This document shows, in pieces, positions 1 to 64,000 of a DNA stretch of 64,000 bases (position 1 is the first letter of the stretch; each line of letters starts with the position of its first letter). This DNA comes from Candidatus Krumholzibacteriia bacterium (GTDB taxonomy: Bacteria; Krumholzibacteriota; Krumholzibacteriia; Krumholzibacteriales; Krumholzibacteriaceae), in contig CAWIIQ010000001.1 in the NCBI GenBank assembly GCA_963836185.1, forward strand, positions 1,472,001 through 1,536,000, read 5' to 3'. The translations under genes were made by a program, and so were the position numbers. The notes below the pieces were generated by a model, which was not told the DNA's origin, searched no databases, and was given only the letters and a program-made list of their open reading frames with translations.

Positions 1-101
1 ACGAACTTCTCGCGGCGCTCGCCGCCCTTCTCTTTGAACGGGCCGTAGACGTTATTTTCCCAGTCCTTCAGCCGGTCGGCATCGCTTTTCTTGCCGGCCA
101 T
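1..101 (-). CDS. Methylmalonyl-CoA mutase family protein, N-terminus only (runs off window)
   Basis: ATG at 101 with GGAGG RBS; reads MAGKKSDADRLKDWENNVYGPFKEKGGERREKFV, similar to acyl-CoA mutase large-subunit N-termini; directly downstream of a carboxyltransferase. Confidence 0.55.
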   Translation of the reverse strand, partial: MAGKKSDADRLKDWENNVYGPFKEKGGERREKF

Positions 102-116
102 AGGTCTACCTCCATC

Positions 117-1671
117 TTAAAGCGGGATGTTGCCGTGCTTCTTCGGCGGGAGGGTCTGCCTCTTGTTGAGCAGGTTCTCCAGCGCGTGAATGACCATCGG
201 CCTCGTCGCTTCGGGCATGATCACATCGTCGAGGTATCCGAGCGCCGCGGCGACGTACGGGTTGTTGAAGCGGTCGGTATACTCGTCCATCTTTTTCTGT
301 CTTTCCATCTTAGGGTCGTCCGCTTCGGCGATGGCCTTCCTGTAAAGGATATTGACCGCGCCCTCGGCGCCCATGACGGCGAGTTCCGCGGTCGGCCAGG
401 CTACGTTATAGTCCGACCTGATATGCTTGCTCGACATCACGCAGTAGGCTCCGCCGTAGGCCTTTCGTCGTGACCACGGTGAGCTTCGGGACGGTCGCCT
501 CGCAGTACGCGTATATCAGTTTCGCTCCATGCCTGATTATCCCGTTCCACTCCTGGTCGGTACCGGGCAGGAACCCCGGCACGTCCTCGAATGTGAGAAG
601 CGGGATGTTGAAGGCATCGCAGAAACGGATAAAGCGGGCTCCCTTGATCGAGCTCTCGATATCGAGTACCCCGGCCATGTGCGCGGGCTGGTTGGCGACT
701 ATACCGACCGAGTGCCCGTTGAGGCGGCAGTACCCTACCACGATGTTCTGCGCGTGAAGGGGCATGACCTCGAAGAACTCGCCGTCATCCACGACGAGCT
801 TGATAACGTCCTTTATATCGTAAGGGGCCCTTGGATCGTCGGGGACGAGTTCCCTGAGCTCCGGTGACTGCCTGTTAGGGTCATCGACCGGCGTAACGAA
901 TGGGGGATCCTCGAGATTGTTCTGCGGTATGTATGAGAGCAGGTCCTTGATCATCTCGATGCAGTCCTCATCGTCTTCGGCCATGAAGTGAGCCACGCCG
1001 CTTTTCGAGTTGTGCGCGTAGGCGCCGCCCAGGTCCTCGTGCGATACGTCCTCGTGCGTGACCTGTTTGATCACGTTGGGGCCTGTGATGTACATGTGAC
1101 TCGTCTTGTCGACCATGAATATGAAATCGGTGAGGGCGGGGGAGTAGACCGCACCGCCGGCGCTGGGGCCCATGATCGCCGATATCTGGGGGACGACACC
1201 CGAGGCGAGAGTATTGCGCAGGAAGATCTCCGCGTACCCGGCAAGGGCCGCGACGCCTTCCTGGATCCTCGCGCCGCCGCTGTCGGAGATCCCGACCACG
1301 GGGGCGCCGTTCTCCATCGCCATATCCATCAGCCGGAGGATCTTTCCAGCGTGAGCTTCGCCTAACGAGCCTCCAAACACAGTGAAGTCCTGAGCGAAAG
1401 AAAATGTCAGTCTTCCATTTACAAGACCCTGTCCGCAGACGACGCCGTCTCCGACCATCTTCTTCTCAGCCAGCCCGGGCCATGTGCTGCGGTGGGTCAC
1501 GAAGACACCCATCTCCTGAAATGTCCCCTCGTCGAAGAGGATATGGATCCTCTCTCGAGCCGTCAGCCGGCCCGATTCGTGGATCTTCTCTATTCTCGGC
1601 CTTCCTCCTCCGAGGAGGGCCTGTTCGCGTTTTTTCTCCAGGTCGTCGTACTTTTCCTGACGGTTCTTCAA
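117..1671 (-). CDS. pccB: Acyl-CoA (propionyl/methylmalonyl-CoA) carboxylase beta, carboxyltransferase subunit; one +1 frameshift near 468
   Basis: [38 protein letters not shown], then (R)KAYGGAY...[11 protein letters not shown]...[10 protein letters not shown] across ORFs 406-1782 and 117-440; likely TTG start at 1671 after GGAGGAGG. Confidence 0.9.
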
Positions 1672-1905
1672 TTCATCCTCCTCCCGCGAGGTCGCCTGAG
1701 GCTCCTGCGGGGCGTGGGGGTCCCTGATATCAGACCCGAACATATTATTGAAAGGGGCGTTAAGGGTCAATCGGAATATCATCAGTCGAAATGGTTTGAA
1801 TCCGGTGTGCCATAGGGTTTATCATTGATAATGATAGGACTTGAGAAGTTACGTTGTTTTTAACATCTTACAGAAAGGATGGATACGATGACCTGGAGTG
1901 AGAAT

Positions 1906-2471
1906 ATGAGAAAGATATCGCCTCTATTGATCCTCGTCCTGCTTCCTGTACTGGCCCTGTCGTGCGCCGGGGAAAAGGAGGCCGAGAAGGAAACGGAGAA
2001 ACCGGCTGCGACGAAGGATGAGACTATCGAATATGTCGACGAAGAGGTCAGTTACGGGCTTTTCTTCGATGAAGAGGGGACGAAGAGGACGCTGAAGCTC
2101 AAAAGGGGCCAGGAGGAGTTCATCGGTTATTTCTTCCTCATGGTCCGGCGTACAAGGAGATCTCTTCCACGCAGTTCCGTCTCGTTATGCCGGAAGGCGT
2201 AGTCATCGAGAACGACAAGTACCGGAATGGCAGGGTATTGTCGATGGGCACCTTCGAGAGAGGTATCAGCGAGAATTTCGTGCCGTGCATCCCGGGACCG
2301 AAGATACTGCTTCACACATTCACATTCAGGGTGACGGCTCCTCTCGACAACGCGGTCTTTACGGTACTGCACTCGGTCGACAGTGATTTCCTGGCCGTGG
2401 CCGAATGTGAGGAAGGGTTCCCGATCATAAGGGCATCGGCTTTCAAGGCTGTAGTGAATCCCTCTGATTAG
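1906..2471 (+). CDS. Hypothetical lipoprotein (beta-sandwich/cohesin-like); frameshift near 2146
   Basis: Lipobox LALSC; ORFs 1879-2202 and 2187-2471 join on adding one base in gtccggcg. Confidence 0.65.
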
Positions 2472-2479
2472 ATGAAAGT

Positions 2480-5400
2480 ATGATGAACAGCTCATTTATA
2501 AAGAAGATTCTACCGGCAGCTTTGCTGCCGGTTTTTTATTTGCTGCTTTTCAGCGCGGGCGCCGGGGCTATCGTATCGCCGCGCACAGGGGGAGAACTCC
2601 CCGAGGGATTCAGGGCAGCCAAGGATAAGGATCCGCGTTCCTTCCTGCCGGGGAGAGGTTGGATCGAAAGGGCCGCCTCGGTCCGCGCCGGATCGATGCC
2701 AGCCCTGTCTTCAGGCGCCAGGTCACAAGCGGCGCTCTCCGGTACGCTGCGGGTCCCCGTCATAGGCGGGCTATATACGAATTATGTCGGGCATCCACTG
2801 CAGAGCCTTCCCCTGCTGCAGGTAGAGCTTTTTGACGGGCCCTGGTCAACGGGGACTATGGAAGAGTATTTCACGGAAGCATCGAGTGGTCTTTTCAATG
2901 TCACAGGCGAGGTCTACGGATGGGTGGAGCTTGCCAATGACGAGGATTATTACGTCGTCTTTCCTACTGCGGGGACGACGGTCGGTGTATCGAGAACGGA
3001 TGAATTCATCGAGGAGGCTGTAGCCGGCGTCGATGACCAGGTCGATTTCGGTCAATATGACAACGATGGTCCTGACGGGATCCCGAATTCGGGGGACGAT
3101 GACGGGTACGTAGATGTACTGGTCCTGGTCCACCCCGCGTTCGGAGCAGAGTGCACAAGCACTCCTTCCCGCATGTGGTCGCATTCATACCAGTACAGTC
3201 TGTGGGACGGTCAGCCCGGTGGAGCGCTCGCGACGGGAGATCCCTCGGCAAACGGAGGGATGATACTCGTCGATGACTACATCATGGCTCCGACGGTCTC
3301 GTGCGATGAGGGCCTGATCGAGATAGGAGTCTTCTGCCACGAACTCGGGCACACGATCGGGCTGCCGGACCTGTATGACGATTACGGATCGTACGGTATC
3401 GGGTACTGGGGACTGATGGGAAGCGGTAACTGGAACACACCCGAGTCTCCGGCCCATCCCTGCGGGTGGTCAAAGGATCAGCTCGGGTGGGTCGACGTCG
3501 TCGAGATCGGGTGGGAACCTGTCCAGTACGATCTCCAGCCCGTTATCGAGTCGGGCGAAGTGATCCGGATGAGTACTCCGGCAAGGAGGTTCAGGAGGAA
3601 TTATCCGCTATCCCCTGAACAAGGATGGGGAATGGTCTGCGGATACAGTCTGGCTGAAACGGAATTCAGGGAATGGCCGGGTGAAGGGTATGGAAATCTC
3701 TGGGAGGAGTCGATAAGCCGGGCCTTCAGCTTCGACGGCAGCGGCCCTGTCACCCTGGAGTACTATATCGAGACAGATATCGAAGCATATTACGACTTCG
3801 TATATACCGTTCTAAGCTACCAGGATGGATCGGAATCAGAGACGGTCGCTGTCTACACCGGAACGAATCCGCTCTCTCTTGAGTCGATCGACCTGAGCGG
3901 ATATCTTTCCCATCCCCAGATCGATGAGGGGTACTCGATATCGTTTGTGCTTGTCACTGACTACAACTTCAGTGACGAGGACGGTTATTTCCAGTCGACT
4001 TCCGCTCCACCCCTTCTCATCGACGAGGTCAGGGTCTCGGGAGGCGGCGAGGATTATTTCACCGACTTCGAGCAGGATACGGGCGGATGGAGGGAGACAT
4101 CTCCGCAGGCTGAATATTTCATCGTGGAGAACAGGACGAGGACAGGATTCGACGCTCATCTTCCCGGGCAGGGCCTGCTTGTCTGGCACGCGGAAAACAG
4201 TACAGCGTATTCTTTTCTCGGGAATTCAGGGGGGGCGAGCAACAGACAGACGAGGGGACTTGTCCTCGAGGAAGCTGACGGCAACTACGATCTTCTCAAT
4301 GCGGTAAACACAGGTGACGCCGGTGACCCCTTTCCCGGAAGTTCAGCAAAAATCGCTTTTGACTCCTTCACTTTGCCTTCAAGCGATGATAACAACGGGG
4401 AGCCCACCCCTGTCACGGTCACTGGAATAAGCAATGGGGCGGGTCTTTTCAAGGCGGGGATGCCGGCTCCTTCAGTCGCCTCCGTCTATCCCACAGAGGT
4501 CGACAAGGGCGATGATGACACACTTTATTTCGACATCAGAGGCACAGGTATTCTCTACGGGGCGGATTGCTCGATAGCGAGGATGGGGCAGACGCTGCAA
4601 GCCGTTTCAGTTGAATGGCTCGGTGAAAACAGGATCATCGCCGGATTCAGGTCTGTCGGCCTGTTTTCCGGAAGATGGGATGTTACCGTTATCAGCGGAG
4701 ACGGCCAGACGGGCACGCTCGAAGAAGCGCTGACTGTCAATTCAAACATAATCTCCGCGGGCGTTCGGGCAGGGCTTGAATATATAGCGCCGTACTGGTC
4801 CGTCAGCACTGTAGGGAACCTGATCGGCAGCCTTCTCTTCCGGTCCGAGGCGGGCGGGCCTTTCGTCCAGCAGGGGGACACGCTTCGAAACGCGTCGGGC
4901 GATTTCGAATATATCGACGAGGATGTCGTTGCAGGCACTGGATACAGGTACAGTATCAGGGTGATCTACGAGACGATGCACGAAGACTTCGATTTCTCCG
5001 GTGAGTACACGACGATCATCCATGACTTCCAGGTCATCGCTTCAGACGTAAAGGCAGGCCTCTTTTACCTGGAGCCGGTATGGCTCGTCAGCCCGGTCGA
5101 CCGCCTCGTCGGCAGCCTTGTCTTCAGATCGGATGACGGGGGGGCATTCACGCAGCTCGGAGATACGTTGAGGAGCGAGACGGGCGGCTTTGAATATCTC
5201 GATGAGGCTGTGGTGCCGGGAGTGAGCTACCGGTACAGCGCCAGAGTGATCTATGAGTACACTGAAGATGAATTCAATTTTCCAGGGGAATACTCGATCG
5301 GCGAGTACGATTTCCATGTCATCGGTCAGTATCCCAATCCATTCAGCCAGTCGACGAAGATAGCTTTTTTTACGCCAGACCAGAGAACTGTGACGATCAG

Positions 5401-5575
5401 GTTCTACGACGTCTCCGGGAGGCTGGTCGATAGACTCGGCGCCGTAAAATACGATCGCGGTATCCACGAACCCGTCTGGAATCCGGACCCCGGAAAGATC
5501 GCGAGCGGCGTGTATTTCTGTACCGTCTCCGCTGGAAACAGCAGTACTGCGATCAAGGTCGTTCTTGTCAGATGA
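2480..5575 (+). CDS. Secreted M6 family (immune inhibitor A-like) metalloprotease with FN3-like repeats and a C-terminal FlgD-Ig/T9SS-type domain
   Basis: Signal peptide; YDNDGPDG..SGDDDGYVD; GVFCHELGHTIGLPDLYD; WGLMGSG; EYFIVENR; C-terminal YPNPF...SGVYF. Confidence 0.9.
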   Translation: MMNSSFIKKILPAALLPVFYLLLFSAGAGAIVSPRTGGELPEGFRAAKDKDPRSFLPGRGWIERAASVRAGSMPALSSGARSQAALSGTLRVPVIGGLYTNYVGHPLQSLPLLQVELFDGPWSTGTMEEYFTEASSGLFNVTGEVYGWVELANDEDYYVVFPTAGTTVGVSRTDEFIEEAVAGVDDQVDFGQYDNDGPDGIPNSGDDDGYVDVLVLVHPAFGAECTSTPSRMWSHSYQYSLWDGQPGGALATGDPSANGGMILVDDYIMAPTVSCDEGLIEIGVFCHELGHTIGLPDLYDDYGSYGIGYWGLMGSGNWNTPESPAHPCGWSKDQLGWVDVVEIGWEPVQYDLQPVIESGEVIRMSTPARRFRRNYPLSPEQGWGMVCGYSLAETEFREWPGEGYGNLWEESISRAFSFDGSGPVTLEYYIETDIEAYYDFVYTVLSYQDGSESETVAVYTGTNPLSLESIDLSGYLSHPQIDEGYSISFVLVTDYNFSDEDGYFQSTSAPPLLIDEVRVSGGGEDYFTDFEQDTGGWRETSPQAEYFIVENRTRTGFDAHLPGQGLLVWHAENSTAYSFLGNSGGASNRQTRGLVLEEADGNYDLLNAVNTGDAGDPFPGSSAKIAFDSFTLPSSDDNNGEPTPVTVTGISNGAGLFKAGMPAPSVASVYPTEVDKGDDDTLYFDIRGTGILYGADCSIARMGQTLQAVSVEWLGENRIIAGFRSVGLFSGRWDVTVISGDGQTGTLEEALTVNSNIISAGVRAGLEYIAPYWSVSTVGNLIGSLLFRSEAGGPFVQQGDTLRNASGDFEYIDEDVVAGTGYRYSIRVIYETMHEDFDFSGEYTTIIHDFQVIASDVKAGLFYLEPVWLVSPVDRLVGSLVFRSDDGGAFTQLGDTLRSETGGFEYLDEAVVPGVSYRYSARVIYEYTEDEFNFPGEYSIGEYDFHVIGQYPNPFSQSTKIAFFTPDQRTVTIRFYDVSGRLVDRLGAVKYDRGIHEPVWNPDPGKIASGVYFCTVSAGNSSTAIKVVLVR
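4745..5325 (+). repeat. Two tandem ~95-aa FN3-like repeats inside the M6 protease
   Basis: GSLLFRSEAGGPFVQQGDTLR..FEYIDEDVVAGTGYRYSIRVIYE versus GSLVFRSDDGGAFTQLGDTLR..FEYLDEAVVPGVSYRYSARVIYE. Confidence 0.8.
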
Positions 5576-5579
5576 TCGA

Positions 5580-6170
5580 TCAGAAGGTATACGAAGCGCC
5601 TATGAAGAAAGCGAGATGAGTGAATCTCGCCTCGGTCACCTCGACGTACTGCCTGTAGAATTCGTAAATCCTGTAGCTGTATGGTGTGAAGAGGAGGTCG
5701 GCGCCTGCCTCGAGCTGGAATGACGCGCTTATCGCTCTCGTGATCCCTATCCCGGCAACGCAGTAGAAGACAGTCTGGGACGGGCGGAATTCCTCTACCG
5801 GATCCGAGATGACCGGATTCGCCGTCATCAGGGCCAGGGCGAACCGGGCCGAAGGGCGCCAGGGTATCCATACAGGAAGAAACGCGGTAACCCCGACCTG
5901 CCCATTGAATCCAGTGATACTGTTGCCGTCCTGATCAGCGGCGTATCCGCCGAGGCGGTTCTCGATGAAGATGCTCTGCCTGATCTCATACCTGAGGAGA
6001 AGGTCCGCGCCTACACCGTTTCCGATGCCGAAATAATCTTCGTCAAAGGCGTAGAAGACAGGTACAAGGCCGACATTGAGACGACGCATCTCCTGAGCTT
6101 CCGCGCCTGATATGGCCGCAAGGAGTATGATTCCGATAATGACCGCGGGAACGAACCGCCGTAGAAACAA
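5580..6170 (-). CDS. Outer-membrane beta-barrel protein
   Basis: Signal peptide (AEA), amphipathic strands, C-terminal GASYTF; TTG start after AAGGAG. Confidence 0.7.
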   Translation of the reverse strand: MFLRRFVPAVIIGIILLAAISGAEAQEMRRLNVGLVPVFYAFDEDYFGIGNGVGADLLLRYEIRQSIFIENRLGGYAADQDGNSITGFNGQVGVTAFLPVWIPWRPSARFALALMTANPVISDPVEEFRPSQTVFYCVAGIGITRAISASFQLEAGADLLFTPYSYRIYEFYRQYVEVTEARFTHLAFFIGASYTF

Positions 6171-6302
6171 GTTATCTCCTTTCGGGGGTCTCTGCCTGAC
6201 ACTTTATTATATAAAGTCAACGCCCCGGAGAAAAGCATTATCAGGATTGACATGGACATCTCCAATGACTTAGTTTCCGCCTGTAACCAGGAGGAACCGG
6301 AT

Positions 6303-6980
6303 TTGAACAACGAGAGCGCGTGCTACCACGATCCACTTGACGAGATACTCGAAAGCGTCTGGATGCTGACTGAGGCCGGCGAGGACAGGTCTGCCGCGAA
6401 GATCATCGAGAACAGCCATACCGGCGCCGCGGATATGCGGCATATTGAGAAACTGGTCGAGCATGGATATCTTACCGGTTCTGGTAATGACAGTTACGAA
6501 TTCACTGATAAAGGGAAAGACAGGGCGAGCAATATCATCAGGAGGCACAGGCTTGCAGAGCGTCTCCTCGTGGATGTGCTCAATGTCCGGGAGAATGTGG
6601 CGATAGAATCTGACGCATGCGCTTTCGAGCATTTTCTCTCGCCGGAAGTGACGGATCATATATGCACACTGCTGGGTCACCCGGCAAAATGTCCTCACGG
6701 ACATGATATTCCCAGGGGCAAGTGCTGCGAGAGGGCGCAGACCCAGGTCGCGACGGCTGTCATGCCTCTTGGCGAGCTGGCCGCGGGAGAGAGCGGCAGA
6801 GTAGTATACATCGCTACTTCGGATCACCACAGGCTGGACAGACTCACGGCGCTGGGGCTTTTCCCGGGAAGGGTCGTGAAAGTCCATCAGAAGGAACCAC
6901 TCCTGATACTCCTTCTTGGAGAGACCCAGCTTGCCCTGGAAAAGAGACTTGTAGACGACGTCCATGTTGTCCGCAGCTGA
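6303..6980 (+). CDS. DtxR/MntR-family metal-dependent regulator with C-terminal FeoA domain
   Basis: IIRRHRLAERLL, ACAFEHFLS, LGHPAKCPHGHDIP, RLTALGLFPG; TTG start at 6303 after GGAGG. Confidence 0.9.
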   Translation: MNNESACYHDPLDEILESVWMLTEAGEDRSAAKIIENSHTGAADMRHIEKLVEHGYLTGSGNDSYEFTDKGKDRASNIIRRHRLAERLLVDVLNVRENVAIESDACAFEHFLSPEVTDHICTLLGHPAKCPHGHDIPRGKCCERAQTQVATAVMPLGELAAGESGRVVYIATSDHHRLDRLTALGLFPGRVVKVHQKEPLLILLLGETQLALEKRLVDDVHVVRS

Positions 6981-7004
6981 AGCGGCAAACGGGATCCATT
7001 CGAC

Positions 7005-9132
7005 ATGAAGAACAGAAAGCGACACCGAAAGTTCCGGCACCATCATATTGCCGATGGTGAGACGGGCAGGGTGCTGCTTGTCGGCAACCCCAATGTCGGC
7101 AAGAGTGTCGTCTTTTCATATCTGACAGGAAGATATTCGATCGCATCCAACTATCCCGGTACAACTGTGGAGATATCGACCGGAGTTATGGGCCCGAGGG
7201 AGGGCCGGGAGGTAGTCGACACTCCGGGGGTCAATTCCCTGCTTCCGCGAAGTGAGGATGAAAAGGTCACAAGGGATATCATCCTTGCCGCAGAAGACGC
7301 TACCGTCGTGCAGGTCGCGGACGCGAAGAATCTGTTCAGGGCCCTGCTTCTGACGAGTCAGCTCGCAGAGATAGGATGCAGGATGATACTCGTCCTGAAC
7401 ATGATGGACGAGGCGAGGCAGAGAGGCTTCGACATAGACACAGGTGAGCTCTCGTCGCGACTCGGAATAGAGGTTATTGAGACAGTCGCCGTAGAGAAGG
7501 TCGGTCTGAACAAGCTTGCCGCCGCTATCAACGGAGGACTCGCGAGAGTTCCCGAAATAAAGGTCACGTACTCCGGCAGGCTGATCGAGGCGATCCGTGA
7601 GACCGGTGAGGATCTGGGAGATATCAATCCTTACGGGATGTTCGGCGCACTGTCGATGTTGACGGGTGGGGATGATATATTCGGCAGTTCAGACCGGGGC
7701 TTCCTTCGTGAGGCGAGGGAGAAGCTCGAGGAGCGGAAAGAGAGATTCTTCGAGCCGTTCGGGTACGCGATCGCGGGCGCGCGCAAGGACTGGGCCGGCA
7801 ATATCGTCGCCGGCTGCGTCATGGTGGAAGACAGCGGAAAAAGAGGAGGAGAAGGAGGCTGGCGTAAGTTCATGCCGGCCGCCGGGATCGCAGCCGTCAC
7901 CACCGCGCTCCTCATCCTGTTCGGGAAGGACTCGTTGACCTCCGCCGGGCTTTTCCCGGCCTTGCTGGTCCTCCTGGCCGTTGTCCTCGGGATTACTCTC
8001 GCGGGGGCGAAACGTATGGGGATGCTGACCCTGCATCCTGTATACGGCGGTGTCATCCTGGTACTCGTTCTATATATGATCTACATGTTCGTGGGGGTAT
8101 TCGCCGCGGGTACTCTCGTCGATTTCCTCGAGAACGGGGTATTCGGGCGTTACATCACTCCCGCAGCGGGGCGTCTGCTCTCGGACGGTTTCTTCAAGGA
8201 TCTGCTCGTCGGCGAATATCGGACTCCTCAGCATGGGGATCACATACGCGATCTCGATCGTGCTGCCTATCGTAGTCGTCTTTTTCCTTATATTCGGAGT
8301 GCTGGAGGATACGGGTTATTTCCCGCGCCTTACCGTGCTTACGAACAACGCGTTGAAACTGGTTGGTGTCAACGGGAAGGCGACCCTTCCGTTCGTCCTC
8401 GGGTTCGGGTGCGTGACGATGGCGGTTCTCTCAAGCAGGATACTGGAGACGCGCAGGGAGAGGATCATAGTGATCGCGCTGCTCTCTCTGGCGATTCCAT
8501 GCTCCGCACAGCTCGGGGTGATCATGGCCCTGCTATCCGCCGTATCACTGACAGGCGTCTTTGTCATCACCGCTGTGATCGTGATCGAGTTCGTACTTGC
8601 CGGAATGGCGCTCGGGCGTCTGATCCCGGGCAAGACGTCGGATTTCATGCTCGAGCTTCCGCCGCTGCGGACCCCCAGAGCGGGGAATGTACTCTTGAAG
8701 ACGAAGATGAGGGCTGTCTGGTTCCTCAAGGAAGCGCTGCCCTTCTTTCTCGCCGCTACGGTCGTTCTCTTTACGCTCGACAAGACCGGTGCCATGAACG
8801 GCCTTCACAGGATAATCGCGCCGGTAGTAGTAAGGTTTCTCGGGCTTCCGGTGGAGAGCGCGGCAGCGTTTATACTGGGATTCTTCAGGAGGGACTACGG
8901 CGCTGCCGGTCTCTTCAGACTCTGGCAGGACGGACTGCTCGACGGGAACCAGGTCGTCGTCTCGCTGGTCGTGATGAGTCTGTTCATTCCCTGTCTTGCT
9001 ACAGTCATCGTGACGATAAAGGAAGTCGGTATCCGGAGGGCTGCGGTGATCTTCTTCGCGGTACTCTCTGTCTCAGTCCTGACTGGAGGGCTGCTGCACT
9101 TTCTGTTGAATCTGACGGGCGTGAATCTCTGA
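7005..9132 (+). CDS. feoB: Ferrous iron transporter B; +1 frameshift near 8220
   Basis: GNPNVGKS, NYPGTTVE, DTPG, NMMDE; after shift GEYGLLSMG, LEDTGYFPR, LGFGC, IPCSAQ, FMLELPPLR, LFIPCLA. Confidence 0.92.
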
Positions 9133-9147
9133 CGGCGTCCGGAATCC

Positions 9148-11791
9148 CTATTTGACCTTCTTGACCGAGTTCGTACCGCCGAAACCGTCCGGTTCCGTCC
9201 CTGTCGCAGCTGGATCCGGCAGTTTCTGCTTACGGTCGACAAGGAACTTATAGGAATAGGTTCCCGGCGGCAGCAGCACGGTGACGCTCCACATGCCGCT
9301 CCCTGAAAGCTTCATCGGCGCCGAATCGGGGGACCAGTTATTGAACTCACCGATAAGGGAGATCTCGGAGGCATCTGGATTATTGAGAGTGAAAGTGACC
9401 TCCCGTGCTTCACCGCTGCCGGAAGATGCTTTAGCGCCTGAGCCGCCCGTAGACTCGGAGACCCTGGCGAAATCTCTTACGACCGCGTCGACATCATTGC
9501 CTACCCCGGCCAGCGGCATTCCGTTCTCATCGCTGATCTCGAGCATGACCCTGTCAGGGAACTCACTCCACGCGGAGGAGAGTAGAATTGAATTTCGCCC
9601 CTCGCGGAGCATCGTTACGCCGCTCTTCGAAGATCCTGATGAAGAAGCGTCGAGAAGCGTGATCTCGTTCACCCAGAGATTCGATACGTTGTCAGACCTT
9701 ATCTTCCAGCTGACCTTGCGCCGCTTGTCCGATGTTATGACAGTGTAGAGGAGCATGCATCTGTCACTGCCGCTCCCGTACAATCTGTCCGGGATCACGG
9801 CTCCGTATTCATCGAAAGCTCCCTGCGGGATCCTGCTCCATCTCAATTCTCTGCCGCTGGAAAGAGTGTGACTGCCGTACAGGTCGCTTTGCAGTGAAGT
9901 AGCATTGTCTATGACCCATTCGCGGTTCGGAAGGGGGCCGAGATGCAGCCAGCGGACAGGCCTGACAAGCTCATCCTCAAATGCCGCGACGGTGCTTCCA
10001 TCGATCTTCACCGATATGGTGAAAGGATACCTTCCCGGGGGAAGAGTCTCCGGCGGATCTATCGTCAGGGGAAGAGTGGTGATGTCAGCGTTCTCCCTGA
10101 TCACGAACTTCGCGGGCAGTTCAGGAGTGCAGCCGAGATCGCTGTAGAAGATACCTTCGACTGATCCCTGTATAGGATGTTCCGTCCCGTATCGGACCGT
10201 TATGTTCAGAGGGAGAGCGCTGTCGCCGAGCCGCCTTCCTGCCGGGTAGTTGAGAGATATGTCATAACCGCTTGTAAGAATGACGCAGGCCCTCGAGTGG
10301 ATCTCGACCCTCTTGCCTCCGGTCATGAAATCGAAAAAGAGCGGAACCGGTTTCAGGCCAGGTTCGGTTCCGGGAGGGACGCCGAGTGAGCGCTGCCATG
10401 TGACTGGAGCGGCTCCCGGCTTCAGTTCTACAGATTCACCGGATTCCGTGAACTTCCACCTGTTTGAGCCGGTCTGCAGATAGATCCTCTCGATATCGAG
10501 CCGGATTCCTTCCGTCCACATGCGGGCCTCGAGATCGATCTTGCGCCCGGCCGGAATCGGCCTGTCAGGAAGCCGCACATCAGCGTGAAGGCTGTTTGTC
10601 CGGCTAAATTCATCCGAGCTGATCCTCTTCGCTTCCAGCAACTCTTCGGTTGAAGATGTGAATGCTTCCGCGATTCTTTTCTGCTCTCGCCTGGAAAGTC
10701 TGTCCCATCTGTATTCCTCGAAGATCTTCCATATGCGTTCGCCGTCCTCGATCGTCGAGTTGATCCCTGAAAAGGAGGCAAGCATCCTGTTGACTGTGGA
10801 TACCGCTTCGATGTGGGTCTCAAGATCGATCGTATCCCTCGAGAGCATCAGCCTCAGCGTGTCGAGTTCCGAGGACTGGATCTCGATACCGTCTTCGAGC
10901 ATCAGGCCGCTCTCTTCGAGGTATGCCGTGAGGTTTGTGAGGACGAAGAGTTCGTCGAGATCCGGGAAAGATCGTTCCTGAGACTTCATCACGATCGTTC
11001 CACAGCGACCGCCATTCTGCCGGGACCAGTGCGCCTCCGGAATGGTGAGGAAGTCTCTCGAGCCTTCCCTGAGGAAATCCTTCCGACCCTGTAAGAAGCG
11101 AGGTGAGCATCACCCGCGCGTCAGGATCATCCCACAGGGTCGGCGGCCCGCTGCCGCTTCTCGATGTCTCATGAAGGAGTCTCTCCGCTATCCGTGTACC
11201 TGTATCGACATCGATCCTTACGTCAAGGATGAGGGGAAGGAGCTGGCCTGGCAGATAGACTGGCGCGTATGATCCGTCGGATGAGACGGGCAGGAAGAGT
11301 CCGTTGGTATGGTCGAAGAAATAATCGGTGATCGCGGTGATATAGTCGCGTGAGAGTTTTCTCAGTTCGATCGCTTCTATGCGATGGCCGGCCGCGGACG
11401 CTATCAGGGAGAGTGAGTGAAGGTCCAGTGCGGCGAGAGTATTCAGGCCCGGGCAGACCGCCCCGGAGGTCCTGTCGTCGAGCCAGTATCCGGAGATAAA
11501 ATTATTAGCTGTTGAGCGCTCATCAGAGAAGTATCCCATCACCGTTTCGTCGATGACCGGGAAGAGTTCCGTGAGGAGGTATGGATCGTCATTGAAGAGG
11601 AGCCAGGCTACGGTCGCTGTAACGGGCGCCTTCTTCAGGGTGGCCAGGGGATGGTTATCCGGAATGGCGGATGCATCACTGCCGCTCCGGAGATAACCAG
11701 CCATCTGCTGTTTAAGCGCTGCCGTTCCGTTTCCAAGAGATACCCCGGGAAGCAGAATCAATAATATCAGTGTCAATACAGCTTTACGCAT
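9148..11791 (-). CDS. Large secreted protein: helical (glycosidase-barrel-like) N-terminus, beta-sandwich modules and C-terminal CBM48/AMPK-type glycogen-binding domain; frameshift near 10962
   Basis: Signal MRKAVLTLILLILLPGVSLG; ORFs 10820-11830 and 9148-10992 join at IFP|DLDEL; C-terminal LIGEFNNW..GMWSVTVLLPPGTYSYKFLVD..DGFGGTNS. Confidence 0.65.
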
Positions 11792-11902
11792 GGCATAATC
11801 CGCCCTCGGTATCCGCCCGAATGGCGGCACCGGGCCGGCAATTTAATATTGACAGCAACCTATATGCCATCTTTAATAGCGGTTCGGAGAAAGGAGTAAA
11901 TA

Positions 11903-12685
11903 ATGTCTTTTGAATGCATTAAGGTAGAAAAGTCTGGCGGGATAGCTACAGTTTCCCTGAACAGGCCGGATAAGCTCAACGCGTTGAATATTAATACGAT
12001 AAAGGAGCTTATCGAGGCGTTCACCGATCTGAGGGATGACGATGAGGTCAAGGTCGCCGTTCTGACAGGTGAGGGAGGGAAATCGTTCGCCGCCGGGGCC
12101 GATATACCTGAACTTTCGGGCCAGGGACTCGTCGGCGGCAAGGTGTTTTCAGAACGCGGACACCGTCTGTGCAATCTCATAGAGAACCTTGGCAAGCCCG
12201 TTATAGCAGCTGTGAACGGCTTCGCGCTAGGCGGGGGCTGTGAGATCGCCATGGCCTGCACGCTGAGGATAGCCGGCGACAGGGCGAGGATGGGGCAGCC
12301 GGAGATAACTCTCGGCACGATCCCGGGTTATGGTGGTACGGTCAGGCTTGCCAGGCTCGTTCCCAGGGGAATAGCGATGGAACTGATGCTGACCGGCAGG
12401 GTAATAAGGGCTGAAGAAGCCCTTGCGATCGGGCTGGTCAACAAGGTCGTACCTCAGGATGACCTGACCGATGAGGTCATGAAACTGGCCGGGGTCCTGA
12501 TGAGCAAGCCGCCGTTTGCCGTCAAGGCGATCATGGAGGCTGTAAACCACGGTACCGAAATGGCTTTCGAGGAAGGGTGCAGGCTGGAGCAGGACCTCTT
12601 TGCGATCACATGCGGTACCGAGGATTTCAAGGAAGGGATGAGCGCCTTCCTGGAGAAGCGTGACGCGGAGTTCAAGGGGCGCTGA
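11903..12685 (+). CDS. Enoyl-CoA hydratase (crotonase)
   Basis: LNRPDKLNALN, FAAGADI, GFALGGGCE, GQPEITLGTIPGYGGT. Confidence 0.92.
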   Translation: MSFECIKVEKSGGIATVSLNRPDKLNALNINTIKELIEAFTDLRDDDEVKVAVLTGEGGKSFAAGADIPELSGQGLVGGKVFSERGHRLCNLIENLGKPVIAAVNGFALGGGCEIAMACTLRIAGDRARMGQPEITLGTIPGYGGTVRLARLVPRGIAMELMLTGRVIRAEEALAIGLVNKVVPQDDLTDEVMKLAGVLMSKPPFAVKAIMEAVNHGTEMAFEEGCRLEQDLFAITCGTEDFKEGMSAFLEKRDAEFKGR

Positions 12686-12725
12686 CCCGGTCCGGGCCGT
12701 GGCAGAGGTTTTGCAGTAAAGGACA

Positions 12726-12754
12726 TTGAAAAATAGACTGTCACCTATTAGATT
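12726..12754 (+). promoter_or_regulatory. Sigma70-type promoter for tRNA-Leu/tig
   Basis: TTGAAA-17nt-TAGATT. Confidence 0.55.
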
Positions 12755-12842
12755 AAGCGTTACGCAGTGAGGCGTCGATTTTCGCGTGATGCGCGTTTGC
12801 GTTGGAACCTCCTGTAATAAAATCGCTTATATGTATGGTTAT

Positions 12843-12928
<86 letters not shown>

Positions 12929-12981
12929 GGGTGAAAAAATTACCGGCAGGTGGATGATTAACGACTGCCGGAGAGGAAAAA

Positions 12982-14302
12982 ATGACTGAAGAGCAAGGCA
13001 TGGAAGGGATAAGTGTAGAGGTCACTGAAGGCGGAGATTGCCGCAGGACGTTACTGATCGAGCTCGAACCCGGACTTCTCGCTGACGAGAAGGGAAAGAT
13101 CCTCGCTGACTTCGCGAAGGATGTCACTATTCCGGGGTTCAGGAAGGGGAAAGCGCCGAAGGATGCCATCCGCCAGCGCTTCGCCGATGAGATCGAGACA
13201 GAGGCGATCAAGTCCATTCTGCCGGATGCTTATGCCCATGCAGTCTCATCGGAGAAGCTGCGTCCGATAGGCGATCCCGTATTCAGGGATATTTCCGTCG
13301 AGGACGATAAGCCGATGAAGTTCAAGGTCGAGCTCGAGGTCGAACCGGTCATCGAGCTCAAAGAGTACAAAGGCATCAAGGTTGATAAGGACGAGGTCAA
13401 GGTCGACGACGAGGAAGTCGACAGGGTCCTCGAGAGCCTCAAGGAGCGCTACGCCGATTACGAGCCTGTCGACAGGGAAGCCGCGACATCAGATGTCGTG
13501 GTGCTCGAGTACATTCCGTCCGGTGATGACGGAGAACTCGATGAGTCGAAGAAGGTAGCGGACTATCCGGTGCAGCTTGGCGCGGGACAGCTCTTTCCGG
13601 AGTTCGAGGAAGCGGTCATAGGCAAGAAATCCGGTGAGACAGGCGAAGCTGTAGATAGCGTATCCGGATGATTACAAGCCCGAGCGCCTTGCCGGACAGA
13701 AGGTAAGGTACAGCTTTACCGTCAAAGAGGTGAAGGAGAAGAAACTTCCCGAGCTCAACGATGAGTTCGCTTCTACGGTCGATGAGAAGTTCACGAGCCT
13801 CTCCGATCTGCGCGAGGATATAAGCAGCCGCATGAAGGAAGAGAAAGAAGAGGAGGCGCGGCGGAAGATGGAAGAATCCGCCATCGACAAGATCCTCGAG
13901 GACAATTCCTTCGATGTGCCGGCCACGATGATCGACCGGTACAGGAGCGAGCTCGCGAAAGAGGATGAGAAGCGCAGAAATATGGCTGGTGTGGAAGTGG
14001 AAGAGGATGAGGCGAAGAAAAAAGAGATAGAAGAGCTTTTCGACAGGATCGCACGCAGGAGCATAAAGAGATTTTTCCTCATCGACCATATCGCCGGTCT
14101 CGAGGGTATAAAGATCACCGATGCTGAAATGGAAGCGGAGATCGATCGTATCGCGGCCGGAAGCGGCAGGCCTTTAGAAGAGATACGCCCCTATTTCGAG
14201 AAGGGCGGAGAGCAGAGAAGGAACCTGATGGGCAGGATCAGGGAGCGAATGGTATTCGACCTGATCCTCGGGCGTGAATCCACCCCAAAGGAGAATGACT
14301 GA
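12982..14302 (+). CDS. tig: Trigger factor; +1 frameshift near 13653
   Basis: [10 protein letters not shown]; FKBP domain ([19 protein letters not shown]); [14 protein letters not shown]; position upstream of clpPX. Confidence 0.92.
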
Positions 14303-14922
14303 TGTCAGAAGAGAAGCTGATCAAGAGCGCGGCGATTCCGTACGTGATCGAGACCAAAGGACGCGAGGAGAGGGTCTACGACATCTACTCGCGGCTGCTC
14401 AAGGACAGGATCATATTCATCGGTTATCCGATCGAGGATATGATGGCTAATTCCATCATCGCACAGCTGCTCTTCCTCGAAGCTGACGATCCTGAGAGGG
14501 ATATCTTCATATACGTCAACAGCCCCGGTGGTGTAGTCTCTGCCGGACTGGCGATATACGACACCATGCAGTATATTTCATGTGACGTGGCGACGATCTG
14601 CATGGGCCAGGCGGCAAGCATGGGAGCGATTCTGCTTGCCGCGGGTACAAAGGGTAAGAGATCTGCCCTTCCTCACGCACGTGTTATGATCCACCAGCCT
14701 TCTGGCGGATCGCAGGGTCAGGCAAGCACGATAGAGATCTATACGAAAGAGATCCTGAAACTCAAGACGAGGCTCAATGAGCTGCTTGCCAGCCACACCG
14801 GACAGAGCCTGAAAAAAGTCGCAAAGGATACTGACAGGGATTATTTCATGTCGGCCGAGGAAGCGCTCGAGTACGGACTCATCGACAACGTGCTCCATTC
14901 GAAGAGCGATCTTAAGAAGTAA
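14302..14922 (+). CDS. clpP: ATP-dependent Clp protease proteolytic subunit
   Basis: [30 protein letters not shown]. Confidence 0.98.
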
Positions 14923-14949
14923 CGGGCCGCAGGGAAGGTCAACTACCTG

Positions 14950-16200
14950 ATGAAGAAGAAATCACAGTCTCCGAGAGCTATAAAGTGCTCCTTCTGCGGA
15001 CGCGGCCAGGACGAGGTGGCCAAGCTCGTCTCCGGACCGAGCGTCTATATCTGCAACGAGTGCATCCGCCTCTGTAACGAGATCCTCGAGGAGGAGATGG
15101 CCGGCTCCGTCATGTTCGACGACGACCATTTTCCCAAGCCGAAAGAGATCAGGGAATATCTCGACAGTTATGTGATCGGGCAGGACAGGGCCAAGGTCAC
15201 ACTGTCAGTCGCTGTGTACAACCATTACAAGCGGATCAGGCACGAGAGAAGCACTGACGATATCGAGATAGATAAGAGCAACATCCTGATGGTCGGCCCG
15301 ACCGGAGTCGGAAAGACGCTGCTCGCGCAGACTCTTGCCCGGTTCCTCAAAGTCCCGTTCGCCATAGCAGATGCGACAAGCCTTACCGAGGCGGGATATG
15401 TGGGTGAGGATGTCGAGAATATCCTCGTACGGCTGCTGCAGAGCGCCGACTATAATCTTGCCTGGGCGGAGCGCGGTATAATCTATATCGACGAGCTCGA
15501 CAAGATCGCCCGAAAGAGCGAGAATCCTTCGATAACGAGGGATGTCTCGGGAGAGGGTGTTCAGCAGGCTCTTCTGAAGATCCTCGAGGGAACTGTAGCC
15601 AACGTTCCGCCGCAGGGTGGGCGAAAGCATCCCCAGCAGAAGTTCATCGAGGTGGACACGAAAAACATCCTCTTTATCTGCGGCGGTGCTTTCCAGGGTC
15701 TCGAGGAGATCGTGGAGAGGCGGATCGGCCGCAAGGTCGTCGGTTTCGGAGCCGATCGCGGGCCTGGTTACCGTAAGGAAATCAATGAGATAATGAAGCA
15801 TACTCAGCCCGAGGATCTGATCAAGTTCGGGCTTATTCCCGAGCTGGTCGGCAGGCTTCCCATCGTCGCTCCGCTCCAGGATCTCGACGAGGTGGCACTG
15901 ATCGACATCATGCTCAAGCCGAAGAGCGCGTTGGTCAAGCAGTACAAGAAGCTTTTCGACATGGAGGACGTGGAGCTCGAGTTCACTCCCGGTGCTCTGA
16001 AATCTATCGCCAAGCTCGCGATGGAACGAAAGACAGGAGCGAGAGGATTGAGAGCCATACTCGAGGATACTATGCTGACGATCATGTACGACATCCCCTC
16101 GAGACCGGAAGTCAGCAAGATACTGATCAAAGAGGAAACGATCCTGAACAGGGACGAGCCGGAGATCTTCCTCGAGAAGGAAAAACAGAAAAGGGCATAG
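14950..16200 (+). CDS. clpX: Clp protease ATP-binding subunit
   Basis: CSFCG..CNEC zinc finger, [27 protein letters not shown] loop. Confidence 0.98.
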
Positions 16201-16248
16201 AGCCTCGCCGGCACGTTTTATATAGTATTACCCCATTGACGGAGAATA

Positions 16249-18661
16249 GTGAACAGTATGGACGACAGCATCAAAGATACGCCCGATACCATCCTGCCCA
16301 TGGTCCCACTGCGGGACGTCGTGGTCTTTCCGTCCACGACGACAGCCATACTTGTCGGCAGGCAGCCGTCGATCAACGCGGTGGAAAGGGCGATCGAGAC
16401 AGACAAGGTCCTCCTTGTCGTCACGCAGAAGGATCCTTCTGATAACGAACCAGGACCGGAAGGGTTGTATCCCGGTCGGCACGATCGTGCGGATAGGTAT
16501 TTTCCTGAGGCTGCCCGACGGGACCCTCAAGATCATGCTGGAGGGACTCACCAGGGTCAGGATCAACGAGTACGTCGAGATGGATAACTATCTCGGCGCG
16601 AGGGTCGAGCCTTTCGACGAGGCCGAAAGTATGACCAAAGAGGTCGAGGCGTTGTCGCGTAAGGTCGAGGCCCAGTTCGAAGAGTACGTGAAGCTGAATC
16701 AGAGGATCCCCAACGAGGTCATGCTCTCGCTTCAGGCTCTCGATGACAGGTCGACCCTGGCGGACACCGTCGCGGCGCATCTGCAGGTGAGAAACGAGCT
16801 CAAGCAGGAACTGCTGGAGACGACAGGCCTGGAAGATCAGCTCTTGTTTATAAGCCGTACTCTCCTCGAGGAACTGGAGATGCTCCGGCTCGAGAAGAAC
16901 ATAGATGACAAGGTCACAAGCCAGGTGACGAAGAACCAGAAGGAACTCTTCCTTCATGAGAAGATGAAGGCGATCCGCAGCGAGCTCGGGCACGGCGACG
17001 AGGCCGACATGTTCGAGGATCTCGAGAAGAAGATCAAAAGAGCGCGTATGTCCAAGGATGCCCAGAAAATCGCCTGGAAGGAGCTCGAAAGGCTCCGGAT
17101 GATGTCGATGATGAGCCCCGAGGCGACAGTCGTGCGAAATTATATCGACACGCTCGTCGCACTCCCGTGGAAGAAACGGACTAAGGACAATCTCGACATA
17201 AATGACGTCAAAAAGAGACTCGATGACGATCACTACGGTCTCGACAAGGTGAAGGAAAGGATCCTCGAGTTCCTCTCGGTCGTAAAGCTCGCCGGTAAAC
17301 TCAAGGGCCCTATTCTCTGTTTTGTCGGTCCTCCGGGAGTCGGCAAGACCTCTCTGGGGCGTTCGATAGCCGATGCGACGGGGCGCAAATTCGTGCGCGT
17401 TTCCCTCGGTGGTACGAGGGACGAAGCGGAGATCAGGGGGCACAGGCGGACCTATATCGGATCGATGCCCGGCCGCATCATCCAGGGGCTCAAGAAAGCC
17501 GGTTCGCGCAATCCCGTATTCCTGCTCGATGAGATCGACAAGCTCAGCAGCGATTTCAGAGGAGATCCGTCGTCGGCGCTTCTCGAGGTTCTCGATCCCG
17601 AACAGAACAGTCATTTCAGCGATAACTACCTCGAAGTGGATTTCGACGTAAGCGAGGTCATGTTCATCACGACGGCTAACGTGATCTACTCGATTCCGCC
17701 GGCATTGCAGGACAGGATGGAGATCATTCGCCTGCCCGGTTACCTTCTCCATGAGAAGATCAAGATCGCCCAGAAATTCCTTCTGCCGAAGCAGATGGAG
17801 CAGCACGGGATAAAGCCCGATCAGCTTACGATCTCCGAGGCTACTATGAAGGATGTCGTAAGGCAGTATACCCGTGAGTCGGGCGTGAGAAACCTCGAGA
17901 GAGAACTCGCATCTATCTGCCGAAAGGTCGCCAAGAAGCTCGCCTCGGAGGAGAAGACCGGGAAGATAAGGATCACAAGGACGAACATCGAATCGTACCT
18001 CGGGATACCCAAGTTCACTGAGAGTGAGATCGACTCGAAGCTGGCGGTCGGGGTCGCTACTGGACTCGCCTGGACCGAGGCGGGAGGGGAGATCCTCAAT
18101 ATCGAGGTGACCCTGATGCCCGGAAAGGGAGAGTTGATACTTACCGGGCAGCTCGGAGACGTGATGCAGGAGTCAGCCCGGATCGCGATGAGCTATGCGA
18201 GAAACAAGTCGCGGATGCTGAAGCTCGAGAACGACATCTTTTCGACGGTAGATGTGCATGTGCACGTTCCCGAGGGGGCTATACCGAAGGACGGCCCCAG
18301 TGCGGGTATCGCGATCGGTACGGCTCTCGTTTCGGCATTCTTCGACATCCCGATCAAGAGGGACGTCGCCATGACAGGTGAGCTTACTCTTCGAGGCAAG
18401 GTGCTTCCCATCGGCGGGATCAACGAGAAGTCGGTCGCCGCGCTGAGAGCTGGAGTGAAGACTATCCTCCTGCCTAAGGGAAACGAGAAGAACATCAAGG
18501 AGCTCCCCGAAGAGGTCAAAAAGAAGATGAAGATAATCGTCGTCGACAACATAGAGGATGTCCTGAAGAACGCATTATCCAAGCAGCTCGAGTGGGGCGT
18601 CAGGCATCGCGGCAAGATCGGCGGCTTCTTCAACGATTCCGAGCCGAAGCAGGCTAACTGA
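16249..18661 (+). CDS. lon: Lon protease; +1 frameshift near 16472
   Basis: PLRDVVVFP, GPPGVGKTS, LLDEIDK, PKDGPSAG. Confidence 0.95.
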
Positions 18662-18664
18662 CCG

Positions 18665-19288
18665 ATGAAGATCAGATCACTCGAGCTTGAATCCACTGTT
18701 CTCGATCATTCGGAATTCCCCGGATCGGGGATGCCTGAAATCGCGGTCTCCGGCCGTTCCAATGTCGGCAAATCATCCGTGCTCAATCTCCTTTTCAACA
18801 GGAAGAACCTCGCCCGCACGAGCAGGGAGCCAGGCAAGACGAGGACCGTGAATTTCTTTCTGATAAATGAAAGCTTCTACCTCGTGGATCTGCCCGGGTA
18901 CGGGTACGCGAAGGTGTCCAAAGTACAGAGAGATGCCTGGCAAAGGGTTATCGCTGGGTACATCAAGCACAGGGAGACCCTTTCAGGGGTCATCCAGCTG
19001 GTCGATTCACGCCATGATCCTACGAAAGACGACCTGATGCTCTTCCAGGGGCTGATCGATGCCGAGAAGGATTTTCTTGTAGTCCTTACAAAATCGGACA
19101 AGATCAAGAGATCCCATAGAGCGGCGAAGATCGCAACGCTCAGATCGTACTTTGCAGGCATAAGCGTGGGACCCGCTGGCGGCAGGGATGAGGACGGGGA
19201 GCCGTTCGAGGTGCCGTTCGTCTTCTCCTCGGCCGTTACAAGGGAAGGAAAGGACGAGATCTGGAAATGGATCGAAGAGAGGATCTGA
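18665..19288 (+). CDS. engB: Ribosome biogenesis GTPase YihA/EngB
   Basis: GRSNVGKSS, PGKTR, DLPGYGY, TKSDK. Confidence 0.95.
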   Translation: MKIRSLELESTVLDHSEFPGSGMPEIAVSGRSNVGKSSVLNLLFNRKNLARTSREPGKTRTVNFFLINESFYLVDLPGYGYAKVSKVQRDAWQRVIAGYIKHRETLSGVIQLVDSRHDPTKDDLMLFQGLIDAEKDFLVVLTKSDKIKRSHRAAKIATLRSYFAGISVGPAGGRDEDGEPFEVPFVFSSAVTREGKDEIWKWIEERI

Positions 19289-20400
19289 TACTTCTCACAC
19301 CCGGCCCGGTACACATCGACTCGAGGCGCTTTGCCGCTTTGCCCCCGATGCATCACAGAACAGGACGTTTCCGCGAAATGGTGATCGAAACAGGCCGCAT
19401 GATCGGAGATCTGTGCGGCACCCGGGGAACGGCATTCCTCTTTGCCGCGTCGGGCACGGGAGCAATGGAAGCGATCGTGGCGAATGTGGCGCATCCCGGA
19501 GCGAAGGTCCTCGTCATCGAAGGCGGGAAGTTTGGACGCCGATGGGGAGAGATAGCGCGAGCGTTCGAATGTGAAGTCGATCTTCTCCAGTTCAGCATGG
19601 GTGAAAGTGTGGATCCCACGCTGGTGGCAGAGCGGGTGGAGAAGTCTTCCCCTGACCTTATCGCCCTGACACATGTCGAATCATCGACCGGCCTGCGGCT
19701 GGATCTTGAAGGGATCCTTTCCGCGCTGCCCGACAGGCGGCCGCTGATAGCTCTCGATGCCATCGCTTCGGCGGGATCTGAGAAGATCATGATGGATCAG
19801 TGGGGGATAGATGTTCTTGCCGGAGCGGGGCAGAAGGCACTGGCGGCCCCGGCAGGTGTGAGTTTCGTAATTGCAGGGCCGAGGGCGATGGAGGCTGCAT
19901 CAAGGAATCCGAGGCCCGGATTCTACTTTTCTTTTGACAGGTACGGCGAGGGGATGAATACAGGTGACACTCCATTTACGCCAGCCGTGCATTCGGTGCA
20001 GCTGCTGCACGGGTCTCTGGAAAGTATCCGGGATGCCGGTATGGACGTGGTGCTCGGCAGGCACGAGGCATCTTCAAACGCCCTGTCCAGCGCTTTTGAA
20101 ATACTCGGGATGAGATCGTTCCCTGATCCTTCCCTCGAGATCGGTCCAGGCTTTTCTTCCGCCGGAAGGTATTTCATGTGAAGCAGTTATAGCCTTCCTC
20201 GGCGAAAAGCACGGAATCATTATAGCCGGGGGGCAGGATGAGATGGCCGGGCGGATAATCAGGACGGGATTCCCCGGGATATACAGCGGCCGGGTGCTCG
20301 AAAGGCTTGTCATCGGTCTAGCCGAATCTCTCGGTGCGGGGGATGCGGATGAGGCTCTTGTTCCCCTTGATCCGGTCAGGGACCTGCCGCCCCTTTTTAG
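19267..20400 (+). CDS. Class V PLP aminotransferase (serine-pyruvate/alanine-glyoxylate type); frameshift near 20128
   Basis: LLTPGP, SGTGAME, HVESSTG, DAIAS, GQKAL; shifted frame continues IAGGQDEMAGRIIRTG to TAG at 20400. Confidence 0.85.
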
Positions 20401-20406
20401 CGCCCC

Positions 20407-20435
20407 TTGACATAAATGCTTGTCACTGCTATAAT
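20407..20435 (+). promoter_or_regulatory. Consensus sigma70 promoter
   Basis: TTGACA-17nt-TATAAT, followed by AAGGAGGT RBS. Confidence 0.8.
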
Positions 20436-20456
20436 TTGTCTAGTAAGGAGGTGCGG

Positions 20457-20885
20457 TTGAGTCCAAAGCTAAAGCGCCGTGGTCTCATCACGCTTGTAGT
20501 GTGTATCGGGGCATTCACCTCGGGCGCACTGCTCAGCAGCGAGACCTTCATGTCAAAACTCCCCGTATACGAACGCTACAAGTGCGCTTTGTGCCATACT
20601 GTATCCGAGCCTGTTACAGGAAACGCACCTCTCAATACTTTCGGCACCGAATTCCACGCGAACGGAGACAAGTGGGACAATACCCTGGCCGCGAAGGATT
20701 CGGATCAGGACGGATTCTCAAACGGATTTGAGCTCGGTGACGAAGATGGCGATGGGACCTCGACGGTAACCTCAGAAAGAAGCAATCCCGGCGATCCTTA
20801 TGACAGTCCCAGTTCTCTCGATGAGAGGTCCTGGGGTATCATCAAGAAGCTTTTTACCGATGAGCAGAAGCGCAGTATGATGTGA
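20457..20885 (+). CDS. Secreted temptin-like protein with CxxCH haem-c motif and Ca-binding DxDxDG loop
   Basis: TTG start after AAGGAGGT; signal/TM segment; CALCH; NTFGTEF..NGDKW..DSDQDGFSNGFELGD; tail SWGIIKKLF. Confidence 0.7.
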   Translation: MSPKLKRRGLITLVVCIGAFTSGALLSSETFMSKLPVYERYKCALCHTVSEPVTGNAPLNTFGTEFHANGDKWDNTLAAKDSDQDGFSNGFELGDEDGDGTSTVTSERSNPGDPYDSPSSLDERSWGIIKKLFTDEQKRSMM

Positions 20886-20908
20886 TCGGTTCCTGGAGAA
20901 TCCGCAGG

Positions 20909-20930
20909 ACCGCCGGCAGGCGGTTTTTTT
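20909..20930 (+). terminator. Rho-independent terminator
   Basis: ACCGCC-GGCA-GGCGGT followed by a T run. Confidence 0.8.
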
Positions 20931-21025
20931 ATGTCCCGAATGAGATATAAATCGGTTGCGGACAATCATTTCATTACATAAACTACAAGTCGATGCCCCT
21001 ATACTGAATAGACAGGAGTAACAGA

Positions 21026-22306
21026 ATGCCCGCTACAGTGATATTGGGTGGCCAGTGGGGAGACGAGGGCAAAGCCAAGGTCGTCGACTTTCTGATGTCC
21101 CGCCATGATGCCGTGATCCGCTTCCAGGGAGGAGCGAACGCAGGTCATACCGTGGTGAACGATGAGGGAACATTCAAGTTTCACCAGATACCCTCCGGAA
21201 TACTTTATCCTGATGTGACGGCCGTGATGGGAAACGGAATGGTCATCGATCCGTTTTCCTTCAGAGATGAACTCGGTGAACTTCTCAAGAGGAGCATCGA
21301 TGTGGCTGGGAGACTTTTCCTGAGCTCAGCCGCACAGGTCGTTATGCCGCACCACAAGTTCATAGACAGTCTCATGGAGGGGGAGCTCAAGAAGAATCAT
21401 ATCGGAAGTACGGGAAAGGGAATCGGTCCCGCTTACTCGTCCAAGCACAGCAGGCGCGGTATGAGGATGGGCGATTTTCTCCTCTCCAAGGAAGATCTGC
21501 ACGAACTGGTCACAAGGGCAACGGAGTGGGGTAACAGGGATATCGAATTATTTGGAGCTCCTCCGCTTTCCACGAAGAAGGTAGCGGCCGATTTCGTGAA
21601 TATACAGGAACTGCTCAGCCCGATGATCATCGACACTCAGGAACTCGTGACACGGTGGAAGCAGGAGGGAAAGAATATCATGCTCGAGGGCGCCCAGGGC
21701 ACCCTTCTCGATATAGATCACGGGACATATCCATTCGTGACATCGAGCAATTGCTCTATCGGTGGAGCCATCACGGGAAGCGGGCTCTCACACAGGGACA
21801 TCGGCAGGGCGATAGGGATATTCAAGGCTTATACGACAAGGGTCGGAAACGGACCCTTCCCGACAGAGCTCGAGGACGATACGGGCGACTGCCTTCGCGA
21901 CAAGGGGAACGAATTCGGGACAACGACGGGAAGGCCGAGGCGCTGCGGATGGTTCGATCTCGTCGCGGCACGATACGCGGTAAACCTCAATGGCCTCGAG
22001 GAGATCGCGTTGACCAAGCTCGATGTGCTCTCGGGGCAGGAGACGATCAAATTCTGCGTGGCATACGAGCTTGATGGAGAGAGGATCGACTATTTCCCGC
22101 AGAACGTGAATCTTCTCAATCGCTGCAAGCCCGTCTACGAAGAGATGCCGGGCTGGCCCGACCAGAAACTCGGGGGAGACTTCGAGGATCTGCCTGAAAA
22201 CGCGAAGGCTTACGTAAATATGCTCGAGGAGAGGCTCGGGATCCGCGCCTCGTTCATCTCGACAGGTCCCGAGCGAAGCAGCACGATCGTAAGGGAAGGC
22301 GCCTGA
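21026..22306 (+). CDS. purA: Adenylosuccinate synthetase
   Basis: QWGDEGKAK, GGANAGHT, EGAQG, GTYPFVTSS, TTGRPRRCGWFD. Confidence 0.98.
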   Translation: MPATVILGGQWGDEGKAKVVDFLMSRHDAVIRFQGGANAGHTVVNDEGTFKFHQIPSGILYPDVTAVMGNGMVIDPFSFRDELGELLKRSIDVAGRLFLSSAAQVVMPHHKFIDSLMEGELKKNHIGSTGKGIGPAYSSKHSRRGMRMGDFLLSKEDLHELVTRATEWGNRDIELFGAPPLSTKKVAADFVNIQELLSPMIIDTQELVTRWKQEGKNIMLEGAQGTLLDIDHGTYPFVTSSNCSIGGAITGSGLSHRDIGRAIGIFKAYTTRVGNGPFPTELEDDTGDCLRDKGNEFGTTTGRPRRCGWFDLVAARYAVNLNGLEEIALTKLDVLSGQETIKFCVAYELDGERIDYFPQNVNLLNRCKPVYEEMPGWPDQKLGGDFEDLPENAKAYVNMLEERLGIRASFISTGPERSSTIVREGA

Positions 22307-22310
22307 ACAG

Positions 22311-22339
22311 TTGACATATCGCCTCGCTGCTATTAGATT
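22311..22339 (+). promoter_or_regulatory. Sigma70-type promoter for tRNA-Lys
   Basis: TTGACA-17nt-TAGATT. Confidence 0.65.
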
Positions 22340-22392
22340 GATTTCGCCGCCGCTGTACGAGCGGCGGCTATACATTTCAGACTGCCATTTAT

Positions 22393-22466
22393 GGGCCGCT
22401 AGCTCATCCGGTTAGAGCACCTGCCTTTTAAGCAGGGGGTGCCAGGTTCAAGTCCTGGGCGGCTCA
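22393..22466 (+). tRNA. tRNA-Lys(TTT), no encoded CCA
   Basis: GGGCCGC/GCGGCTC acceptor; CCTGC-CTTTTAA-GCAGG; GGTTCAAGTCC. Confidence 0.95.
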
Positions 22467-22521
22467 TTTTTTCATGTATTCACTGTTAAAAGCTAGTCAG
22501 TGTTGATAATCACGTAAGTGA

Positions 22522-24450
22522 TTACTCCATGATTTCTATATTCAGCGGTGTTTTGATAGAAGAGGTGTCGAAGCCGTTCTCTTCGAGATGATCGATTATC
22601 ATCTGTCCTATTTTCTGGGGATCGGGAAGATCATCCTCTCTGCACGGCGCGGTATGGCCTTCCATATCGGAGATGGTCAGTATGCTTTCCCTGAGAAGCA
22701 ATTTGTAATATTTCTGATGATAGAATATGCCAACCGATCCAATCGAGTAGAACGGTGGTGAGATTTTGCGGATGTCCAGCTGCTTTCCATACTTCTTTTG
22801 TGTGACAAGACCGCGTTCACGGGTGGCAGTGAAAATAAAGCGTCGGGAATCGACATCGGATGACAGAAGGGACATTCCTCCCATCCACTCGGGCTGCGCG
22901 ATATCCATATAGTCCAGGATCGTTGGAGCGATGTCGAGATTCTGAACATTAGCTTTTATTCGTCTCTTGTGCTTTCCGTCGGGAAAAATAAACATCAAAG
23001 GTACTCGAACATCAACTGTCCATCGAGGACCATGATCGGTACAGATGACCACTATGGTGTTATGCGAGACATTGCTCTCCTTGAGTTTCTGCATAAGCTC
23101 CTCGATAAAACCATCAAAACCCAATATGGAATCATCATAGAAATCGGTCATCCATGGGTCTGTCTCTTTCTTATTTGCTGAAAAGACTCGATTGCTGAGA
23201 CGGAACAAGGGACCGTGAGTTCCGAGCAGATGTACATGTACAAAGAATGGGGAATGAGAACTATCAATAATCGTAAACAGGTCCTTGATTCTCTCTTTGT
23301 CCCAGTTGTATCTTCTCCCGGTTGTGCCCAGTTCAGCCATCGGATCTCTCATGTGCTGCATATTGAATACATGCAGGAAACGAATCGTTATCCTTTCTCG
23401 CATCGCGTTGATAAAATAAACAGATTTGTCACCCAGCAACGCCTGGGATAAGACTTCCAGATTATCCCGCTCAATTTCTCTACGATTGGCCCAATGGAAC
23501 GAGTTAAGCATATTCATGTCTATCGGGTCGGCATGATGGCGAGTGCTGATATCAGAGTTTCGAAAACCGTATTTTCTCAGTTCGCCGGGTAGATGTTGAT
23601 AGGCATCATCACCTTCCAGTATCTGAGGAGGGAACATCAGCCTTGTTCTGGTAGGGAGCTTCCCTGTAAACATCGAGGCAATTGAAGCGCTGGAAGCATC
23701 GGCGTTGGTGAAACAGTTTTCACATAGAAGGAGATCTTGGGAAATCTTATCGAGGTATGGAGTCGTTTTCCGTTCATATCCGTAAACGGACATATGTCGT
23801 GCGTCAAGACCGTCGCTGGACAGAATAATGATATTCGGTGGATTTTCAAGCGAGAGGGACCTTTCGTTCCACTTGAGATTCTCAAGTTGGGACTTATCAA
23901 CGCTTGTGGCGATGAACACGATAGAGACGAGTATCAGTCCCAAAACCAATGTGACTACAGCGCGGAATGAATACTTGCCTGAAAACATTTTCTTGAGATT
24001 AGGAAGTTCCACATAGAAGATGAACGCAAGAATAAGCATCAGTAACCAATAGGCCGCCAGACCTACACCACTTACGTTTCTTACACCGAAGTGCAGAACT
24101 GTATATGTGAAATTGTCTACGAGAAGGAGGGATATCGCGACAAGTACCAAGGTCGTAATTATAGAGGCTGTCGTCGAGCATATACGCAGGACGAACGCAT
24201 TTTTCGTAATGATGAACGGGAGGAAGCAAAGGAACATGGCGAGTGTTCCGATAATAACCGGTGGTATTGGCGAAACGAGCAGAATCTGGATCTTCTCCAA
24301 AAGGCCCATCTTGTCCATGAATGACGGCTTTGTTATATAAAAAAGCCATTCCAGCAGAACGTGAAGATATACCAGGAGTACGATCAGAGTGATCTGAACC
24401 TTCCAGCCGCTTTTTCTCCCGGCCTGATCGTCGGACATCGCGCTAATCAT
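22522..24450 (-). CDS. Membrane-anchored sulfatase-like/alkaline-phosphatase-superfamily protein (NoeB/LTA-synthase-like architecture)
   Basis: About 5 N-terminal TM helices; PNIIILSSDGL, SIASMFTG, VHLLGTH, TDHG, LDIAPTILD. Confidence 0.8.
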   Translation of the reverse strand: MISAMSDDQAGRKSGWKVQITLIVLLVYLHVLLEWLFYITKPSFMDKMGLLEKIQILLVSPIPPVIIGTLAMFLCFLPFIITKNAFVLRICSTTASIITTLVLVAISLLLVDNFTYTVLHFGVRNVSGVGLAAYWLLMLILAFIFYVELPNLKKMFSGKYSFRAVVTLVLGLILVSIVFIATSVDKSQLENLKWNERSLSLENPPNIIILSSDGLDARHMSVYGYERKTTPYLDKISQDLLLCENCFTNADASSASIASMFTGKLPTRTRLMFPPQILEGDDAYQHLPGELRKYGFRNSDISTRHHADPIDMNMLNSFHWANRREIERDNLEVLSQALLGDKSVYFINAMRERITIRFLHVFNMQHMRDPMAELGTTGRRYNWDKERIKDLFTIIDSSHSPFFVHVHLLGTHGPLFRLSNRVFSANKKETDPWMTDFYDDSILGFDGFIEELMQKLKESNVSHNTIVVICTDHGPRWTVDVRVPLMFIFPDGKHKRRIKANVQNLDIAPTILDYMDIAQPEWMGGMSLLSSDVDSRRFIFTATRERGLVTQKKYGKQLDIRKISPPFYSIGSVGIFYHQKYYKLLLRESILTISDMEGHTAPCREDDLPDPQKIGQMIIDHLEENGFDTSSIKTPLNIEIME

Positions 24451-25822
24451 CTTTCCTCATCATGTAGAGGGTTCTCAGGGAATCGACGACCTTTTCGGCG
24501 CGCTCGATCCTGAAATACCGCGAGAAGGCTTCTTCGAAATTCTCCTTCGTGTAATCATCGAAGACATCCTCACGGCACACGAGGAGGCGACGGACCTGCG
24601 AATCTTCCTTGGGAACGAATTCTACGATCAAGACGTCGCATACCCTGCTGAGGAACTCCGCTATCCTGTCCAGGGGAAGGTTGTTTGATATCGCCAGATG
24701 ATGGATCAGTGCTAGAGCCAGAGCCACATCGGCGGGTCCACGCTCGATCAGAGACATCCGTTCGCGGCCGCTCCAGCCCATGCCGGATGTCGGATTAGTC
24801 AAATCGAGAACGAGAGGAAGAATGTTCTTTTTTGCCTTCTGGACGCACTCGAGATAATTCCTCTCGACTGCCGCGGGATCGACATCGAACGAAAGGACAT
24901 ATCCGCCCCCGGAGGCGGCAATCGCGCTGTACCGACCCGTATTCGCGCCGAGGTCCCACACGACACGGGTCCGGACGGCATCCAGGAACTCGCCGATGAG
25001 TCTGTCTTTGTATACGAGACCTTCTGCGGTGTAGTTAGTATCCTCGTAATATTCTGCCCACTCAGTGCCGCGCGGCGCCCATTTAAGTCGCTTGATCGCT
25101 GAATCCAGACTGTCGATGATTCCGAGCAAGGCAGTGCGGCTCACCTTTCCGCGTTTAACGGGCTTCTTTGTCTCATCCGCATATTTAGCCTGGTAACGGG
25201 AATGGAGATGAATATGTGTTATTAGAGGAAACGAGAGGTAAGAGCGAAAAGGCAGAAGGGCGCTTGCGAGATCGAGCGGTATGCCGTCTATATATATCTG
25301 GAAGAGCTGGCTGAGGCGCACATCCTTGTAGCTCATGAGGGCTAGCGGCGCGAGAAAGTGCTGGCAGAACTGGCGGTAGGCGACCCAGGGCTGGCCTTCC
25401 CGGTACCGCTCGAATGAGAGCGTGTCGATGAAGACCGCTCTTCCCCCTTCGAACTGCACGTTGAACGCGCTGCAATCCTTCAGCGACATATCGTGCTCGA
25501 GCGCTTTCTTCTGTACCGCGAGTGTCAGGAGGGCGGCATCTTTCAACTGACTGAAACACCACTCGTGGGGATACGAGATAAAAGGGATGATCCGGGGGTG
25601 CAGTATCTTATACGCGTCGTCTGAGACGGTGAGGGAGAGGTCTGCCTCTTCGTGCTCTACGATCAATCGATCAGAAACGAGCTGTTCGTAGAGTCCGGAC
25701 TGGATAAAATGCTCGTATTCTTGCTGGTAGCGTTTATTGATCTGCCGGTACAGCTGTCCTTCTCTGAAAAACATGAATCCGTTTGGATCGCGGAAGGAAC
25801 CGCCGTGCGTCTCTTTATCCAT
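24443..25822 (-). CDS. NoeA-like protein: N-terminal kinase-like region plus class I SAM methyltransferase
   Basis: SFRDPNG, ISYPHEWCFSQLKDAA, LKDCSAFNVQF, FIDTLSF; VWDLGANTG, LALALIHHLA. Confidence 0.8.
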   Translation of the reverse strand: MDKETHGGSFRDPNGFMFFREGQLYRQINKRYQQEYEHFIQSGLYEQLVSDRLIVEHEEADLSLTVSDDAYKILHPRIIPFISYPHEWCFSQLKDAALLTLAVQKKALEHDMSLKDCSAFNVQFEGGRAVFIDTLSFERYREGQPWVAYRQFCQHFLAPLALMSYKDVRLSQLFQIYIDGIPLDLASALLPFRSYLSFPLITHIHLHSRYQAKYADETKKPVKRGKVSRTALLGIIDSLDSAIKRLKWAPRGTEWAEYYEDTNYTAEGLVYKDRLIGEFLDAVRTRVVWDLGANTGRYSAIAASGGGYVLSFDVDPAAVERNYLECVQKAKKNILPLVLDLTNPTSGMGWSGRERMSLIERGPADVALALALIHHLAISNNLPLDRIAEFLSRVCDVLIVEFVPKEDSQVRRLLVCREDVFDDYTKENFEEAFSRYFRIERAEKVVDSLRTLYMMRKDD

Positions 25823-26066
25823 CTTTACCTGGAGGATCGTCTTTTCGCTGATCGTTTTTTCTGAGGATGTTGTTGCTTACGAAGAACTGGATCCTTTTCC
25901 AAAAAAGTTTGAGCATGAAGGCGGTGCCGACAAGGCCGGCCAGGACGATCTGCAGGATGTAACTTCCCGTCCCCGGGTCTACATACGCATGGGCGCTGCC
26001 GCAGAGAAGCATGACTGCGCAGGTTGACAATACGACCGTGCTTAACAGAAATCGTATATGCCGCAT
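25815..26066 (-). CDS. Small membrane protein with signal peptide and YVDPGTGS motif
   Basis: AHA|YVDPGTGSYILQ, then TM helix and basic tail; GGGAGA RBS; overlaps the next gene start. Confidence 0.75.
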   Translation of the reverse strand: MRHIRFLLSTVVLSTCAVMLLCGSAHAYVDPGTGSYILQIVLAGLVGTAFMLKLFWKRIQFFVSNNILRKNDQRKDDPPGKDG

Positions 26067-26208
26067 ATAATTGTTCTCCCTGCTGGAAACGATATCTCGA
26101 GGATGTATCGACTCAGTTTCCTGAGGCCGTTAGTATCAAGAAATACAGGACTTATCGGAATTTTAACAGAATCAGGCCGGCATTGCCAGCAGAATGTCTT
26201 TTATCCCG

Positions 26209-26814
26209 TTACAGTATCTGCCCCTCGTCCTTCTCCCGGAGAAATACCATCGCGGCCGTGACGCACCAGACTGGCATCAATACGAGGGCGAGCGGAGAGA
26301 GCACGACAGTCAGTTCCAGGACTCCCATGACGAGGGTCACGTATGCGAAGACTTTCATCAGCTCGTTCTTCCTCTCTTTCATCTGCAGGAGCCGCAGGCC
26401 GATGAAGATCTCGATGATGCCGGCGGAGGTCATGGAGACGACCCAGAATATGATCAGTGCGATCAGTGACGTCATGTCCGGAGCGGGCCATGTCGTATCG
26501 GCGAATAAGATCATGCCGAAAGAAGCGATAGTGAATACTATGTACCAGATTATGGAGGCATTGATCGGCCCGTCAGCTTTCGAATAGCCGTATCGATCCC
26601 TGAGGAGCTTTCGAAGCATAAGAAGCACAAAGATCATGACAGCAGCGATGACAACAGTGGAAAGGTCCTCGATACTGAGGCCTGGATCATCCATTCCCAT
26701 CATGTGTTTGCCGACGAACGTCTCGGCGAGACCGAAGGCGAACATAAGGGGGAGGAAGACCGCCAGGGCGATCGAAAGCCAGCCCGCAACTGTATAGCTC
26801 TTATCCGTCATCAT
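26209..26814 (-). CDS. Polytopic membrane protein (DUF2975-like context)
   Basis: About 6 hydrophobic segments; GGAGG RBS; adjacent to a YozG-type HTH gene. Confidence 0.65.
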   Translation of the reverse strand: MMTDKSYTVAGWLSIALAVFLPLMFAFGLAETFVGKHMMGMDDPGLSIEDLSTVVIAAVMIFVLLMLRKLLRDRYGYSKADGPINASIIWYIVFTIASFGMILFADTTWPAPDMTSLIALIIFWVVSMTSAGIIEIFIGLRLLQMKERKNELMKVFAYVTLVMGVLELTVVLSPLALVLMPVWCVTAAMVFLREKDEGQIL

Positions 26815-26866
26815 CGGACCTCCAGGAATGGATTCTCATTTCGACGCGGGGCAGGAGAGTGCCGGA

Positions 26867-27073
26867 TCAATCCGGAATATACTCGAGGATATCACCGGGC
26901 TGACAATCAAGCTCCCGGCATATCGAACTGAGAGAACCGAACCTGAGGCCCTTCATCTTACCCGTCTTGAAGAGGGAAAGAGCGGTAAGGGACAGTCCGA
27001 CCCTGTTCGACAGCTCGGTCAGCGACATCTTTCTCCTGGCCAGCATCACATCCAGATTTATTTGAATAGCCAT
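26867..27073 (-). CDS. Cro/C1-type HTH regulator (YozG-like)
   Basis: INLDVMLARRKMSLTELS..GLRFGSLSSICRELDCQPGDILEY. Confidence 0.9.
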   Translation of the reverse strand: MAIQINLDVMLARRKMSLTELSNRVGLSLTALSLFKTGKMKGLRFGSLSSICRELDCQPGDILEYIPD

Positions 27074-27079
27074 GACTGA

Positions 27080-27132
27080 ATTATATTCCAGAAATTTAAG
27101 TTGTCAAGCTAATAATTTAAGCAAAACTTAAA
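27080..27132 (-). promoter_or_regulatory. Consensus promoter (probably leaderless) with upstream inverted repeat
   Basis: Minus strand TTGACA(27107-27102)-16nt-TATAAT(27085-27080)-6nt-ATG; TTTAAG-N5-CTTAAA at 27116-27132. Confidence 0.7.
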
Positions 27133-27315
27133 ATACTATAACTAATAGTAGTATATACCCCGGAAGAGATATCACATTCCCTGGTTCATATTGCATAGAA
27201 TACCCGTTCCCGGTCTAAATGGCTTAGAAGCCAGTCATTCTAAGATTCCTCTCGATTAGTTCGTGTTTCTTGCTTATAGTCCGTTTCGGAATATTTCGTT
27301 TATCGGGAGAATATA

Positions 27316-28278
27316 TTGAGATCGAAATCAGCTTCCTTGTTTATCCTGCTGGCTTTGGCCGTCCTGATAGTATCAGGCTGTAACGAAGATACAGCGGTTC
27401 CTGAGTGCTCTGATAAATCGGAAACGCTTCGGAACTACCTGATCGACAATGATATGGACCTGCCCGAACTGCTTGCCGATTGCCTAATAGAAGCCAATGC
27501 GGTTCATGGTAACGAGGCGGCTTACCACGTTATGGATATCCGGAGTGAGGGTGCCTATGATCAGGGTCACATTCCCGGAGCTGTCCTCTCATCACTGACC
27601 AGTATTCTGGCTGATGCGGTCGATAACAACGGTAAACCCATTGTCGTTGTGTGCTATACCGGCCAGACCGCCGGGTATGCCGTAATGGCTTTACGCCTCA
27701 GCGGCTATTCTGACGCCAGGGTCCTTAAGTTCGGTATGAGCTCCTGGCATAGTCATTTCGATTTCTGGACGACAAACTGTGCGGATATCGGTATCGGTCA
27801 TCCCAACTGGATCGAACCTCCTGGAAATATTGAAGCAGACGAAGAACACAGCTATCCTTCGATATCCGTCTGCACATCCGACGGCGCGAGCATCCTTGCA
27901 GAGCGGGTGACCGAAATGCTCAAGGGAGGATTCAAGGGCATCAACGGTAGCGAAGTTCTCAATACACCGGCAGGATATTTCATCAATATCTACTGGCTGG
28001 CAGGTGATGTCGTCTCCTATGGAAATATATCCGGCTCCAGGAGAATATATCCAATGTCGCTGGTGAACGGCGAACTCAGCTTCTGCGAGCCCGGCGCCAT
28101 GGTAGTCTCTTACAGCTGGACGGGGCATACATCCTCGATGATCACTGCATACCTGACTGTTCTGGGCTATAAAGCCGTCAGCCTCAGGTATGGTGTGAAC
28201 GGCATGATCCACGCCAACCTCACCTCGAACAAGTGGAATGGCTCGTTCGATTACACCTACGAAGAAACGAATCCATAG
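27316..28278 (+). CDS. Tandem rhodanese-domain lipoprotein
   Basis: Lipobox VSGC; MDIRS..YDQGHIPGA; VVCYTGQTA; LKFGMSSW; second domain SWTGHTS. Confidence 0.85.
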   Translation: MRSKSASLFILLALAVLIVSGCNEDTAVPECSDKSETLRNYLIDNDMDLPELLADCLIEANAVHGNEAAYHVMDIRSEGAYDQGHIPGAVLSSLTSILADAVDNNGKPIVVVCYTGQTAGYAVMALRLSGYSDARVLKFGMSSWHSHFDFWTTNCADIGIGHPNWIEPPGNIEADEEHSYPSISVCTSDGASILAERVTEMLKGGFKGINGSEVLNTPAGYFINIYWLAGDVVSYGNISGSRRIYPMSLVNGELSFCEPGAMVVSYSWTGHTSSMITAYLTVLGYKAVSLRYGVNGMIHANLTSNKWNGSFDYTYEETNP

Positions 28279-28372
28279 TATTCGATTCCTCGTGGGGGGG
28301 CTGATAGAGTCAACTGGGTTTTATTATCGCAGAGTAAGACCTATTCAATTATATTCTGGTCAGGAGGCTTTC

Positions 28373-29503
28373 ATGCATTCTGCCGGAATAATACTGACGC
28401 TCAGCGCTCTTTTACTTTCTTCGCCCGCATGCCTCGAAGAGACGGGCCTCGATCCCGATTCAGGAAGATCTGCCGTGGACGGACCACCCGTCACCCGGAG
28501 CCAGGCGGTCCTTACTGCGGACAGATATGCCAGGGCCCACTGGACCATGACGGTGGAGAGCCGTACAGGTGTGACCTGCAACGGTACTTTTGTGAGCAAC
28601 TATCCTGTGGGCGACAGGATCGGTGTGGGATACAAGTGGGGAGGCTGGACAGAACTCGATGATTTTCTCGACAGGGTCTCCAGGGGCTGGGCGACAGGAA
28701 CGGGAGGGTATATCACGTGGGAGACGATACCTTTCGATTGCGTCGTCGGCGTCTCCTGCACCGGGCTTGTATCAAGGGCCTGGCATCTCGATAACAAGTA
28801 TACTCTGAATTACGATGATCCGGAGATACCCAGGCAATTCGGGGAGATCACTCATGTGATCGAAGGTGTAGACCTGTCGGCGCGCAAGGTGTCCGCTTTG
28901 AAAAAAGGGGACGCCCTTATCAACAAGTATCATGTGGTGCTGTTCGTATACGAGACGATCCACGGGATGGCGATGATCATAGATTCCTCCTATCCTGGGG
29001 TCAGGTTCAGGCCCGTTTCATGGTACGACCTGGCTGCCGACGGATATACAGCGATACGGTACAACAACATCGTTGATGACAGGGATCCTTCAGGAACGAT
29101 CTCGAATCCGATAGAGCTGGAGGCCGGCGGGATGGATCTGTTGGTCGGCGGGAATACACGCGATTTTGTCAGTCTGGAATTTCACAATTATTCGATAGCC
29201 CCTTCGTCCCGTCAGCCGGGACCGGAGATGATATATGCACTGAGTATTCCGGAGGATGGCGTTCTCGATGCTTCCATCACACAGTTCAAGGAAGAGGGGA
29301 TAGACAACGATATCCACCTTCTCGGATCGTTCGAGAAGGACGCGCAGGGTATGGCTCTCGACTGCCTGGCGCGAGGGGATTACAGTATCGAAGCGTCAGT
29401 CAGCGCCGGGACGTACTACATAGTCATAGATGGACGCAACAATACACCTGGAGAATACACACTCACGGTTAGATTCAGACCGGATTCCTTCCCCGGCCGA
29501 TAA
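28373..29503 (+). CDS. Secreted/lipoprotein NlpC/P60-like cysteine hydrolase with C-terminal PPC-like beta-sandwich
   Basis: GYKWGG...GVSCTGLVSRAW...GDALINKYHVVLF; C-terminal AGTYYIVIDG..GEYTLTV. Confidence 0.6.
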   Translation: MHSAGIILTLSALLLSSPACLEETGLDPDSGRSAVDGPPVTRSQAVLTADRYARAHWTMTVESRTGVTCNGTFVSNYPVGDRIGVGYKWGGWTELDDFLDRVSRGWATGTGGYITWETIPFDCVVGVSCTGLVSRAWHLDNKYTLNYDDPEIPRQFGEITHVIEGVDLSARKVSALKKGDALINKYHVVLFVYETIHGMAMIIDSSYPGVRFRPVSWYDLAADGYTAIRYNNIVDDRDPSGTISNPIELEAGGMDLLVGGNTRDFVSLEFHNYSIAPSSRQPGPEMIYALSIPEDGVLDASITQFKEEGIDNDIHLLGSFEKDAQGMALDCLARGDYSIEASVSAGTYYIVIDGRNNTPGEYTLTVRFRPDSFPGR

Positions 29504-29553
29504 CACTTGAAATTTCTGCTGTCTGGTGCAACACTTTCCGCGGAGGTACAAGC

Positions 29554-30111
29554 ATGCAGATAAAGGGATTGATACTTCACGCCAGGGTAGAGTTCGTCAA
29601 GGATCACTTCGGTGAGGATGCCTGGAACAATGTCCTCAACTCGATGAGCGATGAGGACCGCCAGATCCTCGGGGATATGATAGTAACAGCGAAGTGGTAC
29701 CCCTTCGAAGTCGGCGAGAGACTCGACAGGGCTATTGTCGATGTCCTAGGGGCAGGGGATGAGGGGATATTCGAGGATATAGGCGTCAGGTCCGCCCGTC
29801 GAAGTCTCTTGAAGGTCCACAAATCATTCCTTACGCCGGGCGATCCGCAGGCCTTCATGAAGAAGGCTGATATGATCTACAAGTTCTATTATGATACGGG
29901 TCACAGGGAATACAAGGAGACAGGTCCCAACTCGGGCGTGATCTCTACATACGAAGCGGAGACGTTCTCTGCCGCTGACTGTTTGACTGTCCTCGGGTGG
30001 TACAAAGAGGCGCTGAAGATGTGCGGCGCTAAAAATGTGCAGGGCGCGGAGGAGGAGTGCAGGGCTAAAAACGGCACATGCTGCAGGTACCGTTTCAGCT
30101 GGGAGATGTGA
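29554..30111 (+). CDS. DUF2378/TIGR02265-like protein (H-NOX/V4R-related fold)
   Basis: QIKGLIL..FVKDHFGEDAW..KWYP; C-terminal CRAKNGTCCRYRFSW. Confidence 0.65.
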   Translation: MQIKGLILHARVEFVKDHFGEDAWNNVLNSMSDEDRQILGDMIVTAKWYPFEVGERLDRAIVDVLGAGDEGIFEDIGVRSARRSLLKVHKSFLTPGDPQAFMKKADMIYKFYYDTGHREYKETGPNSGVISTYEAETFSAADCLTVLGWYKEALKMCGAKNVQGAEEECRAKNGTCCRYRFSWEM

Positions 30112-30117
30112 TCCGCC

Positions 30118-31257
30118 TTGTCCCGGACAAGATATGTCGTATGCGCTCTCCTGACGATAATACTCCTTCTGGTCGTTCTCGAACTGATCACGATGACAGC
30201 GTTCCGGATCTTCAAGGACCGGTTCACATTCTATTCATCAGACAGATACGTGCTGTCGGAGAATGATGTAGAGCGGATCTCCACATGGTTCGACGCCGGG
30301 CTCGGATGGTCATATCACTACGATACTCCTTTCTCTGAAAGGCCGAGAGAGATGGAGTACGGGAGACCTCTTATATCCGCGTTCGGGGATTCATACACAC
30401 ATTGTACTGATGTAGAAGATGATGAGAGCTGGCAGCATTACATCTCTGTGATCCTGGAAGCCGACGCGTATAATTTCGGTACGGGCGGATACGGGACGGA
30501 TCAGGCATGCCTGAAATTCCTCGAGATCGCGCCGCTGCTCAGAACCGATGTCGTCGTAATTGGCCTTACTCCTGAGAACATAAACAGGATCGTCAATGTC
30601 TACAGGCCGTTCTACTTCTCGAAAACCGGAATAAAGCTGCCCAAGCCCCGTTTCGTGATCGACGGTGGAGCTCTGAAGCTCCTGAAGAATCCGATCGGAG
30701 ACAAGACAGAGATCAAACGTCTTGTCGACCGGGATTTTGTCATGAGTCTCGGTGAGAATGACTGGTGGTTTAACAGGGACCGGCACCCTGTGCTGGGATT
30801 CCCGCACCTCGGAATCCTGTTTAACAAGAGGATGTGGTTCGAAGCGACTCACGGAAAGAAGAAAGGCGGAGGACTGGACGACACGGTGCCGAGACCCTGG
30901 GAGAACCTCTGGGAGAATGATGAAGCCTGCAGGCTCATGGAGATGCTTTTGACTGAATTCATTGAAGAGATCAAAGAGAGGGGTTCAGCCCCGGTTGTTA
31001 TGATCTCAGCGATGCAAGCAGATGTTTTCAGGAAATTCATGACCGGGGATGACCCGGTCCCCGTGCAGCGGATAAAGGAATTCTGCGCATCGAGGGATTG
31101 TCTGTGTTTTGACGCTGTCGAGGTCCTTGCTTCAAGTGTCTCCGATATGGAACAGATCCCGGAACTTTACAACGTTCATGTATCGCCGAAGGGGAACAGG
31201 ATCATCGCGGAGAATTTTGCCGTTTTCCTCGAGGAACACAATCTGATCAGAGAGTAA
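30118..31257 (+). CDS. SGNH/GDSL hydrolase-family protein, membrane anchored
   Basis: FGDSYT, NFGTGGYGTDQ, HVSPKGNRIIA. Confidence 0.8.
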   Translation: MSRTRYVVCALLTIILLLVVLELITMTAFRIFKDRFTFYSSDRYVLSENDVERISTWFDAGLGWSYHYDTPFSERPREMEYGRPLISAFGDSYTHCTDVEDDESWQHYISVILEADAYNFGTGGYGTDQACLKFLEIAPLLRTDVVVIGLTPENINRIVNVYRPFYFSKTGIKLPKPRFVIDGGALKLLKNPIGDKTEIKRLVDRDFVMSLGENDWWFNRDRHPVLGFPHLGILFNKRMWFEATHGKKKGGGLDDTVPRPWENLWENDEACRLMEMLLTEFIEEIKERGSAPVVMISAMQADVFRKFMTGDDPVPVQRIKEFCASRDCLCFDAVEVLASSVSDMEQIPELYNVHVSPKGNRIIAENFAVFLEEHNLIRE

Positions 31258-31269
31258 AAGGTGGATATT

Positions 31270-33291
31270 ATGAGACGCTTTTTGTCACTGTTCATTTTCT
31301 CGATATTATTGACCGTTCTATTCTCTTCCGGTGTCAGCGCGGAAACAGTCACCTCTCCTTCAGGAGAGATAAGCCTGACTGTGCGCCTGGAGAACGGCCG
31401 GCCGATGTACAGTATAGCTTTTAATAAAAAGCCGGTAGTAAACGATAGCCACCTGGGCCTGATAATGGCCGAAGGGACAGACCTCTCGGCCGGACTAAGG
31501 GTAATCGATACCGCCAGGGAAAGTGTTGATGGCAGATGGACCCAGCCATGGGGGGAGAGGCGCGAAGTGCTCGACAGGCACAACGAGCTCAGGCTGGTGC
31601 TCGCCAGGGAAGGCTCGGATGATCCGGAGCTAATACTTGTGTTCAGGGTCTTTGTCGATGGTGTGGGATTCAGATACGAACTGCCGAAGAACAACGGTCC
31701 GGATGAATTCATCATAGCTGATGAAAAGACCGAGTTCGCCCTGGCAGGGGATAACAGGGTATGGTGGATACCTGCTTTCGAAAACAACAGATACGAATAT
31801 CTTTACACCGAGTCTGATGTCAGCGGCCTGAGATCGGTGCATACTCCGCTGACGATGGTTACGAAAGATGGTATTCATCTCTCGGTCGACGAGGCGGCGC
31901 TTACTGACTGGGCCAGCATGACATTGAAAAAGGCAGCCGGGAACATCCTCGAGTGTGAACTTGTCCCCTGGTCAAATGGGGACAAGGTCAGGGGGCGAAG
32001 GCCTGCCATGTCGCCGTGGAGGACGGTCATGATATCCAGAGACGCGGCAGGGCTGCTCACATCGACAATGATCCTCAATCTCAACGAACCCTCCAGGATA
32101 GAGGACACATCGTGGATCAAGCCGGGCAGGTACGTCGGTATCTGGTGGGGAATGCATATCGGGAAGTACACGTGGGGGTCCGGACAGAAACACGGGGCGA
32201 CGACCGCGAACACGAAGTTGTACATCGATTTCGCCGCCGAGCACGGGTTCGACGGTGTCCTGGTAGAAGGGTGGAACCTCGGCTGGGACGATAACTGGTT
32301 CGCCGATGGCAGTTTCTTCCAGTTCACTATCCCGCATCCGGATTTTAACATGGAAGAGATCACCAGGTACTGCGCTGAAAAGGGCGTTTACCTGATAGGC
32401 CACCACGAGACGGGGGCCGATATCGATAACTACGAGAGGCAGCTCGACGCTGCATTCGAATATTACGAGAAGCACGGGGTCAAGGCCGTCAAGACCGGGT
32501 ATGTCGGACACAGGACAAACGAGTTCGAGTGGCACCATGGACAGTACATGGTGAACCATTACAGGAAGGTCGTAGAGAAAGCTGCTGAGCATCATGTCAT
32601 GGTGATAGTCCACGAGCCGATAAAGGCGACCGGCATACGCCGGACGTGGCCCAATATGATATCTCGAGAGGGTGCAAGGGGGCAGGAATACGACGCCTGG
32701 AGCGGGGATGGAGGTAATCCGCCTGACCATACGACGATCATCCCTTTCACAAGGCTGCTGGGAGGGCCGTTCGACTTTACTCCCGGGACATTCGACCTTT
32801 ACTTCAGCGAGGCCGGAAGACCGAATAACCGGGTCAATACGACTCTTGCGAAGCAGCTCGCTCTATATGTCGTGATATACAGCCCGATGCAGATGGCCTC
32901 GGACCTGCCGGAAAATTACGAAGGACAGCCGGCATTCGAATTCATAAAAACGGTACCGTCGGACTGGGAAGAGACCCTCGCCCTGCATGCCGCTATAGGA
33001 GATTATGTGACTGTCGCAAGAAAGCGGCGCGGGGGAGATGACTGGTTCATAGGAAGCATCACAGATGAAGAAGGCAGAACCCTTGAGGCGCACCTTTCCT
33101 TTCTCGATGATGGAGTCGAGTACGAGGCGACGATATATGCCGACGCCCGGGGCGCGGACTGGGAAGACAGGCCGTACATGATCGACATCCGAAAAGAGAG
33201 GGTCGATTCCTCATCGATCCTGAAGCTCGAACTCGCTCCGGGAGGGGGCCAGGCCGTCAGGATCAGTCCAATTCCCCGCTCGGTAGAATAA
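31270..33291 (+). CDS. Glycoside hydrolase family 97 (alpha-glucosidase, SusB-like)
   Basis: WIKPGRYVGIWWGMH, VLVEGWNLGW, HHETG, VKTGYV, REGARGQEY, DFTPG, TTLAKQLALYV. Confidence 0.95.
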   Translation: MRRFLSLFIFSILLTVLFSSGVSAETVTSPSGEISLTVRLENGRPMYSIAFNKKPVVNDSHLGLIMAEGTDLSAGLRVIDTARESVDGRWTQPWGERREVLDRHNELRLVLAREGSDDPELILVFRVFVDGVGFRYELPKNNGPDEFIIADEKTEFALAGDNRVWWIPAFENNRYEYLYTESDVSGLRSVHTPLTMVTKDGIHLSVDEAALTDWASMTLKKAAGNILECELVPWSNGDKVRGRRPAMSPWRTVMISRDAAGLLTSTMILNLNEPSRIEDTSWIKPGRYVGIWWGMHIGKYTWGSGQKHGATTANTKLYIDFAAEHGFDGVLVEGWNLGWDDNWFADGSFFQFTIPHPDFNMEEITRYCAEKGVYLIGHHETGADIDNYERQLDAAFEYYEKHGVKAVKTGYVGHRTNEFEWHHGQYMVNHYRKVVEKAAEHHVMVIVHEPIKATGIRRTWPNMISREGARGQEYDAWSGDGGNPPDHTTIIPFTRLLGGPFDFTPGTFDLYFSEAGRPNNRVNTTLAKQLALYVVIYSPMQMASDLPENYEGQPAFEFIKTVPSDWEETLALHAAIGDYVTVARKRRGGDDWFIGSITDEEGRTLEAHLSFLDDGVEYEATIYADARGADWEDRPYMIDIRKERVDSSSILKLELAPGGGQAVRISPIPRSVE

Positions 33292-35600
33292 ACATCTTCC
33301 CGGAAAGAAAGTCTATTACCCGCAGATCTCCATCCTTGCCGACAGCCGCCCGGGTGAGATCGAAGATGGCGTCGCCGAATTGACCTCTTACATAGAATGA
33401 GACATTGTTCGTATCGTACGATGTGTCGCCGTAAGGATATTTGTGCTTCAGAATCGTGGTGAATCTTTCCACGTTCCGGATCATACGAGAGAAGACGGAA
33501 CTCACCGGGAGAATGGGCAGAGACGATCGCCCTGCCGTTCCATTCAAATATGTTGTCCGGCCTGCCTTCGAAAGGGATCTTATTTCGTTTTCCCTTTTCG
33601 CCGAGTTCCTGGAGTGTGCCGTCGATATGATTGATAAGGAATGTCTCCCCGCCGGCGACACACATACGCAGCGGTCCATCTCCGGCCGGTATCTCATTGA
33701 CTTCAAGGCTGACCTTGTTAATCGCTGAGACCATTCTGGAATCGAAGTTCGATACGTAGATCGTTTTGTCGTCAAAGACGAGGTCGGTAGCTGTAAGGCC
33801 GAGTTTGACCCTGCCGGTCACCTTTTTCCCGATCGGGTCGACTATCTGCAGGAGGCCGGGTTCAGTATCCTTCTCGCCGAGCTTGACTAGATAGAGAAAG
33901 CCAGTGTCTATGTCAAACTCTAGGATGCGCTGGGTGATCTCACGTTCGACCTCATCCTCGAGACGCAGCCGCTGTCCAGGTTCGAAGAGCCTGACCTGGT
34001 CGACCAGTGTCCCTATGAATTGCTCTTCCTTGCCCCAGTTGTTCTGGCTGAAGAAGAGCCCGCCGTCAGGCCCTGGTGTCATGGCAAGCGCCTGCCTCGG
34101 GATCCTCCTGTCATAGAAGGAGTAGTCCTCCGAATCGATCAGAAGTATTCCGTTTTTCGCGTCCCATATATATACGTTCGGCCAGTACGACTGATGAGGG
34201 CCGTAGGAGAGATATATGTCTCCTTCCGGCGAAGGAGAGGCGCATATGGGGTAGTCGAATGGAAGCGGGCTCACCTCGAAAGCACCGTCTTCGTTTGCGA
34301 CAGCGAACTGGTCCTCATTGTTGAAGATGACGAAATCACCCGATGCCGCGTTCTCTACAAGGTCGACAGGGGCCCACCCAGTACGGATCTTGCTCGATTC
34401 GCCCTTGAACGGGTCGAATACGCTGATCGCCGCGCCGAACGTGCCGTTTACCGCCGATGCTCCTTTCGGAAAGTACAGCAGGCCTCTGTGCTGATCATAT
34501 GCCATCGTGAACATATGGGGGATAATGCCGAGGCCAGGATAACGCTTGATGAGTCTGCGTGATCTGAGGTCGATGACATCGATCTCGCCGTGTGCCCAGC
34601 TGGCGATAAACAGCAGATCATCCTCGGTATCGAAGGCGCTGGCATCGTTGCCATAGGCGGGTATCAGTATCTCATGAAGTGCCCCCCCCTCGCTGAAATC
34701 CACGACATGGACCGAGGCGGCATTATCGTACGGTATGTAGACTTCATCCCGGGCTGGATTGTATATGATGCCTACACCTTCGCGGTATCCCGGAAGGGGG
34801 ACGACAAGGTCGTCGGAGCCAGTCACATCGATCATAGCGGCCTCTATAACATCACGGGTGTCTGTCTCTATGACGATGTACAGCCGGTGATCGGTCTCGT
34901 TGTATCCGCCAAGGTGCCATCTGCCCCCGGAAGTGACAGGAAGTGGCCGCGGTCCGTCCGGTTCCCCGGTCGCGGAATCAAAGAGCCATAAAGTAGAGGT
35001 ATACCCGTCGACAGCGACGATCTTGTCGAGAACGGAATCGCATATGACCTTTCGAAGGGGCGGTGGGGGAGTGGCGTTAAGGTTTATCAGCGGTTCGCTC
35101 GTCACGAGCCAGTCCAGCTCGCGCAGTTTCTTCTTTTTTACGTCATAGAAGTATAGATAGGGACTCTCACGGCCGGCGAGAAATACATTGCTGGTAGTCT
35201 CATCGACGGCGATCGATTCTAGCTGCACGTCCGTCTTTACTGTCAGAGCGGATCCATTGTCGGGATCTATGATATAGAAGCAGCCTGTACCGATAAGACA
35301 GACCTGACCGGTGGCCCTGTGGATTATCATCGATTCGGCCTTCAGGTGCTGGCAGGCCCGGCCGTCCAGTGGGATATTGCGGACCCCGCCGTCGGAGCAG
35401 TCGATGACCGTCAGGGAGGAGCTCAGCGTGTTTGCCGCGATGATCCTGCCGCGTTCCGCGTCTGCCATGACCAGTACGGGCCCGGCTGCGTTTATTGAAA
35501 GCCCGGTTCCTTCAAGGAAATCGACGATCGTCACTTCACCGGCGCCTGAGCAGGCCGGCAAAAGGAGAATGGCGAGCAGGACCGTGATTCTGCGGATCAT
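33263..35600 (-). CDS. YncE/YVTN-like beta-propeller lipoprotein; frameshift near 33467
   Basis: Lipobox LPAC; repeated blade motifs (IYVSNFDSRMVSAI, LFIASWAHGEIDVIDL); joins ORF 33263-33775. Confidence 0.7.
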
Positions 35601-35765
35601 GGCGTCGGGACTCCTTCCGTGCGGGTCTTCGTTCGGTGAATAGCCGACATTATACACACAGGGCGCCGTTCGATACATATTGAATATCCCTGGCAAAATG
35701 GCATATTCTTACTGTTCATGACGGCAATACGAAATAAACACACCCGTAAGGAAGGCAGCGAGCCT

Positions 35766-37181
35766 ATGAAGAAGACAGAGGACGGCAGAGGAAAGGGATT
35801 CGAAGAGTTTATCGCGGAATGTCCCGGATACGAGGAAACGAGCAGGATCGATGAGCTCAGGTCGATCGAGTATTCACGGCTCGACAGCCAGGGGCACGTA
35901 TACCTAGATTACACGGGGGGCGGCCTGTACAGCGACCTGCAGATACGTCAGCATATGGAACTCCTGCTGGGAAACGTCCTGGGAAATCCGCATTCCTTCA
36001 ATCCCACTTCGAGCTTTACCACAGATATGGTAGATAGATGCCGGCGAAGGGTCCTCAAGTTCTTCAATGCTCCCACTGATGAGTATGTCGCGATATTTAC
36101 CGCCAACGCGACCCATGCGCTGAAGCTCGTCGGTGAATCGTATCCATTCGACAGGGGGGATATGTTCCTCCTGAGCTTCGACAATCATAACTCGGTCAAT
36201 GGTATAAGGGAATTCGACAGGGCATGTGGAGCGATAACACGCTATATACCGGTCGTACCACCGGACATGCGCCTCTACGACCAGGTACTGGAAAGAAACC
36301 TCTCGGAGGTGGCGGATTCGAAGAACAGGCTCTTTGCCTTTCCCGCACAGTCTAATTTCTCCGGTGTCCATCATCCGCTGGAGTGGATCGACAAGGCGCA
36401 TGAGCATGGATGGGACGTTCTTCTGGACGCGGCGGCTTTCGTCCCCACGAACAGGCTCGACCTTTCGAAGTACAAAGCTGATTTCGTGGCGGTCTCCTTC
36501 TACAAGATATTCGGGTACCCGACGGGAGTGGGCGCGCTGGTGGCGAGACGGGAGGCCCTGGAGAAACTGCACCGGCCCTGGTTTGCAGGCGGAACGATAA
36601 CCGTTGCCTCCGTCCAGGCAGACAAGTATTACCTCGCCGAGGGAGCGGAGGGTTTCGAGGATGGGACCCTGAACTACGCCTGTCTCCCTGCGGTTGAGAC
36701 CGGAATAGATTTCATCGAATCCCTCGGCATGGATACGATCCACGACCGGGTCCAGTGCCTCACCGATTACCTGCTTCAAAAGCTCATGGATCTGAAGCAT
36801 GGAAACGGCCGGCCGATCGTCCGGATATACGGACCTACCGATACGAAGGGAAGAGGGGGAACCGTAGCCCTGAACATATACACAGCGAACAGCACGGTGG
36901 TAGACCACCGTATCGTCGAAGACAGGGCGGCAAAAAGGCACATATCGCTGAGGACCGGTTGTTTCTGCAATCCAGGCGCCGGCGAACTCGCCCTGGGGCT
37001 TTCAAAGGACGAGATGATCCGCTGCCTCCACAATCCCGGATCCAGAATGAGCCTCGAGGAGTTCTGGCAGTGCATCGACGGAAAAAGCACCGGTGCGGTC
37101 AGGTTGTCGCTGGGGATCGTCTCGAACTATAATGACGTCCAGCGCGCCCTCGATTTCATCCTGGAGTTCAGGGAAGACTGA
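35766..37181 (+). CDS. Class V PLP enzyme: NifS-like domain of molybdenum-cofactor-sulfurase type (cysteine desulfurase-like)
   Basis: YLDYTGGGLY, GNPHS, DNHNSVNGIRE, PAQSNFSG, LDAAAF, SFYKIFGYPTG, LRTGCFCNPG. Confidence 0.85.
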   Translation: MKKTEDGRGKGFEEFIAECPGYEETSRIDELRSIEYSRLDSQGHVYLDYTGGGLYSDLQIRQHMELLLGNVLGNPHSFNPTSSFTTDMVDRCRRRVLKFFNAPTDEYVAIFTANATHALKLVGESYPFDRGDMFLLSFDNHNSVNGIREFDRACGAITRYIPVVPPDMRLYDQVLERNLSEVADSKNRLFAFPAQSNFSGVHHPLEWIDKAHEHGWDVLLDAAAFVPTNRLDLSKYKADFVAVSFYKIFGYPTGVGALVARREALEKLHRPWFAGGTITVASVQADKYYLAEGAEGFEDGTLNYACLPAVETGIDFIESLGMDTIHDRVQCLTDYLLQKLMDLKHGNGRPIVRIYGPTDTKGRGGTVALNIYTANSTVVDHRIVEDRAAKRHISLRTGCFCNPGAGELALGLSKDEMIRCLHNPGSRMSLEEFWQCIDGKSTGAVRLSLGIVSNYNDVQRALDFILEFRED

Positions 37182-37228
37182 CCCGGAAGCTCGAAGGAAA
37201 AACCTCACAAAAATGGGCAGAAAAATAC

Positions 37229-37279
37229 TTGACCCAAAGTCTGGGTTATAATAATATAAGTATATTCATATGTTCTTAT
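37229..37279 (+). promoter_or_regulatory. Promoter of the tusA-hdr operon with ArsR-type inverted repeats
   Basis: TTGACC-17nt-TAATAT; ACCCA-N5-TGGGT in the spacer; ATAAG-N14-CTTAT imperfect palindrome at 37256-37279. Confidence 0.55.
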
Positions 37280-37299
37280 CTACTTAAGGAAGGTATATC

Positions 37300-37554
37300 A
37301 TGGAAGACAACGAACTGAGGGAACTCCAGGCAGACAAGACTATCGACGCAAGGGGAATGGCATGCCCGGGGCCTCTGCTCGAGGCGAAGAAATCTATGGC
37401 CGATATAGCGGACAACGGCGTCCTTGAAGTGCTTTCCTCCGATGAAGGCACGAATAACGATATTCCCATGTGGTCGAAGAAGATGAATTACGAGGTCCTC
37501 GGGATCCTCGAGGAAGCCGGATTCTGGCGCCTCTTTGTCAAGAAGACCGTCTGA
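37300..37554 (+). CDS. tusA: TusA-family sulfur carrier
   Basis: IDARGMACPGPLL (CPxP), VLSSDEG..DIPMW. Confidence 0.9.
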   Translation: MEDNELRELQADKTIDARGMACPGPLLEAKKSMADIADNGVLEVLSSDEGTNNDIPMWSKKMNYEVLGILEEAGFWRLFVKKTV

Positions 37555-37567
37555 GGCCGGTGCGAAT

Positions 37568-37873
37568 ATGAGCAAGGACCTTCCAGATCTTGAGAACTGC
37601 AGCAGGGTAGCCACGATATTGAAATCTATGGCTCATCCGCAGCGTCTCTTTATCCTCTGCAGGCTTCACCAGAAGGAGTGCACCGTTACCGAGCTCGAGG
37701 AGCTGACGGACGCCTCGCAGCCGCAGATATCGCAGCATCTCCAGAGGATGAGACACGAGGGGCTCGTCGATTCAAGGCGGGAAGGCAACTTCGTCCAGTA
37801 CAGCGTCAAAGATGATCACGTGAAAGTGCTGCTGGACGCTCTTGAAGAACTATACGGGCTGAGTAACAGGTAA
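37568..37873 (+). CDS. ArsR/SmtB-family regulator (BigR/SqrR-like)
   Basis: LKSMAHPQRLFILCRL, SQPQISQHL, LVDSRREG. Confidence 0.9.
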   Translation: MSKDLPDLENCSRVATILKSMAHPQRLFILCRLHQKECTVTELEELTDASQPQISQHLQRMRHEGLVDSRREGNFVQYSVKDDHVKVLLDALEELYGLSNR

Positions 37874-38290
37874 ATGAGCGAGAAGAATCCCAAGATACTC
37901 GTTTTTTCGACGGAGAATGTATCCGATCCCGGTATCGATCTGGCCGGCAGGAACAAGATGCATTACTCGCCGTCGGTCTATGTCATCACCCTTCCATGTT
38001 CGAGCGGGATAAGGCCGTCGTGGATAGTTCACGCTGTCGAGAATGGCTTCGATGGAGTGTTCATCGCGGCGGATGGAAGCGATTGCGCATATATCTCGGA
38101 TTGTACGACGAGGACGGGAAAGATAATAGCGGACGCTCAGGATATGATGAGGGAGCGGGAAATCGATCCTTCCAGGCTCAAGATGGCCGCCATCTGCTCG
38201 GTATGCGCAGAGCCTTTCGAGAAATACATGGACAGTTTCAGCGCGCAGCTCAGGAAGATCGCTGCCGCTTCAACCCCGAGTACGGAGTAG
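37874..38290 (+). CDS. MvhD/FlpD-like iron-sulfur subunit with atypical Cys pattern
   Basis: DLAG..MHYSP..LPCSS..GFDGVFI..DCAY..IDPSRL; lies before hdrA genes. Confidence 0.8.
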   Translation: MSEKNPKILVFSTENVSDPGIDLAGRNKMHYSPSVYVITLPCSSGIRPSWIVHAVENGFDGVFIAADGSDCAYISDCTTRTGKIIADAQDMMREREIDPSRLKMAAICSVCAEPFEKYMDSFSAQLRKIAAASTPSTE

Positions 38291-38296
38291 AACGAA

Positions 38297-41006
38297 TTGG
38301 ATTATGACGCGCTGGTGATCGGTGGCGGAATAGCCGGTATGGAGTCGGGGATTCTTCTCGGCGATATGGGCTATGATGTCCTCATGGTAGAGAAGGAGCC
38401 GAGTATCGGCGGGAAGATGATCCTGCTGAGCAAGGTCTTCCCGACCCTCGACTGCGCCAGCTGCATCTCGACGCCCAAGATGGCAGGCACGGCAAATCAT
38501 CCGAAGATAGATCTCAACATACACACCGAGGTGGACAGGATCGAGAAACTCGAGAATGGAAGGTTCCGGGTGACGGTCAGGAAAAAGCCGACCTACGTCG
38601 ATCTCGACAAGTGCACCGGCTGCCAGGACTGCGAGAAGGTCTGCTCCGTCACCGTCCCGGACCAGTACAACTACGATATGGTCTCGAGAAAGGCGGCCCA
38701 CATCGTCTATCCGCAGGCCGTCCCGAAAAAAGCCGTGATAACGAGGGAAGGGACCTCGCCCTGCACATTCGCCTGTCCGTCTGAGATCAAGGCGAACGGC
38801 TATATCTCGCTCGCCAGGCAGGGGGAATATGAAAAAGCTTTTAATCTTATACTGGAGGACGCTCCTCTCGTTGGGAGTCTGGGCAGAGCATGCTACGCAC
38901 CGTGCCAGAGCGAGTGTACACGCAAGGATATCGGAGATGCGCCCTACATCAAGCTGCTCAAGAGATATATAGCTGACCACTATTACGAGAGAAATCCGGA
39001 ACCGGGGTACGGACCCGTCGAGGAACGCACCGGCCGCAAGGCCGCTGTCATCGGTTCGGGGCCGGCAGGGCTCGCCGCGGCTTATTTCCTCGCGAGGAAG
39101 GGGCACGACGTAGTCATATTCGAGGCTGCCGATCAACCGGGAGGGCTTCTCCGGCTCGGTCTGCCCGCATACAGGCTTCCGAACGAGGTCGTTGACAGGG
39201 ATATAAAGAATATAACGGCACTTGGAGTGGAGATAAGGACCGGCACGAAGATAGATTCGATAGACGATCTTCGCGATGCCGGATTCGAGGCGATCTTTAT
39301 CTCGGTCGGGGCTCACAAGCCGAAAAGACTCGGCGTAGAAGGGGAGGACCTAAAAGGTGTGTCGACGGGGTTCGAGTTGCTCAGGACCATCAACGTCGGG
39401 CACAAGGTGGATCTCAGCGGCGAGAAGGTCCTTGTCGTCGGCGGCGGGAATGTGGCGATAGATGTGGCCAGGACGGCGGCGAGGCTGGGCCCTGCGGAAG
39501 TCCACCTGATGAGCCTGGAGAAACGTCACGAGATGCCCGCGACGGAGGAGGAGATCGAAGAGGCCCTGGCAGAGGGGATCGTGATCCATGACGGAGTCGG
39601 CCCGGTGAGGTTCCGCGAGAGCGAGGGCCGGGTAACAGGCGTGGAGACGGTCCGCTGTGTCAGCGTTTTCGATGAAGACGGCAGGTTCTCGCCGAAGTTC
39701 AACGATAAGGATAAAGGTTTCATCAAGGCTGACAGCGTATTTGTCTCTATCGGCCAGGTATCGGAGACATCCGTTTTCTCTGACTGCGGCATAGAGGTAA
39801 ACAGAAACAATACGATAAAGGCGGAGGCCGGCAGCCTGATGACCTGCATGGAAGGTGTATTCGCCGGCGGCGAGGCAGTCAGCGGGCCCTCGATGATCGT
39901 CGACGCGAGCGCCTATGGCAAGAGGGCCGCATGGCACATGGACCTCTACCTCAGGGGCGAAGCCTACAGCAATGTGGAATATCCGGGCAGCCTGCCCGTA
40001 GTGGACAAGGAAAAGGTGATCGCACGCCAGGAAGAGTATCCCGGAGACTCGGTCAGGCCAGGGGAACTGCCTGCCGCTTCGAGGCTGGAAAGCTTTGACG
40101 AGGTCCAGCTTCCCCTGAGTGACGAAGAAGCATCCGCCTCGGCAGCGAACTGCCTCAACTGCGGTATCTGCAGCGAATGTCACGAGTGCGTCAATATATG
40201 CCCTGCAGACGCGGTCGACCTCTATATGAAGGAAGAGATAAAGGAATACGAGGTAGGCTCGGTCGTAGTCTCCACCGGCTTCAGGATGTTTCCCGGCGAG
40301 ATACATGAGCGTTACGGGTACGGCATCGCTCCGAACGTGATAACGGCCACGCAGATGGACAGGCTCGTCGCACCGACGAGGCCATACGACAATGTGCTGA
40401 GGCCTTCCGACGGTAAGGTCCCCGACAATATAGCCTACATACTCTGCGTCGGATCGAGGGATCAGTCTCTCGGCAACCCGATCTGTTCGAGGGTGTGCTG
40501 CATGTATTCGATAAAGCAGGCACAGCTTATCCTCGGGGCGCTCCCGATCGCCGACGTGACGATCTACTTTATCGACATAAGGGCTTTCGGCAAGGGATAC
40601 GACGAGTTCTTCGAGCAGACAAAAGCGATGGGAGTCAGGTTCGTGAAGGGCAAAGTCGCCCAGATAGACGAGAAGGAAAACGGCAATCTGATATTGAGGT
40701 ACGAGGATATAGACTCGGGAGGGGCAATAAAAACAGCGGAGCACGATCTGGTCGTTCTGTCGACAGGGATCATTCCCAACCCCGATTTTACCAGTCTCTT
40801 CGAGGGAGCGGGACTGGGAACTGACGAGATGCGTTACATCGAGTGAACCTGAAGAATACAGGAACCCGGGAAAGACATCGATAGAGGGTGTCTTTGCGGC
40901 GGGCGCGGCGACTGGCCCGATGGATATACCGGATACGATCCTGCACTCAGGGGCAGCGGCTGCACAGGCCGCTTCATATATCGAAAAGATGAAAGGCCGG
41001 AGATGA
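38297..41006 (+). CDS. hdrA: HdrA/QmoA-like flavoprotein with inserted GltD/NfnB-like NAD(P)-binding module (HdrL type); frameshift near 40843
   Basis: GGGIAG, VFPTLDCASC, CTGCQDCEKVC, SPCTFACP, GSGPAG, GGGNVA, CVGSR..CSRVCC; shifted frame ends TSIEGVFAAG..GPMDIPD..GRR*. Confidence 0.88.
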
Positions 41007-42952
41007 GCGAGCGAAAAGTCGGCGTATACATCTGTCACTGCGGGGGAAACATCTCCGACTACGTCGATGTCGAGAAGGTGAAGGCCGCCGTTGAAGAGGA
41101 ACTGGGCGTCACCGTATCGAGGACGACGATGTTCACCTGCTCGGATGCCTCGCAGACTGATATGGTCGCTGATATCAAGGAGCAGGGACTCGACGGCATG
41201 GTAGTCGCTTCCTGCTCGCCGAAGCTCCATCTGACCACCTTCAGGGCAGTTGCCGAGAGGGCAGGCCTCAACCAGTTCCAGTATGTCCAGGTGAACATAC
41301 GCGAGCAGTGTTCCTGGGCACATTCCGATGACAAGGAAGGTGCGACGGAAAAGGCTATCGGCCTCGTAAAGGGAGGTCTCGAGAAGGTTAAGCTGACCGA
41401 GCCTCTTGAGCCGATTAGGGTCACTTCGATAAAAAGCGTGCTCGTCCTCGGCGCCGGAGTCGCAGGGATGCGCGCCGCTCTCGAGATGGCCGACCTGGGA
41501 GTCGATGTATTTCTCGTGGAGAGGGATCATTTCATCGGCGGGGAGGTGGCGAAACTCGGCAAGATGTACCCGTCTGGAAAGAATGGTGGAGAGGTCGCTG
41601 CCGAATTGTACGACGACCTGAAAAAGAAAACGAACATTCACCTCTTCACCGGCGCCGAGATGACGTCGAAAGAGGGATACATAGGCAACTTCAATGTACG
41701 TGTGCGCATAAGGCCCAGGTTCGTGACCGGGACCGAAGGCGACTTCGAGAAGGCGGAGAAGGAGTGCCCCGTAGAGGTCCCGAGCGAGATGGACAGGGGG
41801 CTGAAGACCAGAAAAGCTATTTATCGTCCTTCGGGAAACGCGAGACCGGAGAGATGGGCGATCGACGCTGAAGCCTGCACGATGTGCGGACTATGCGCGG
41901 AGATCTGCCCCGGATCGATAGATCTTCAGCAGAAGGAAGAATTCATGATGCTCGATGCCGGCGCGATAATCACGGCAACGGGTTTTGACAGCTATTCACC
42001 TTCTGAAGGTGAATTCGGGTTCGGCACCGGCGGCGTGGTTACCCTTCCTCAGTTCGAGAGTATTGTTAAAAATACTGGTAGCAGGCTCGAATATGGGGGG
42101 CGGGAAGTCCGCGATGTGGTTTTCATATACTGCGTCGGCAGCAGGCAAAGCAGAGATATAGACAACGCCAACAGATACTGCAGCCGCTTTTGTTGCAATG
42201 CCGCCGTCGGAGCCGCCTTGAATGTAACAGAGAAGATAGAGGGCCTGCGCACCTGGCACCTCTACAGGGACGTCAGGACATACGGGAAGTTCGAGCTCCT
42301 TTACGAACAGGCTTCGAAGGACGGGGCGGTCTTCTGCCGATTCGACCAGAAAAAGCCTCCCGTCGTCGAGGACGAGGGAGAGAGGCTTCTCGTAAGGGTA
42401 AACGATCTGCTCACCGGCGGGGACGAGATAGGCATCAGCGCCGACCTTGTGGTGCTCGTCACCGGAATGGTGCCGGCTCCGAACGGGGAGCTCACATCGA
42501 TCCTTCGCCTGCCGATCGGTGAGGATGGATTCTTCAACGAGATCCATACAAAACTGCGGCCCGTAGAGACTGTGATCGATGGAGTATATATCGGAGGCTG
42601 CAGCCAGGGACCGAAGAACTCCTCTGAATCGATAGCGTCATCGCTTTCATGCGTCGCTAAGGCAGCCGCTCTCCTGGTCAAGGGTTACGTCGACCTTCAG
42701 CCTTTCATAGCGTACGTGGAAAACGATCTCTGCAAGTGGTGCGGCGAATGCGAAAAAGCGTGCCCCTATTCAGCCATAGAGAAAGCTGTCGTCGACGGGA
42801 AAGAAATAGCTGTAGTCAAGGATGTGTTATGCAAGGGCTGCGGAGCCTGCCTTCCGGTATGCCCTTATGACGCGACACAGCTCAAGGGATTCACCGACGA
42901 CCAGATAAAATCGATGATTGAAGCTTTCGCCTCGGAGGCAGCTGGTGTCTGA
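41003..42952 (+). CDS. hdrA: HdrA/QmoB-like FAD and Fe-S subunit
   Basis: GVYICHCGGNI, ASCSP, NIREQCSW, GAGVAG, CVGSR..YCSRFCC, HTKLRPVET, two C-terminal CxxCxxC ferredoxin motifs. Confidence 0.9.
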   Translation: MSERKVGVYICHCGGNISDYVDVEKVKAAVEEELGVTVSRTTMFTCSDASQTDMVADIKEQGLDGMVVASCSPKLHLTTFRAVAERAGLNQFQYVQVNIREQCSWAHSDDKEGATEKAIGLVKGGLEKVKLTEPLEPIRVTSIKSVLVLGAGVAGMRAALEMADLGVDVFLVERDHFIGGEVAKLGKMYPSGKNGGEVAAELYDDLKKKTNIHLFTGAEMTSKEGYIGNFNVRVRIRPRFVTGTEGDFEKAEKECPVEVPSEMDRGLKTRKAIYRPSGNARPERWAIDAEACTMCGLCAEICPGSIDLQQKEEFMMLDAGAIITATGFDSYSPSEGEFGFGTGGVVTLPQFESIVKNTGSRLEYGGREVRDVVFIYCVGSRQSRDIDNANRYCSRFCCNAAVGAALNVTEKIEGLRTWHLYRDVRTYGKFELLYEQASKDGAVFCRFDQKKPPVVEDEGERLLVRVNDLLTGGDEIGISADLVVLVTGMVPAPNGELTSILRLPIGEDGFFNEIHTKLRPVETVIDGVYIGGCSQGPKNSSESIASSLSCVAKAAALLVKGYVDLQPFIAYVENDLCKWCGECEKACPYSAIEKAVVDGKEIAVVKDVLCKGCGACLPVCPYDATQLKGFTDDQIKSMIEAFASEAAGV

Positions 42953-43223
42953 TACGATTGACGAAAGATTCCCGGAGTCGAGCCTTATCGCGGGGCAGCG
43001 CCGCGAGGTGGCCAGGCGTGAACCCGGCATGAGAAAGAAGATCCTTGAAACTCTCGAGTCAGGGCCGAAGACCGTTCCTGAGATCGCCGAAGAGCTTGGA
43101 CTGCCTTCGAAGGATGTTCTGTGGTGGGTCATGGGATGCGTCAGGTACAACTTTGTCGAACCCACAGGAGAGACGACGGCGGATGATTACCATAAGTACC
43201 GGATCGCCGGGAGGGACGAGTAA
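42945..43223 (+). CDS. Small winged-helix protein embedded in the operon
   Basis: KILETLESGPKTVPEIAEELGL; GTG start after GGAGG; overlaps both neighbours. Confidence 0.75.
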   Translation: MSDTIDERFPESSLIAGQRREVARREPGMRKKILETLESGPKTVPEIAEELGLPSKDVLWWVMGCVRYNFVEPTGETTADDYHKYRIAGRDE

Positions 43224-44302
43224 TGGACAGGGTCGATCCTCGCATAGCTGAGGAGATGAAAAAACTCGGCGCTTTCGATCTCGATGCATGCTATAGCTGC
43301 GGTCACTGCAGTGCGCTTTGCCCTTTGTGCGAGAGTGATATATCGTTTCCCAGGAGGATGATCAGATACTCGATGCTCGGCCTCGAGGACCGTATCCTTG
43401 CTTCTCCGGAACCCTGGATGTGCTACTACTGCGGTGAGTGCAGCGAGACCTGCCCGAGGCAGGCCGACCCCGGCAGCCTTATGATGGCCACACGCAGGTT
43501 CGTCACGAGGCGTTTCGTTCTCGGCAGGATCGCCGATCTGTTCTATTCAGCTTTCGCGTCAGTGATCACGTGGATCACCCTGAGCGCTCTTGCCGTCCTC
43601 TGGATACTCCTCTCTTACGACAGCGGGATGGACATGGAAAAGGTCGATTTTCTCTCCTTCATCCATCTCGAGCCGATCCATGACGCTGGTATCGGTGTTA
43701 CTGCCTTTATCGGACTGGCTATGCTGCTAAACATATCGGTCATGCTGCGGGCAGTAAAAAGAGGGTTCAAAGCCGAGAAGACAGGTTTCAGGGATATGGC
43801 AAAAGCGGCCGGTTTCGCACTGGCCGAATCGGCTACCCAGCAGAGGTTCGATCTGTGTTCAAGGGACAGGACGAAACGCTGGGCTCACATTGCGATCTCC
43901 TGGGGTTTTGTCGGGATGTTCATCGCGACGGTCCTCGTCATGGGGATCGACTACAAGATAATCGACATCAGCAGGGCGATCCCGTTCGCTTTTGGTACGG
44001 TGTTCGGCGCGTTGACCGTAGCCGGAACGGGCTGGTTCCTCATCCAGAGGATCAGGAAAAGCAGCGAATCGATGAAGTATTCTCACCTGAGCGACTGGAT
44101 GTTCCTGGTACTCATACTTGCTTCGGTCCTGACAGGATACGTGATGGTCATGTTCAAGTATCTCAACATGCCCATGGCGGCCTACATCTCGTTCGCCGTT
44201 CACCTCGTGGCGGTCTTCGACCTTCTCATATCGTTCCCGTTCACGAAATTCGCTCATATGGTATACAGGCCCATGGCGCTATGGCTCTCGGGCCTCAAGT
44301 AA
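43223..44302 (+). CDS. QmoC/HdrC-HdrE-like membrane subunit (two 4Fe-4S clusters plus NarI-like cytochrome b)
   Basis: CYSCGHCSALCP, CYYCGECSETCP; about 6 TM helices with His in RWAH, AVHL and KFAHMVYRP. Confidence 0.85.
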   Translation: MDRVDPRIAEEMKKLGAFDLDACYSCGHCSALCPLCESDISFPRRMIRYSMLGLEDRILASPEPWMCYYCGECSETCPRQADPGSLMMATRRFVTRRFVLGRIADLFYSAFASVITWITLSALAVLWILLSYDSGMDMEKVDFLSFIHLEPIHDAGIGVTAFIGLAMLLNISVMLRAVKRGFKAEKTGFRDMAKAAGFALAESATQQRFDLCSRDRTKRWAHIAISWGFVGMFIATVLVMGIDYKIIDISRAIPFAFGTVFGALTVAGTGWFLIQRIRKSSESMKYSHLSDWMFLVLILASVLTGYVMVMFKYLNMPMAAYISFAVHLVAVFDLLISFPFTKFAHMVYRPMALWLSGLK

Positions 44303-44327
44303 GTCTTTCTCATTCAAGGAGGCGGAA

Positions 44328-44810
44328 GTGTCAGAAGGAAATACTGCGGAAAAGGTAAGTCTGGTCATCATGAGTGGTGATATGGACAAGGTCATGGGCG
44401 CTTTTATCATCGCTAACGGCGCGGCCGCGTTTGATATGGAAGTGACGATGTTCTTCACCTTCTGGGGCCTGAAGGCTATCCAGAAGGGGAACCTCACCGG
44501 CAATAGTTTCTTCGGGAAGATGCTCGGCATGATGAACCGCGGCGGGATCGACAACATCGGCCCTTCGAAATTCAACTTCGGCGGTATGGGCCGCTGGATG
44601 TTCAAGAAGATGATGGGTAATCATAATGTCACTCCTCTGCCGAAGATGCTTTCGCAGGCACAGGAACTCGGTGTCAAGCTCATCGCCTGTGAGATGAGCA
44701 TGAACGTAATGGAGATCGGGAAATCCGACCTGATCGATGGAGTAGGGATCGGCGGCGTTGGCACTTTCATCGCCGAGGCTTCCGAGTCAAAGATACAGCT
44801 CTTTATCTGA
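44328..44810 (+). CDS. DsrE2/DrsE-family sulfurtransferase-like protein
   Basis: SGDMDK..IIANGAAA..MFFTFWGL..LIACEMSMNVM. Confidence 0.88.
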   Translation: MSEGNTAEKVSLVIMSGDMDKVMGAFIIANGAAAFDMEVTMFFTFWGLKAIQKGNLTGNSFFGKMLGMMNRGGIDNIGPSKFNFGGMGRWMFKKMMGNHNVTPLPKMLSQAQELGVKLIACEMSMNVMEIGKSDLIDGVGIGGVGTFIAEASESKIQLFI

Positions 44811-44838
44811 CGAGGCAGGGTCCTTGGCTGGTAGCAGG

Positions 44839-45405
44839 ATGACAGGACTCGAGTTCCATCCCTTCACTGAGGACAGGTGGAGCGACTTCGCCGCGCTTTT
44901 CGGTAAAAGAGGCGCCTGTGGCGGGTGCTGGTGCATGTGGTGGAGGCAGACAGCGAAAGAGTATGAGGCCTCCAAGGGCGAGAAGAACCGCAGGAAAATG
45001 AAGAAGATAGTGATCTCGGGAGATATTCCCGGGGTCCTTGCTTATCATGACGGCGAACCGGTCGGATGGTGCGCCGTTGCTCCACGTTCGGAATATACCC
45101 GTCTTGCAAGGTCCAGGATACTCAAGCCTGTCGATGACAGACCTGTCTGGTCGATAGTGTGTCTCTTCGTGGCGAAAGAATCCCGCGGTATGGGCGTCTC
45201 GAGCGCGCTTATCTCAGCCGCTGTGGATTTTGTCCGCGAGAAAGGCGGGAAGACCGTAGAGGCGTACCCTGTGGAGCCGAAGAAAAAGATGCCGGACGCA
45301 TTCGCCTTCCACGGACTGGCAGTGTCATACTCGAGAGCCGGCTTCAGGGAAGTGGCCCGTCGCTCGGAGACGAGGCCTGTGATGAGATTCGAGATCGAGG
45401 TTTGA
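44839..45405 (+). CDS. GNAT-family N-acetyltransferase
   Basis: CGGCWCMWW, PVGWCAVAPR, SRGMGVSSALI, VEAYP. Confidence 0.85.
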   Translation: MTGLEFHPFTEDRWSDFAALFGKRGACGGCWCMWWRQTAKEYEASKGEKNRRKMKKIVISGDIPGVLAYHDGEPVGWCAVAPRSEYTRLARSRILKPVDDRPVWSIVCLFVAKESRGMGVSSALISAAVDFVREKGGKTVEAYPVEPKKKMPDAFAFHGLAVSYSRAGFREVARRSETRPVMRFEIEV

Positions 45406-45436
45406 AGGGCGGTCTGCCTGGGAAATGAATCGTGAG

Positions 45437-45462
45437 AGAGCCTGCTTGAGGCTCTTTTTTTT
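45437..45462 (+). terminator. Rho-independent terminator ending the tusA-hdr-GNAT unit
   Basis: AGAGCCT-GCTTG-AGGCTCT followed by a T run. Confidence 0.8.
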
Positions 45463-45549
45463 ATCACGTGGTTCCTTCCCCGGGTGAAGCTGTGTATAAT
45501 CGCCATGTTTGAGATGACGATAATCTCCAGCTGACGAAAGGAATATCGG

Positions 45550-46989
45550 TTGAATATAAGAACGGGCAGCATCGCGGCTCTTCTGGTCATAATAATGCTA
45601 ACAGGAAAGGTCGCGGGAGAAGAGAACCCGGATAAAGCATATGATTCCATAGATCCCATGAAGGTCTACGGATACTGCAGCGAACTCGCGTCACCGAAGT
45701 ACTCAGGCAGGCTCACCGGTCACGAAGGGTACACGGCGTCGGCGCAGTGGGCTGCCGGGAAATTCGAGGAATGGGGCTTGAAACCGGTAGCGGGGGCTGA
45801 GGGGTATCTGCTCCCCTTCGGATGCCCGTACACGATCGTGGATACAGCGTCGATGGTGCTCATAGGGTCGGATGGCGGGGTCAGAGAACTCTCTGTCCTT
45901 GAGGATTTCATGCCGATGCTCTATACGGACGGGGGAGAAGTCGAGGCCGGGCTGGTGTTTGCCGGATGGGGAATACACGCGCCAGACCTGGATTATGATG
46001 ACTATTCCGGGATAGACATCAAGGGAAAGTTCGTCCTCTGTTTCCGGGGGACGCCGGACAGGTCGGAAGAGGGGTTCAAGAAATATGACCATCACAGGAA
46101 GCGGATGGAGACCGCGAAGGAAATGGGCGCGGCAGGCCTCTTCTACATCTATGACGAGCCGATGGCCAACCCTAACGGAGATTTACAGGACTCGTTCATT
46201 TGCGGGATGATAAGCGCCCATGCAGCAGACACTATCCTCGACTCGAAAGGCATGACATCCGCCGGGCTCAGGAAATCACTGACCGACAATAAGAGAACTG
46301 ATTCCTTCGATACCCGTTGGAGGGTGAAGTTTTCCGCGGAAGTAAGGCATTTCCCTGAAGCTGTCGGATACAACGCGGCCGCGGTCCTCGAGGGAGCCGA
46401 CCCGGAGTTGAAAGATCAATGTGTAATACTCGGTGCGCATCTCGACCACTGCGGGGAGCACATGGGGATCATATTTCCCGGGGCCCAGGACAACGCGAGC
46501 GGAAGCGCCGTGGTGATGGAGATAGCGGAGGCATTCTCGAAGCTCGATGAACGGCCAGCGCGTTCGGTCGTCTTCGTTCTCTTCGGGGCGGAAGAGATGG
46601 GGCTTCTCGGTTCCTACAGTTTCGCGGATCACGCGGCCCGTCATTACGATTCGATAGACGCGATGCTGAATTTTGATATGGTCGGCGAAGGCGACGGGAT
46701 AAATTGCGGGATAACACCTGACCCGGATGGGATGAAAGCTACGATCCTCAAGGCGGATGAATGCGTCTTTGCGCTGAGGAGAACATGGGAGATTAAGAAT
46801 GTGGGAGTGAGATCATCCGATTACGCCCCTTTCTTCCTGAAGGGTGCTGCATGCGCCGCTTTGTTCTCCAACGGGCCGCACCTGCATTATCACAAGCCTG
46901 GAGATACGATCTATCGCATCAATCCGGACATGATGGCGGATGCGGCAAGGTTGGGATTCCTGGCGGCGCGTTTGCGTGCGGAGAGGTAA
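45550..46989 (+). CDS. M28 family aminopeptidase with PA domain
   Basis: GAHLDH, GAQDNASG, FGAEEMGLLGS, NFDMVG, SDYAPF, YHKPGD. Confidence 0.9.
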   Translation: MNIRTGSIAALLVIIMLTGKVAGEENPDKAYDSIDPMKVYGYCSELASPKYSGRLTGHEGYTASAQWAAGKFEEWGLKPVAGAEGYLLPFGCPYTIVDTASMVLIGSDGGVRELSVLEDFMPMLYTDGGEVEAGLVFAGWGIHAPDLDYDDYSGIDIKGKFVLCFRGTPDRSEEGFKKYDHHRKRMETAKEMGAAGLFYIYDEPMANPNGDLQDSFICGMISAHAADTILDSKGMTSAGLRKSLTDNKRTDSFDTRWRVKFSAEVRHFPEAVGYNAAAVLEGADPELKDQCVILGAHLDHCGEHMGIIFPGAQDNASGSAVVMEIAEAFSKLDERPARSVVFVLFGAEEMGLLGSYSFADHAARHYDSIDAMLNFDMVGEGDGINCGITPDPDGMKATILKADECVFALRRTWEIKNVGVRSSDYAPFFLKGAACAALFSNGPHLHYHKPGDTIYRINPDMMADAARLGFLAARLRAER

Positions 46990-47038
46990 GGTCTCCTGGA
47001 TGAGAGAAGCTCGTCGAAGGATATTATGTCAACTGATG

Positions 47039-47067
47039 TTGACAAAATCGGGGTTGCCGTCTAGACT
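47039..47067 (+). promoter_or_regulatory. Sigma70-type promoter
   Basis: TTGACA-17nt-TAGACT. Confidence 0.6.
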
Positions 47068-47152
47068 GCCTTTCAAGCGGTAGATTCGCAATCGTTCTGA
47101 ATCAGGAATGACGGGCATCAGGATCATCGGCGCCAGGGCCGGAGGAAGACAT

Positions 47153-47911
47153 ATGGGGGAAAACAATACAGACAGCAGGACGGGGATCAGTGAACGAGAG
47201 GTCGAGGAACTTCGTGTCAGGATAGGTCTGCTCGAGGGAGAACTGGCTATAAGGGATGGGCTTGAGGTCCTGGCCGGAGGCATCGCCCATGACTTTAATA
47301 ACCTGCTGACGGTAATCCTCAACAATGTATCGCTCATGAAGCTCGAGGCCCAGACTGGAAGCGGGACAATGGTAAGTCTCGAGGAAATGGAAAAGGCTAC
47401 GCTGAAAGCTCGCGATCTTGCATGGAAACTGCTGAATATAGCCGGCAACGGGTCATCTTCGTCCTCCGAGGATGGTTTTGCCGCGACAGGCGAGGCCAGT
47501 TATGAAAACCTGACAGGATCGGGAAGGATACTGCTGGTCGATGACGAGGAGGATGTCAGGACGAGTACAAGCGCCGCGCTGAGCAAACTCGGTTATACAG
47601 TGGTAATGGCTGAAAGCGGATCAAAGGCGATCGAGATATTCTGCCAGTCTGCCGATGAAGGAAGGCCATTCGATGTTGTCATCCTCGACCTGACCGTTCA
47701 CAGCGGTAAAGGGGGGAAAGAGACCGTTTCGAGCCTTAAACGGATCGACCCTGACGTCAAGGCGGTTGTATCCAGCGGATACGCCAATGATACCGTGATG
47801 ACTGAATTCGGTGAATTCGGTTTCTCCGGCAAGCTTGCAAAACCGTATACGATGGAAGACCTGGGACGTGTGATCAAGGGCGTTCTGGATGATTCCGCAG
47901 GCAACTCCTGA
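47153..47911 (+). CDS. HisKA (DHp) plus receiver protein lacking a HATPase domain
   Basis: LAGGIAHDFNNLL; short linker; ILLVDDE..ILDLT..SSGY..AKPY. Confidence 0.8.
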   Translation: MGENNTDSRTGISEREVEELRVRIGLLEGELAIRDGLEVLAGGIAHDFNNLLTVILNNVSLMKLEAQTGSGTMVSLEEMEKATLKARDLAWKLLNIAGNGSSSSSEDGFAATGEASYENLTGSGRILLVDDEEDVRTSTSAALSKLGYTVVMAESGSKAIEIFCQSADEGRPFDVVILDLTVHSGKGGKETVSSLKRIDPDVKAVVSSGYANDTVMTEFGEFGFSGKLAKPYTMEDLGRVIKGVLDDSAGNS

Positions 47912-48018
47912 CCCGGCATTCAAGACTTTACAATATGGACACAGAACGCCTTATCTGATAAAATTCCATCCTGTCAGTAAGTGAATCCACGCGAATATTC
48001 TAGTACGGAGGTGCGGAG

Positions 48019-49176
48019 ATCAATTTCGGACTGAGTGAAGAACAGAAGGTGCTGCGGCACAGTATACGGGAATTTGCCGAGAAAGAGATCGGGCCGAAGG
48101 CACAGGAGCTCGATGAAAAGGAAGAGTTCTCCGTAGAGCTTACCAGGAAGATGGCCGATCTTGGCCTGTTCGGGATATTTGTACCGGAGAAGTACGGTGG
48201 TTCCGGAATGGGCTACCTCTCCTACATAATCGCTATCGAAGAGCTTGCCAGGGTGGACGGTTCGCACGCGGCTACCGTAGCTGCGGGGAATTCGCTCGGG
48301 ATAGGCCCTGTTAACTATTACGGCAGTGAAGAGCAGAAGAATGAATGGCTTCCCAGGCTTTGCTGCGGAGAGATCCTCGCCTCATTCGGGCTTACAGAAG
48401 CTGACGCGGGCTCAGACGCTGGGGCGAGCAAGACTTCTGCCGAACTCAAAGACGGTGAATGGATCATTAACGGAAGCAAGATATTCATCACCAATTCCAC
48501 GAATGAACTCGCGGCGGTATGCACGGTGCAGTGCGTTTCAGGCAAGAGGCCTGATGGGAAGAAAGAGATGTCCTGCATCCTCGTTCCTAACGGAACCCCT
48601 GGATTCGAGGCCAGGAAGATGACAGGCAAGATGATGTGGAGGGCGTCCGACACCGGCGAACTCTATTTCGACAACTGTCGTGTGCCGGAGCAGAATCTTC
48701 TCGGCAAGAGGGGCGAGGGCTTCCACCAGATGCTCGAGACACTCGACAACGGCAGGCTCGCGATAGCGGCTATGGGGCTCGGCGGCGCGCAGGGCGCGTT
48801 CGAGCTGGCCCTGAAGTATGCCAGGGAACGTGAGCAGTTCGGATCGAAGATATGCATGTTTCAGGCGAACGCATTCAAACTCGCCGATATGGCTACTTCG
48901 ATCGAGGCGTCGCGGAATCTTCTCTACAAAGCCTGTCGCCTCAAAGACGCGGGACTTCCATTCTCTAAGGAAGCGGCGATGTCGAAGCTCTATTGCTCTG
49001 AAACGATGGGCAGAGTGGTTGATGAGGCTGTCCAGATATTCGGAGGGTACGGCCTGATGCGTGAATACGATGTCGAGAGATTCTACCGTGACTATAAACT
49101 GCTCACGATAGGAGAGGGCACTTCGGAAGTGCAGCGCATTGTAATATCAAGACAGATAGGCTGTTGTGACGAATAG
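48019..49176 (+). CDS. Acyl-CoA dehydrogenase (likely start is ATC at 48019)
   Basis: FGLTEADAGSDA, WIINGSKIFITN, REQFG, IFGGYG, IGEGTSEVQR. Confidence 0.93.
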   Translation: MNFGLSEEQKVLRHSIREFAEKEIGPKAQELDEKEEFSVELTRKMADLGLFGIFVPEKYGGSGMGYLSYIIAIEELARVDGSHAATVAAGNSLGIGPVNYYGSEEQKNEWLPRLCCGEILASFGLTEADAGSDAGASKTSAELKDGEWIINGSKIFITNSTNELAAVCTVQCVSGKRPDGKKEMSCILVPNGTPGFEARKMTGKMMWRASDTGELYFDNCRVPEQNLLGKRGEGFHQMLETLDNGRLAIAAMGLGGAQGAFELALKYAREREQFGSKICMFQANAFKLADMATSIEASRNLLYKACRLKDAGLPFSKEAAMSKLYCSETMGRVVDEAVQIFGGYGLMREYDVERFYRDYKLLTIGEGTSEVQRIVISRQIGCCDE

Positions 49177-49218
49177 ATAAGGTGTATTCGAGGTGATGTG
49201 CCGTCCCTGAACGGTGAG

Positions 49219-49242
49219 GGCCGCCGGTTGCGACCGGCGGCC
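49219..49242. terminator. GC-rich hairpin between convergent genes
   Basis: GGCCGCCGGT-TGCG-ACCGGCGGCC. Confidence 0.65.
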
Positions 49243-49253
49243 TGATCTTATTA

Positions 49254-51212
<1,959 letters not shown>

Positions 51213-51398
51213 CCTCCAGTCCTTTCGGTTATGTATTTATTCAACGATGACTGATTATGACGATTATGGGTATTTACCGTCAATTTATTTCAGGCTTTCT
51301 GTTTTGGAGTGAACAAGGGTGCATTCTGTGATAGATTCTGCGAAACATTCACATCATCCTGCTCAGCTTATTCGTCACAGCCGGAAAGGGAGAATAAA

Positions 51399-54074
51399 TT
51401 GAGAAGGACGACTTATATCACAACCATTACTCTCGGTGATCCTGTTAGCTCTCAGCGCGACAGCCATGGATTCAGCTGCGGAGATCATATCACCTGAAAA
51501 ACATTTCGGCTTCAAGCCCGGAGCCGACGGCAGGCTGATCGATTACACGCAGCTGATCGAATATCTGCAGATGCTCGATGAGGCATCTCCTCGTATCCTG
51601 CTGAAAGAAGAGGGGATGTCGCCGCTCGGGCAGGAAGATGTATGTCCTCCTGGTCTCGACTGAAGAAAACATCGCCAGGGTGGAAGATCTCCGTGAAATA
51701 AACAAGAGGCTTGCCCTCGATCCAGCCATACCGGGGAGTGAAAGGGATGCCCTTATCGAAAAAGGAAGGGTATTCTTCCTCGCGACACTATCGATGCATT
51801 CGGGAGAAGTCGGACCCTCACAGGCCCTGCCCCTGATCGCGTATGATTTCGCTACGACCACCGATCCCGGAGGCGCTGCAGTGGCTCGACGATGTCGTCT
51901 ACATGGCGACCCCATGCCATAACCCCGACGGCATGGATATGACGGTCGAGCATTACAGGAAATACCACGGGACGAAGTACGACGGCGCTTCGATGCCCGG
52001 TATCTATCACAAGTATGTAGGACATGATAACAACCGCGACTTCGTCATCCTCAGTCAGAGCGACACGAAGGTCGTCGCGGCGATATACAGCACGAGATGG
52101 TTCCCCCAGGTCATGGTCGAGAAACACCAGATGGGCTCGACGGGGGTGAGGTACTTCGTGCCTCCTAACCATGACCCGATCGCCGAGAACATAGATGCCG
52201 GGATATGGAACTGGATGGGCCTGTTCGGGATGAACATGATCAAGGATATGACCAGGGCAGGACAGTCCGGAGTGGCACAGCACTATCTCTTCGATGAGTA
52301 CTGGCCCGGTTCCACCGGCACATGCAACTGGAAGAACGTGATCAGCTTCCTTACAGAGGCAGCGAGCGTACGGTACGCGACGCCGATCTACATCGAGCCG
52401 AATGAGCTGGGCGTATACGGAAAGGGTCTTTCAGAGTACAAGAAGAGCATCAACATGCCCCTGCCATGGCCGGGCGGCTGGTGGCGGCTCTCCGATATAA
52501 TAGATTATGAGATCACCTCTACAAGATCGATAATCAAGACCTCTTCGAAACACAGGAAGGATATCCTGACCTTCCGTAACGATCTCTGCATGCGGGAAGT
52601 GGAGAGGGGCAGGAGCGTACCTCCGTATTATTTTGTCATGCCGCTCAAGCAGAACGACCGCTCTGAGCTCGCCGGGCTTGTCGACCTTCTTGTCGAGCAC
52701 GGAGTGAGGGTCTCAAAACTTACCTCGGGCGTGAATGCGGGAGGAAAGGAATTCACCAAGGGCGATATCGTTGTCTCGATGTCGCAGCCTTACCGCGCGT
52801 TCGCCAAGGAGGTCATGGAGCGCCAGCAGTTCCCGCTGAGGCACTATACTCCAGATGGAGAGGTCATAAAGCCATACGATATCACGAGCTGGTCGCTGCC
52901 TCTGCACAGGGGTATAGATTCGTATGAGATGAAGGTCCGGTCAAAAGAACTCGAGGCGGCGCTGGCTCCGGTCGAGAGTGGAGACTTCTACAGGTCATCG
53001 CTCCCTGAGAAGACAGGCGGCGCCATCTTCGCGGCGGGTGACAACGAGAGCTTCAAGGCCGCTTTCGCTGCCCTCGGGGGGAAGCTTGCGGTATACAGGC
53101 TGACTTCAGCTGCCGAGATAGAGGGGAGAAGCTACGAGGCGGGGACATTCATCGTCCCTGGAAATATCAGGAAAGACAAGACCCTCGCTGGACAGGTCTC
53201 TTCGCTCATGGTAACTCCCTTTTTCACCGAAGGTGATCCACTCAGCCAGATCCCGGAAGGTGATCTTGTCAAGGTCGAGATCCCGAGGATCGCTCTGGTC
53301 GAGACATGGTTCCACGACATGGATGCCGGGTGGACGAGGTATATCTTCGATACGTACAGTATTCCATTCGAGGTCCTCAGGCCCGGAGATCTCGAGAACA
53401 CCGATCTCGCTCAAAAATTCGACGTGATACTCTTCCCGAACAATAACAAGGACCTCTTGATGAGCGGGAAGTGGAAGCGCCAGGGTTCGTACTACTCGAG
53501 CAGCTATCCTCCGGATTATGTGAAGGGGATAGGAAAGAAGGGGATGGAGAAGCTGATGGATTATCTCGATCGCGGCGGACTGATAGTCGCGTGGGGAGGA
53601 TCGTCACAACTCTTTTCCGGAACCCTGGAGATCAGTAAAGGCAAGGACGAGAAGGAAGAGTTCAACCTTCCGTTCGCGGATCTGACAGATCAGCTGCAGA
53701 AACAGGGGTTCTATTGCCCGGGAGCTATGCTTCGCGTGAAGCTCGTAGCGGATCATCCGCTCACATGGGGAATGCCCCCTGAGACAGGCGCGATGTTCAG
53801 AAGAGGAACAGCATTTTCGACATCGGTGCCGCGCTTCGATATGGACCGAAGGGTCATCGCCAGGTTCCCCGAGAAGGATATCCTGCTGAGCGGCTACGTG
53901 GAAAAGGAAAAGGCTGTCAGTAACCGGAACGCCATGATCTGGCTGCGTAAAGGAGACGGACAGCTCGTGCTGTTCGGCTTCAACCCGCAGTTCCGCGCTG
54001 GAACGGCCGGTACCTACAAGCTTCTCTTCAACGCCCTTCTACTTGGCGCCGCCGATACTATGCCGTCGCCTTAG
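51399..54074 (+). CDS. Secreted M14 family zinc carboxypeptidase with C-terminal GATase-like domain; three frameshifts (near 51425, 51630, 51868)
   Basis: MHSGE, HNPDG, GHDNNRD, EKHQMG, PYDITSWSLP, MDAGWTRYIF, FGFNPQFR. Confidence 0.85.
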
Positions 54075-54081
54075 TGCCGGG

Positions 54082-54540
54082 TCAGCGCGACCCGGTTATA
54101 TTATACAGGAACGAACAGGGATCCGGATTGGGACATTCCGGATCCTTCCTGTAACTGGCGCCGTATGTACCGCTGAAGCTGTCCGCGTTTACGTAGGTGA
54201 TCTCATAGACCACCGTGTAGTACGCATAACAGTCCGGAGGAACTACCGGGACCGTGTATTCAGGGGTATCGCCTGTTCCTGTGAGCGTGCCTTCATCCCA
54301 TTCCCCAGGAAATCCGCCGAACCATATCGAATCGCCATCGATCACTACATTCGTCATGTCGAGAGGCGGGGCTGGAACGACGCAGTTATTCGTAACCGGG
54401 ACACTTACTATCGCAAAGACGCCGCTGTAGGGCGATCCGGTATCGTCATCTCCATCTACTGGGTCCGCCGGATCATCGCTGCAGGCGGCCAGTATCGCGC
54501 AAGCGAACAGAACGATCAGCAGGGGCAGGTATTTTTTCAA
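54082..54540 (-). CDS. Hypothetical acidic lipoprotein (beta-rich, 4 Cys in mature part)
   Basis: Lipobox LAAC; GAGGAG RBS and TTG start. Confidence 0.7.
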   Translation of the reverse strand: MKKYLPLLIVLFACAILAACSDDPADPVDGDDDTGSPYSGVFAIVSVPVTNNCVVPAPPLDMTNVVIDGDSIWFGGFPGEWDEGTLTGTGDTPEYTVPVVPPDCYAYYTVVYEITYVNADSFSGTYGASYRKDPECPNPDPCSFLYNITGSR

Positions 54541-54572
54541 TGCGACTCCTCTCCTCAGGGCGACGATGATTC

Positions 54573-54902
54573 TCAGGTTCCCGGCGGGATCGGGGGGAAA
54601 TCATCAAACCAGCCGTCGCCATCTTCTTCGTTGGCTTCCGGTCCGCCGGCATAATAACAGAATTCTCGGCGTACCTGAAGGGTATTGGATTTTTCGCCGT
54701 GATGAACGAATAGAGCGAAGCGCTCAGGATCTACATATTCGCTCGTCTCCTTGTCCCTGACGGCAATCCAGACACCTTCGTCGAGGTCGCCGAGTTTTGC
54801 TATAGCCTGAATGAGTATCCTGACCGGAACGACCCACCCTTTCAAGGCGGGCTCTTCTTCCGGTTTTTGGATGAATGGAAACAGGACCCTTTCCACTGCC
54901 AT
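54573..54902 (-). CDS. Hypothetical protein
   Basis: AGGAGG RBS; fills the gap in a co-directional gene run. Confidence 0.55.
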   Translation of the reverse strand: MAVERVLFPFIQKPEEEPALKGWVVPVRILIQAIAKLGDLDEGVWIAVRDKETSEYVDPERFALFVHHGEKSNTLQVRREFCYYAGGPEANEEDGDGWFDDFPPIPPGT

Positions 54903-54923
54903 GTTCGAACCTCCTGATAAAGG

Positions 54924-57294
54924 TCACATTCTGTCTGGTACACCGTATCTATTCCTGAACTCGATCAACGGCACGAAATCACTGTCAGCTTCCGACAGGG
55001 TCTCGAGTACCCTGTCGTAGTACTCTTTCGATGAATCAATATCGCCTTTGATCGAATACGCGTCGGACAGGATCATCATCAGCTCGGGATCGTTCGAATT
55101 AAAACGCGACAGGTCAAGGCATCGCTCTATGGCCTCGTCCGTTCTGCCTGTCTGAAGAAGGACACGGGCGTATTCCCTCCCGAAGAAGAAAAAGTCACGG
55201 GGAGATCTTCTGGCCGACTCCTGCATGGCCTCCAGCGCGCCGGCCGTCCTTGCTTCTGAGAGGAGGATGAGTCCCCGGAGATGCTCATGACGCGATGTCT
55301 CTTCGAAGACGAATGGCTTTTCCATCAGGGCAGTGAGGCGTTCGAGCTCAAAGCGGGCACTCTCAGTGTCATTATTCAGAGTGATTAACCGGACACCCCT
55401 TAGCCAGCATGCCTGCGCGGCATCGGGATCGATCCTGTCGATCAAGGCCATTTCCCTGTCGAAAGAGACCTCGTCCTTCTGTAAAAGGTAGTTTTTGGCG
55501 ATCTGAAGGTGGCCGTTGATTTTCTGTCCCTTGAAAGTCACGGAGCCGAGGTAACGATGATAATGCTCATTGGATTCACGAAGGCGTCCTGTTTCACTGC
55601 ATGACCTGCCGAGCCCTTCATGAACCGTATATGCCGGGTCATCAAGCTGCAGCAGGGTAGAATAGAGTCTGTATGCCTCTTCATGATCACCGTAAAAGAG
55701 GTATGCTCCAGCAATACTTGAAACCGGACTTGGAGAATCGGGAAGGAGATCTTTGTATTTCGTGAAAGCCTCGATCGCTTTCGAGAATTCCCCTGAGTAC
55801 AGCCAGGCTGTTCCAGTGTAGTTGTATACCTGAGCGTGCCTGCCGGTCGTGTTATCAGGGTCCTTCTCGAAAAAGAGAGCGTAATTTTCAAGCGCGCCCT
55901 CATTATCGCCTATATACCGCGAGAGGATATAACCTGTCTCGACGAACGTAGTGACAGCTTCAGGATGCGCATCGTAGTATTCCCTGAACAGTTTCAGGGC
56001 GAGGTCCCAGTTGTGAAGTACCTTTGCCTGGATTATCGTGCAGATAGCATAATCAGCTGTATTTCCCTTCCTGTCGGCGATATTCTTAGCTCGTTCGATA
56101 TATCCTGCAGCTCTCTCATAATCTCCGCCCCAGTCGTAGAATACCGCCAGCGTCTTGAGAGCATCGAGATGTTCCGGGTCCAGCTCAAGCGCGTGTTCGA
56201 TGAGCGGGATCCCTTTTGTCTGCTTACCCGAATGATATAAGTCCTCTCCGCTGGAATAGAAGACTTCAGCTTCGCTGAGTTCTCCATCTTCCACGGCCAC
56301 TTCCGTCTTTGCCGGCTCCAGGCCTCGATCCTTTCCCCCTGTGATTACATAACGCAGGATAAAGAAGATCAGTATGGCTGATACTGAGAGGGCGAAGACA
56401 GAAGTCAGTTTCCAGCCGAAAATGTGAGTGGTCCCGGCGATGAATCCCCTGCCTGTCCTGCTGTCGTCCGGGTCTCCAAAAAGACTGCGCCTTGCTTCAA
56501 TAAGGTCGTTACGCATATCCTCCATCGATCCATATCTGTCGCCCGGTGATTTGTTCAGCGCTCTTTCTATGATGCAGTCGATCTGAGGCGGTATATCCGT
56601 GCCTGCCTCGACAGCGGGAAGATGCTTGTCGTTTACAATGCTGTACAGCACTGATGCGTCGTAATCTCCTTCGAATGGTCTGCGGCCAGTCACCATCTGG
56701 TACATCAACACACCGAGGGACCAGATGTCTGAACGTGGATCGACGTGATCGTTCCGGACCTGCTCGGGTGACATGTAGGCCAGTGTTCCGGCCCCGGCCA
56801 TAGTCATGCTCCTTGTTTCGGCGCCTGACTGCTTGGCCAGCCCGAAATCCATTATCTTGACCCTGCCTTTGTCGGAAACGACCACGTTTGCCGGCTTTAT
56901 GTCCCGATGGACTATACCGGCCTCGTGCGCTGACGCCGAGCCCGTCCGCGATCTGTATCAGGATATCGAGTGACTGCCGCAGTCCCGGCTTTTCCTCGAC
57001 AAGAAGTGTGCTGAGGGTCCTTCCCTGGCAGTATGCCATCACAATAAAGAGTTTGTCGTCGAACTCTTCGACTTCATGGATGGCACATATGTTCTGATGG
57101 TCAAGAGAGGCTGCGGCCCTGGCCTCTTTCATTATCCGCTCTCGCGTGGTGCCGCCTGAAACGGATGAGGAGGAGAGGAATTTCAGAGCGACGGTCCTGC
57201 GGAGATTGATATCCTCCGCACGGTAGACCACACCCATCCCACCCTCACCGATCTTGTCGAGGATCCTGTAATGATAGACGGTTTCGCCGATCAT
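54924..57294 (-). CDS. Ser/Thr protein kinase with TM helix and extracytoplasmic TPRs; frameshift near 56935
   Basis: [13 protein letters not shown], (H)[28 protein letters not shown]; TM helix; TPR repeats. Confidence 0.9.
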
Positions 57295-57401
57295 CTTCTC
57301 ACGAATCCGGGTTGGGGTTCAGTTGTCAGGAGTCGCCTGATTATGCTTGCCGCTTGAAATATCATACCCGAAAACCCGGTTGTTTTCAAGTAAATGCGGA
57401 G

Positions 57402-58703
57402 TTACACTCCGACGCTTTTGATGACGACCATCGTCATATCGTCCCTCTGCGGGGCCTTCCCTGCGTGCTTGACGACTTCGTCGATGACTGTGTCTATCAG
57501 GGTCATGGCCGATGCGCTGCAGTTCGCCGTTACGATGCCGGGAAGTGGATCCTCTCCGAATTCCTCTTCTTCCGGATTGATAGCCTCGCTTATCCCGTCG
57601 GAGAAGACAAGGAGGGTATCTCCCTTATCCAGTTTCACCGAATCCTCCGTATAGGTGACGTCCTCGATCGCTCCTAGAACGAGATTGCCCGTTTCAAGTC
57701 TCTCTACGGCTCCGGTCCCCCTGACGATAAAGGGAAGGTTGTGGCCGGCATTACTGTAGATCAGTTCGGAACTGCCGGGATCGAGGATTCCGAGGAACAG
57801 GGTAGAGAAGCGCTCCGGGTCGGTATTCCTGAACATGTGTTCGTTGGAGTGGTCAAGGATAGGGCCCGGAGTGGTTGCGTCGAGATTCTGGCCGCGGAGT
57901 GTCGCGAGCATGTTCGACATAAGCAGGGCCGCCGGCATTCCCTTGCCGGAGATATCGCCCAGGCAGAAGAAAAGTCTGCCGTCACCCAGCCGTATGAGGT
58001 CGAAGTAGTCACCGCCAACTGATTTCGCGGGCATGCTCTTGCCCGCCACGTCGTATCCTTCGATCATGGGCGCGCCCTTTGGAAGCAGGCCCATCTGTAT
58101 ATTGTAGGCGATCTTCATCTCTTCCTGCATCCTCATCAGGGACTGTTCCTCCTCATACAGTCTCGCGTTTTCGATCACCTGGGCGGACTGTGTCGAGATG
58201 ATGCAGAGAAGCCGCTTGTCGGTATCGGAGAATTTATTTCCGCCATACTTGTTGAAGACATTCAGAGATCCGATTATCCGTCCCTTAAGGATAAGGGGTA
58301 CGCTCAGGAGAGTCTTGATCGGGTTTTCCTCTGATTCCAGCGTCCTGAAACGATCGTCGCTGTCAAGGTCGTCGATGATGAGTGGTTTCTTGTTCTTCAG
58401 CATCCAGCCGGTTACCTGTGTGTCGAGATGGAAGGGCATATAGCCGCTGCTCTGGTCGGCTCCCCGCATTATCGTCTTGAACTGGTTATCCTGTCCGCCG
58501 TTCTCGAGAAGCGTGACTGTGCCCTGCTCGACTTTCATATGCTTGATGCATTTCTGAACGATAAGCTCGATGATCTTTTCGAGTGAGAGGGTGGAGTTGA
58601 TCGCCGTGGAGATGTCGTTGATGATCGACAGCTCCTCGACTGCGTTCTTCAACCGTTCATTCTCGGCTTCGAGCTTGTTCATCTTGCCGTTTTCATCCGC
58701 CAT
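57402..58703 (-). CDS. GAF plus SpoIIE/PP2C (RsbU-like) phosphatase
   Basis: GAF (LLSVPL..IGSLNV); VGGDYFD, GDISGKG, NAGHN, FSDGISE, DDMT. Confidence 0.92.
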   Translation of the reverse strand: MADENGKMNKLEAENERLKNAVEELSIINDISTAINSTLSLEKIIELIVQKCIKHMKVEQGTVTLLENGGQDNQFKTIMRGADQSSGYMPFHLDTQVTGWMLKNKKPLIIDDLDSDDRFRTLESEENPIKTLLSVPLILKGRIIGSLNVFNKYGGNKFSDTDKRLLCIISTQSAQVIENARLYEEEQSLMRMQEEMKIAYNIQMGLLPKGAPMIEGYDVAGKSMPAKSVGGDYFDLIRLGDGRLFFCLGDISGKGMPAALLMSNMLATLRGQNLDATTPGPILDHSNEHMFRNTDPERFSTLFLGILDPGSSELIYSNAGHNLPFIVRGTGAVERLETGNLVLGAIEDVTYTEDSVKLDKGDTLLVFSDGISEAINPEEEEFGEDPLPGIVTANCSASAMTLIDTVIDEVVKHAGKAPQRDDMTMVVIKSVGV

Positions 58704-58885
58704 AGTCGTCCTCCGGTCCAGAATAGTTCCGGATATAAATGTATAATGACATTTCCTGGTTGTCATAATTTTAGAGCAAAGCCGCTACTTGTCTAATTTT
58801 TATATTGATTAGAGGCATCCGGTCAATCAAAATCGAAGCAGAGATCCACCTGAACCGACTTGATCAAGTATTCCCGGAGGCGTTT

Positions 58886-61629
58886 TTGCCGTATATCCCG
58901 CTGCATGTTCACAGCACCAACAGCCCGGGGATCGGGATGATGACCGCCTCGGAGATCGTCGATCGCGCCTCATTTCTCGGTATGCCCGCCATAGCTCTGA
59001 CGGACAACTGGAACACGTACGGGCATTATGAGTTCTGCAGGGAAGCAGCCGCTAAGGGCATCAATCCGGTCCTGGGAGCCGAGGTGCGGCATCTCTCGAT
59101 CACTGGGCATGACGGGCTTTTTCACCTCACTCTGCTCGCGGAGAACAACATCGGGTACGCGAATCTCACCAGGCTCGTCAGCCTTCATTTCGAAAAGGAT
59201 GGCCCCCCTCACGTAACGGTGGATGAACTGAAGGCCGGGAGTGAAGGGATCATAGCCCTGTCAGGGTGTATACGCGGCGAGACAAATCAGGCCGTACTTC
59301 ACGGGAATCTCGCGATGGAGAGGGAGGCGGCCGAGAAACTGCTTGAGATATATGGCAGGAACAGTTTCTTCCTCGAGATAATGACCCACAATCATGAGCG
59401 CGAGCAGCTTGTACTCGACAAGATGATCCTCTTGTCGAGGAAGCTCGAGATCCCGATGGTAGTGACGAATAACGACAGGTTTGTCTCGAAGGATGACGCC
59501 GGCTATTACGAGGTGCTGCGCAAGCTTGCAGGCGACATGGCCGTGGAAGAGACTTCCGAGACCCTTCCTGAGTATGTGCTCAAGACAAGGAAGGACCTCG
59601 AGCCGTATTTTTATTTTCTGGAAGACGCGCTTGAAGCTTCCGGAGAGATCGCTGACCGCTGTGATGTCGGCCTCATCGACGGAACAACGATATCTTTCAG
59701 CGATGATCCGAATGAGGACGTGACTCTTTCCGAGAAATGCAACAGGCGTTTTCTCCTGGAATTTCACGCGGCAGGAGCGGGTGGTTCTTACGACCTCAAG
59801 AACAGGATGATGAGTGAGCTGGAATGTGCCTCCCTCGAGGAGATGTCGGGATTCCTGCTCTTTCTCGAGAAACTGTTCCGAAGATCCAGGCGAGGCGGAG
59901 AATGGATCGAACTTGTCGGGAGCGATCTTTGCGAGAGTGTCATTGCATATCTTCTGGGCATTATCCCTCTGAATCCTGCCGAGCACGGGCTGATCTTCGA
60001 ATCATTCGGCGCGCCGGCGCCGGGAGTGCCGCCTGTCATTGAACTTCTACGGTCCAGAGGGTCGCGGGAGAGATTTATGAGTATTCTCAAGGATCTCCTT
60101 CCCGGATACCGGTTCAGTTTCCTGATGCAGAGGGAGGATTCATCATTTTCGACGCTGGTAAAGGATCTCGCTGAGAAGCTGGAAGTCGGGGAGTCGCTCG
60201 CGAACGAGATTCTCCAGTCGATCTCCCTTACGAGAAGGCGGAACGGGCTGGCGGATATTCTGGAGAGTTCGGAGCACCTGTCACACCTGTACAATACGGA
60301 CATAAAGGTTAGGAAGCTTCTTCATTCGGCGGCTGCTCTTCATGGGCGTGTCTCGCACTTCATACACAATACATCCAAGATCGTTGTATTGCCGCCTCAA
60401 GCGGAAAATAAAGTCTCATGGGTCAGTGGAGATGGCGGCGAGGAATTCATCATGCTCGACAGGGAGGCGATAGCGGCTCACGGCGGATGGAAACTCGTGG
60501 TTCAGCAGTCTCATTTCCTTTCGGCTCTGGCCGCTACGGTAAGCAGGATCCGGGCCCCGCATCCGACCGGCAACCATGAAAAGCAGGAAGAGTGGAGGCC
60601 GAGGGACCTCAATGATTCCAGTACATTCGAGATGATATGCGGAGGGGATACGGCAGGCGTGTACCTTCTGGAGAGCAGGGGGATCAGAGATCTTCTGATG
60701 ACGATAAAGCCTGACAGTTTCGATGATCTTGTAAATGTCATCTCTCTATACAGGCCTGCGCCTCTAGAGGGGAGACTCTGGCAGAAGTATGTCGAGAACG
60801 CGGACAGGAAGGGGAAGGTCTACCTCCCGCATCATTCTATTGCGGGCCCGCTGGAGATGACAAGGGGACTGCTGCTTTACAGAGAGCAGGTCAGGGAGAT
60901 CCTTCTCGAATCGGCCGGTCTGACGGGGCATGATGCTGTTTTTGTCGAAAGAGCGCTTGAGAGAAAGGGAGCATCTGACCTCCAGTCGGCCAGATTGATC
61001 TTCATACGCGGGGCCATGGAGCTGGATATAGACGAAGAGGACGCGCAGAAGATATTCGATTACCTGCTTCACAATGTAGGATTTACCTTCGACAAGGCGT
61101 TCAGCTGCACACAGGCGTACATCAGTTACAGGTCGGCCTTTCTGAAGGCTCACCACCCAGTCGAGTATTTCGCAGCGCTGCTCGATTCATCTGACGATGT
61201 TCGTGAAAGGAAGAAGAGATACCTCGAATACCTGGAGGCGAGCGGACCCAGGGTCTTCCCTCCCGATGTCAATTTCAGTGGACGCGGGTTTATCGCGGAG
61301 AAAGAGGCGATCAGGTCCCCGATGTCAGAGGTCTGCGATATGACGGGCGAAGAGATCGATACAGTGCTGGAAGAGAGGCGAAGCGGAAGCTATCAGTCGC
61401 TGGAGGATTTTCTGACCAGGATCAGCGGCAGGCTGGCGATGGAAACAGCGCTGAACATGGCTGAGTGCGGCCTCTTTGATTCGATGGGGGGGACAGAAAG
61501 GAGACCCGCGATATGGTGCTGGCTTTCTACGATGAGCACGCCAGGGCCGGGGAGTTCTTCCGGACACATGCCGATCCACTGAAACCCGATAAGGCTGACG
61601 ACGGCCAGTTGTCACTCTTCGATGACTGA
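58886..61629 (+). CDS. DNA polymerase III alpha (DnaE)-like protein, degenerate active site, C-terminally short; frameshift near 61490
   Basis: PHP (LHVHS, ALTD, GAEV, HLTLLAEN..GYANL); SLYRPAP, GLLLYREQV, AFLKAHHPVEYFAALL, PPDVNFS; shifted frame ends GQLSLFDD*. Confidence 0.85.
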
Positions 61630-61644
61630 AGCCCCTTTTTTCAT

Positions 61645-61673
61645 TTGACTTGGGCTCTGTCCGTTGCTAGATT
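61645..61673 (+). promoter_or_regulatory. Sigma70-type promoter for tRNA-Glu
   Basis: TTGACT-17nt-TAGATT. Confidence 0.6.
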
Positions 61674-61710
61674 CCCGTAGTCAGAAAATACTATCTGCAC
61701 GCATTAGAGC

Positions 61711-61788
61711 GTCCCCATCGTCTAGCCAGGTCTAGGACACTGCCCTTTCACGGCGGCAACACGGGTTCGAATCCCGTTGGGGGCGCCA
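61711..61788 (+). tRNA. tRNA-Glu(TTC), CCA encoded
   Basis: GTCCCCA/TGGGGGC acceptor; CTGCC-CTTTCAC-GGCGG; GGTTCGAATCC. Confidence 0.96.
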
Positions 61789-61929
61789 TATCTTTATTTA
61801 CCGCATAATTATGCAGCAGTCGGTACCTTGTCGACTGCGGAACAGGCCGATACTGGCCATTTGAACTTGACCCCGGCCCCTTGTACTGGCAGAATACTGA
61901 AGTAGATGGGGATTTAACGGAGTAAATTC

Positions 61930-62586
61930 ATGTACAGGCTGAAAGTGCTGCTGATAGAGGATAACCGGCTGCTTCGAGAGGGTATTTCTGAAGCCCTGAA
62001 CGATCATGGAGATTTCGAGGTGGTCGCTGTGTCTGAGGATGGCGACGCGGTCCAGAAACTGAAGGAGTCGGGAAATCATCCTGATGTGATACTGATGGAC
62101 CTCGGGCTGGAAACGACAGACAGCCTCCATCTGATGGAGCACCTTCGTACGGAACTGCCAGAGGCACGGATAATAGCCATGGACATACTCCCGGAACAGG
62201 TGGATATAGTAGAGTTCGTAGAGGCCGGCGGTTCTGGTTTTATCCTCAAGAGCGCATCCTTGCAGGACTATGTCAATACGATCAAAGCGGTTGCGGGTGG
62301 TGAAAAGGTGCTGCCCACAATGCTGACGGCCTCTTTATTCACTCAGATCGTCGAATCCGCGCTGAATAATGGAAAAGGGCTCACTGACAGCGCCATTCAG
62401 CTGACAAACAGGGAGAAGGAGATCGTCGACCTGATCTCCGAGGGATTGAGTAACAAGGAGATCGCAGCGCGTCTCCATATAGCGACACATACGGTAAAAA
62501 GTCACGTCCACAATATCCTGGAGAAACTGACACTCAACTCGCGCCTTCAGATCGCCGCCTATGCCCGCCGGCACGAATCTGATTGA
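61930..62586 (+). CDS. NarL/FixJ-family response regulator (REC plus LuxR HTH)
   Basis: LLIEDN, ILMDL, FILK, LTNREKEIV..GLSNKEIA..TVKSHVHNILEKL. Confidence 0.92.
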   Translation: MYRLKVLLIEDNRLLREGISEALNDHGDFEVVAVSEDGDAVQKLKESGNHPDVILMDLGLETTDSLHLMEHLRTELPEARIIAMDILPEQVDIVEFVEAGGSGFILKSASLQDYVNTIKAVAGGEKVLPTMLTASLFTQIVESALNNGKGLTDSAIQLTNREKEIVDLISEGLSNKEIAARLHIATHTVKSHVHNILEKLTLNSRLQIAAYARRHESD

Positions 62587-62691
62587 TTTCCCTGCCTAAT
62601 CCTTTCGGACTACATCTCTTTTCATTCTTCCGGTCGATTGTACAAGCCGCCGCCGGACCTTATGCTTCAAGCAACAAGAAGGCGGTGCAAC

Positions 62692-63402
62692 GTGAACCTG
62701 AGCACACATTACTATGTCCTTTGTCTGAGTTCTCTTAAGAGTACTCTGTTTGAGGCGTTCCGGGACTCTCTTATCGAGATCGAAAACCATGGGTTTCCAG
62801 TATTGGCACCGGCAGGAACCTCATCTCCCGATGCTGGAAAAGAGCTGCTTGGTCACGCTCGCAACGTCGACAGGTGCTTCGGGAACAACTTCAGGCTTGA
62901 ACCGCTGAGAATGGTCGTGGTCGGCGAGATGGAGATACAGTCAGCATTCAGTTCAATTACAGAGCATGGTAACGGGATCATCGGGCGGATAGAAGGCGAC
63001 CATACAGATACAAGAGCGCGTGATCTGGGAAGGATCGCATGGCCCCTTGTCAAGGAGGCTATGACACGAGTGCTGGACAGGGCGTTTCTAAAGCTTGAGG
63101 CTTCTTCGGAGCGCGGAGATACAGCATCCGGAATGGAAGCAGTTGTCAGAATGGTCAAGAAGGGACTGCGAGCCACTCTTCTGGTAGAGGATGGTTATCA
63201 CATGCGGGGCAGCATCGGCGGAACGAATCATTCCCCGGTCATATCTCCTGAAGTCGATGTGCGGGAGGCTAATGATGATGCTGTCGATGTCGTCATCGAG
63301 AAAGTGCTCGAGGCCGGGGGCAATGTCATCTTCACTCCGAGTGGATCATTGAATGAAAGAAACCGGATCGTTCTGCTGCCGTACGGCGCTGGAGCTGTGT
63401 GA
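62692..63402 (+). CDS. Bacterial archaeo-eukaryotic release factor (baeRF, family 3-like) domain protein, N-terminally short
   Basis: YYVLCLS..LFEA..HGFP; LRMVVVG; IEGDH; TLLVEDGY; DDAVDVVIEKVLEAGGNV. Confidence 0.65.
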   Translation: MNLSTHYYVLCLSSLKSTLFEAFRDSLIEIENHGFPVLAPAGTSSPDAGKELLGHARNVDRCFGNNFRLEPLRMVVVGEMEIQSAFSSITEHGNGIIGRIEGDHTDTRARDLGRIAWPLVKEAMTRVLDRAFLKLEASSERGDTASGMEAVVRMVKKGLRATLLVEDGYHMRGSIGGTNHSPVISPEVDVREANDDAVDVVIEKVLEAGGNVIFTPSGSLNERNRIVLLPYGAGAV

Positions 63403-63467
63403 CGATCTTTATAAAATGTCATGGGCTGCCGCGATGGAGGCGCCTGCAATAAATACAAGGAGAAAGA

Positions 63468-64000
63468 ATGCGACTGCTTCTCATCAACCCGCGAAATCCC
63501 CTGGTGAATGTCACAAACAAGAAGAACTACTGGAACAAATATCGCGTGTGGAAGCCGCTGGGCCTGCTCGTTCTGGCCGGCCTTACTCCGCCCGGATGGG
63601 ACATCACGGTTGTTGATGAGAATGTGGATCATCCCGACTATTCCTTGATGCCTCGCCCCGACCTTGTCGGATTGAGTGCCTTCACTTCTCAGGCTCCGAG
63701 GGCGTACGAACTGGCTGAGGATTTTCGCAGCCTGGGTGTGCCCGTCGTGATGGGCGGGATCCACGCTACGATGCGGCAGGAGGAAGCTTCAGAACGAGTC
63801 GATGTTGTGGTGACAGGCGAAGCAGAGAGCGTCTGGGGACAAGTACTGGAAGACGCTGCCCGGGACACCTTGAAGCCTGTATACTCAGGCGGCCATGAGG
63901 AAATGGACAGAACGCCGCCTGCCCGCCACGATCTGCTGCCGGAAGGCTACCATTTCGGATCTATCCAGACTACGCGTGGATGCCCGCTGAATTGCAGTTT
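63468..64000 (+). CDS. B12-binding radical SAM protein (partial, runs off window)
   Basis: MRLLLINP..PLGLLVLAGLTP..VDEN..VMGGIHAT..GEAE..QTTRGCPLNCS. Confidence 0.9.
   Translation, partial: MRLLLINPRNPLVNVTNKKNYWNKYRVWKPLGLLVLAGLTPPGWDITVVDENVDHPDYSLMPRPDLVGLSAFTSQAPRAYELAEDFRSLGVPVVMGGIHATMRQEEASERVDVVVTGEAESVWGQVLEDAARDTLKPVYSGGHEEMDRTPPARHDLLPEGYHFGSIQTTRGCPLNCS

Follow-up and report, generated by a model that had tools for sequence, protein, structure and literature searches.

A conserved DnaE paralog with an apparently dead polymerase site and a C-terminal clamp motif in the Krumholzibacteriia

Here we describe a paralog of DnaE, the alpha subunit of Pol III, that has apparently lost its catalytic site and is kept in 50 of the 52 genomes of its order; the two genomes in which it was missed are 81% and 71% complete. 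The name Krumholzibacteriales is used for this 52-genome set on the strength of relatives labelled Ca. Krumholzibacteriota. The gene lies in a 64,000-nucleotide stretch of a Candidatus Krumholzibacteriia contig, referred to below as the window. A preliminary description, made from the letters of this DNA, had called it a possible C-family pseudo-polymerase and had named an intact dnaE elsewhere as a check. The genome encodes a DnaE1 and a DnaE2, both with all three catalytic aspartates, and the dead copy is its third dnaE. Dead polymerases that serve as adaptors are a known kind, and the present protein would be such a case from the C-family. In the accessible passages of two C-family surveys (PMC3919608, PMC12926913), the three aspartates are taken as absolutely conserved and inactive members are reported for the X and Y families only. 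A full-text literature search, in which subscription papers and bioRxiv supplements were thinly covered, found no description of a dead C-family DnaE adaptor. A dead DnaE retained across a whole order would mean that the Pol III alpha scaffold is selectable without catalysis.

The reading frame begins with a TTG codon, with GGAGG upstream at 58876-58880, and stays open for 867 codons up to a run of seven G residues, in keeping with the earlier estimate of about 870 open codons ended by a single homopolymer slip. Past the run, the other frame leads through QLSLF to a stop at 61627-61629 (Table 1). All five congeners have one extra base at the run and read the QLSLF tail in frame. The slip is likely an assembly error, because the essential genes dnaE1 (C1:2043.8-2047.2 kb) and dnaN (C3:128.3-129.4 kb) of the same assembly are likewise split across frames. 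Among the public contigs checked, none spans the run; a related one shows five differences in the tail, four of them at third positions of the QLSLF frame by hand frame arithmetic. An AMP-binding ligase gene (window 49355-51212) and a Ser/Thr kinase-TPR gene (54924-57294) are split as well. With several genes split, indel errors seem to be frequent in this assembly.

Table 1 Features of the window around the dead dnaE gene
Feature	Position	Strand	Remark
purA and tRNA-Lys(TTT)	21026..22467	+	Upstream landmarks; other families of the class have them 1-2 kb before dead dnaE
Divergent GAF-SpoIIE phosphatase gene	57402..58703	-	Adjoins dead dnaE in 19/26 loci
Putative promoter TTGATT-17-CAAAAT	58805..58833	+	Matched by eye to relatives' promoters
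Catalytically dead dnaE paralog (apparent)	58886..61629	+	914 codons once the one-base slip is bridged, as in congeners
PHP domain	58886..59680	+	5/9 metal ligands kept: H7, H9, E66, H80, C128
Palm/thumb, active site erased	59786..60520	+	V384 (D401; nt 60035), E386 (D403; nt 60041), V538 (D555; nt 60497)
Fingers	60599..61240	+	Most conserved domain; mean identity across the order 61%
(HhH)2 domain	61250..61485	+	DnaE1 K-x-V-G hairpin absent in 33/33
G7 run	61486..61492	+	One base shorter than in 5/5 congeners; probable assembly error
QLSLF beta-clamp motif, C-terminal	61606..61620	+	Frame after the slip; consensus QL[S/D]LF (PMC3919608, accessible passages)
tRNA-Glu(TTC)	61711..61788	+	Fixed downstream landmark

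The protein is colinear with DnaE, as had been claimed: Pfam PHP, DNA_pol3_alpha (weak), finger and HHH_6 matches follow one another, and no match to the OB fold (PF01336) was obtained in the window protein or in the family proteins searched. It falls under every NCBIfam cut-off, scoring 242 bits against the DnaE2 model NF004225 (cut-off 939). An AlphaFold2 model of the ortholog in genome G002, which is 81% identical to the window protein, has a pLDDT of 86.6 and matches E. coli alpha over residues 1-886 with a TM score of 0.81 and a Z score of 39. On this model, the window protein is predicted to be a structural homolog of C-family DnaE with a PHP-Pol3-(HhH)2 core. The fold and the domain order PHP-palm-thumb-fingers-HhH are those of DnaE1 (E. 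coli 2hnh/5fku, Taq 2hpi, Mtb 5lew), at 24-30% identity.

Residues were mapped by alignment to Taq alpha, E. coli alpha and the genome's own DnaE1, and counts refer to 33 aligned copies from the order. The alignments recovered the proposed Val, Glu and Val at the positions of D401, D403 and D555. The orthologs also lack PDxD/KxD: D401, D405, D555, R362, R390 and the steric-gate H760 are absent from all 33 copies, K553 is lost in 31, and the R709 position is Glu or Asp in every copy, a reversal of charge. R362, R390 and R709 are presumably the arginines that bind the incoming nucleotide. Position 403 remains Glu or Asp in 33/33. The H760 position is F739 in the window protein; in E. coli, H760F is described in the accessible part of PMC8485763 as unstable and unable to complement. 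The reported loss of GRGS stands, but its exact match does not, since GRGS falls on VGSD in the ungapped alignments, shifted by one residue from LVGS. In total, 64 DnaE1-invariant columns are lost, 35 of them in the palm/thumb, and of 48 DnaE1-conserved basic columns 26 are lost and 13 kept. The dead family and DnaE1 share 95 columns, and a further 56 are conserved in the dead family only (23 in the fingers, 18 in the palm/thumb, 14 in PHP, 1 in HhH), including an invariant, acidic E342 (33/33). The epsilon-contact Lys63 is Lys or Arg in 30/33. We infer that the protein would neither synthesize nor proofread DNA and would bind it weakly.

The C-terminus carries a QxxLF-like motif within the last 45 residues in 32/32 complete orthologs, which are 906-943 aa long and end near it. 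The dead protein stops close to the position of the internal clamp motif of DnaE1, and the OB and tau-binding C-terminal domains are absent. It is therefore predicted to bind the beta clamp but not to be loaded into the holoenzyme through tau. The replicative DnaE1 of the order (L135-L154) has a QTFLGF-like, non-consensus clamp motif, as against the consensus pentamer of the dead paralog.

The family is well delimited and under purifying selection. Full-length members score above 950 bits and ordinary DnaE below 600 bits; among the best 267 matches, 48 lack D-D-D, and all 48 are dead-family members. The dN/dS ratio (Nei-Gojobori) is 0.07-0.10 between the window gene and five congeners (dS 1.3-1.9) and 0.12-0.20 in five pairs with dS below 0.7, far below 1; values up to 0.63 in distant GC-rich pairs are put down to saturation. 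All six scored domains lie at 0.06-0.09 within the genus. The amino-acid rate is about twice that of DnaE1 (median dN ratio 2.03, 136 pairs).

The gene lies 5' of tRNA-Glu in 26/26 loci of the order, some of which perhaps represent one species. No imuA, imuB or polY neighbour was found in these 26 loci, in agreement with the preliminary description, which had seen no imuA/imuB adjacent; the neighbours in the window are the divergent GAF-SpoIIE gene and the tRNA. The 26 loci gave no evidence of a functional partnership with the GAF-SpoIIE gene. Mobile cargo inserted at a tRNA site was ruled out by the constant position and by the family order of the dead clades, which matches that of DnaE1. The distance from tRNA-Lys to the dead dnaE is about 36 kb here (window 22467-58700) as against 1-2 kb in families f5 and f6 of the class, a variable region grown within a conserved frame. 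Past tRNA-Glu, a LuxR-type response regulator gene and a baeRF family 3 gene (61930-63402) make up a variable downstream region.

In some relatives, lexA lies between the dead dnaE and tRNA-Glu and begins at or near the dnaE stop codon. The adjacent LexA kept its Ala-Gly site and Ser/Lys dyad in the 8 copies checked. In these lexA-linked genomes, a palindrome, CTAWAC-N4-GTWTAG, sits between -35 and -10 of the promoter. It is present in 9/10 lexA-linked genomes and 2/29 others, counts in which kin genomes are not independent. The derivation set, which omits G022 because its contig ends at the gene, gave 8/8 against 1/24 with at most two mismatches. The held-out set is a weak test with 1/2 against 1/5. 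It leaves aside the remaining genomes, which lack one end or were not parsed and two of which (G012 and G014) have perfect sites. The putative promoter in the window, absent from the list of a consensus promoter scan, has no such palindrome in its spacer. With lexA found 3' of the gene in several families of the class and the operator in its promoter, the dead dnaE appears to be ancestrally an SOS gene, and the palindrome a candidate new LexA operator.

The window genus has neither lexA nor the palindrome at this locus and keeps the gene. The same holds for 29/39 scored genomes as regards adjacent lexA, so the function does not require SOS induction, and here an SOS gene has apparently slipped out of LexA control. 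Since the palindrome is absent before recA (0/5 genomes) and before dinB (0/29 upstream regions of the order within two mismatches), its regulon looks small and local. A global SOS regulon under the palindrome was rejected on its absence before recA and on a one-mismatch genome-wide scan, which found fewer sites than the reversed control in 4/5 genomes. The only lexA of the genome is part of a separate lexA-polY-dnaE2 cassette, whose LexA and palindrome are different ones.

The landmarks purA, tRNA-Lys, lexA and tRNA-Glu also flank a degenerate dnaE in families f5 and f6, and the layout dead dnaE-lexA-tRNA-Glu occurs in f5, f6 and f9. In the f5 clade, the catalytic triad ranges from D-D-D in P0127, which keeps all three aspartates, to E-E-H. 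The f6-type gene is found in 17/17 f6 and 9/9 f9 genomes; in 20 copies from these two families, D401 is lost, position 403 is Asp or Glu (20/20) and D555 is kept, and lexA follows in 13. Within f9 (L310-L318), the clamp motif closes five copies of about 910 aa, none of which has lexA downstream, and lexA is retained together with a palindrome-like site in two of the three copies of about 1060 aa. This parallels the loss in the window's order.

Family f8 has a 460-aa ORF in 9/9 genomes (L212:1584-2960, L256-L264) with a C-terminal QLxLxL-like motif, followed by lexA in 4 parsed loci and preceded by dinB in the 3 loci with flanks. Searches with hmmsearch, hhalign (best P=0.003) and Atlas found no identity for it. 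A low-confidence model (pLDDT 50) has DnaE structures as its top 10 matches (best E 6e-5), and a separate, weak sequence alignment is colinear with DnaE; the ORF probably represents what is left of a DnaE PHP-palm part. Operons of dinB, a small ORF and lexA in f7 have the palindrome upstream. The small ORF (L209:1930-2500; L211:7700-8290) bears cysteines, and its copy in G049 starts with QQILPF, which is clamp-like. Nothing comparable was seen at four lexA loci of f4. The class forms a natural series of intact site, partial loss, full loss, OB loss and probable PHP-palm remnant, with which the importance of individual surfaces can be tested.

In quick trees, the dead clades lie on one side of a branch with SH-aLRT support of 98-100 and branch in the same order as in the DnaE1 tree. 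Because these are quick trees with long branches, a single origin rests as much on synteny. A recent duplication of the order's DnaE1 was rejected by an AU test (p=2e-7; 24 rows of a quick tree, in which long branches may bias the result).

We then propose that the dead DnaE is a non-catalytic clamp adaptor, a reading to which we give about an even chance. The QLSLF tail would dock the protein on the beta sliding clamp, and the docked protein would bring in or gate an enzyme of repair or lesion bypass. In lexA-linked lineages, the adjacent LexA would repress the gene and release it after damage; in the window genus, expression would be LexA-independent. An adaptor is favoured by the constraint on all the domains and by the fixation of new surface residues. 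The earlier, still conjectural suggestion of a non-catalytic scaffold, decoy or regulator of the replisome gains support as to the role from the clamp motif and the ancestral lexA operon, but not as to the replisome, as the tau-binding part is absent. The accessible part of PMC12926913 assigns partner binding in a modelled DnaE2-ImuB complex to the PHP and HhH surfaces.

DinB is the obvious candidate partner by analogy with f7 and f8. Against an adaptor, the order's dinB is unlinked to the dead dnaE, and its product has its own clamp motif and so would need no adaptor for clamp binding. In G039 (97% complete, 2 contigs), which keeps the dead dnaE, no DinB-type or DnaE2 match was found. An obligate partnership with DnaE2 is not supported, in view of this genome and of the location of DnaE2 in its own cassette. 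The genome's only RNase_T protein (201 aa), considered for the idea of an epsilon scaffold, ends at its nuclease domain and has no long tail.

One alternative is that the protein is a clamp decoy or replication brake, which would fill the clamp cleft and, after damage, drive off DnaE1 or other clients without any further partner. SocB acts in this way, as described in the accessible part of PMC9690074, and the near-consensus pentamer of the paralog compared with the DnaE1 variant, the ancestral lexA operon and the shrinkage of the f8 gene to about 460 aa with its C-terminal motif kept would all suit a decoy. However, a short protein would be enough for this task, yet all six scored domains are constrained, and in most lineages the gene has outlived lexA and the operator, a situation in which a brake without repression ought to carry a cost. 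We consider this alternative unlikely.

The PHP domain raises a further alternative, a clamp-tethered, repurposed metallo-hydrolase (e.g. a 3'-phosphatase or pyrophosphatase) with a purely structural palm. The losses described earlier were seen again, with ligands H, H, I, N, E, H, C, N and R; this HHINEHCNR does not match the DnaE1 motif, defined in the accessible part of PMC12926913 as HHDHEH[C/H]DH. D23 is lost in 33/33 copies, with Glu there in 11; H48 is kept in 14. Family-specific residues have appeared as well: H47 (33/33), H69 (32/33), H101 (32/33), H139 (30/33) and D197 (33/33). The five retained ligands and the new invariant histidines could support an enzymatic role. On the other side, the water-activating D226 of Mtb is Asn in 31/33 (N196 in the window protein). 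In the accessible part of PMC5636811, Mtb D226N and D23N each abolish exonuclease activity, D226N keeps zinc, and E73 is structural, which would explain the retention of ligands. Furthermore, the residues of primer entry (G104, K107, R109) are missing, and the f5, f6 and f9 relatives have lost most PHP ligands. Such a hydrolase therefore seems doubtful to us.

An atypical but active polymerase or nucleotidyltransferase, using other carboxylates such as E342 and E/D386, would account for the acidic position 403 in the order and in f6/f9, for the invariant E342 and for the intact triad of P0127. It is very improbable in view of the uniform loss of D401, D555, D405, H760, R362 and R390, the near-uniform loss of K553, the reversed charge at R709 and the concentration of lost DnaE1-invariant columns in the palm/thumb. 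A decaying pseudogene, which one frameshift and the doubled amino-acid rate might suggest, is scarcely credible and is refuted for the family by selection and by presence in 50/52 genomes, with 32 complete orthologs open and essential genes slipping alike; the protein is maintained, as the preliminary description had held.

It is tempting to speculate that the pseudo-polymerase lineage is as old as the class Krumholzibacteriia. A SOS-induced DnaE would have lost catalysis variously in each family and come to ride the clamp, where it would organise the work of an active Y-family polymerase as an 'inverted mutasome'. In the Krumholzibacteriales it would have escaped LexA, acquired a new metal site made of histidines and turned into a housekeeping factor of nearly all genomes. 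We regard this wider picture as possible and hold it only tentatively.

The protein differs from known systems in several respects. It is an additional gene beside DnaE1, without the catalytic and steric-gate residues, the PHP exonuclease residues, the OB/tau-binding domain or the HhH hairpin of the latter. ImuB is the precedent for a dead-polymerase adaptor (PMC6511836, accessible passages). Like ImuB, the dead DnaE combines a dead polymerase site with a clamp motif and, putatively in relatives, a LexA-controlled cassette; unlike ImuB, it is of the C-family rather than the Y-family, has no imuA or dnaE2 neighbour and is kept after lexA loss. No ImuB-C or RecA-NT region was seen in it. DnaE2 (DnaE2A/B/X) is similarly an extra, lexA-linked dnaE copy with a disrupted PHP and no CTD, but it keeps the three aspartates, and the dead proteins do not group with it in trees. 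The dead protein fits the published description of DnaEX as strongly diverged extra DnaE copies outside DnaE1-3; the accessible passages of PMC3919608 report no dead DnaEX. PolX1, too, is a retained homolog of polymerases whose polymerase site is inactive, but it is of the X-family and its PHP nuclease site is intact, according to the accessible part of PMC12926913.

Several further LexA-linked loci were observed. The lexA-polY-dnaE2 cassette (G000:C1:830.5-837.0 kb; L157, L203) has a conserved promoter palindrome, TTCGGT-N4-RTTCGG, and some genomes of the order have two LexA systems side by side. In G049 (L252:517-1389), an RNase_H_2 (PF13482) exonuclease gene has a perfect CTAWAC-type palindrome upstream and is a probable further member of that regulon. 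In G039 (C1:612914-613725), an ORF with a LexA peptidase domain only lies directly before a Y-family gene, probably umuDC, and similar arrangements are found in G041, G042, G044 and G056.
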